From positions 107,592 through 171,591 of the forward strand of contig NW_018408834.1 of the NCBI RefSeq assembly GCF_002113885.1: a stretch of 64,000 nt of DNA. Reading direction: 5' to 3'. The notes beneath the pieces were generated by a model that was not told where the DNA came from, did no database searches, and saw only the letters and a list, made by a program, of their open reading frames with translations. The translations under genes and the position numbers were made by a program. Positions 1-64,000 of the stretch are shown here, piece after piece; within the stretch, counting starts at the first letter, position 1, and each line of letters opens with the position of its first letter. Source of the DNA: Mizuhopecten yessoensis. Its lineage: Eukaryota.

Positions 1-598
1 CATAGCAGGGAAAGTAGAGTGTTACTATCAAATACGACATGTTTAAACCGTAGCAGGGAAAGTAGAGTGTTACTCTCAAATATGACATGTTAACATCATA
101 GCAGGGAAAGTAGAGTGTTACTATCAAATACGACATGTTTACAATGTAGCAGGGAAAGTAGAGTGTTATTATCAAATACAACACGTTTACACCGTAGAAG
201 GGAAAGTAGAGTGTTACTATCAAATACGACACGTTTACATCGAAGCAGTGAAAGTAGAAAGTTACTATCAAATACGACATGTTTACACTATAGCAGGGAA
301 AGTAGAGTGTTACGATCAAATACGACATGTTTACACCGTAGCAAGAAAATGAGAGTGTTACTATCAAATACGACATGTTAACACTGTAGCAGGGAAAGTA
401 GATTGTTACTATCAAATACGACATGTTAACACCATAGCAGGGAAAGTAGAGTATTACTATCAAATACGAAATGTTTACACCGTAGCAAGGAAATTAGAGT
501 GTTACTATCAAATACGACATGTTTACACCGTAGCAGGGAAAGTAGAGTGTTACTATCAAATACGACATGTTTACACCGTAGCAGGGAAAATAAAGTGT
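1..598. repeat. 59/60-bp minisatellite, about 10 copies, running off the window start
   Basis: Unit GTAGCAGGGAAAGTAGAGTGTTACTATCAAATACGACATGTTTACACC-like is repeated head-to-tail. ORF 115..381 is only its translation. Confidence 0.95.
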
Positions 599-599
599 A

Positions 600-2640
600 T
601 TTATCAAGAAAGGGAACGATCTCGAAATTAGAAATCTTACGGCTGACCGTACAGCTATGTAGTAAGCCGTAGCTGATCGTACAGGTATGTAGTAAGCCGT
701 ACCTGATCGTACAGCTATGTAGTAAGCCGTAGCTGATCGTACAGCTATGTAGTAAGTCGTAGCTGATCGTACAGCTATGAAGTAAGCCGTAGCTGATCGT
801 ACAGCTTTGTAGTAAGCCGTACCTGATCGTACAGCTATGTAGTAAGTCGTAGCTGATCGTACAGTTTTGTGGTGAGTCGTACCTGATCGTACAGCTATGT
901 AGTAAGTCGTACCTGATCGTACAGCTATGTAGTAAGCCGTTGCTGATCGTACAGCTATGTAGTAAGCCGTAGCTGATCGTACAGCTTTGTAGTAAGCCGT
1001 ACCTGATCGTACAGCTATGTAGTAAGTCGTAGCTGATCGTACAGCTATGAAGTAAGCCGTACCTGATCGTACAGCTTAGTAGTAAGCCGTACCTGACCGT
1101 ACAGCTATGTAGTAAGTCGTAGCTGATCGTACAGCTATGTAGTAAGTCGTACCTGATCGTACAGCTTTGTAGTAAGTCGTACCTGATCGTACAGCTATGT
1201 AGTAAGCCGTAACTGATCGTACAGCTATGTAGTAAGTCGTACCTGATCGTACAGCTTTGTAGTAAGCCGTCCCTGATCGTACAGTTTTGTGGTGAGTCGT
1301 AGCTGATCGTACAGCTATGTAGTAAGTCGTACCTGATCGTACAGCTACGTAGTAAGTCGTACCTGATCGTACAGCTATGTCGTAAGCCGTAACTGATCGT
1401 ACAGCTATGTAGTAAGGCGTACCTGATCGTACAGCTTTGTAGTAAGCCGTAGCTGATCGTACAGCTTTGTAGTAAGCCGTACCTGATCGTACAGCTATGT
1501 AGTAAGCCGTAACTGATCGTACAGCTTTGTAGTAAGTCGTAGCTGATCGTACAGCTATGTAGTAAGTCGTAGCTGATCGTACAGCTATGTAGTAAGTCGT
1601 ACCTGATCGTACAGCTATGTAGTCTCCTGATGGTGTCGTTGTTAGTAAAGATAGAAGATAGCGACTGGCGTAGAATAGTTTGTGTAGTATCTTTGATTCA
1701 ATTTCACGAGGGTTTGTACGATCAATGTGGTCAATAAATCTCCTGTCGTTTAGAAACAGCATATCGTCGACATAATTGACCAAACGTTCCTTTAAATTCT
1801 TCAAAATACCCTTTCAATTATTACACTCCTGAAGTATATAGCGTTATAAAGCGACTGTTTTACTGACTATATGGTACTTAGACGGGTATTAATAAGTTTG
1901 GATAATGGCAAACAGAGCAAGCGATAAAACGTTACTTATAAGAATTCTTGTGAAGTTTCGGAGTCCATTACAAACGAGGCAGGTCCATATACTTATCCGT
2001 GGGTATGCGGAAAGATTGTAATACAGAATCGTGATTTTGATAGTATTTCGTCTTTTGAAAAAAAAGAATTGTATAGGTATGGTTCATTTTGCAAGTAGGA
2101 CATGTAATAGTATTTGCAGACAAGGATTACGTTATTAGACGTATTGTCTTCAGACCAAACTAAATGCTTGTGATACAATTCGTTGAGTGTGGTTTGGAAT
2201 TTTGGTCAATATATACAGACTTGTGTTTCGCTTTCGTTTCAATTTCAAGCTGCTAAGACTTTTTTGGGATCCAATTAAACATGATCTCATTTTGCTAAAG
2301 GTCTGATGTAATCTTCCACAGAATCCCCCAGTATCCTAAAACTCGCAGTCCATGTAATAGTCTGAGCCACTCTGTCCTTTGTACCTTCATAGAATTATAT
2401 TTATTTAAATCGCCAGTAATAAGGTACCATGCACGTGTCCAGCAGGAACAAAGTTGTACTATTGAAGAACGAGACTATGTTGAAGTTGGAGTTATTCTAA
2501 GATCATCTAAATTCATATTCGCCCTTGTAAAACAAGGTAAATCGCGGGGGAAAAGAATCGTGTTTCCTTACAAGGGCAACAAATACATGTTAGTTGAAAA
2601 TTGTTCATATAGTTTGACTATCTTCAATTAAAAACCATAG
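600..2640 (-). mobile_element. Degenerate Penelope-like retroelement reverse transcriptase remnant, interrupted by a minisatellite
   Basis: Minus-strand translations give, in the expected order: YNFVPAGHV, LNELYHKHLVWSEDNTSNNVILVCKYYY (cf. ADKAxNNxxxVCKxYY), DLPRL*WTPKLHKNSYK*RFIA (cf. LPxLYWIPKLHKxPYKxRFIA), YVDDMLFLND (RT YxDD), RLTTKLYDQ and NFEIVPFLD. Stops and frameshifts occur throughout. Confidence 0.85.
640..1623. repeat. 30-bp minisatellite, about 33 copies
   Basis: Unit GTAGTAAG(C/T)CGTA(G/C)CTGATCGTACAGCT(A/T)T. It produces the repetitive part of ORF 1076..1804. Confidence 0.97.
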
Positions 2641-3086
2641 TTAGCAGTGTACAGTAGCGTACGGTGGCCATGGGAAATATTTTTGTACAATGGATAACCC
2701 CTGTAATATTACAAGTATCAATTATTTTTTTTTAAAAACAGCACTAAAATTGGCATACATGATGAAGTGGGCTATGTGGGCTTCATATTTAAAAAAAATC
2801 GAATTCGGTTTGAGACTACATTTTTTGGCCATTTACAAATCTGTGTCTACACAACAAACGTCTCTAAGGCGCAAGCTACAACAAAGATTTTTTTTACATC
2901 CGAGTCAAAGATATTATGAGATTAGAAAGTAATTTCGTTATATTGTATACGTTATCTCCGTGAACAGCTATAGAGATAACCGAGCTGTAAACTTTAAACA
3001 ATAATATCTACAGAACATGACGAGACGATCTAGATTTGGACCTAAACTAATGTGATTTGAGTTTGAGTCATATGATCATGGGGGGG

Positions 3087-3153
3087 NNNNNNNNNNNNNN
3101 NNNNNNNNNNNNNNNNNNNNNNNNNNNNNNNNNNNNNNNNNNNNNNNNNNNNN
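3087..3153. other. Assembly gap (67 N) flanked by poly-G
   Basis: N run between G homopolymers. Confidence 0.99.
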
Positions 3154-3759
3154 GGGGGGGCATTTTTACCGAAAGTCGATCTAAACCCCTAAAATATGTC
3201 AAATTACTCTGAACACCTTAGCCGGTTTAGATCAAATATAGTTGTAACAAATTATCAGGTCCCTGTGATCTTAAGCAGCGATGCTACAGTTCAAAGTCAA
3301 CATATATACAAATATGAAATGGTCAATAGTTCCATGAGAGGGAGTTTTATTTTAAAGATTCCTCATATAATATAGATGGCCTTGGCTTTGGCTTTATTTC
3401 TCAGATTAGAATCTAATTAAGGCTCACTTGAATTGTTTCAGAGTGCCAAATGATTTTTTTTAAATTCCAATAGCTACTTAAAATTCAGAAATTAAAATAT
3501 AAATTTGTAATTAAACTCCTTAGGCCGTTTTCGTTTAAACGGTTGAACCGATCAGACCACAGTTGTTCCTTTATTAAATAGGTCGGACCTAGTAATCTGA
3601 CAGAAGCTGCTTTCAGGCGAGCCTTGACAAAGCCTTGCAAGGCCTGCATTAACATGTGCAGGTCCGCCAACATTTATATCCGAAATTATAACATTTACAA
3701 ACGGACAAACCGGTTGTTCCGCATAAACGAACAGGCCCAGCCTGTCTTGGACCGGTAGA

Positions 3760-3845
3760 AAAAAAAATCACCGGAAATTGTCTGACTTGTCTCCCTTATG
3801 CCGTCTTCCGTCAAAACATCAAGTTGAAAAAGGCGGGGCAGACAG
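3760..3845 (+). promoter_or_regulatory. Probable calpain-5 promoter and non-coding first exon
   Basis: CpG-richer patch with ETS-like CCGGAAAT (3771). Strong donor CAG|GTATGT at 3845/3846; the next exon acceptor TTTTCAG| is at 5960/5961. Confidence 0.55.
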
Positions 3846-4629
3846 GTATGTATTCGTAAGATTCATTGCGATATTAAATGAAATACGCTTCTCAAACAAC
3901 TTTAGTAAAGTTCCTTCGATATTGCTAGACAAGTAAATAGGATGATTAATTAATGAAAAATTAGCTAAAAGCTTCACGAAGTTGAAAACGTGATGGAATG
4001 CTACAGTTGTTTATTCGGACAAACCTGTTGAGGGCGCGTCTAATTACCCAATACTACCCAATACCACCCAATACTCCCCAATACTACCCCATACGATCCA
4101 GTTATGAACCAAATACTTCTTTATTACTGTGAAATATCACCTTTGTAGACGTTATTTACTTCCATCTGCCATATTTATCGGGAAATATGCGATTTGGTGC
4201 CGAAAACATCACCGAATTGCCGTGACTATGACCCAATACTACCCAATACTACCCCATACGACCCAATTATGACATATTCCTCTGCTGTCAGGTCTTATAC
4301 AACAGGCACCTCCAAATTGTTCGGGGTTCATTTCCTTCTTTCTGTAAATAACCAAGGATGGGAGATTGAAGTATGACCTGGATTGAGACATCATAATAAG
4401 ATAATCTCTTACCAAGTTTCATGTTTGGCAGTATCACATTGATGTTATGAACTTATAAATCTCACAAAATTTGTGTTCAATTTATTTAAATCTAACAAGA
4501 TAAAAAAATAATACAACAATTTGTATCAGGTGATTCTATTATTCAAATGCATCCATATTTTGATTTTATCATTTTCCCTTGCAATAAATGATCTATCTGC
4601 ATCTCATCCTTACCAGAATAGGCCAAACT

Positions 4630-5440
4630 TAAACCTATGTTCTAGTTCTAGTTATAGTTATTTTCCAGTACAGGAATCGAACAATATGTTCCTCTACACC
4701 GGACTCTATTATACATGTAATATGTTCTCATGTTTAAATATTAGAGTTCACTTCCATCTATGGTTGCCTTATAATTATAAAGTATTTCCTGATTTTTCCA
4801 TATGTCCAGTCTATTCTTGAAAGTGTTTATATTAGGTGCCGATACAACGTCCTCGGGAAGAACGTTCCACATTTTTACAGTTCTAATACCAAAGCTGTTT
4901 TTCCTTAGTGTAGTTTTGAATTGTTGCGGGAAGATTATTTTTGAATTCCCCCTACTGCTGTGACGCCTTGTTACATCCTTCCAAAGTTTAATAAAATTAC
5001 AGGATTCCCTGTCGTATATTCCGCTTATTATCTTATATAGTTCAATCATATCCCCTCTAGCCCTTCTGTATGATAGTGTTGGGAGTTCCAGCTTTTGTAG
5101 TCTTTCTTGGTATGTTAAGTTTTTCATCCCCGGTAAACTCCTAGTTGCTCTGCGCTGCACGGCTTCCACTCTATCAATATCTTTTGCTTTATACGGTGCC
5201 CAAACAGAACTAGCATAGTCAAGTTGTGATCTTACTAAACATTTGTATAACGGGGGAAAGGTGGTATAATTCATAAAATTAAAAGTTCTTCTTAACAGTC
5301 CGAAAATTTGGTTTGACTTTTTTACTTTTTCGCTGATATGGTTTTCAAAACTCAATTCCGAGTCTACAGTAACGCCAATATCTTTTTCTTGTCTGTTTTT
5401 TGTAGATTGTTCCCAAGTAATTGATACGATCCCGTTGTTC
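4630..5440 (-). mobile_element. 5'-truncated CR1/L2-clade LINE 3' end (ORF2 C-terminus plus 3' tail) in calpain intron 1
   Basis: ORF 4741..5355 contains LYKCLVRSQLDYASSVWAPY...IDRVEAVQRRATR...YQERLQKLELPTLSYRRARGDMIELYKI...WNVLPEDVVSAPNINTFKNRLD, the canonical CR1 ORF2 C-terminus. Confidence 0.92.
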
Positions 5441-6053
5441 TGCTTCGAAGTTTGTATTTCTCTAAATACAAATTATATATATATATTGTAATTGAAACCT
5501 TGAAGATTAAATTCAGTTTATAATAGAGGTGTATGTGTTGAAACTGTCGTTTCAGTTTATGGGTATACATACTTCTTGCATTCGGCATAGAAGAACTGCT
5601 CCCGGTTTCTTTCAAGAGCAACATATACCAAGGGAATTAACTCTGTTTTGCCTTTACCTTTATATATAAGCATGTTTATTACCTTTAAAGAACTTCATTC
5701 GGTTACATGTGGCATCCTAGAGCAACACTCTTAAAACATACAAGTACCCTGTACGTATTTAAGCTTCATTGTCAAGCAGTAACAAATCAACTATTGTATT
5801 GGAAGAACCTATAGGAAGACTATATATATATAGCTATATACCAGTTAACAAGAGTGTAACTGAATCCTCCCTGTTACAACAGCTCCAAGGCCGTAAAAAG
5901 GGCAGGTTCTTGATGCATGTATTAATTTCTAATTAATTTCCATATACTTCTACTTTTCAGATCTGAGCTTTGTTTGTAGATCTGATTGAGTAGTCTCCCC
6001 TTTTGGCCTGATTGAGAAGTCTACCAGTTGAACTCACAACAACAAGCATCAGG

Positions 6054-9000
6054 ATGAACATCTTGCCTTGTTTTGGTTCCATGAAGAAATATAAAAACCA
6101 AGACTATGTAAAGCTGAAAAAGGAAAGCAAAGCTAAAGGAAATTTATTTATAGATTTGGAATTCCCACCAGATGACCGTTCCTTATTCTATAGTCAGGGG
6201 AAGTTGGCTGATGTGGTGTGGAAAAGACCGAAGGTAAATTAGCGATGTTGTATGCACATACACAGGCCACCAGCCAGCTTACTCAAGTGTTAATTATGCA
6301 CTTCAACATTCACAGATATTTTTTGGACATCTTGTGCAATTTTTCAAAGGGCTTCATGTATTATTTCACATATAGACCTTCTGACCACATGTATTTTACT
6401 ATATTGTACTAGTTAGATATCCAGGGTTCCAGATGTAGTCCATTTTTTTCCTGCAAAGTTGATATGTTTTGTATTTCTTTAACTTATATACAAATATAAA
6501 TAAAACTTTGACAAACAAAGCAGTTTGTGTGAGAGTACCTATGTGGTAGTAAATGCGCATCTGTTTCCCTGCCGGGGAAGCACATGTACAGGGGACAATG
6601 GTATAATTTCAGCAGCTGTTGTTCATATATACTGATATCTATCTCATACTGTCATTAAAATGATAAGGATTAGTGTTACACATCATTTCACACTAAGCCT
6701 GTGCCACGGATAAATTATATATTAAAAAATGTATGCAACACAAATACACTCTCCCAACACAATGATTCTTTGATTGACCTAATCATTACAGGATTAGTGT
6801 AAGATGGTATCAATATGTTTCAGTTTATGCACATGTATATAAAACCTTTGTCTTACATGTGCATGTTTATATGTTTGATAAAGCTGGCGCTTTAATCATT
6901 AAAAATCAAGCTGAAACATTTGTGGTATTGCAATACACGGAAATTAAAAAATTTATTGAATTTAATATTTCAGTCATAAGATCTAATAGATTTTTAGGTC
7001 ACCTGAGCTTTAGCTCAAGTGACCTATTGCTATCCGTTTTCGTCCGTCGTCGTCCGTCGTCCGTTAACATTTTACATTTCAAACTTAAAGTCAAGTTCTG
7101 CTGGGCCGATTGAACTGAAAGTTGGTAGGAATGATCGCCTCATGGTCCTGACAAAGTGTTGTTATTTTTTGGGTCGATCAGAAATCCAATATGGCCACCA
7201 CGGCCGCCATTTTGAAAACCTATTTCAAACTTAAAGTCAAGTTCTGCTGGACCGATTGAACTTAAAGTTTGTAGGAATGATCGACTCATGGTCCTGACAA
7301 AGTGTTGTTATTTTTCAGGTCAATCATAAATCCAATATGGCCGCCACGGCCACCATTTTGAAAACATATTTCAAACTTAAAGTCAAGTTCTGCTAGGCCG
7401 ATTGAACTGAAACTTTGTAGGAATGATTGACTCATGGTCCTGACAAAGTGTTGTTATTTTTCAGGTCGATCAGAAATCCAATATGGCCACCACAGCTGCC
7501 ATTTTGGAAAACTATTTCAAACTTAAAGTAAAGATCTACTTGGCCGATTGAACTGAAACTTTGTAGGAATGATCGAATCATGGTCCTGACAAAGTGTTGT
7601 TATTTTTCGGGTCAATCAGAAATACAATTTGGCTGCCATGGCCGCTATTTTGCTACTAAGTTCTAATAGGCCGATCTCACTTAAAATTGGTCTAGGAATG
7701 ATCAGCTCATGGTCCTGACAAAGTTAAGTTAACATTATACTTTTTTTTACTCAAATTGGTACATATTTCAACAACAAAAATAAATACTGTAGACTCAGGT
7801 GACCGTTAAGGCCCATGGGCCTCTTGTTAACTTCACTATTTATATATTTTAGTATTAATTGTATTACAAATACCAGATATATATGTTACCAGGTACTATA
7901 GCACATGATTGGTAGGTTATTACTTCATGCCTCCAACACTGTACAGATGTAGCTATATGTTTTGGTACAGTTTCTACAAAATACAACACTGTTTATTTAT
8001 TCTTAATTTTCTTGCATATTTCATAACACAAAAATATTGGCCTGAAGATTCTGTACAGTAAAAGCTTGATATAAAGCCACTCATTCCATTTGCCACAATT
8101 CCCTTCACTTAATTGCCTAACCCCTTATAATGCCAAACTTTATCTTGACAAATGGTGGCCGTATAATGAGATTTTACTGTACTCTGTAGCTAAAACTTAT
8201 TGTTATTTTCACTGCCAAGTGCTGATTTTACGTGCGGCTACCTGTCTGACGGCAACAATCTGAGTCAAGTCAATGTTTTCCTTCACACAGGGGGCTACAA
8301 TCACAATTGATTTAAATACAAAGGAGACAACAGGCCACACTTACAGAGTGGGAATAAGGCATACTCAAATGTAACAGCTGGTCACACTATTATCATATAT
8401 AGTAGTCTTACGTTAGATAACTATACTGAAGATCAGAAATAGTGATAACCTTACTACATCTATTGAGGAAGATCCAGAAAGAATCTCCATTATTCATAGT
8501 CACCTTTCCAGTTTTCTTAACATGTAATTTGTAGATTTCCCTCAATACATTGACATTTTAGCTGCCTTTATAACATCATCATTTTAACCAACAAAACCCC
8601 AGCTTTATAAAAATGAGTATTGTTTTTGGTTCCTGTTTGATGTATGTTTTGTACTGTTATATTGTATAACAAATTACACAAAATTTGATATCAACAGTCA
8701 CTCTTTATCCAAGATTTCAGGCTTTCATCAGAGATTTAATGGTTCTGACCCTTACGTCACATCCAATCCCTGATAAAGGGCTATAAGCCTTGGATCTAGA
8801 GTGACTGTTGATATTTATTTTATTATGTTTCCTGTATTATGAACATTGTGATAGATATTTAGGAAAATTGTTTTTTTGTATATTGACAGCAAATCACTGA
8901 CAACCCCAAGCTATTTGTGGAGGGAGCCAGTGCTGGGGACGTTACTCAGGGTCGCCTTGGTAACTGCTGGTTTGTCGCCGCCTCCTCTTGTCTATCAGCA

Positions 9001-12000
9001 AACAAAGATGTCTGGGACAGGGTGAGATAATGTTTTATCACATAATTCTTTGCTTAAGAAGTTAAGACCTATGTATACCTATATGTACACATACCAGGGA
9101 CTTATCACACACCTTTCTAAGCCAGTTAACAAACACTTTCACACTTATTCACAGTGGCGAAAAATGTTTTAATCAACTTTGTGAAAATAACTCGTATGCT
9201 TATGATGTACTTACTAAATCACTTTAAAATCACTTTTAACTAACTAGAACCTCCCATTAAGATTTGACATTTTAAAAACTGATAAAACCTTTTGTTATTT
9301 GTTATCAACATATGAAAATTATCAATTTTCCCAGTTTTGTTGTTGAATTTCATATTCTCATCTATAAGATGTCATGACATATTGTGTTATGGTATTTTCA
9401 ACCTGAACGGCTGGCTGGCTGGCTGACTGGCTGGCTGGCTTTGTGTTGATACATATTTTGAATATGATTATCAGAGTTTAATTAAATCGGAAAAGGGAGA
9501 CAATCCCTATACAGAATTTTATTGTACTTTTGCTTGAAGTTTTGACCCAAGATCAATTTTCTAACATTCCAAAAAATCACAAATGTGAGAATATTTTGGG
9601 TAAGGGAAATTGTTCTCCTGTGCTTGAAGTGATCTGTTGTTCGTACTCTGATTTTACATGTGATATTTCTGTACAGGTAATCCCAGACTGGCAAGACCAG
9701 GAATGGGATGACAATGATACTGACAAGTATCAGGGAATATTTCATTTCCGGTTCTGGAGGTATGGAGAGTGGATAGACATTGTCATTGACGATATGTTAC
9801 CCACCATCAACAATGAACTGGTCTTTATTCACTCCCAGAGTAAGAATGAATTCTGGAGTGCCCTGCTGGAAAAAGCCTATGCGAAGTAAGTGCTAACAAC
9901 CTAGTTCTATTAAGGGTCCCTGCCCCACTGCAGGCAAAACACTAGAGAGTTCCACTGTAGTTTTTCGTATGTACCGTGACCTCCCTATAATTTTGTTTTG
10001 GATATTATAATTGTAGCACGAGTGGGCCAGGGTACTACACCTGACTAGGTAGTTCAATTGGTTAGAGTGACAGTTTAATGATTGTAGCTAGAGTCCAGGC
10101 TTTGGATCTTGGTCTGGCTCTTATTGGAAATGATTTATCAAAGCTATAGTCATGCAGAAAAAAATGGTTTCAAATGCACTGCCAAGTTCCATTTTTCAGC
10201 ATAATTTCTATGTTGTAGGCTATTTGGTTGGTATGTTGAGAGTTTGGTTGGTATTTATGGGTTTGGTTGCTATGTAAGGATCAGGTTGCTATGTTGAGAG
10301 TTTGGTTTCTGTTTGTGGGTTTGGTTTCTATGTATGAATCTGGTTTCTATGTTGAGAGTTTGATTGGTATGTATGGGGTTGGTTTCTTTGTATGGATCTG
10401 GTTGCTTTGTTGAGAGTTTGATTGGTATGTATGGGTTTGGTTGCTATGTAAGGATCTGGCTGCTATGTTGAGAGTTTGGTTGGTATGTATGGGTTTGGTT
10501 GATATGTAAGAAATATGGTTACTATGTTGAGATTTTGGTTGGTATATATGTGTTTCGTAGCTATGTAAGAATCTGGTTGCTATGTTGAGAGTTTGGTTGG
10601 TTTGTTTAAACATATTTTATTGACAACATATTAACAAAGGGATTACTGTTTTAAATTATTTAATTTCTGTTTTGTAGGCTGTTTGGTTACTATGCTACGA
10701 GTTAATTACTGTTTCACATTATTTAATTTCTGTTTTGCAGGCTGTTTAGTTGCGATGTTTTGAGTAAATTACTGTTTTACATTATAAACTCACCTGGCCA
10801 AGCGAGCTTATGTCGTGGTGCAACATCCTTCGTCCGTCTGGCGTCCATCTGGCGTCCGTCGTCAATATTTTACTTTAAACAACTTTTTCAAAATAACCAA
10901 AAGGCCTGGGTGATGATATTTGGCCAGAAGCAAACTGGGATGAAGGCCTAGGGCTTCCAAGTTTGTTCAAATAAATGACCTTCACCTATTTTCAAGGTCA
11001 CGGGGATCAAATGTCTTAAAAAATCTTTAAACAGTTTCTACTGAATAACTAAGAGGCCTTGGCTAATAAAATTTGGCAAGTAACATGCTGTGATACAGGA
11101 CAAACAAGTTTGTTCAAACGAATGACCTTGACGTATTTTCAAGGTCACAGGGGTCAAATATGTTTGAAACCTTTAAACAACTGAATAACCAAGAGGCCTA
11201 GGATAATGATATTTGGTCAGTAATTTGCTAGAATGAAGGGCTACCAAGTTTGTTCAAATGAATGATCTTTACTCATATTTAAGGTCACAGGGGTCAAATA
11301 TGTTTAAAACCTTTATACAACTTCTTCTGAATAACCAAGAGGCCTAGGGTTATGATATTTGGCAAGTAGCATGCTGGGATAAAGGGCTACCAAGTTTGTT
11401 AAAGTGAATGACCTTGACTTATATTCAAGGTCACAATGGTGAAATATGTTTTAAACCTTTAGATGATTTCTTCTAAATTAGCAAAAGGCCAAGGGTGATG
11501 ATATTTGGCCATTGACAAGTGAGATTAATACCAGGAGAGCGATTCAGGCCCATTGGGTCTCTTGTTTAATTTCTGTTTTGTAGGCTGTTTTGTATGTTGT
11601 GAGTTAATTACTGTTTTACCGTTATTCCTTTTCTGTTTTGTAGGCTGTTTGGTTGCTATGTTGTGAGTTAATTACTGTTTTACCGTTATTCCTTTTCTGT
11701 TTTGTAGGCTGTTTGGTTGCTATGTTGTGAGTTAATTACTGTTTTACCGTTATTTAATTTCTGTTTTGTAGGCTGTTTGGTTGCTATGAGGCCCTAGATG
11801 GGGGAGAGCTGGGTGAGGCTCTGGAGGATTTTACCGGTGGTGTTTCTGAACAGGTTGACCTAAAAGGTCTGGACCTAGCAAACAAACCAGAAGAGCGTGC
11901 TGACTTGTTTGAACGAATGAAGAAACAGATGGACAGGAAATCCTTGATGGCGGCCTCTATACCAGTATGTATTTTATCCTGTAACGCTAATCTTTTGTAA

Positions 12001-15000
12001 TATTTGTCTGTCCAGTCCCTCTTTTATATTGTTTATATGAGAAGAAAATTTTCAGTTAATTGTGAAGGCAAATTTTGTAAATAATTATTGTAGAATATCT
12101 ATGGTTAAATGTCCTTTGAATGCCAAGGTTTTTTATTAGCTCACCTGGCCCGAAGGGCCAAGTGAGCTTATCCCATGGTGCAGTGTCGGCGTCCGGCGTC
12201 CGGCAACTTTTTCCTTTAAAATGCTACTTGTCCTGAATGGCTCAGAGGATTTTGACCAAATTTGGTCAGGAGCATCATTGGCCAAAGGGTTCTCAGTTTT
12301 GTATAAACGGAGGGTATAACCCCCCTGGGGGCAGAGGGGCGGGGCCAAATAGGGGGAAAATAGGTAAATCTTTAAAAATCTTCTTCTTCTCAACCAATAG
12401 AAGGATTTTGACCAAATTTGTCCTAGAGCATCTTTGGACAAAGAAGACTCAAGTTTGTATAAACGGAGGGTGTGGCCCCTCTGGGGGCGGAGGGGCGGGG
12501 CCCAATAGGGGAAATAGAGGATTTTTTTTCTCCTGCTATACAAGTGAAGGGATTTTAACCAAATGCAGTCTGAAGCATGATTAGGGACAAAAGAATCAAT
12601 TTTGTATAAACTGAGGTGTGTGGGCCTCCTTCTAAGGGCAGATGGGTGGGGCCCATTAGGGGAAATAGAGGAAAACATCAAATATCCTTCTCCTTTTGTA
12701 CCGATGAAGGGATTTTGACCAAATTTGGTCTGGAGCATCATTGGCCAAAGGGTTCTCAGTTTTGTATGAACGGAGGGTATGGTCCCCCTGGGGGCAGAGG
12801 GACGGGGCCAAATAGGGGAAAATAGGTAAATCTTTAAAAATCTTCTCCTCAACCAATTGAAGGATTTTGACCAAATTTGTCCTAGAGCATCTTTGGACAA
12901 AGGAGACTCAAGTTTGTATAAACGGAGGGTGTGGGCCTTCTGGCGGCATAGGAGCGGGGCCCAATAGGGGAAATAGAGGATTTTTTTTCTCCTACTATAC
13001 AAGTGAAGGGATTTAAACCAAATGCAGTCTGAAGCATGCTTAGGGAGAAAAGAATCAATTTTGTTTAAACTGAGGTGTGTGGATTCCCCTTCTTTGGGGC
13101 AGATTAGTGGGGCCCATTAGGGGAAATAGAGGAAAACATTAAAGATCCTTCTCCTTCTGTACCGTTGAAGGGATTTTAACCTAACCAAACTTGTTTTAGA
13201 GAATCTTTGGGCAAAGGGAATTGAATATTTATAAATGGAAGATGCAACTTTGTTACTTGTACTCCTTTGATAAACCTGAATGGTACTCAGCAGGTTTTAA
13301 ATTGAAAAATAAAATACCAGATGAGCTATTAAGGCCCCTGGGCCTCTTGTTGAATATTGTGTTCACTATAAACATATGCTTACTGGACTTATTTATGTCA
13401 CTGTAAATTGAATTATCATGTGTAGAAATATTCCCATGGTGATTCTTTAAGCTGATTATGGTATGAACATTTTAACAATGACAATGTTTTTCGATCAATA
13501 CATTCTTTACATCTCTAATCTATAAATTAATATTTCCAAATGGATATTTTTGTGCTAATTTACTCAACACAAGAAATAGCATTTCCACACCACCAAAATG
13601 TCCACTTTTAAAATACAATCTGGACTTGGTAAAGAGAAACTTTAAAAAAACAAAACATTATGCAGTTGTCTGCATAAAAATGTTGGTACCAATTTGTTTT
13701 GTTCAATTCAAGTAAAATTCTTTTTGTATTTGTGCCTCAGGCAGAGAGCAGTGAGGAGATGGAAGCATCGACAGACATTGGATTGGTAAAGGGCCATGCT
13801 TACGGAATTACTGCTGTCAAAAACATTCACCTTGAGGGGTCTTCTGGTCTGTTCAACTTTTTCAGAAGGGAAAAAATCCCCATGGTCCGTCTAAGGAATC
13901 CCTGGGGAGAGAAGGAGTGGAAAGGAGCGTTCAGTGATGGGTAAGCAAGTGGAAATGTTGGGGCCCTCAATGATTTGGGGGGAGGGGGGTGTTGCAGGTG
14001 GCCCACAGTGATGGGTAATGATGAAAGAGTAAGCCTTCTATGATAGGTTGGTGGGGAGGGGATAGGGCCTGATGTAATGAGGAAAGAGTAGGCCTTCTAT
14101 GATAGGTTGGTGGGGAGGGGATAGGGCCTGATGTAATGAGGAAAGAGTAGGCCTTCTATGATAGGTTGGTGGGGAGGGGATAGGGCCTGATGTAATGAGG
14201 AAAGAGTAGGCCTTCTATGATAGGTTGGTGGGGAGGGGATAGGGCCTGATGTAATGAGGAAAGAGTAGGCCTTCTATGATAGGTTGGTGGGGAGGGGATA
14301 GGGCCTGATGTAATGAGGAAAGAGTAGGCCTTCTATGATAGGTTGGTGGGGAGGGGATAGGGCCTGATGTAATGAGGAAAGAGTAGGCCTTCTATGATAG
14401 GTTGGTGGGGAGGGGATAGGGCCTGATGTAAATAGGAAGGCTGTAGGTCTTGGTAATTGGTAGGGGAGGGGGGAGTGGTGGGTAAAAACTGTAGGACTTG
14501 GGACTTCAATGATAGGCAGATTGTGAGAGATTTAGGAGGAAAGCATTTCAGTGAAGATTACATAGCAGGATTAGCTCCTTTCTAGAGGCAGATATACAGA
14601 AGGAGTAGCCAGGTCCTGATATTTTATGGGAAGTGAAGGGGTACCCATATAAATTTACTAGTAACACTGAAGTAGGGTTTTATGGGAAGTGAAGGGTTAC
14701 CCATATATATTTACTAGTAACACTGAAGTAGGGGATGGAGTGAGGACTTCCAAAGGGATGAGGAGAGAACACATAGCTAGCTATTTATAGACATTTATAT
14801 ACAAACTTGAGCTTTGGTGAGATGCTATCATTGTGTCTCAATGTTAGAGTGAGAAACTGGATTTTTCTGTTTAGCACAGCTACTGCCGACTTTTGGCAAT
14901 TTCTGATACTTTTATTAGTCACCATTGGTACTACATATATATAGCTAACAGAGGGGACCATAGTCCTCTAGTTTTCATCTGGATTGGCCTCTGTCTGTTC

Positions 15001-18000
15001 GCAGGCTATCTTAAATATTTATGGACCGATTTGTATAAATCTTTGCCGTAAGATATGTCATTTGAGATGATACAAACTGATACTGATTTTGAAGATTGCC
15101 TCGATCTGCATGAATTGGTAATTAATGTTGCTGAAACAGGAAACAGATTTGTAATTCGTTGATCATTTTGTTGGCTAACTTAGATATAAACTGACTAGAA
15201 GACTTGATATAAAGTTCTTGCAAAGATGTCATGGATCTTTGCATGATTAATCTAATCATGTTAACTTGCATAGCTAGCTGATTTTTGATTGACAATGTCA
15301 AAAAAGTTTTATCATCATCAATGTCTGATGTATTTTTGCGATCTTGATCCCTTCTAAATTTTACATTCAGCTCTGCAGAGTGGAACAAGATCTCTAAGGA
15401 CGACCGACAGAAGATCGGGCTTACATTTGAGGATGATGGAGAATTCTGGTAAAATTTGGTACAAAATAACTAACAAGAAGTTGAGATTATAAATATTTGG
15501 CTTCTGAATGTTTTAAAACTTTTGAATGTTACAAAGAAGCATTTGTTGATGCAGTTCATCAGAAAAATCTGTTGATCTTCACATAATTCCTAAGTGATGT
15601 AATGTACTTATTTGTATTCAGGACCACTGAGGTTCTGTTAGTGCTTTGTGTATGCAGGAAAGCATTGATGCACTTATTGTTAACTTCAAAATGACAAATT
15701 TTGTGTCCTTCCCAAGAGGTGTCTAGGGACATGAAAACTCTTCAATAAATCACCAACACCTATAAGGTCCTCTGGGGTTCACTATAAATCACAAACACCT
15801 ATAAGGTCCCTTCGGGTTCACTCTAAATCACAAACACCTACAAGGTCCTCTGGGGTTCACTATAAATCACTAACACCTATATAAGGTCCTCTGGGGTTCA
15901 CTCTAAATCACAAATACCTACAAGGTCCTCTGGGGTTCACTATAAATCACAAACACCTATAAGGTCCTTTCGGGTTCACTATAAATCACAAACACCTACA
16001 ACGTCCTCTGGGGTTCACTATAAATCACAACCACCTTAAAGGTCCTCTGGGGTTCACTCTAAATCACAAACACCTCTAAGGTCCTCTGGGGTTCACTATA
16101 AATCACAAACACCTATATAAGGTCCTCTGGGGTTCACTCTAAATCACAAACACCTATATAAGGTCCTCTGGGGTTCACTATAAATCACAAACACCTATAA
16201 GGTCCTCTGGGGTTCACTATAAACATGTTTACTACATCTGTATTTTGGTTAGACCAGATCAATTTGTTCTGTTAACAGGATGCAGATGGAGGACTTCTGT
16301 CGGTACTTTGTAAAGGCGGCGATCTGCTGTGTTGTCAACACGTCCATATTTGCCTTCAGTAAGACCTGGCACGAAGGTCTGGCCCACAGTAAATGGGTGA
16401 AGCCAAACAGGGCTGGCGGCTGTCTCAACCACAAAGACACATTCTTGAATAACCCACAGGTAACTGAATCATTATTGGTCGATTATATCGGTAGATAAAT
16501 AACACCAGCCTTTCAGGTAATCTTTCCCTATGGAGTATATGAGATTAATCGAACACCAGCCTTTCAAGTAATCTTTCCCTATGGAATATATGAGATTAAT
16601 CGAACACCAGCCTTTCAGGTAATCTTTCCCTATGGAGTATATGAGATTAATCGATCACCAGCCTTTCAAGTAATCTTTCCCTATGGAGTATATGAGATTA
16701 ATCGAACACCAGCCTTTCAAGTAATCTTTCCCTATGGAGTATATGAGATTATTTTATGGGTCACCTCAGCCAACTCCATGAGTTCCTCTTGTGACAATGG
16801 ATAGTAACTTTCAGAAATCAGGTCTTATGCCTCATATTTTATAGAGTAATGGCCCTTTGTTTAAGTTAGATACCAAAGTGGATCTGAAGGTAAGCATTAG
16901 GGACAGTAACATGAGATTTCTCACAAAACTTATTTTAACTATTTTAACTAGTCACAGATAGAGGATTTTTTTTCTCCCAAATGCAAATTATATTAGACTT
17001 GTCTGTGTTTTCCTGAGATTAGTTGACTCATGTCATTAGTATTTATGATATAAGAAATTGAATGAATGTTTTTACTCAACCAAAAAATTACAGCATTCCT
17101 GGGAACAAATGTCTCATAAACATCAAATTTTGTTTATCCTGAGAATTCATTTATCCCAAATATTTGATGAAAACAAAGGTGTCTCCTTTTTAAAAAGGTT
17201 CGCCTGTACAAGAGACCAACTGTTAATGTGTGATATGCTCTCTGCTCTCTATATTGTAGTTCACATTTGAGATCACGGACAAGGAAGATGAACCAATGTT
17301 CCAGCTAACACAGAAGAGTACTCGTGGGTCAGGTGGCAGTCGTAACATGACCGTTGGCTTCTCCATCATTAAGGTACAGCAGTATATATATATATTGACG
17401 TTCTGTGTTGGATTTGCCTATGTGTCGTTAGTAAACCAAATTCCAGTATATGAGACTGTATACTGCAATTTACAGTGATTCGGTCAGTGTAGGAACATAG
17501 TATATACATGGCCACCAGATACTTTCGGTATCAATAGGCCTATAGTCAGATAACTTTCTGGGTTCGTTATAGCATTAAGCAATAAAGGTCATCGCAAAAA
17601 AAAGCAACTTCACAAATAATGACAATATCAATTTATTATAAGATGTGTAGGTACCACAAAATTATTGTAAGTGCCATTCTAGATATGAAATTACCAAGTT
17701 TGTCAACGTCGTCACACAGGGGCTCGGTTTCGAGATTTTGAGTTATGCATAACATCAGTGAATAACCACAACACTAAAATTCAGCATTTATAAAACCTTG
17801 TAAAAGTCGAGGGTATTGACAAGGTTTTAAAATGTGTATAAATACCTTTTTAAGTGTTTTGGTTCTTCAGTGATGTCATCCATTACTCAAAATCACCAAA
17901 CCGAGCCCCTGTGAACGTCGTCTGCTAGCGATGCTAATCTTACCGATAAGACATGGAATCTGTTTCAAACGAAATGTCCTTGGAGTCGTTATCACCTACT

Positions 18001-21000
18001 GAAAGGACCACTTTAATTATAAAAAGATATGCTTCCGAAAATAACGTAATATTCCAGTTGATGGAAACATAAGCGTTTTTGAGGAAACAATCAAGTCCGT
18101 TCAGCGCCGCATCACTTCCAAATACCCCCGGTACATGTAATCTATCAATGCGCGAAAAACAGCTTTAATTTTAAACAAGCAGAAGTTATGCAATTATTAA
18201 CAATTTTTCAACATATGTACACTCATACGAAATAAATAATAAAGTTAAGTTTGTGTTAAAACCATTTTATGTGCGTGTGGTTTGCAATGACACGAGGGAC
18301 TATATTATTTCTTCTGAAAAATTTGGCTGTTCTGGGATTTGAACTTACTGACGTCACTGATATGATAAGCGGGAAATTCAAACGTATTTTTGCTTCAGTT
18401 ACTATACAAAACAAACTTTATAAATGTAAATATAGGCATTGAACTGTTACAAGATGCAGTATACAGTCGACATTCTATTTGTCTGTCACCCAAATTGCAC
18501 TCATATCGACTGTATACTGCATCTGGTAACAGTTCAATGCTTAAATAAACTCTACGTGTAAATCATAATATGCATGTAATACATTTATTGCTCTTGTAGT
18601 AGGGAATTTTTTGTTTCCCTTTGATTAAAAATTATGTTTCATTAGGGCACACCACAGGTGAAACAAGATTGATCAAGGGGAAACTAAGAAGTATGTTTCC
18701 CTAAGACAAGGGTTTTAAACTTGTTATTACATTGCAATAGAAAATTCACACAGCATTAAACATCACCAGTCAGGCTTACATCCCATTGCTACAATCTGCT
18801 ACAGCTACTCAGAACTCAGATGTGATACCTCTCGGTTTTAGAAAGGACCAAAATGAGGGAAATATGAACAGGGAAACTAGAGCATGAGAGGGAAGCACAA
18901 GTATTTAGATCTCCTTATGTTCATCTCAATCCAATCAGATATGTCTTTATATAGATACTTGTAATAAAATTGGTAGGTAGTGTAAGTTACTCTTAATAGG
19001 GTGAAGGATTAATTCACAGGGTTATGAGAATCACTATTTACAGTTAAAGAGGTATCTATTATATTCTCTACATTTCTAGTGAAAATGCAAAAAGAGAAGC
19101 TCGCATCCCATTCATTTTCTCTACCAAACAGGAAAACAAACTAAATACGATGAGAACATAGTGATAGATAGCTTAGTTTTAAAACAACTGGAGAAGAGTC
19201 CAACAAAGAGTGAATTCATTTTAAAAAGTAAGAGGGTAAAAATTGTAATATTTACAGTATCACTTGTGTAAACTTAGGTGGAGGAAAACCGACGCTATCG
19301 TATGCATGACATGAGTCAGCAAGAAATGGTCACCTCTAGTGCATTCAGGGACAGCCGGGCAATCTTCCTGCGCCACAAGCTTACTAAAGGTCGTTACGCT
19401 ATTGTGGCCTGTACGTTTGACCCTGGGAATGAGTGCGACTTCCTTCTGAGAATGTACACAAGCTCTGCTAACAATTTCAAGTAAGTTCTCTGATTACCAA
19501 AATAAAATAAGTAAAACAGACAATGGCTCATCTAAAAATGAATACATGTATTTTACATCATAAGTAACATAATTTTTACCTGGCTTGGCCTTCATTGTCA
19601 GGTTTCAGGCTTTTCTCATATGTAACTCTAGATAAGGTCATGATGCTATATTACTTTGTCATCAACTCGGGGTACATATAGATATCTATAATAATGTTAT
19701 GTTGTCATTGTTACAGGCCCCTGATCTATGAAAAGCCACAGAAAAACTGGTGGCACTGTTGCGGTGGTAGCATACAGTTGGTGACGAGGGTCAAGGTCAT
19801 GAGGGCAGAGGGGCTAGAGCGCCAAGAAAGGACAGGTGAATGAGGATTTATCTTGCACATTTCTTATAATGTAGAACAATACCAGTCACATCATTTCGTA
19901 AACTTGTCAGCACCAGTGAATTCTTGTGTGGAGTGACTCCTCAGCACCAGTGAATTCCTGTGTGGACTGACTCCTCAGCACCAGTGAATTCTTGTGTGGA
20001 CTGACTCCTCAGCAACAGTGAATTCCTGTGTGGAGTGACTCCTCAGCACCAGTGAATTCCTGTGTGGACTGACTCCTCAGCACCAGTGAATTCCTGTGTG
20101 GACTGACTCCTCAGCACCAGTGAATTCCAGGGTGGACTGACTCCTCAGTACCAGTGAATTCCTGTGTGGACTGACTCCTCAGCACCAGTGAATTCCTGTG
20201 TGGACTGACTCCTCAGCAACAGTGAATTCCTGGGTGGCCTGACTCCTCATTTGTAAAACAACAATGCTGTAGTGTGGTAGAGAGAATGTGACTGTTGTCT
20301 TTTATGTTTTTATAATTTACTCCTGTTAATTTTCAAGTTTTAAGATAACAAACTTAAAGAAAAATTTGGTAAATATGATAAGCAATTGTATTCTTTACAT
20401 TCATTATATAAACTGTAATTGAAGGACAATATCTTAGGTGACTTTCACTTTATATACCTGGTAATAAAATTAATATCATACAGATGGTTAGACTTACAGG
20501 GAAACAATTGTGGATGGAAGCACTTCCCTTTCTCCTCTCGGCGCTCCCCACCACTCACAAATATTTCCAAAACGACTGTTGTATTCATTTTGTATGTTTG
20601 AATGTTGTACACAATAATTTTTGATATTTAATATTTTATTTTGTGTTTGAAACGTTTCAGGTGCTGACCCTTACTGTGTGATCTCGTGTGAGGGTGAGAA
20701 AGTCACTACCAAGGTCGTAGATGATACCACATGTCCTGAATGGAACTCTTCTGCCATCTTCTACCGAAAAACAGCTCTCAAAAAACCTTTAAAGATCCAG
20801 GTCAGTTCATCTAATAAAACAAGCATTTTCTGTGGGTGATCAGTTGATTCTTTGACAGATTTTCACAATGATGTGCCTTAATAATGACGGTTTAGAACCA
20901 TATTGCATTACATAGTTAGGGCCCCGTATCGGAGATCTATATGGGTGCCCTATAGTAATCACTCTGTCTGTCTGTCGGTCTGTCTGTCTGTCCGTCCACA

Positions 21001-22099
21001 AATTTTGTTCCTGGCTGATATCTTTAGTATTTATTGACCGATGTGCATGAAACTTGGTCAAGATGTTCAGTTCATAAAAAATACACATTGAGGTAAAAAG
21101 TCAAGGTCAAAGGTCAAGGTCATTAGGTTCAAAGGTCAAGGTCAAATTTTGTATCTTTTCACTGGTGAACATTTCGCTATGACACTTTGAAGCAATGTTG
21201 CTCAGAATTAAACAAGGAGTTAATTGACCAAAGGTCAAGGTCACTTTGTCAAAGGTCAAGGTTAAAATGTTGTACCTTTTCCCTGATGAACATTTTGTGT
21301 TGACATTATGAAGCAATGTTGTTCAGAACTTAACACAGAGTCAACAGACCTTAGTTCAAGGTTACTGGGTCCAAAGGGTCAAGGTCAAGTTTTATTTTTT
21401 TCACTGATGAACATTTTGTTATGATATTAAGAAGCAAAGTTGGTCTGAATTAAAGAATAAGTCAACTGACCAAAGATCAGGGTCACTGGGTTAATGGTCA
21501 AGGTCATTTGGGTCCAAAGGTCAAAGACAAAGTGGATCTCTGACTTTGACCCTGGCTCTTGATGGAGAAGGTATATAAGGTGAAATAAAAAAAATCAAAG
21601 CTAACAAATGAGTATTGCACCGGTAATCATATTTCTGTTAGCCCAGCAAATATGGAGGTGGAAGGAAACACATCACATCATAGTACATGTAAAATGTATA
21701 TTTTTCTTCCTTGCGATTCTTTTTGAAGTCCAAATGTCAAACGTCAAGCTCAGCTATATGGGCAGATTGCTTCTTGATGATTATGGGGGATATAATTGCC
21801 ACAAGACGGGGCCCTTACTGACCTGTCAGTGTTCTAGTTTGATTATGCCTGGCAGTGAAGCCAGCTACTTGATTCTGTGATATATTTTTACCAAGTATTT
21901 TATTCATTATTTTTAGATCTGGAACAGCAATGTGCTCCGGGACACCTACATGGGCAAGCACGTGTTCACCAGCGTTGACGAGTGTCGCGACAAGATCTCC
22001 GCTGTTGGATTGGTACAGCGTGGGAAGCAGGGAGACAAGGTCGCCAGTGGACAGCTCTACGTACAGATAACACAGACAAAGAAAGTCATGTCGCTGTAA
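6054..22099 (+). CDS. CAPN5: Calpain-5 (TRA-3-type calpain: CysPc, CBSW and C2 domains), about 643 aa, 12 coding exons
   Basis: Exons 6054-6233, 8890-9021, 9677-9885, 11772-11964, 13741-13940, 15371-15448, 16279-16459, 17260-17373, 19278-19480, 19717-19835, 20661-20800, 21917-22099. All are GT-AG and phase-compatible. The catalytic triad is intact ([19 protein letters not shown]), with [28 protein letters not shown] and a C-terminal C2 domain ([30 protein letters not shown]) instead of penta-EF hands. Confidence 0.95.
6991..7828 (+). mobile_element. Helentron-associated non-autonomous element (HINE/pearl-like) with an internal 146-bp tandem array
   Basis: 5' hairpin AGGTCACCTGAGC..GCTCAAGTGACCT, CGTC microsatellite, about 4.5 x 146-bp repeats, subterminal IR CTCAGGTGACC, 3' palindrome AGGCCCATGGGCCT followed by CTTGTT, and T-rich flanks. 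Confidence 0.85.
8688..8814. mobile_element. Short foldback MITE
   Basis: Terminal inverted repeats ATATCAACAGTCACTCT / AGAGTGACTGTTGATAT with further imperfect internal pairing. Confidence 0.7.
10205..10605. repeat. Degenerate GT-rich minisatellite (GTTGCTATGTTGAGAGTTTG-type subunits)
   Basis: Repeated TTGGTTGCTATGT/TTGAGAGTTTGG subunits that resemble the start of the downstream calpain exon. Confidence 0.85.
10660..11790 (+). repeat. About 64-bp tandem repeat containing the calpain exon-4 splice acceptor, split by a HINE
   Basis: TTTCTGTTTTG(T/C)AG|GCTGTTT recurs with the AG ending at 10677, 10740, 11583, 11643, 11707 and 11771. The last is the in-frame acceptor. Confidence 0.9.
10785..11566 (+). 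mobile_element. HINE/pearl-like element with 140-147-bp internal repeats
   Basis: 5' CTCACCTGGCC..GAGCT, CGTC microsatellite, four AAGTTTGTTCAAATGAATGACCTT repeats, and a 3' CCAGGAGAGC..AGGCCCATTGGGTCTCTTGTT end. Confidence 0.82.
12136..13351 (+). mobile_element. HINE/pearl-like element with a higher-order (trimeric) internal array
   Basis: 5' hairpin AGCTCACCTGGCCCGAAGGGCCAAGTGAGCT and seven 145-163-bp monomers, each starting GGATTTT(G/A)ACCAAA. The 3' end is CCAGATGAGCT..AGGCCCCTGGGCCTCTTGTT. ORFs 12136-13002 and neighbours are artefacts. Confidence 0.88.
14020..14430 (+). repeat. 59-bp G-rich minisatellite, about 7 near-identical copies
   Basis: Unit GATAGGTTGGTGGGGAGGGGATAGGGCCTGATGTAATGAGGAAAGAGTAGGCCTTCTAT. 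Confidence 0.95.
15745..16223. repeat. 39-41-bp minisatellite, about 12 copies
   Basis: Unit TATAAATCACAAACACCTATAAGGTCCTCTGGGGTTCAC. It ends about 55 bp before the exon 7 acceptor. Confidence 0.95.
16501..16751. repeat. 51-bp minisatellite, about 5 copies
   Basis: Unit AACACCAGCCTTTCA(G/A)GTAATCTTTCCCTATGGAGTATATGAGATTAATCG. Confidence 0.93.
17714..17913. mobile_element. About 200-bp foldback MITE with target-site duplication
   Basis: Ends CACAGGGGCTCGGTTT / AAACCGAGCCCCTGTG with pairing along most of its length. AACGTCGTC is duplicated at 17705-17713 and 17914-17922. Confidence 0.85.
18433..18543. mobile_element. Inverted-repeat module, possibly the end of a larger Crypton-like non-autonomous element
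   Basis: 35-bp arms GCATTGAACTGTTACAAGATGCAGTATACAGTCGA / TCGACTGTATACTGCATCTGGTAACAGTTCAATGC. GACTGTATACTGCA also occurs near 17454. Confidence 0.6.
19908..20249. repeat. 34-bp minisatellite, about 10 copies
   Basis: Unit CAGCACCAGTGAATTCCTGTGTGGACTGACTCCT, with an EcoRI site in each unit. Confidence 0.95.
20916..21839 (+). mobile_element. HINE/pearl-like element (AAGGTCA-rich family)
   Basis: 5' TTAGGGCCCCGT..GGGTGCCCTA, (CTGT)n microsatellite, degenerate AAAGGTCAAGGTCA repeats, 3' subterminal IR ACGGGGCCCT and hairpin ACTGAC..GTCAGT. Confidence 0.75.
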
Positions 22100-22264
22100 A
22101 TAAAGGGAGATAAGGTCGCCAATGGACAGCTCTACGTACAGATAACACGGACAAAGAATGTCACGTCACTGTAAATAAAGGGAGATAAGGTCGCCAATGG
22201 ACAGCTCTACGTACAGATAACATGGACAAAGAATGTCACGTCACTGTAAATAAAGGGAGATAAG
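22030..22264 (+). repeat. 75-bp tandem triplication spanning the calpain stop codon
   Basis: GGGAGA(C/T)AAGGTCGCCA(G/A)TGGACAGCTCTACGTACAGATAAC...CTGTAAATAAA occurs three times, plus a partial fourth copy. Confidence 0.95.
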
Positions 22265-23519
22265 TCACAGTAATAAACAGATCAGGCATACGAAAGAATG
22301 TCATGGTGTTACCAATAAAGGGTGATAACTCACAACTACGCATAGTCACAGTGACAGTTTTACTGGTCAGACAGTATTGACCTCTTGTAATATATATAAC
22401 ACATTGTAATACAGGATCATTGCAGATTTTGGAGGGTTTGAAAGTATCTCAATTCAGGAAAGGTTTTCTAAAAACCATTCCTAGCGTTTTATAAATATCA
22501 ATATTAAAACTTTATTTCCCAAATAAAGATATTTCTTAGATGAAATTTTCCATCTAGGAAGGAAAATTTATATTTTAAAATGTCAAATTACCTGTAAAAT
22601 GGAGAAAAAGGAAATAGGTTTATCAACTTCTTCGGATTATCAAGGGTAAAATAATGGTGACCTTAAAAAGTTTACTGTCTTTAATTTCTTACAAAATGTT
22701 AGGTATCCTAGGTTACTGGATACAACTGTACACACAGGTCCTAGGCCTGGCTGCCATGTATGATTTAGATACAGAGAATAGTCTATGCCTATCGATGTAT
22801 TGTCCTTTACATTCTTCAAAATTGATGTTTCGCGAAAGAAGTTGATACCTGTTGATATTAATAGGCTTTAGAATGCAATAATTAGGTTGTATGGTGGATA
22901 TTTAGATGTTTAACATATTATTTACAGCTTAAAGCTGAGTGTGTTCATGAAAGGTATTTTATAATGAATTTTGATTCACTATGTGAATTTATTGATCTTC
23001 AAAAGTCTATTCATTTATTATGAATCTTCAGTAAAATATTAATATTTCAAATACTTTTCGTGTGCTTGCTCTATTTGTGTGTCACAGCACCTTCTATAAT
23101 AATTTCCTTGGATATAAAATTAAATTAAATGCTAATGTCAATCTTTCAATTTTTTTCATAATTTTACATGTAATTTGTTTTAATAATGTGTGATACTCAC
23201 ATTTACATTTTGATGCTGCTGAATTGGAATATTTTCCTGCTGTTGAAGATATTTTGTACAGTACATGTTTGTGTTTTTAAAAATGCTCAAGGAAAGATCA
23301 AATAAAATGAGATATATTTTATTAAATAATAGATAGAATGTTTTTAAATAGATTTTGGAAATGAACAAACTTTTTTTGAGGCTATTTTCTGTGTGATCTT
23401 TGGTGATGCGTCTGGTGTACTAGTTATAACAACATGTATAATGACCTTTAAGAGGTCAGACTCCTAGAGCATTCATATCATCTTACATAGATCATTTAAA
23501 ATCACCAGGGATTAACAAA

Positions 23520-23775
23520 TTAATAATAATAATTGGAGGTCCTTATATACCGCTTTATCACAGCCTAGTTTGTAGGTCGTCTCAATGCGGTTCACAAATT
23601 ATTATCCATGGAATATAGCGCTTTGCAACCAGCCAATATCTTTCTCAACTCCCTAGGGAGCATGCAGGCGGTGCTGCCATTTTGGCGCTCACAGCTAGCA
23701 TTCAACAATTCTAGCACTGCCCAACCACGTACTCTTTACAGCTTAGTAGACTGGAACAAGCGGAGTAAAGTATTA
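23520..23775 (-). mobile_element. SINE relic (central conserved domain plus L2-like tail)
   Basis: The minus strand reads ACTTTACTCCGCTTGTTCCAGTCTACTAAGCTGTAAAGAGTAC..AGCGCCAAAATGGCAGC..TGCTCCCTAGGGAGTTGAGA..GCAAAGCGCTATAT..AAAGCGGTATATAAG with a (TTA)n-like tail. Recognised by resemblance only. Confidence 0.55.
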
Positions 23776-26700
23776 ACAATAATATGAAGCCTTGAAGTGT
23801 AATGATAACTTGAGTTCACATCCTCAATTGTCATTTAAACATCCAGTCTTGATGTGAAAATGAAATAAAAGATTTAAAGTAAACAAGACTAGGAATGTAA
23901 CTATTTCACAAATGTCTAGTTAAGATCATTTCAATAAAAGACATGTTTCTGCCAGTATTCTTATCATGGGTTAAAATACATTTGTACTAGCAAAATATGC
24001 TGTTTGACGAAAAGACCTCAAAAAAATTACATATATCATTATGGATAATAAAACGGTTTACAATGAATCTCTTTGTATACATATAAAGATCAGAAATCAA
24101 GTGTTCAATTTTACTATGCAAAGTATTTTTAGAGGAAAACATGTTGCATGTTCTATGTTCTTGCCTACAATGATATTTTTGTATAATGTCTCAACTATGA
24201 TTTTCCTATTCAATCGAAATAATAATTTTGAAATATAATGTCTGCATATATGTACATATATTTTGTGACATTATTGCTGATTCTGTGTTTTAGTTTAACC
24301 AGTTTAACGTTTCATGCTTCGTACCTTGCATATACCTACGCTACCTTACCCATTGTATATACTTACCAGGTGTGATTTGTATTTGAGTTAAGGTTGTATG
24401 GTACCTTAGAATAAAACATATAATTTGTACTTGAGTTAAGGTCGTACATGTATGCTACCTTAGAATTATACGTATAATTTGTGAAACAACTTAAGGTGGT
24501 ATGCTACCAGCTGATACTCCCGGTGATCAGTAAGAGAGTTAAAGTCATATATGTTACCTTACATATTATACCTATGATTTGTTTTAGAACTTTTTCCCTT
24601 GAATGAAGTCAGGCATTGATGTTTCTGAATTATTGTAATGTCATCAATGAATTCAATTATAATAAAATAAAAATGTATCATTGATCCGTGCCAATTGCTT
24701 TTTACGATAGACCTGTAGTATGGTACTATCTTGGATGTAACAGTCAAGTAGCATATATCCTGAAGTTGTTAGAATTATAACAAATTAATAAAATATCTTA
24801 TATTCTTTTTATCATCTGATTCTGGAGAAAAAGGGGGATATTAATTTGGGTGCATCCGTTTGCCATGCATGTCTTCCGTGCCATAACCTCTTAAAATGGT
24901 TCATTTTCAATCAAATGAAGCCTGCATATTCATAATTGTATGTATCAAGCCAAGTTTGATTGACAGATCAATGCATATTTACACATAATGAATGAAGTTA
25001 CAATTTGATGCGTGAATAATTTAATTGGTTTACATGCAATAACTCCCCGAAAAATGTTTAATATTAACCAAATTTGTTTATGTATAATTGATGAGGCTTA
25101 TGACCTCTGGTTGGTTTCTGTTCAATAAATCCTCTTACAACTGATCAATTTCAACCAAATTCAACATGCAAATGCTGTTCACTTGGTGTCAAGAAACGCC
25201 CATGACTGTTTGCCAGTTTATACGTTTTTGATAATCATACATACAATTTCCTTAGAAAACTGGATATTTCCTCAGCATGTCTGCTTAAGATTCTCAATTG
25301 AATAGTATGTCTACACCAAATCGCAATAATGAACATTGTAACGTACACAGCAGGTCTTGCAAGCAAGGGATAGAATCAGAATTTGTTGATATGGCTTTGA
25401 CGTTTAATTTGATTATGTTCAGACATGTATATCAATAACAAACTAAAAGTAGTGTAAACGTTTAGGAAGGAAGTGTTATTTTTTCTAGGAAGCAGTTAAA
25501 AAAGATGTTCTAGTTGATGATGAGATGACATATAACAGCTTTTGAAATACTTCCAGAATAACCTAAAATATAATCAACAGTCATGTCTTGTTGGTGATCC
25601 TCTAGCTGGCTGTACATGTACATGAGGATCTCTTGGTACTGTGTTTTTTGCACCATCTTGCTGCTCTTGATATTTGTGCATGATTTGTTGTATTTTTTTA
25701 TCATTGGTTTCCATGTTTCTTTAGTAAGATTTTGTAAATTATATACCAAATTTTATTTTATTTTTAATGTAGACATTAATAATTGTATACATGAGTTAAC
25801 TGGTAGAGTGTCTGCTATTTGTAGAAGCATAAGATTTGGTGTCAGAATTTGAAATGGTTGACCATAAAATTTGCTTGTCAGAAGGAGTACCTGCATTTAT
25901 CTTGAATTGATTGCTTTATGTTGAACTTCCTATTAATATTAATTTTTTAATTTTAATTGCCTGGTACATATTGCTGATTTGTATTTAAAATTGCTTGATA
26001 TGTATGGACTACTTTGTATTTACTACAAAATGTATGAATAATTATATAACTCCTTTGTCATTTATGTATTGCTATATATGTATTATTTTTCCCACTTTTG
26101 TGAACATTTTTGTAATACTACGTTCATACCCTTTTACCTACAGCATGCTATTATATTTATTTTTACAATAATATCCAATTTATTTATCAATAATTTCTGC
26201 TTTCCATTATAGTTCAAACACAATGTCCCTATGTTTAAGTGAGTGACAAAAGAGAAATTTCAAAGAATTTTTGGATGCCCTTCTTTCATTTCAACAAATT
26301 TTATTAGATGGTACATTGTCCTTGAAAATATTGTTCAACACACTGACCCTATCAGTTCTCAGAGGTGCTTGTTCACTATCTAAAAAATGCTTTTTATGTT
26401 ATTCTCCTTTTCGTGAAGTTAGTTGTAATCTTTGTTTACCAAACAATAACAGTGGCACCATAGAGAAAGATCCTATTACATATAAAAGCAGGGTTTGCTT
26501 CCCCTCTATAAAAGTAGAGTAAGTCAGCCTGCCGGGATAACTGTAACAACATGTAGGGCCGCTGTACCAGTGTATGGTGAACAAGTATGAAATGGAAAGA
26601 AAAGCTTTTACACAACAGCTCTGAGACTTGTACGAATTGTATGTTAAATTTGATGTTGAATATTTTGGGTCATTAAAGACCGCTACTATAGCTGTACAAT

Positions 26701-28792
26701 ATGTTTACTGAAATGTTGTATTCATAGTTTGGGTAAATAGCAGTATTTAGAATTTTTATATCAGACATCATACAATGTGGATAACTAAAGCACAACCTTA
26801 TTGCTGACAAAGTGCAGGTCACAAGGATGACATTTGATGATAAGATGAAAGTCATAATAATGACATCATTTTTGACAATGTGAAGGTCACAGTTATTACC
26901 TTTAGCCCGAGGTCCTCTGATTCTTATAGATGTCTACACCAGACATCTATTATTACCTAATACTTGTGTAAAATAACCTTGTGTTAAGTGACTTCGGACT
27001 TCTGTGTTGTGCGAGAAACAATAGATCTAACTTGTGATAGACGATTTTGACTTGTATCCATTCTAACTAGTATAGTCTACATGCAGCAGTGATGCTGAAT
27101 CTTGTAGGTATAATATTTGATAACTCGGTCGAATGGATTCAAATCAGAATCGTCCCTCACTGGATATTATCTATACACAAGAATATATATTTATAAACTT
27201 CAGTGTTTTATTTGAAACGTTATACCACGGAATTAGATTAGGTCTAAGTCCGTGGTTATACCTTCAAGACAAAAACAAACAATTACATGAATGTAGGATA
27301 TACAGTGTATTAAATTTGTCAATACTATATTATAGCTAGTAGTTGTTAAAACACATTAAATAATGTCCATTTAGATTTATACTTATTTATTGTAAGTCTA
27401 TGGTGTGTTAAATCAGAACACATATAACAAGTATGCTTTGATAGAACTGTATAACAAACATACCGTATGAGAATTATATAGCAATAACTTTATGGAACAG
27501 GGTAAAAATATAATTATCTGTACCTCTAGCAGTTATACGTACATATTATAAGCTATAGCATGCTGAAGTCATTCTGATTTGTAAATACTAGTCGTAACTT
27601 AAACAAGAGTTGTTCAGTCGTCTTTGTTTCCTAGTTTATGTATTAACTGTAGTAGTTTAACCCAAAGATGGGCCAGATACACCTCCTAACTCAAACATGT
27701 TGTTTATCCTGGCTGTTTCCCTGTATAAACTTTGTTGACCCAAACGAAAATGAAATTACACCTGCTAACTCAAAGAGGTACTGGTAATGTGGTCCTAACA
27801 GTTTCCGTGTTTTTCATTCCAAAACTCTAATATATAATTTACCTGGTTTTCAAATAATGAATGAAAAAATGTGCAATATGTGAAATTTGTGAACAAAATA
27901 ACTGCATTTTTTTTTTAGATTTAAACTACAATGCAGGACATGTTTACAGTCGGGTTGGTATAATCTATTTTGTTAATATGTTTATGAATTACAAATTTTG
28001 AAGTTTAATCCACTAGTGTTTAACGTATATTGTAGGAAATTTCCTGTATCATTATCTTCTACCTCTCATTTATCTAGATTATATCTCCCTTTTTTTATAC
28101 AAATCCAGTTACCATTGGTATTGTCAAGTTTGAGTTTTGCTTAACAAAGGCTTTCTTGATATCTATTGTTAATTTAAACAGTAATTTTACTTTATTAAGA
28201 CATGACATTGTTTACTAAATACAGATACGTCCAATTGAACATTATTGTGATAAAACGTTGACATAAATCATATAATTACTATTTGTTCTCAATTCCTTTT
28301 ATAAGAATTAAATGGAAGATTTACACAAACATTGCATTGTGATTTAAATACTATTATATAACCTGTGTTTGAGAGTTGAGCCCATCATTACTAGGAGTTT
28401 TATTGGTATTTTGCTATGGAATGTATAACAGATATATATATCCCATGCTTGGATGAAGGGCATCTAATTTCTTTGTTCATAAGCTTCTTTAATAAAAAGT
28501 TACAATTTTCTTACGTCTTGCTTCTGATTTCATCGTTAACAAATTATCAGGAGGTACTGTACAGTATCATATGAAGGATCTGTATAAGGAGACAATAATT
28601 TGACATTAGTAATTCACATACTTTGTTTAAATTATAAGACCCAGTAGTAAAATATGTAAAGAACCATGAGTGAAGTAGAATTCTGCATTTACCCATACTC
28701 ATGTGAATGTCACACAATTGAAAGTCTTTAAGAGAAGAATTATATATAGGTTAAATTGTTTTTGTCCAATAAAATTTGTTGGAATAAAAAAA

Positions 28793-29030
28793 TGTCACAA
28801 AATCTGTAGTCTAGACATTTTACTTATAATCATGTGTATGTCACACAATCTGTAGTCTAGACATTTTACTAATAATCCTGTGAATGTCGCACAATCTGTA
28901 GTCCAGACATTTTACTTATAATCCTGTGTATGTTGCACAATCTGTAGTCTAGACATTTTATAATCCTTTGTATGTTGTACAATCTGTAGTCTAGACATTT
29001 TACTTAAATCATCCTGTGCATGTCACACAT
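28793..29030. repeat. 46-bp minisatellite, about 5 copies, downstream of the TRIM-like ORF
   Basis: Unit TGTCACACAATCTGTAGTCTAGACATTTTACTTATAATCCTGTGTA. Confidence 0.9.
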
Positions 29031-29144
29031 CTTTAAATGTAAATGATTGGTAATCATGATAAGTTTCTTTTGTCTCTGATTCCCATGTCATTGTCATGGT
29101 TACTAGATATACTAGTTGTTTGGTTACAGCCGTCACACATGGCT

Positions 29145-30728
29145 TTACTGTAGTAGTTTGACTTTCTTACCCGGTTCCCCAAACGCTACCCATAAAACAT
29201 CCTCCCTGTCTATACCTACAGCCCATGTATAGTCTGGGTCAGTGTGTATGACCCTGAGGGACTCGCCACCTCCACTGATGAGTAGGACCCTGTTGTTGTT
29301 ACAGTCCCCTATGATCAGGTTCCCCACACTGTCATACACCACACCACAGGGGTTAAATGGTTCACCTCTTGGTTGTGGTGTTGGTTGATATCTACTGATG
29401 GGGATGTCACCTCTAGATCTATATACAAATTGTTCCTTGAAATCAGAGTTCATGACAACAACACCTCGTTTTCCATCACCACCATCTGTTTCACTACTGA
29501 AATCAGCGACTGCCACATTGTGAGTGACAGGACACTCCGAGATGCTGCGTGGTGTACACACTAATGGTTTCTCAGTCTCTTTAGCCATAGTAGTAGACAC
29601 CATTTTACCATTTGTGGTAAATTTAGAGAATTTGGAGATGTGTTTGGTCATCCCTACAATGACATGGTTACTGGCTGCAACACATATACACCAGGGTTCC
29701 TCCTTGGTACTGAATCTGTGTGTCAGTCGTCCCGATACCAGCTCTGTGATGTTGTTGTTATGATCACAGACCCACAGTGTGTGTGTGGTGGGCGACAGAC
29801 TGATATCATTGATACAGACATTGTGTGTGACCTCCTGTATTACTTTGCCCTTCCTGTCAAGGAGAGTTAATTTGTTTCTGTACTGGGTCCACACCTGACC
29901 ATCAGTGGTGGGACATATAGAATAAATGGCACATGGAGACTTCCACTCCTCCACCACCTTGGTCTGTGGCAGTAGTTTGTACGTTGTCACTGCTTTCTTC
30001 CCTTTTGCTCCTGACCATTCTTGTGTAGAGGATCGTCCTTGATCATCTGACCAATACTGGTCAAAAGTTTGACCTTGACCTGAAGTGATAACTTTTCCCA
30101 AGGCTTCGTTCAAGTGATCTTGAGGATTTTCATTCTGAGTGAAGTTGGCAGTACCCAGGACAGGTTTTACAGGGAGACTTTGTGTAGGAGAATGGATCTC
30201 ACAAAATGCATCATAAACCTGTATATGAGAACCAAGCTGGAGAGCTGCTTTACATTCCTGAATTTGCTGTTTGAGTTGTTTCTCATACATCTTCAGGTCC
30301 TGTTTGTATTTCTTTATCAGCTTGGTATTATCCTCTTCCATTTTGTGATAGAGAGAGAGTGTCTGTGCTGTAAGTATGTCCAGCTCTTGTTTTAATTTAT
30401 TCGTTTGCATTTTTAACTTTTGTGACAGCTTCTCAAAACTACTGGCATTGTCTTTAAGGAGCGTATCAGTAGAGTTGATGTATTTCCCAATTTGCACAAG
30501 GTCATTTTTTTCTGTTCTGTCTATAAAGTTTCTTATGTCTGGTTCTTTCTGAGAAGTGATTTCACTGAGCTCACAAACTGCATGGATTTTGTGAATAGAA
30601 GAAAGGCATTTTGGACAAATCGGTTCCCGACATTTTTCACAATAAAATTCTAATCTTCTCCCATTGTGGTGAATACATGTAGTTTGACCTTCGATACGGA
30701 GAGGCATTTGGCTATTAGGGGTTGCCAT
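29145..30728 (-). CDS. RING-less TRIM-like protein (B-box2, coiled coil, NHL/beta-propeller), 527 aa, single coding exon
   Basis: CIHH..LEFYCEKCREPICPKCLSSIHKIH B-box, a heptad-rich coiled coil, and a C-terminal propeller (FNPCGVVYDSVGNLIIGDCNNNRVLLI). Kozak AAAATGG with an acceptor TTTAG just upstream. Typical of expanded bivalve TRIM-like families. Confidence 0.9.
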   Translation of the reverse strand: MATPNSQMPLRIEGQTTCIHHNGRRLEFYCEKCREPICPKCLSSIHKIHAVCELSEITSQKEPDIRNFIDRTEKNDLVQIGKYINSTDTLLKDNASSFEKLSQKLKMQTNKLKQELDILTAQTLSLYHKMEEDNTKLIKKYKQDLKMYEKQLKQQIQECKAALQLGSHIQVYDAFCEIHSPTQSLPVKPVLGTANFTQNENPQDHLNEALGKVITSGQGQTFDQYWSDDQGRSSTQEWSGAKGKKAVTTYKLLPQTKVVEEWKSPCAIYSICPTTDGQVWTQYRNKLTLLDRKGKVIQEVTHNVCINDISLSPTTHTLWVCDHNNNITELVSGRLTHRFSTKEEPWCICVAASNHVIVGMTKHISKFSKFTTNGKMVSTTMAKETEKPLVCTPRSISECPVTHNVAVADFSSETDGGDGKRGVVVMNSDFKEQFVYRSRGDIPISRYQPTPQPRGEPFNPCGVVYDSVGNLIIGDCNNNRVLLISGGGESLRVIHTDPDYTWAVGIDREDVLWVAFGEPGKKVKLLQ

Positions 30729-31908
30729 TTTGATGAAGAGCTAAATTATTTGTTGAAATCTTGCAAGATGTTTGCTGTTCTTGTATAAATATATTGTTAT
30801 CAGTTAACACTCGCAAATAAATACATGTAAAAACATGAAAACTGGACTAATAACTGTCCATTCCAGTAGTATATAATTGCAAAGTAATGCAAAACATTAT
30901 AGAATAACTACCTTATGATCACCGTCGCATGGCTACTGTGATGATGGATCCAGTTCCACACTTCTCAATGTTCACTAACTTTAATTTGTCCATATTTATT
31001 CAGCATTTGTAGTCACAATCACATGATGAATTTCCGTCTTACTTTGTTGATAAATCTGTCATTTTCCTGCTGACATTGTATGTTTTATCAGAACTTGAGT
31101 ATGTTCAGCGGAATTTGACAATGCTGCTGACTATTTAGTAATAACAACAAATTTCTGCGCTGGATACCATCAATGCACAAGACCTGCAGTTGTACGTAGT
31201 AAATAACTTCCCCGTTGCGCGAGGTTACCAACAGATATACAGTGATAATAAAGAAATAGATAGTAAAGTAGGTCAGTGGAGGTTGTGTTTTAAAGCCATA
31301 GCATTTACATACCTGGTGTGTTTGTCTAAACGCTATGTAAAATCAATAATGTGATTCCTGTTCCTTGGGTAGGTACACCGGTGTATTTGGCAACATGACA
31401 TACCAGTTCTGTGGGTAGATATACCTATATATTGGGTTACTAAGATATACCACAATAACACCATATATGACGACTCCAGCACACATGCAGGCATTCATAC
31501 ATAGGGAGATATTAGCCAGGTGGCAAATGGGCTATTAGTTAGTGACTGAAAATTGTATTGATTAATGTATATGCTAATTTTATCGATTGTATAGATTATA
31601 TATCCATGTACCAGGAAGTGCTCAAGAGTGGCTTATTCTAGCTAGATAAGGCGCTATATCAAATAATTATACCGGGTAGTAAAAAAAATTTAGAATACTA
31701 CTACTACATTGTACTGAAGTAGAATTCCACATTTCGTAGTTGAATTTAACTTATTACATGTATTTGACTTCAATTAGCAGTACCATGCATGAATAATAAT
31801 TTTCAGACATAACGCATAGGGCATAGATTTTGATCTTTATGTAGAGCACATTGACTAAAGTAATAAGATTCATATGTATTTTGACATTGACTCCAGCAGT
31901 ACATAATT

Positions 31909-32265
31909 CATCCCCGATATCCAGGCGTTACGCTCACTTTCGCTCTCTGCACCCCTGGAATATGTCATGGCAAAATTGAAGGCAGGAAGATAGCTGTTCG
32001 ATTTGTCTCGGGTAAAAAAACCTCACCAATCGCTAGGCTGATACCTTTCCTTTGAAGATTACAAAGGAGAGACGCCCAACTTCAAAGCCCGTTAATTTTT
32101 ACCTATGACCGCCAGATTCTTTTGATGTACATCAAAGGATCGAACTAGTCTTCTCGTCTCATCAACAAGGTGGCGCACACCGAGCCTTCAATTTTTCCAT
32201 GACATATTCCAGGGCCCAGGGGTGTAGAGAGCGAAAGTGAACGTAACCCCTGGATATCGAGGATG
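31909..32265. mobile_element. MITE with about 75-bp TIRs and a 9-bp TSD (Mutator-like signature)
   Basis: CATCCCCGATATCCAGGCGTTACGCTCACTTTCGCTCTCT.. / ..AGAGAGCGAAAGTGAACGTAACCCCTGGATATCGAGGATG, flanked by TACATAATT / TACAGAATT. Confidence 0.85.
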
Positions 32266-33204
32266 TACAGAATTTGACCCTTATGTTATTCTCATTGATG
32301 TCAAGAGTTAGACTATGGCTTGACCTCGGTAGGCAAATTCTATTTTATCATTCCTTTACTGATACAGTAAAAGTTTTCACTCTTTTAGTCCTTTTCATTT
32401 TGAGACTGCTTAGAAAACATGATGGCTACTAGGTAACCATCTTAAAAAGGACTTAGGCAGTTCATGATTTTTATATTTCCCCAAATTAACTTGCAGGTCT
32501 TTCTGAAAAATCATCTGTTGGTTCCAATCAGTTCTTAGTTGTGCCTGTATTTTTCTATATTGATGGAAAAAGATGTTTTTTTTAATTTTGAAAGTTCAGA
32601 TTTGTCATGTTTTTCCTTTGACCTTTAACACAAGGTTAAAATTTAAATAGATTTGCACTGCTGACCCACCACCTTAATAGTCATTAACATAAGGAAACAT
32701 CATAACTTATTGTTCTGTGAATATTGCAGTCCAAGCTATACCTGCTTCAAACTAACATGTTGGATCTGTATTTTTAAGTATTCAGTTGAAATATGTCTGT
32801 TAGCAGTTTTGGTCTACATTTAACTCAACCAAGATACATTGTGTATGTTAGAGTATAAATAAAATATCAAAGTGTCATGATTCTAGACCTTATGGTTATC
32901 CAAATGTTAAGTTCTTAATAGACTTGAGACCTCCAAGCTTCAAATTAGGTCAAGGTCAGCAAAATCAGAAGGATTAATATTGGAATGGTTTCAATGGTGA
33001 ATAATCCAAATTTAGGAAATGAGGAGTACACAGAAATAAAAGACTAATGGATGATGAGATTATCTTCTGAAACAGAAGTGTGGACGGACGGATGGAACAC
33101 CATGATCACTATAGGGCACCCTCACCTCTAACGTGGGAGCCCGAATTAAAAACAAAAATTATTTTAGATTTTTATTTTTTTTAATGTACATACATGGCAG
33201 AGAA

Positions 33205-36200
33205 TTAAACACTGGATGGGTACAGCATCTGAAAAGAGAAGAAAACCATCATCAGTAACATTACAGGTATTTAACATTATGTTCTAGAACAAGTTATTTA
33301 AAATACTGACCAAATCTTTCTATTGATTAAGTATTGATATATGTGAATATTTCTGAGACCTGTTTGAGCATTTAACATAAACATTCAACACAATTGTAAA
33401 CATTTTTCATAAAGTAATTGTAGGTGCTTGCATATTAGCCACCTAATAGGGTAATTATTAGAATGGGAGTATTTTTTCAACATTTGTCACTTAATAAATT
33501 GCAACTAAGAACCGAGTTCTGATTGAATATTTATAATCTTGGAACAGTCTGAAACATTCTAATAGATCTATTGAATGTAAGCAGTCTTTGTTGATATGCA
33601 GTATCAAACACTTTTCTACTAAAGCACACCAATAAATTTAAAATTATAATCTTGAACTACTTTCACTTTTTTGGGGAAATGTACCCGTGACTTTGGACTT
33701 GGAAAGCTGCGTGTCAAGATATTTTTAAATCCAAAAAGGAAAGTTTCAGAATTTCAATAAATTAGATGATTTCAAAAGAATTCGGGGAAATTTACCACTA
33801 TGTCCAAAGGGAGTATGGCCAAAATAAGACTACAAAACAAACTAGCAGTCTATGTGCTTCAACCGTTAAAACTTAAAACTTTGAACAATCATTCTTATTC
33901 CACATTAGTGTATACTTACAATTCTGATCCTGCGACCCATGGCAGTGGCTGGCAAATTCTTCCTGAACTTGGCTCTTACAGATCCGCTGTTACCGTGTGG
34001 TCGTGTGACCTTCCCCCAGACAACACGGATACGGCTAGCATTTTCATGACCGGGACATGCAGTCTTCCTGCAAAATCAACAATAATGTGGCATAAAATCT
34101 AGAAGGTTATCACTGTGACACACCATGTTATTCCATCCGAATAAGTTAGGGTAATATATTATAAATAAAAGTTTTTTTATAGAAGAAAATATGTATCTAT
34201 TTGTGAATGTGATAAAAGATCCTTTATTGTCAGGCTTACAAAATGTTATTTTCGGATAGTGGATTATTATATCCGTGTCTACTAATACTAACTGCAGGCA
34301 AGTAACTGGGGAAAAACCTTGAACACCCCTGACCGGTATGGGTATTTGTTACAAATGGTTTGTAGACGACTGTTTAGTTCCAAGCTTGGCTTTAAACTCT
34401 TAACATCTTCTATATCCACTTTCGGGTAAAACTTTGCAATCTAATATATTCACTATTAGATTTACCTACAAATATTTTGCGTATGTATATACTATTAGAT
34501 TTACCTACTTACAAGTACTTTGCGATCTAATATGTATACACTATTAGATTCACCTACAAGTAAGCATCCTACAAATCTATGTTCTAGTATGTGACTGTAC
34601 CTAAGACATAAATATTTGCAGAGCTCAACAAAAATCTGAATGCAATTTGTAACTGTATTACATTAACTTTAATAACCTCTACCATAAATGGATCTGGATG
34701 ATTCCATTACGGTCTACAGTGTTGAAAGGGTTAAGCAATCCAAAACAAGAGCATGGAAGATTTTATGATATATTTCTTTAAAATGATAAATATATTGATC
34801 ATTGGTTACTGTTCAGTAAATATTAACCAATGATTGATCATAAAAATCTCAAACGATTCCCACCACTACAGTTAAGGTAATGAATCGGACATGTTTTACA
34901 AACCTCTTTGCCTTGTACACATATGCACATCTCTTTCCAAGGTAAAACCTGGTATCCTTGAGGTTAGTCACACCTTCAATCTTCAGAAGAGCTGTGTTTT
35001 CATGCTGATTTCTTAAACCTCGCTTGAAGCCAGTGAACACAGCTTTGGAGTAAAGCCTGGAAGATAATCATTGTAAGTTAACCCAAGCGAGATTTGTTTA
35101 TTCAGGAAAGGAAAAATGCTTGGTCAGAGTAAGATTGGAACATGGGACTAGGGCTTCAACGGAAAGAAAAAATGCCACAGAGATAATCTTGTGTGCTTAT
35201 CCAAACTGAAACTGGGTAACCATGTTTTTTTGTGCAAGGAAATATTAACAGCAACGGAATTTAATTTTCGATCAAAATAGAGGCATCACAATCCACTGTA
35301 CCATGATTATTTATGTTCGATTTGATTCACAATGCATTTTTCCGGATTTTCGGTGCGTTACAATCTGGATATTAGTGTATGCCACTTCGGCCAAAATGTC
35401 TGCGAGAAGTTCTATTTCATTGACTGATCTCTAAACCCTCAACCAATAGGCTGCGAGGAAGCATTTTTTCGAAGAATTCATAACAAAATGGCAGACTGCC
35501 GAAAGGAATTGAAAATTTGTGATGCTCCAGCAAGCTTCAAATCAAAAGTGGAAACACTGCAGGTTTCCGTGTATCAACGGCTTATATATCTCATTTTTTA
35601 TAATTTAAAATAAAGGTGTATCGAATCGAAATAATCGAATCGTGGTACAAATATCGAGATACGTATCGAATCGTGGCTAAAGTGTATCGTGACAGCTCTA
35701 GATAAAAATATCATTACTTAATTCATGAAATGCTGATCAATATGCCTTGTGTATACTTTGTTCAACAGAATGTCAGTCGATATCATACTTCTATTCAAAG
35801 TTTATTGTTTACATGCAATCAATAGTAAAACAACTATACTGATCACAAGTGTTTTCGAGGTCTGTCAAATAGCAATCATGAGCGACATTTCTGCTCGGGA
35901 AAATAAAAAATATTGACCTACATTTTGGGACAGTTTTGGGTCTTGTACATGTATCTTGCACTTAATGCAGACTCAGGGGTTTGTTACAAATGTATGAAAT
36001 ACACATGCTATACTGTATTTCAGACATTTGTAAATTGAACCCCTGTGGTGTAGGTTAGGAAGGCAACTTAACTTAATCTTCAACCAAAGTTTTCATCAGA
36101 CTGGTGTTTTTTCAACAACCTGCAGCAGTAATTAGGGCAAACACTTTTCCTGACCACATGTGAGCCATATTGGGCACAATCATGTCGGATTATAAATAAA

Positions 36201-36321
36201 ATAGTTGACCAACAGTCTCCAGTACCGTATGCAGACCCCAGATTTGGACACGACTATGTTCCGGAAATACATACCTCCCAGACTTCTTCTGTGGGTTAGC
36301 AGTTTGGTTGGCCTCTGCCAT
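33205..36321 (-). CDS. RPL35A: 60S ribosomal protein L35a (eL33), 123 aa
   Basis: Coding exons (-) 36321-36275, 35056-34904, 34067-33920 and 33228-33205 give [45 protein letters not shown]...[11 protein letters not shown]...[49 protein letters not shown] lies at 33176-33171. Confidence 0.97.
35250..35700. mobile_element. hAT-like non-autonomous DNA element remnant in RPL35A intron
   Basis: One end reads TAGAGCTGTCACGATACAC on the minus strand with TCGAATCG subterminal repeats. The other end is not clearly resolved. Confidence 0.45.
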
Positions 36322-36892
36322 TATGAGCAGATCTGCAAAATCACAAAATATTCAAATTTCATTAAATTAAAGAGCATCAAAACTCTGACGATGAACGCAA
36401 TTAATTCGCTTTACAAATGCGAATAAATTGTAACGTGGAATTGCTAGCTCAAGTTGATTTCAGTCGGGATACCCTTAAAGACAATTTGTTCATTACTAGC
36501 TTGCAGGCCTCTTGTTCATTACTAGCTTGCAGGGAGGCCAGTGTTCGATTTTAAACGTGTTCCGTATGAGCTAGGAATGAGATGCCCCGTGTAATGAGCG
36601 TGGAGGTGGTTAGATAAACTGTTAACAAAGTGACAATATCATAATGGTACCGGGTATTTATACTTTCACACATGAAAACATACTAAATGCACGAAATTTC
36701 TTCTGTCAACATGAGAAGCATCGATGACCAATCTATCAATATCGTAACTAATATAGTTCATCAAATACAACAAAATGGCAACATGTGTAATTGTGTTATT
36801 GTTTAAGACGAACAGTTGAAATTCGTGTACGCAGACATCCCTATGTTGATGTAAACAATAATTTATTTTGGTTCATATGAACAAATCAGCAC

Positions 36893-37039
36893 CTTGTAAT
36901 CGTGATGGCCGAAAAAGGAAGCGGAAATGAGTCTTCGCCGGAACTTCCGTTTCACATGCGCATGTGTCATAGCAACAATAAACAATATGGAGTATCGCCT
37001 GTAAATTTATTTTCACTGTGAAAATTGCATTATAAACAG
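36893..37039. promoter_or_regulatory. Bidirectional RPL35A/IQCG promoter with both non-coding first exons
   Basis: Minus strand: TCT/5'TOP tract CTTCCTTTTTC (36921-36911) then AAG|GTGCTG donor at 36893. Centre: ETS sites GCGGAAAT and CCGGAACTTCCG, palindrome CACATGCGCATGTG (NRF1-like), X-box-like GTGTCATAGCAAC (36964-36976) and forkhead ATAAACA. Plus strand: donor CAG|GTGAGT at 37039. Confidence 0.85.
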
Positions 37040-50685: not shown

Positions 50686-51532
50686 TTTTTATTCTACTGG
50701 ACGGCTATATGAACCTATATACAGGTCGTTCCTACCAACCTGGAGAATAGGTTCAGAAATGACCACGCGGTGCTTTTTAGTAATCTTAAAACATCTTATC
50801 ATCCATCTTGAACACATACATCACTACGCCAAAACCTTGTTGCATAGACAGCGTGGCGTAGTGTATTCGTACGCACGCAGATTGTGACTGAATTATAATT
50901 ACTCAATTAGCCGGAGTAGGTTGAATACGGGAAGTTGTTTAGTACCAAGCAAGCTAAAAGTGTGCATGTTTTCCTAGGCTACTAGTAACTAATTTGCGGA
51001 AATCTATACATTTCCATAAGTCTAACACATATATATTACTTAATCGGGCTGGACAGGAAGGGAAATCATGTTATTCTTCAAAGTATCAGTTAACACCAAG
51101 TCAATCCGATCAGGGGGCTCAATATCGGTCATTGTAGCCACTACATCATACAAGCTACTACACATGAAACAGCCACCAATCTACACCGAACTTACTTCAA
51201 TCATGACTCATTGACCCATTGACTGTTTTCCCTATGCGACCGGCATTCAAACACTAATACTATTAGGTACATGGTAGTAAAGAGATACCTTATGGATGGC
51301 TAGTAATCATTAATCTGTATTTATACATTATACATAAGTACAAACACGCATATATATGCCTATATGACGAAACGCATGATATTAAAGATATGACCATCTA
51401 GCCCGAGGGCTGATAAGGTCGAGGGTTAATACGATGTAGGATATTGAAATGGTCATGCTTGAAACTTTCTATCGTGTATTGTAATATTTTAGTACAACAT
51501 CCAAAGTATCAGCAATTACCAAATACATTGCA

Positions 51533-51643
51533 TATACATACCTTTGGGTTATGCCGTCAATATACATACCTTTGGGTTATGCCGTCAATATACATACCTT
51601 TGGGTTATGCCGTCAATATACATACCTTTGGGTTATGCCGTCA
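51533..51643. repeat. 28-bp minisatellite, 4 copies
   Basis: Unit TATACATACCTTTGGGTTATGCCGTCAA. Confidence 0.9.
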
Positions 51644-53675
51644 TAATATGATATGAAATTAGGGTCAGCTTGGAGACCATCCGTGATGTGAGGGGTTAAA
51701 GGGGGGATCAAAATTACAAATGACCTCTTTTTGACAAAACCACGTTATTTTTTTAAACATTCTTTGTATTTTTATGTATTGTCTAACACTGAAACTTCCA
51801 AAATAATAAAGTATTGACCAAAAAGGTAGCAGATATATGATAAGTAGGTCACAGTGACCTTGCTATATATTCATTTAATTGTCAACGGTACTCTCTTTTG
51901 GAAAAATATTTTAACCAAAGATTTTTCTTAACGCTTCAGCGATGCTTCCCAATGAAAACAGCTAATCAAACATTCTCCTGAAGTTAAGGAATGTTCATGA
52001 ATTTGCGTCCAAAACGCTCATATAATGTCATAAACAAAATTACGTATGATTCTAGTATCCGACCGAGAAGAAATATCTGCGACTGATGACGTCACAATGC
52101 AACTTTATTGTGTAAAGTCTGTGTTTTGTCCGTCACCATTTAACATCTATCATAGAAATCATGATAGTCTTGTGAACACTGTCAGTTGGAGAAACAGGAA
52201 TGATATTTGAAGAGAGTGAAAATTTAGGATAGGAAAATCGAAATCGCCCTTCAGACAAAAAAACAGACAATTAACAGCAGTTTCAAGATACTTTTAACAG
52301 CAATATCAATCACACTCATTCATACATGTTTTTGCACTTCTTTATAAAGGTTATACGTCCATACATATTGTATTCTGTAAGCATTCATCATCCATATTGC
52401 TGAAAATCATCGTTTGATACCGACGGAGAACGCCCATTCTACAAAATAAGAAGAAAAAAAGGTAATAATCTAATGGTTGGTCTTCATATGATGTCATTGG
52501 TATCAGTAACACATTGTACGGATCACTGTGCAATACAACTTCAACATATATCACAAGTTCTATTCCTGTATTATTATACTGCCCGACCTCAGTGAGCCCG
52601 ATATCACATTAGAATTTCTTTTTGTTGCAAATGTCATAATTTGCGTCATCAGAGTGCCGAAGCATAAAGAATGTCTTATGATTAAAGTGACGAAGTGGGT
52701 TTAAAGCTCTGTAGTTTACCAATGCTGGTTCTATTTCAGAATTCAATACAACTCAACATTGAGTTATACCCTCAACACATGATAACGGATAATTAAAAAC
52801 ACTCAAATATCAATTATAAAAGGCTTTCCTTTGGTAATACTAATTCCAAGTACTTTAATCTTAGCTGCAGAAGATACAATTTCCCATTTTTAATACTCTT
52901 CTCTTATGTAAGCATTATTCTAATATCGTTGACATTATTAGTCATCGATGGGTTGTAGGAAACAGCTTTGGAAGATCACGTTATGTTGATTAAATGTTAC
53001 GTAAACGGTTAAACAACCACACATGAATCTCTTAATTAAACAAGGATGCGTCATATGTACCTTTAGACGTTTCAGGGGTTTTAGATCGGCAAAATTCGTA
53101 CAGATGGTACATAAGGCCTACTAGAAATGTTGAAAAAAAGCGCTGGAACCAGCAAGCTCACCCCTATCTAACATTATCAGATCAAAAAGTCACATTTAAA
53201 GTGGATGTGAAGTGACTGCTAAATGATAATTTCCCTTCCTCTAACCCTTTAGCACAAACACAAACAAACCAATCATGAATACTGTGGATACATTTACCGA
53301 CTATAAAGCTTACGCCAGGTGATCTGTGTTGTTTTGTATGGTTGGAATGTTTTATTTTAATCTGTCGTCTTATTTGAATGTAATGACATTTGCATTGCTA
53401 ACATGTGTATTGCACAAAAGGCCAAATGATACCTTGCGCACATCGACAAATATGTAGCAAGTATACATAGGAAAAGAACAATCTGAAAAATAGTTCAACT
53501 AAGTATGCAATTATGTATTTTACTTATAGAGCACGTCGAACTTCTAAAGGATTAAGACATTCTGTGACAATACTTCTAGGCACTCGGCGAAACTGGTGAT
53601 ACGGGTGTTGATGTTTTTGATTACGCCCATTAGTGAGTCTCGTGATTTTTCTGTCACCAGCAGAATTCTTGATGG

Positions 53676-54523
53676 GAGGACGTGACAACCCCATTAATTT
53701 GTCCTTTACTCGACGTGAGGACGTGACAATCCCATTAGATTGTCCTTTACTCGATGTGAGGACGTGACAATCGCATTAGTTTGTCCTTTACTCGATGTGA
53801 GGACGTGACAGCCCCATTACTTTGTCCTTTACTCGATGCGAGGACGTGACAACCCCATTACTTTATCCTTTACCCGCTGCGAGGACGTGACAACCCCATT
53901 ACTTTGTCCTTTACTCGATGCGAGGACGTGACAACCCCATTACTTTGTTCTTTACTCGATGCGAGGACGTGACAGCCCCATTACTTTGTCCTTTACTCGA
54001 TGTGAGGACGTGACAATCCCATTACTTTGTCCTTTACTCGATGTGAGGACGTGACAATCCCATTCCTTTGTCCTTTACTCGATGTGAGGACGTGACAATC
54101 CCATTACTTTGTCCTTTACTCGATGTGAGGACGTGACAACCCCATTACTCTGTCCTTTACTCGATGTGAGGACGTGGCAATTACATTACTTTGTCCATTA
54201 CTCAATGTGAGGACGTGACAATCCCATTCCTTTGTCCTTTACTCGATGTAAGGACGTGACAATCCCATTACTTTGTACTTTACTCGATGTAAGGACGTAA
54301 CAATCCTATTACTTTGTCCTTTACTCGATGTGAGGACATGACAGTCCCATTAATTTGTCCTTTCCTCGATGTGATGACGTGACAATCCCATTAGTTTGTC
54401 CTTTACTCGATGTGAGGACGTGACAATCCCATTAGTTTGTCCTTTACTCGATGTGAGGACGTGACAATCGCATTAGTTTATCCTTTACTCGATGCGAGGA
54501 CATGACAATCCCATTACTTTGTC
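53676..54523. repeat. 41-bp minisatellite, about 21 copies
   Basis: Unit GAGGACGTGACAATCCCATTACTTTGTCCTTTACTCGATGT. Contiguous, with no spacers. Confidence 0.97.
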
Positions 54524-55038
54524 GTTCAGTTATTGAGTGTCCATAACATTAACGAATTGTGTCTACTAGGAAAATTCATCTATGAGGCAAACAAATTAAC
54601 AAAACAATGGAATATGATTGTCTTCATTCTCTGTACATTGTCCCAGATGCGTGTATAATATATATTGCATACTGATGGGCCAATGGCCTAAAGTTTGAAT
54701 AAAACAAACTAGAACACACCAAATCACCTACCCATGAAATATCCACAGCTCCTACCACTACACCATCCGCCGGGGGGTTAGAGAAGTGTCGAGGATGCCA
54801 CCATGCTCCTGAGGATATTTCCGGCTATCACTCGAAGCGTTCTGATATAAAGACAAAACCTGGCAAAGTGAAAAACGGGCAGACGTTGACGAACAGTTTG
54901 TTTGATGATTACGACTTTTAATTTTGCGTTAAAACGAAAAAGAAACAATTTTCTTTCACAAAACTAATTATGCTCTATGGCAGGGCGAGTTTTCCCCGAG
55001 TTAATCCACTTTTGAAAGTTTAGAATTAATTTGTTACC

Positions 55039-55230
55039 ATATTTCTAGGCTAGGTGATTAGGTGTCGTAGGTCGTGAGTTCGAGGCCCGGAGAGGAGGTG
55101 AGGAGGATATTTCTAGGCTAGGCGATTGTATGTCGTAGGTCGCGAGTTCGAGGCCCTTCGAGGCGCTGAGGATATGTATAGGCAAGGCAATTAGATGTCG
55201 TAGGTCGTGAGTTCGAGGCTCGGAGAGGGC
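55039..55230 (+). repeat. Three tandem copies (about 65 bp) of a tRNA/SINE-head-like unit
   Basis: ATAT(T/G)T(C/A)TAGGC..TGTCGTAGGTCG(T/C)GAGTTCGAGGC occurs three times. GAGTTCGAGGCC resembles a Pol III B box. Confidence 0.7.
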
Positions 55231-56774
55231 ACGAGTCATACAATTGTTTCCCTTCTGTACAAGCTAATGTTTTACTATACGATATATTATCGAGAAAACT
55301 AGGATAGTAGTCACTACATGGAGTACACCATTTTATTATTTGTTATATTTAAGTTCGTACGTGTACTCCAATTCCGTGATGAATCCCCGTACCACTGCGA
55401 AAAACTGTAGACATAGCCTGGATAAATCATTCTGAAAAGAAAAGAATACCTTGCGTTTTTTTTATGAGAAATAATAAAGATAAAGATAAAGATAATCAAC
55501 AAAAGCGAAGTCCAGGGTTCGAATCCCGGTCTAGTTACCGCTGACTGTCTTACACTCGGAACACTGTTGTTGGCTTTATTTTGCTTATTATATCTGTATT
55601 ATTTTTTCATGAAGGTCCCACAAGACATGGGTTTCTTTTCAGTTTTGGGGCAGACGTACGTGGGTCCGTCATAAAACTATTAGTTGACATCGAAATTGTA
55701 GTAAATATTACCCCTCATTAAGATGCTATGAATGATCCAAGGGTGATGAATTAACAACCTTCAGTCAACACCTTTTTGGTTCAATTCCTTGAATGAAGAG
55801 CATTTGAATGAGTCTAGCATATTTGGGTATAAAAAGGAAGATGGTTAAAATTGTAGCCAATTATTTAGACCCCTAAGGTGTCTACGCACATAAAACATGA
55901 ATTATTCGTCGCCTGAATACCTGGAAACAGAATTTCAAACTGGCGACACCTCGATTGCTAGCCTGATCACAGGTACATGAGAATATGTAGCTTATATTTA
56001 TATGCGGTATTTGGACCTAAACTACAAGGGTTTCAGAGTAATTTTACATGTTTTAGGAGTTCTGATTTAACTTGTCGGTAAAAATGCGCCCACCCCCTCC
56101 CAATTGAAGAGGTGGCATTTTTGTGTTTACCGAAACGCGATCGTAACTCCTAGAACTTGTAAAACTACTCTATGTGTTCTAGCCGTAAATAACATGCCCC
56201 TGAGGCCTGATATGTTATCCACCGAGCAAATTTTCGCCATATAAACATTGTTGTAGAATTGGAAGGAATATAAAGCCAGGCAACACGCATTACTTGATAC
56301 GGAACATCATTTTTTTTAATTTTTTTTTACTTTTAACATTTCTTTGCACTATCGTCAACAACTGTAAGAGCAAACTAGTATATATATTCTAAAACATCCG
56401 CCTGCACATTGAAATTGGTTTGCATGGTCGCTATAGCTTTAATGAATCCGCCCAGCGACGTATATATTACGTCTCTGATCCGCCATATAATTATTGAAAC
56501 ATATCAAACTTGTTGAAAACATTAAGCGGTACAAGTATGAATTTTAAATAGGCTGATTCCTGCCCTTTGAAGATAACAAAGGAGAGGCGCCCGTCTTCAA
56601 AGCCTGTCAACTTTTACCGTTAAGTGACCGCGAGATTCTCTTCATGTATATATCTCATCAACAAGGTGGCGCATTTTTTAGCTACATGCTTTTGTTTCTA
56701 TGTGGCTACCACCCATCACAACATCCGCGCTTACTTATATCAATTAATAAGGCCTCGAACACAAACCGATGTCG

Positions 56775-56935
56775 CATCACGTGTCCAACTTCTTTTATAG
56801 ATCTGTAATATAGATCTGTGAAAAATACATCTAATTAAGGCTTGTCGTTGAACAACGTGCAACGACAAACAACACGGGGACACGTGAATTTGTGTTGCAT
56901 GCTCAGATCTACACGTGACTGTAAAGCACGTTGTC
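56775..56935 (+). promoter_or_regulatory. E-box cluster, candidate circadian promoter/enhancer of timeless
   Basis: CACGTG at 56778, 56881 and 56912. GCACGTTG at 56926 (+) and 56853-56860 (-). CACGGG at 56873. Confidence 0.75.
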
Positions 56936-58269
56936 TGATCCACAGAAAAATATATGCGCAATGGACTAATGCGCATAAATATGTTGTCTTTGCGACATGG
57001 CGGCGAAGTGTAGAATGGACAGACTCTGGTTGATATCTAGCTGATTCACAATACCCAGGAGGACTTGAGGAGCACACACATATCGTAGTAAGTTTATTCC
57101 AATTATTTTCCTGATATTCAAAGTATGCCACCAACGACAATTCTTCAAGATTAGCAATTTCGTACGTAATGGTGACAGTTTCACGCGATTGTGAGATGTT
57201 GTTACGTATAGGTGAAGACGTTTCGTCATTTCAAATAAATGGACACATGTATGATATTTCTTTAATATTACAAGTCAGTTTGCTATTCCGACAAGCTCTT
57301 CATTAAATATAGATGACTGTATCAATTGTATATATGTATATGTGTGTCTAGATGTTCCAAAATAGGGTTTATTAGACGTTTCGCACTATTGAATATAGTC
57401 AATGAGACTATTCGCCCCATATTGGTTCATATAGGTCAGCTGTATCTATTTACATCAGTTATATAAGCTTCATCCTATAACGCTCCTTAATATCTTTTAC
57501 TCGATATTTATTTATATTCTTGATTTTATGCTCTATATGATGCACCTCATCAGTGCCTGCTGTATATTCAACATTAATTTATGTACAATATATATATATA
57601 GTTCCTGCGTGACTTAGGTCACTTGGGTTGAACTTTGCTTCAAAATCCTTCCAATGATGGTTCAAAGTAGATTTAAAGCCATTCACTGCATTCCAGTCAT
57701 CTTTACTCTTACTCCTATAACATAAGACTGTAAGAGGCCACTGGTCGGCCTTTTTCTATCGGATATAATTTTGCCGACTGCGACGCACAAGGTAATTCTT
57801 TGATGCAGATTCTGCCCGAAATCCGGGCGGAACAAAATCGGCTTGAAAAACTCAATTAAGTGGTGAACAGTTCATGACAACGATGTCTACTCACAGTTCA
57901 TATAATATAGATCTCATATGTATGCCACAGACACAAATATATGGTATATTACGGGATATAACACTCAAAATACATGTCCATGTCGTTGTTGCACTTCTTT
58001 GACCTACTTCTACAACATGGCTTCCTGGGTTGATACAAAGTAGCAGGGATAATTTCGAACGGAACGAAATGAAATTGAGTTTGTTTGTATTTCGCTTGAA
58101 GAACATTACATGTAATCCATTTTTGTATTAATCGGAAAATCATGGCAAATGTTGTCTGCTTCACTTCGAAAGAGGAAAAACTCATTATTTATGTATTTGA
58201 CACGAAATTATTCTTACCTAATTATGGATTTATAGAAAGGAATATTCATTGGGCCCTGTTGAAAATTGA

Positions 58270-58720
58270 AATGTATGTGAACACACTGGTCCCGGTGATT
58301 TTTCTCCATCTAGTTTTGCCAAATTTTTGAAAACTGTACTTAATGTATCTTGGTTTATTGTGAGAATGGATGTTACTACATTGATTGAATTTTCTACTTC
58401 TGGAATTTTCCTGGTGTCTTACTCTGTACAAACACTACTTAAGAAGTAGTTAAGTATTTTTGCTTTCGCACATTGATCTACTTCCAAGTTGCCTCCATCC
58501 GTTTCTAGACTTGGTACTGTTTTCCTTTACTTTTGTTTTTGATCAGACATATTTCCAAAAGTTTTTCGGGTTGGCCTTTAGATCTTTTGCCACTTTTTCC
58601 TCATATACTCCCCAACTCCTTTCCTTTGAGCTATTTACAGTTGCTCTATTTCTTGCTAACCTGTAGTGTTCGTAATTTTCAGGAGTTTTATTTCTCGAGT
58701 ATTGTTGCCACGTTCTCACA
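58270..58720 (-). mobile_element. CR1-clade LINE ORF2 internal remnant
   Basis: Frameshifted YEHYRLARNRAT..YEEKVAKDLKANPKNFWKYV*SKTKVKE..AKAKILNYFLSSVCT..KSPGP, which is the CR1 linker between the endonuclease and RT domains. Confidence 0.8.
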
Positions 58721-59803
58721 TCCTTGCGCCATCTTTTGACCTAATATTGGTAAATTTTCGCTTCATAGTTGTCGTAGCTCACTCGGACGCGGTCACAATT
58801 TTCACTCACCATGGCTAGTCATTTTGTTTACAATGAAATGGCGTGCTATGCGCATGTGTTGTAGGAGGGAAATCCTTGATAAAACATTGATCAGACAGGT
58901 AGAAATCCCGATAATTATCTTAGAATTATTCTTTTTTTATGAATATATATCGGCCAAATCTGATCGTTATTTTTCATAAAGACTCGCTTGATGTTAATGT
59001 AGTATTTGAAAAAAAAAATGAAAAAAAAAATACACTTGATCATGTTGTCACTTAAAAAATGATATATATTATGCCCAATTTTATTTTTAACCAGATTGAA
59101 AATAAAGTGAATCCATTGTTGCATGTCCAAAATGTTGTTCACAAACTTTTCTCCAAGTTTTAATTTCTTAAGTTGACATGTATACTTAATGTGATTATTA
59201 TTACCCCAGCCCATCAAAGTCAACGCATTTATCGGGACAATAACAAACTGTTAGTACATTATTCAATCTCGGCAAATATGGAAAATCTACCCATTGATAA
59301 ATCCAACCGAAAATTATTAGGTGGTTTGAAAGGGTGAATGATACGAACCCAATTATATCTACCGTTCCCATTTTCCGTAATTCCAAAAGTGAAACCAAAC
59401 CGCCAACTACCTTCAAGGAGACCTGGAACCACGGTAGAGACGTCAAACCCATCTTCAGAGTGGTACCGGCGAAGCACACGGAACTTTAATCCATTTGTTT
59501 ACCTACCTGGACACTTCAGCACCATTTATCCAATGAATACTGTTATCTAATTACCACTAGTGTAGTATACATGTACTTTACAATATCCATTTTCAAGTAA
59601 TGATAATCCATCATTGTTATCATGATCTTTATTTACTACTCACAATGCATTCATCATTAACTCTGCCATAGTCATGTGTTAGCTTGGAAAAGTCTGCCAA
59701 ATTATGGACTCATTAACTATGACGTCACTATTTACACCTTGTGATCGTTGCCAGGCAGAGGCACCGCATTTCATACTTTAGGTCTGTTTTTAATTGTATA
59801 CAA

Positions 59804-59850
59804 TTGTTCTGACGACGGATTATCTAATAAGCTGAAACTAGTAAACTGCA
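59804..59850 (+). ncRNA. Degenerate minimal type I hammerhead ribozyme motif (Penelope pseudo-LTR type)
   Basis: GTT-CTGACGA-c-GGATTA tctaa TAAGCT-GAAA-CTAG-TA-AAC. It has the CUGANGA and GAAA cores, palindromic stem III ACTAGT, a GUA cleavage triplet, and downstream AATAAA. Confidence 0.55.
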
Positions 59851-60455
59851 ATAAATTTGCCAAGTAACTTCAAGTGGATGTTGTCCAGTCATCTTTTTAC
59901 TTCATTTCCATTACCCCCTGGACTGGACTATCAAATTCCATAGGAATCCATCCCTTGGAGGCGCTGAACCAATACGTACATTCATTCACGGACGTTGGAT
60001 CACCCCCCCCCCCGTATTAATGAGATTATGAAAACTTTTAAAGATAAATGTACTAAAGTCAGTGTGTAGCTAAAATTAACTGGGTATATTTGCTGGCATC
60101 CAGGTACATCATCATCACTGGCGATAACTCAGATGGTAAAGGGCTGGGTTTGTATCCTGGTCTATCCATGCATTTGGCATTGTGAAAATTAACTATAGCT
60201 TTGTAGTGACTTGTTAGCTGGTAATCTTATGCCAGAAGATTGTACATCAGTGTAAGCAATCAGTCTGTACATTGACAATACACCAGCTACATATGCAATA
60301 TAGTTAATGCATATATATGTATGTATACCAAATCAATCAAGACAATCCTTTTCTGTGCATGCGACTCATATTGTAATTTCTATTACAGATATATGCTGCA
60401 GAAAATAGATTTGCTGTATTAACACATCTGAAGTGAGGATACAGATCTAGTCAAA

Positions 60456-63400
60456 ATGGAGTGGCATATCATGAATGTTGACGGGCTGAACAGCCTGTCG
60501 AGTAACCTGGGTATGGTGGAGGATGGTGTCTATATCCCGTCCTGTAACAGTCAAGGTCAGTACATATCTCTTCAAATCCATTTGCATGATATGTTAAATG
60601 CTAATATTAATGATTCCACTTGAGGATCTCGCTGCCAGAAACTGTAACAATACCCTTTAACTTTTTTTCCAGCATGACTATAGCTTAAAAAAATCCTTTC
60701 TGAAATGAAAACCATCCTTTGCAGGACTTTTCGAGAGAAAAACGAAAATTGAAACCAGTTAAAAAATATCAGAAATGTTTTGACAGTAAAAATCGACAGG
60801 GCTGGACCAGTATTAAGCCTGGACCTCCAATCATCATATACTGCCTGTCTAACCAGCTGAGCTATATATACCTGGGCAGTGGTAGTACCATGGGCCTGTT
60901 GCCTTATATTTGTTATATTTCCAATTTGCTACAATACAACTGAGAATAATATTAAATTATTAAAACTCCCTGAAAAGGCCAGTAATAATCTAACCTATAC
61001 ATTTCTATGAATATACATTTAAAGCAGATGTAACATATAATGAAAACGTTTTTTGATTCAGGCTTGTATTTATATAATACTGTAGGAAAGTTGCGAGACT
61101 TTATACTTTAAGGATGTTGAGGTGTACGTACATGTTTATACATACACAGGGGTTTCATTTGTAGCAAGTTTAAATTAGCGGCTAAAAAGAAAAGAATTCT
61201 ATACGTCAGAAACATGTATTTCACCGGCTATATTCATGAAAAATACTGGAAGAGTGCTAATAGGGTACTGTGAAATGTGCGAAAACACCTGCATACGTCA
61301 GGACAGAAACACCTGCATACGTCAGGACAGTAACACCGACTTTTGTTTCCCACAGAGATACTAGAGGAGAATGTAGAGTTCCTGATGAAAGACACACTAG
61401 AGAAGACATACAGACGACTGCTGTTTAATAATAAATTCCCCGAGAAGGTAATTCATCAAACAGTGTGTCATGCTTCAGAAACTACTTCCATTTCTCTACC
61501 AGTACAACAGTATGAGATTCATGCTTGTAAATAGTTAACTGACTTGTTACCTATGCCTATATAGTAGTCTAACTTTACATTGTTACTATTAATCACTTAC
61601 CTGATCATGATGTCACTGTTTTATCTTCCCCTGATATTACATGTTATTGTAATTATATATTTAAATAACTGACTTACATTACTGTAACCAATGTTAGAAA
61701 TTTTCACAACAAAGTTAGGTAGCCTGGGATATACTGTGTTGTAATCAGCTTTTCACAAAAGCTGTTCAGAATTTAACAAAACTTTATACGAGTGTTTGTT
61801 TATCGAGAGGTGTGTGTTTAAGGCCTTTCCAATTTGTCATCGAAGATGGCTGCTGTTGCCTCTGATTGGTCGCAATTAATATATTGACTAATTTGTTTAA
61901 ATTTGGTATGTAGTTGTATAATCCCAGGGGAAAAAAAGGTACATTTGAGGTACACTTTTTGGGGTACTTAAGCCATGCCTTAGGTACATTTTTGGTAAGA
62001 AAAAAAAAGAGGACAGAATAAGAGGGGTTAAAACCTGTTCAATATAGGTACATTTTAGGCACATTTAAGGCATGCCTAAAATGTGCCTTTTTTATACCTC
62101 TGACTGAGGTATACCTAAAATGTGCCTAAATCGTACCTCTGACTGAGGTACGTATACCTTAAATGTGCCTAAATCATATCTCAGGCAGAGGTATACCTAA
62201 ATCGTACCTCAGTCAGAGGTATACCTAAAATGTACCATGGTACTGCTAAATTAATTATAATCTATAGCATAGTTATAATCCTACATCATGTACATGTATC
62301 TAATTAACATGATAGTGTATTTTTCACCTGACTACATTTTGGCTACAGGAATTGTTGCCCCTGATAATGTACATCCAGGATGACCACACTAACTTGCAGG
62401 AAGCACTTAGGTGAGTTTTCTCTATCTCGGCTAGAATCCTAGTGTTACCAAATGTTGTAGTTTGTTAGCTTATAATTATAATGTAAGGGGGATTTTTTCA
62501 ATATCTTGATCTAAGAGAAAGTCAGAATTCTGTATTAGGATTGTAAAAAAGCAACTTCTAAGAGAGAGAGTCAGAATTCTGTATTTGGATTGTAAAAAGC
62601 AACTTCTAAGAGAAAGTCAGAATTCTGTATTAGGATTGTAAAAAGTAACTTCTAAGAAATGTCTGAAATTGTAATTATTTTGAAAATCAATCCATCTTGG
62701 AAATATTCCTGAATACTGAACTTATTTATCGTGAGTGTTTTCATTTAAATTTTGCTAAATTTCACCTTTTATGCCTTGTGCCAGCTGGGATTCAAGTAAT
62801 TGTAGTTAATACATCAACTTATTCCCTGTGATATTTATACATTTTGTTATCAAAGGTTAAAATATATCTACCAACCTAGCATATGTTTTTAAATTGTCAG
62901 AACCTTTAACAACCTTTTCTTTTTTTTACTTTAGAAGCTTTATTCCAATTAAAACAACTTATTCCAATTAAAACAACTTGTACATTATTGAGGTTTGAAT
63001 TATGCCTGTAAAATATGAGTTTTGTTGTAGACTTATGATCCTGCTGACCAATCCTGTGGATTGTTATTTGGAGACAAGTGTGGGAGAGAGAACCAAACCT
63101 CCCTGGGCCACAGAGCTGGAGAAGGCCATCAAAAAGACCATCGAAAAGTCATTTTGTAGAGCTTTCCTCACACCCATCCTAGGGGAAGTGAAGCTCCTTC
63201 TAGAGGAGGTACAAATAACATCAAAACTGAAGTGCAGTATACTATAATTCTATAATTTGTGTATAAATAAGTGCAGTGTTCTCGTCCCCATGAGCTTTTT
63301 TTTGCTTTTATTTTGTTCCTTTAGCAATAAAACAAGAGTCATATATTTGGTCAGGATCTTACTGGCATGGAGTGTGCAACAGTGTTGATTACAGAGTATA

Positions 63401-63633
63401 GGACCAAAAGTTTTCCACAAAAGATTAATAATCCTGCATAATTGTTATGAACCATTTTCATTTGTTTGCAGTATTGTGAATTATTTTTGATTTTCTCAGG
63501 CTGGACCATACGACCTAATGGATGATGCAGTGCTGGCGATAAACAACTGTATTTTCATGATTCGCAATCTTCTTTATATGTACGAGTCCAACCCAGATCA
63601 GTCCACTTTGATTCAGCACATAGAACATGTGAG
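60456..63633 (+). CDS. tim: Timeless (insect-type TIM1-like circadian protein), 5' part; the gene continues beyond the window
   Basis: Exons 60456-60555, 61356-61447, 62349-62410, 63031-63208 and 63500-63633 give MEWHIMNVDGLNSLSSNLGMVEDGVYIPSCNSQEILEENVEFLMKDTLEKTYRRLLFNNKFPEKELLPLI...LRLMILLTNPVDC...AINNCIFMIRNLLYMYE. This aligns by eye with the Drosophila TIM N-terminus (MDW..SLG..ILEE..TFRR..DLIPLL..LTVPVEC..INNCLLLLRNILHIPE). Confidence 0.88.
61923..62240. mobile_element. Truncated DNA element with CCCAG end and AGGTA(T/C)ACCT subterminal repeats (EnSpm/CACTA-like)
   Basis: Starts CCCAGGGG and contains many direct and inverted GTACCTC/GAGGTAC and AAATGTGCC repeats. Confidence 0.45.
62511..62656. 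repeat. About 48-bp tandem repeat, 3 copies
   Basis: Unit CTAAGAGAAAGTCAGAATTCTGTATTAGGATTGTAAAAAGCAACTT. Confidence 0.88.
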
Positions 63634-64000
63634 GTAGGTAATACTTGGCCAAAGTCACAACAAATCTGGTAGGCGTTGCTCTTACAGAATTATACTGAGT
63701 CCAGTAGGTCAAAGGAATTATTTTGGTGAAGTCCTAGACGATCTACATAATTTTCTGGACAAATTGGATATATGTTTCTTGTGTGTAAAATCATTGTCCC
63801 ATTTATGACAGCAGTTGCACAGGAGTATAGGATATTTCTATCTTCCATAGCTATGGGTGTAGGATATCTCTCTCTCCAATACATGTTAGTGTATAATACA
63901 TGAAGGATAGAACAGTCCCAAGCAGTCACAAGGTAATGTAGCATATGTAACGTTGATATTTTAGTTTTCAAAGTAAAGAACTCTTTTTTAAAGGAGATTA

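Follow-up and report, generated by a model that had tools for sequence, protein, structure and literature searches.

A conserved E-box cluster upstream of a fly-type timeless gene in the scallop Mizuhopecten yessoensis: a candidate clock-controlled promoter

Introduction

Is the dense group of E-boxes upstream of a timeless (tim) gene of the scallop Mizuhopecten yessoensis the promoter of that gene, and would it be driven by CLOCK:BMAL? The question is raised by positions 56775-57095 of the 64-kb stretch of DNA analyzed here (referred to as the window), for which an initial annotation had proposed a CLOCK:CYCLE(BMAL)-driven promoter of a molluscan tim and, with it, a fly-type tim cis-code in a lophotrochozoan.

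In marine chronobiology, native cis-elements for tests of the mollusc clock are few. The per enhancer "block 118" of a mussel is the sole mollusc enhancer with functional data in the literature searched (bioRxiv 10.1101/2025.10.08.681125), and no description of a mollusc tim promoter was found in that literature, which excludes most subscription journals. For the oyster Crassostrea gigas, the 5′-UTR of CgTim could not be mapped on the genome and the tim promoter was left undescribed (PMC5224872), whereas the scallop tim promoter was located here by means of RNA splicing and conservation.

Identification of the Downstream Gene

Five coding exon pieces on the plus strand downstream of the E-boxes were found to be exact substrings of the protein P0003, annotated as "protein timeless-like [Mizuhopecten yessoensis]". 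The locus encoding P0003 (GCA_002113885.2, NEDP02005507.1) is identical to the window over 6.5 kb (100%). Exon 2 (60389..60555) carries the ATG at 60456 (MEWHIMNVDG...) and matches residues 1-33 exactly, followed by exon 3 (61356..61447; residues 35-64), exon 4 (62349..62410; residues 65-84), exon 5 (63031..63208; residues 86-144) and exon 6 (63500..63633; residues 145-188), while the remaining gene lies beyond the end of the window. Exons 2 to 6 have GT..AG borders and consistent reading phases.

A search of the single-exon peptides against Pfam and PDB sequences gave nothing meaningful, since the pieces are too short, and the identification was therefore made via exon 5 (59 aa) in a representative protein library. 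This exon is 68% identical to residues 86-142 of P0001, a protein of 910 aa annotated as "protein timeless-like [Ylistrum balloti]", in which a Pfam scan detected TIMELESS (PF04821, 1.1e-10) and TIMELESS_C (PF05029, 7.4e-10). Both domains are also listed for P0003 in precomputed domain tables.

When compared with PDB chains, P0003 reached 286 bits (E 3.8e-84) against Drosophila TIM (8dd7_B) and 87 bits (E 9.8e-24) against human TIMELESS (7pfo_K), and for P0001 Drosophila TIM was again ahead of human TIMELESS. As the score to Drosophila TIM is far above that to human TIMELESS, the downstream gene is, by sequence score, of the Drosophila tim type and not of the timeout type, a comparison made within a set of PDB chains that contains no Drosophila timeout sequence. 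The assignment agrees with the placement of oyster CgTIM (934 aa), which groups among insect and crustacean Timeless proteins (PMC5224872). A molluscan timeless, as initially proposed, is hence what the E-boxes precede.

Non-coding First Exon and Probable Transcription Start

For the analysis of the transcript structure, raw reads from three RNA-seq runs, together with contigs from one RNA run, were mapped to positions 56500-62400. In run X20, three reads with three different starts join position 57087 to 60389, with GT..AG borders and 3,301 bases skipped, the best of them having 68 nt on its shorter side. The following joints between coding exons, 60555 to 61356 and 61447 to 62349, were found in two raw-read runs and in one contig. 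Over 56697-56893 there is no RNA coverage, and over 56894-57090 there is a little.

From the spliced reads and the depth it follows that exon 1 is non-coding and ends at 57087. Its minimum extent, as covered by the spliced reads, is 57020..57087 (plus strand). Intron 1 (57088..60388, plus strand) is 3,301 bp in length and reads GTAAGT...ACAG. The GTAAGT at 57088 had been suggested as the donor of a non-coding first exon spliced to 60389, and exactly these positions were recovered in RNA, which, together with the joints between coding exons, links the region to tim transcripts.

The end of exon 1 lies 155 bp past the last E-box-like motif (56927-56932), and its 5′ end is situated between this motif and about position 57020, probably in the interval from about 56950 to 57020. 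Transcription probably starts at or close to the 10-mer GACATGGCGG (56994..57003, plus strand), based on the three spliced reads of one run and on conservation. The 154-nt 5′-UTR of a transcript contig from a fourth pectinid-like species (L004) shows no alignment with exon 1 of any of the three genomes compared here, and was consequently of no help in placing the start site.

A divergent upstream gene as owner of the promoter was looked for and not found: the 50-56.5 kb region of the window has no long ORF, and the annotation of the M. yessoensis locus lists no gene in the 10 kb that precede tim.

Motif Content of the Upstream Region

The canonical E-box CACGTG was found five times in the window, compared to 6.1 times expected from shuffles. 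This total is ordinary, so the signal lies in the clustering of the sites. Three of the five are located within 140 bp at positions 56778, 56881 and 56912, and the remaining two at 2432 and 21959, as the initial annotation had noted with "only a couple elsewhere". Random placement of the sites, evaluated with a scan statistic, would give such a grouping with P ~1.4e-4. The heptamer CACGTTG is present in the window only at 56853 (minus strand) and 56927 (plus strand), so that three CACGTG and two CACGTTG are packed into 160 bp. For all CACGTG, CACGTT and AACGTG sites taken together, 5 of 18 fall inside these 160 bp (P ~2e-6, same statistic).

The distal canonical E-box (56778..56783) has the context TCACGTGTC and lies 216 bp upstream of GACATGGCGG, the second (56881..56886) has the context GGGACACGTGAA and lies 113 bp upstream. 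The third is part of a tandem double E-box, CACGTG-N9-CACGTT (56912..56932, plus strand), which is common to three scallop genera and is the sole E-box pair of tandem type in the window. Measured to the first and last of the three CACGTG, the distances range between 82 and 216 bp upstream of GACATGGCGG and between 170 and 310 bp upstream of the exon 1 donor, within the 1 kb upstream of a transcription start that is typical of circadian E-box enhancers. All three CACGTG are flanked by a T on the 5′ side or an A on the 3′ side (TCACGTG, CACGTGA, CACGTGA).

Both octamers GCACGTTG that had been reported, at 56853-56860 (minus strand) and 56926-56933 (plus strand), were confirmed in position. The former is enclosed by a perfect 9-bp inverted repeat (56842..56868) with the arms TTGTCGTTG (56842-56850) and CAACGACAA (56860-56868), which flank the E′-box-like AACGTG contained in the octamer. 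As single-stranded DNA the inverted repeat folds with -9.1 kcal/mol (z = -3.0), and only 3 of 200 shuffles fold better.

The surroundings of the cluster contain several dispersed repeats. A 100-bp repeat (56549-56648) with 83% identity to 32034-32129 lies about 130 bp upstream of the E-box stretch, and further repeats were found in intron 1 at 57682-58272, 58667-59060 and 59849-60045. The flanking repeats, among them 56500-56696 and 57682-58272, collect hundreds of RNA reads of 90-95% identity. No second copy of 56775-57095 is present in the window, and no divergent repeat-like reads were found on the E-box stretch in the same RNA runs. The summed depth in the contig run is about 1-2 on the E-box stretch vs. 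1,000-2,000 on the repeats. The stretch therefore does not belong to an expressed multicopy family, and the multicopy origin named in the initial annotation as a ground for refutation does not apply.

Comparison With Orthologous Scallop Promoters

The tim loci of Ylistrum balloti (49 kb) and Pecten maximus (37.6 kb), each including 10 kb of upstream flank, were used for the comparison. The TIM proteins of the two species are 67% (Ylistrum) and 70% (Pecten) identical to that of M. yessoensis. Protein searches with the full protein, with a four-scallop profile and with the region 470-700 returned pectinid TIMs and one distant protein of 1,423 aa; as no other TIMs than those of pectinids were returned, the promoter comparison covers the Pectinidae.

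In blastn comparisons between the species only the coding exons were aligned and the promoter remained unaligned. In all three species, however, the same order of elements was found: E-boxes, a pair of TGCGCA, a T-rich run, GACATGGCGG and the AGTAAGT of the donor. The 10-mer GACATGGCGG is invariant, occurs once per locus and is the sole 10-mer common to all three promoters, located 92-102 nt before the exon 1 donor in each of them. The palindromic TGCGCA pair (56955 and 56970; 56955..56975) is conserved with a distance of 13-15 bp across species, and TGCGCA is found nowhere else in the 49-kb Ylistrum or the 37.6-kb Pecten locus. We infer that GACATGGCGG is a core-promoter element with the TGCGCA pair just upstream of it. 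GACATGGCGG resembles a YY1 core site, and TGCGCA an NRF1 half-site.

Since default MAFFT misplaced some motifs, an alignment anchored on GACATGGCGG was used instead. Relative to this anchor, CACGTG is located at -216, -113 and -82 in M. yessoensis (with AACGTG at -140 and CACGTT at -67), at -135 and -91 in Ylistrum (with CACGTT at -76) and at -230 and -95 in Pecten (with CATGTG at -110). The probability that the 250 bp upstream of GACATGGCGG contain two CACGTG or more, calculated as a binomial from the CACGTG count of each locus itself, was 4e-4 for Ylistrum and 1.5e-3 for Pecten. E-boxes are accordingly kept at the tim promoter in two other scallop genera.

Outside the tandem, the E-boxes shift between species, and CATATG or CATGTG sometimes replaces the CACGTG of another species. 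The E-box at 56881 is placed opposite a Pecten CACGTG by default MAFFT and opposite a Pecten CACG fragment in the anchored run, while it stands opposite a Ylistrum CATATG in both. The correspondence of individual E-boxes is uncertain because the alignment runs differ. The T/A flank is lacking at the upstream CACGTG of Ylistrum (CCACGTGC) and Pecten.

Three features were found to be specific to M. yessoensis, namely the octamer GCACGTTG, the 9-bp inverted repeat and the three copies of CAACGACAA. No copy of the inverted repeat with up to one mismatch is present within 400 bp of the anchor in Ylistrum or Pecten.

At the 5′ end of intron 1, a conserved block (57201..57227, plus strand) consists of the D-box-like GTTACGTATA (57201-57210) and the palindromic GACGTTTCGTC (57217-57227). 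The former is identical in Pecten and has the counterpart ATTACGTAAT in Ylistrum; the motif GACG[AT]TTCGTC was found once per locus, 157-228 nt past GACATGGCGG.

The Conserved Tandem E-box

The most constant part of the cluster is the tandem. It reads CACGTG-actgtaaag-CACGTT in M. yessoensis, CACGTG-cccggaaat-CACGTT in Ylistrum (position 6621 of the locus) and CATGTG-actgccaga-CACGTG in Pecten (position 5818 of the locus), and lies 82-110 bp upstream of GACATGGCGG in all three species, in the same columns of the anchored alignment.

All three loci, about 150 kb in total, were searched for E-box pairs, defined as a perfect E-box and a second one carrying no more than a single mismatch, separated by 3-13 bp. 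Six pairs were identified, all of them within about 1.1 kb of GACATGGCGG and either in the tim upstream region or in intron 1. The spacer is 9 bp in four of the pairs and 7 bp in two, both from Ylistrum, one about 1.1 kb upstream of the anchor and one in intron 1. In the 64-kb window no pair with a spacer of 6-7 bp was found, the sole pair having 9 bp. A spacer of this length corresponds to 15 bp from centre to centre, or about 1.5 helical turns.

At the level of sequence, the comparison demonstrates that the cluster, and especially the N9 tandem, persisted while most of the similarity around it was lost by divergence. The tandem at 56912..56932 is for this region the best candidate for a core clock-responsive element.

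Comparison With Known Clock Enhancers

Drosophila tim is described with a canonical E-box and the boxes TER1 and TER2 (McDonald, Rosbash and Emery 2001, as summarized in PMC5499816, PMC2242825 and PMC2254435), the E-box and the TER (E′-type) boxes being closely spaced (PMC2242825, PMC5499816) and TER1 lying 7 bp from the E-box (PMC2254435). The fly arrangement to which the initial annotation had referred, a canonical E-box with closely spaced TER variants of the E′ type, agrees with these descriptions. The scallop gene is orthologous and has likewise CACGTG with close CACGTT-type variants near the transcription start. It differs in its conserved spacer of 9 bp, compared to 7 bp in the fly, and in having three canonical E-boxes, which are known from sequence.

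More generally, clock enhancers of flies and mammals pair a good E-box with a degenerate one placed at a set distance from it (PMC2242825, PMC2254435). This EE-element or E1-E2 tandem has been described for mammalian Per, Dbp and other genes and for fly per, tim, vri, Pdp1 and cwo (PMC2254435, PMC2242825), and a T on the 5′ side or an A on the 3′ side was reported to be informative for E1 (Paquet et al., PMC2242825). In a human Per2 reporter, only spacers of 6-7 bp sustained oscillation, whereas 8 bp nearly abolished it (PMC2254435). The scallop tandem shares with this element an E-box followed by a degenerate partner, a fixed short distance, a position within 1 kb of the start and conservation across species. 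Its spacer of 9 bp differs from the defining 6-7 bp, and as 8 bp already nearly abolished oscillation, the scallop element, judged by its sequence, is like the EE-element in outline and departs from it in the defining spacer.

Among bivalves, the closest comparison is block 118 of Bathymodiolus azoricus per. It combines a single CACGTG with two CACGTT in a span of 86 nt and is conserved among related species; in S2 cells, mussel CLOCK and BMAL activated it, with one CACGTT proving essential (bioRxiv 10.1101/2025.10.08.681125). Block 118 and the scallop cluster are both from bivalves and both combine CACGTG with CACGTT; the former belongs to per and not tim, and was assayed functionally, whereas the latter is known as sequence. 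In Crassostrea gigas, a sequence search identified canonical E-boxes 36-274 bp upstream of the start of CgCry2, CgCry1 and CgPeriod (PMC5224872), which is the same distance range as for scallop tim. Oyster tim mRNA was found to co-vary with per under LD and DD (rho ~0.84; PMC5224872).

Proposed CLOCK:BMAL Control and Alternative Explanations

Positions 56775-57090 comprise the proximal promoter and the non-coding first exon of tim, and we consider it probable that this promoter is clock-controlled via CLOCK:BMAL. The bHLH-PAS heterodimer CLOCK:BMAL would bind the E-boxes of the cluster, about 60-220 bp from the probable start site, perhaps with two complexes side by side on the N9 tandem. Binding would activate tim and thereby close a loop of negative feedback, in the way known for CLK:CYC and tim of the fly. 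CLOCK:BMAL is suggested as the driver by the tandem enhancers of flies and mammals, by the mussel per enhancer and by the co-variation of tim and per in the oyster. The 9-bp spacer, the lack of the T/A flank in Ylistrum and Pecten and the shifting positions of the other E-boxes speak against it.

The "fly-type tim cis-code" of the initial annotation needs to be qualified in view of the different spacer and of an octamer that the other two scallops lack. What stands is the assignment of the gene, the promoter, the splice and the non-repetitive status, together with the retention of the E-boxes at tim in three scallop genera; the scope of the latter is accordingly that of the Pectinidae and does not extend to the lophotrochozoans as a whole.

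Further bHLH factors, among them USF, MITF/TFE and MYC/MAX, recognize CACGTG as well. If such bHLH-ZIP factors occupied the E-boxes of the tim promoter, its expression would be constitutive or light- or nutrient-driven instead of following clock feedback, and the motif CACGTG itself does not tell these factors apart; moreover, CACGTGAC at 56912 also fits a USF-type site. The spacer of the tandem, which exceeds the 6-7 bp of the circadian EE-element (PMC2254435), would also be compatible with other occupants. However, tim is a core clock gene and its orthologue in the fly is directly targeted by CLK:CYC. The conserved pairing of a canonical E-box and a CACGTT-type site is the signature described for clock enhancers (PMC2242825), and mussel CLOCK:BMAL acts through CACGTG and CACGTT (bioRxiv 10.1101/2025.10.08.681125). 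Occupancy by bHLH-ZIP factors in place of CLOCK:BMAL is for these reasons regarded as unlikely.

In zebrafish per2, E-box and D-box modules confer light responses. A module of this kind might be formed at scallop tim by the E-boxes and the D-box-like TTACGTAW sites of intron 1 (PAR-bZIP, VRI, PDP1 type), in which case expression would follow light or a second feedback loop more than CLOCK:BMAL alone. Intron 1 does contain D-box-like sites in each of the three species (M. yessoensis has them at 57163 and 57201, Ylistrum has a perfect ATTACGTAAT, and Pecten has GTTACGTATA), and the level of oyster tim shifts with the light regime (PMC5224872). Their order and position differ between species, however, those of M. 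yessoensis match at 7 of 8 positions, and the AT-rich TTAYGTAW is common, with 12, 36 and 12 occurrences per locus. In addition, control through D-boxes would add to activation through the E-boxes and does not exclude it. A predominantly light-responsive or second-loop module appears quite improbable.

That the E-boxes were brought together by chance, or by a mobile element, and have no regulatory role, to which the unremarkable CACGTG total of the window and the adjoining dispersed repeat at 56549-56648 might point, is extremely improbable, as it is contradicted by the clustering (P ~1e-4), by the single copy in the window with no repeat-like reads and, in the comparison across species, by the recurrence of the E-boxes and the N9 tandem in two genera with unalignable surroundings.

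Significance of the N9 Tandem

The preferred assignment, a tim promoter under CLOCK:BMAL control, overturns no expectation, as an E-box-driven tim is the prediction of the fly model. New is the located scallop tim promoter, and its variant feature, the conserved 9-bp spacer, could prove more interesting. The promoter of about 320 bp has a precise location, support from RNA and conservation in three genera, and its E-N9-E′ tandem is an obvious target for mutagenesis in a farmed bivalve. It makes testable whether tim is part of the CLOCK:BMAL feedback loop in molluscs, whether the length of the spacer is important, and whether daily and tidal rhythms run through one element.

It is also possible, though rather doubtful, that a double E-box with a fixed 9-bp spacer serves as a clock enhancer in scallops and perhaps in bivalves more widely, in place of the 6-7 bp tandem of flies and mammals. 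This would imply another geometry of two CLOCK:BMAL complexes on the DNA or a different partner factor, and the N9 signature could then serve to search the genomes of molluscs for genes under clock control and possibly under tidal control.

As a side observation in the comparison with fly tim, Ylistrum and Pecten carry extra E-boxes in intron 1. These are CACGTG pairs at +548/+563 (Ylistrum) and +640/+663 (Pecten), M. yessoensis being without such a pair. The first E-box of each pair is located in TCACGTGTC, the same context as that of the distal M. yessoensis E-box at 56778.

Conserved core promoter and intron 1 elements of tim

A core-promoter block is conserved in the three analyzed tim loci, at positions 56955-57003 of the M. 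yessoensis window, 6673-6721 of the Ylistrum balloti locus (L001) and 5892-5937 of the Pecten maximus locus (L003). The order of its elements is two palindromic TGCGCA motifs (13-15 bp apart), followed by a T-rich run and the invariant 10-mer GACATGGCGG. No TGCGCA was found in the Ylistrum and Pecten loci beyond the two adjacent to this 10-mer. The TGCGCA motifs look similar to NRF1 half-sites, and GACATGGCGG to a YY1 core.

In the 5′ part of intron 1, 157-228 nt downstream of GACATGGCGG, lies the palindromic element GACG[AT]TTCGTC (window 57217-57227, L001 ~6868, L003 ~6155), of which every locus contains a single copy. Intron 1 also contains D-box-like sites of the PAR-bZIP, VRI or PDP1 type, located at 57163-57169 and 57201-57210 in the window, at ~6936-6945 in L001 and at ~6386-6395 in L003. 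The D-box-like sequence GTTACGTATA is the same in M. yessoensis and Pecten, and the Ylistrum site is a perfect ATTACGTAAT. The order of these sites relative to the GACGTTTCGTC element varies among the species.

Paired canonical E-boxes were found in intron 1 of Ylistrum (L001 7260-7293), arranged as CACGTG-N9-CACGTG-N7-CATGTG, and of Pecten (L003 6568-6596), arranged as CACGTG-N17-CACGTG. In both species the first E-box of the pair lies within the 9-mer TCACGTGTC. Intron 1 of M. yessoensis has no such pair, and TCACGTGTC is instead located upstream, at 56777.

Repeats and lineage-specific motif copies around the promoter

The motif CAACGACAA occurs three times in the 64-kb window (0.44 expected), and each copy is located at the promoter of tim. 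The inverted repeat consists of two copies (56842-56868), and the third is found at 57132-57140. Since no copy was found near the promoter of either orthologue (Ylistrum, Pecten), the copies are lineage-specific.

Dispersed repeats are located directly 5′ of the promoter and inside intron 1 (56500-56696, 57682-58272, 58667-59060 and 59849-60045); the stretch 56549-56648 is 83% identical to 32034-32129. RNA reads originating from copies at other genomic sites match these repeats by the hundreds, with an identity of 90-95%. An 'opposite strands' joint in the reads at 59853/59859 suggests a hairpin-like or inverted element. In addition, self-hits of the M. yessoensis locus (L002) and the window revealed a short tandem duplication at 55039-55228, with units of ~65 bp and a mutual identity of 83-88%.

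5′-UTR of a fourth scallop-like species

A fourth scallop-like species is represented by a Logan transcript contig (L004, SRR19746223), whose 5′-UTR (1-154) is open in frame for 40 codons 5′ of the conserved MEWHIMNV start, resulting in a gene call of 959 aa. The extra N-terminal residues probably arose as an ORF-calling artefact rather than representing a genuine N-terminus.
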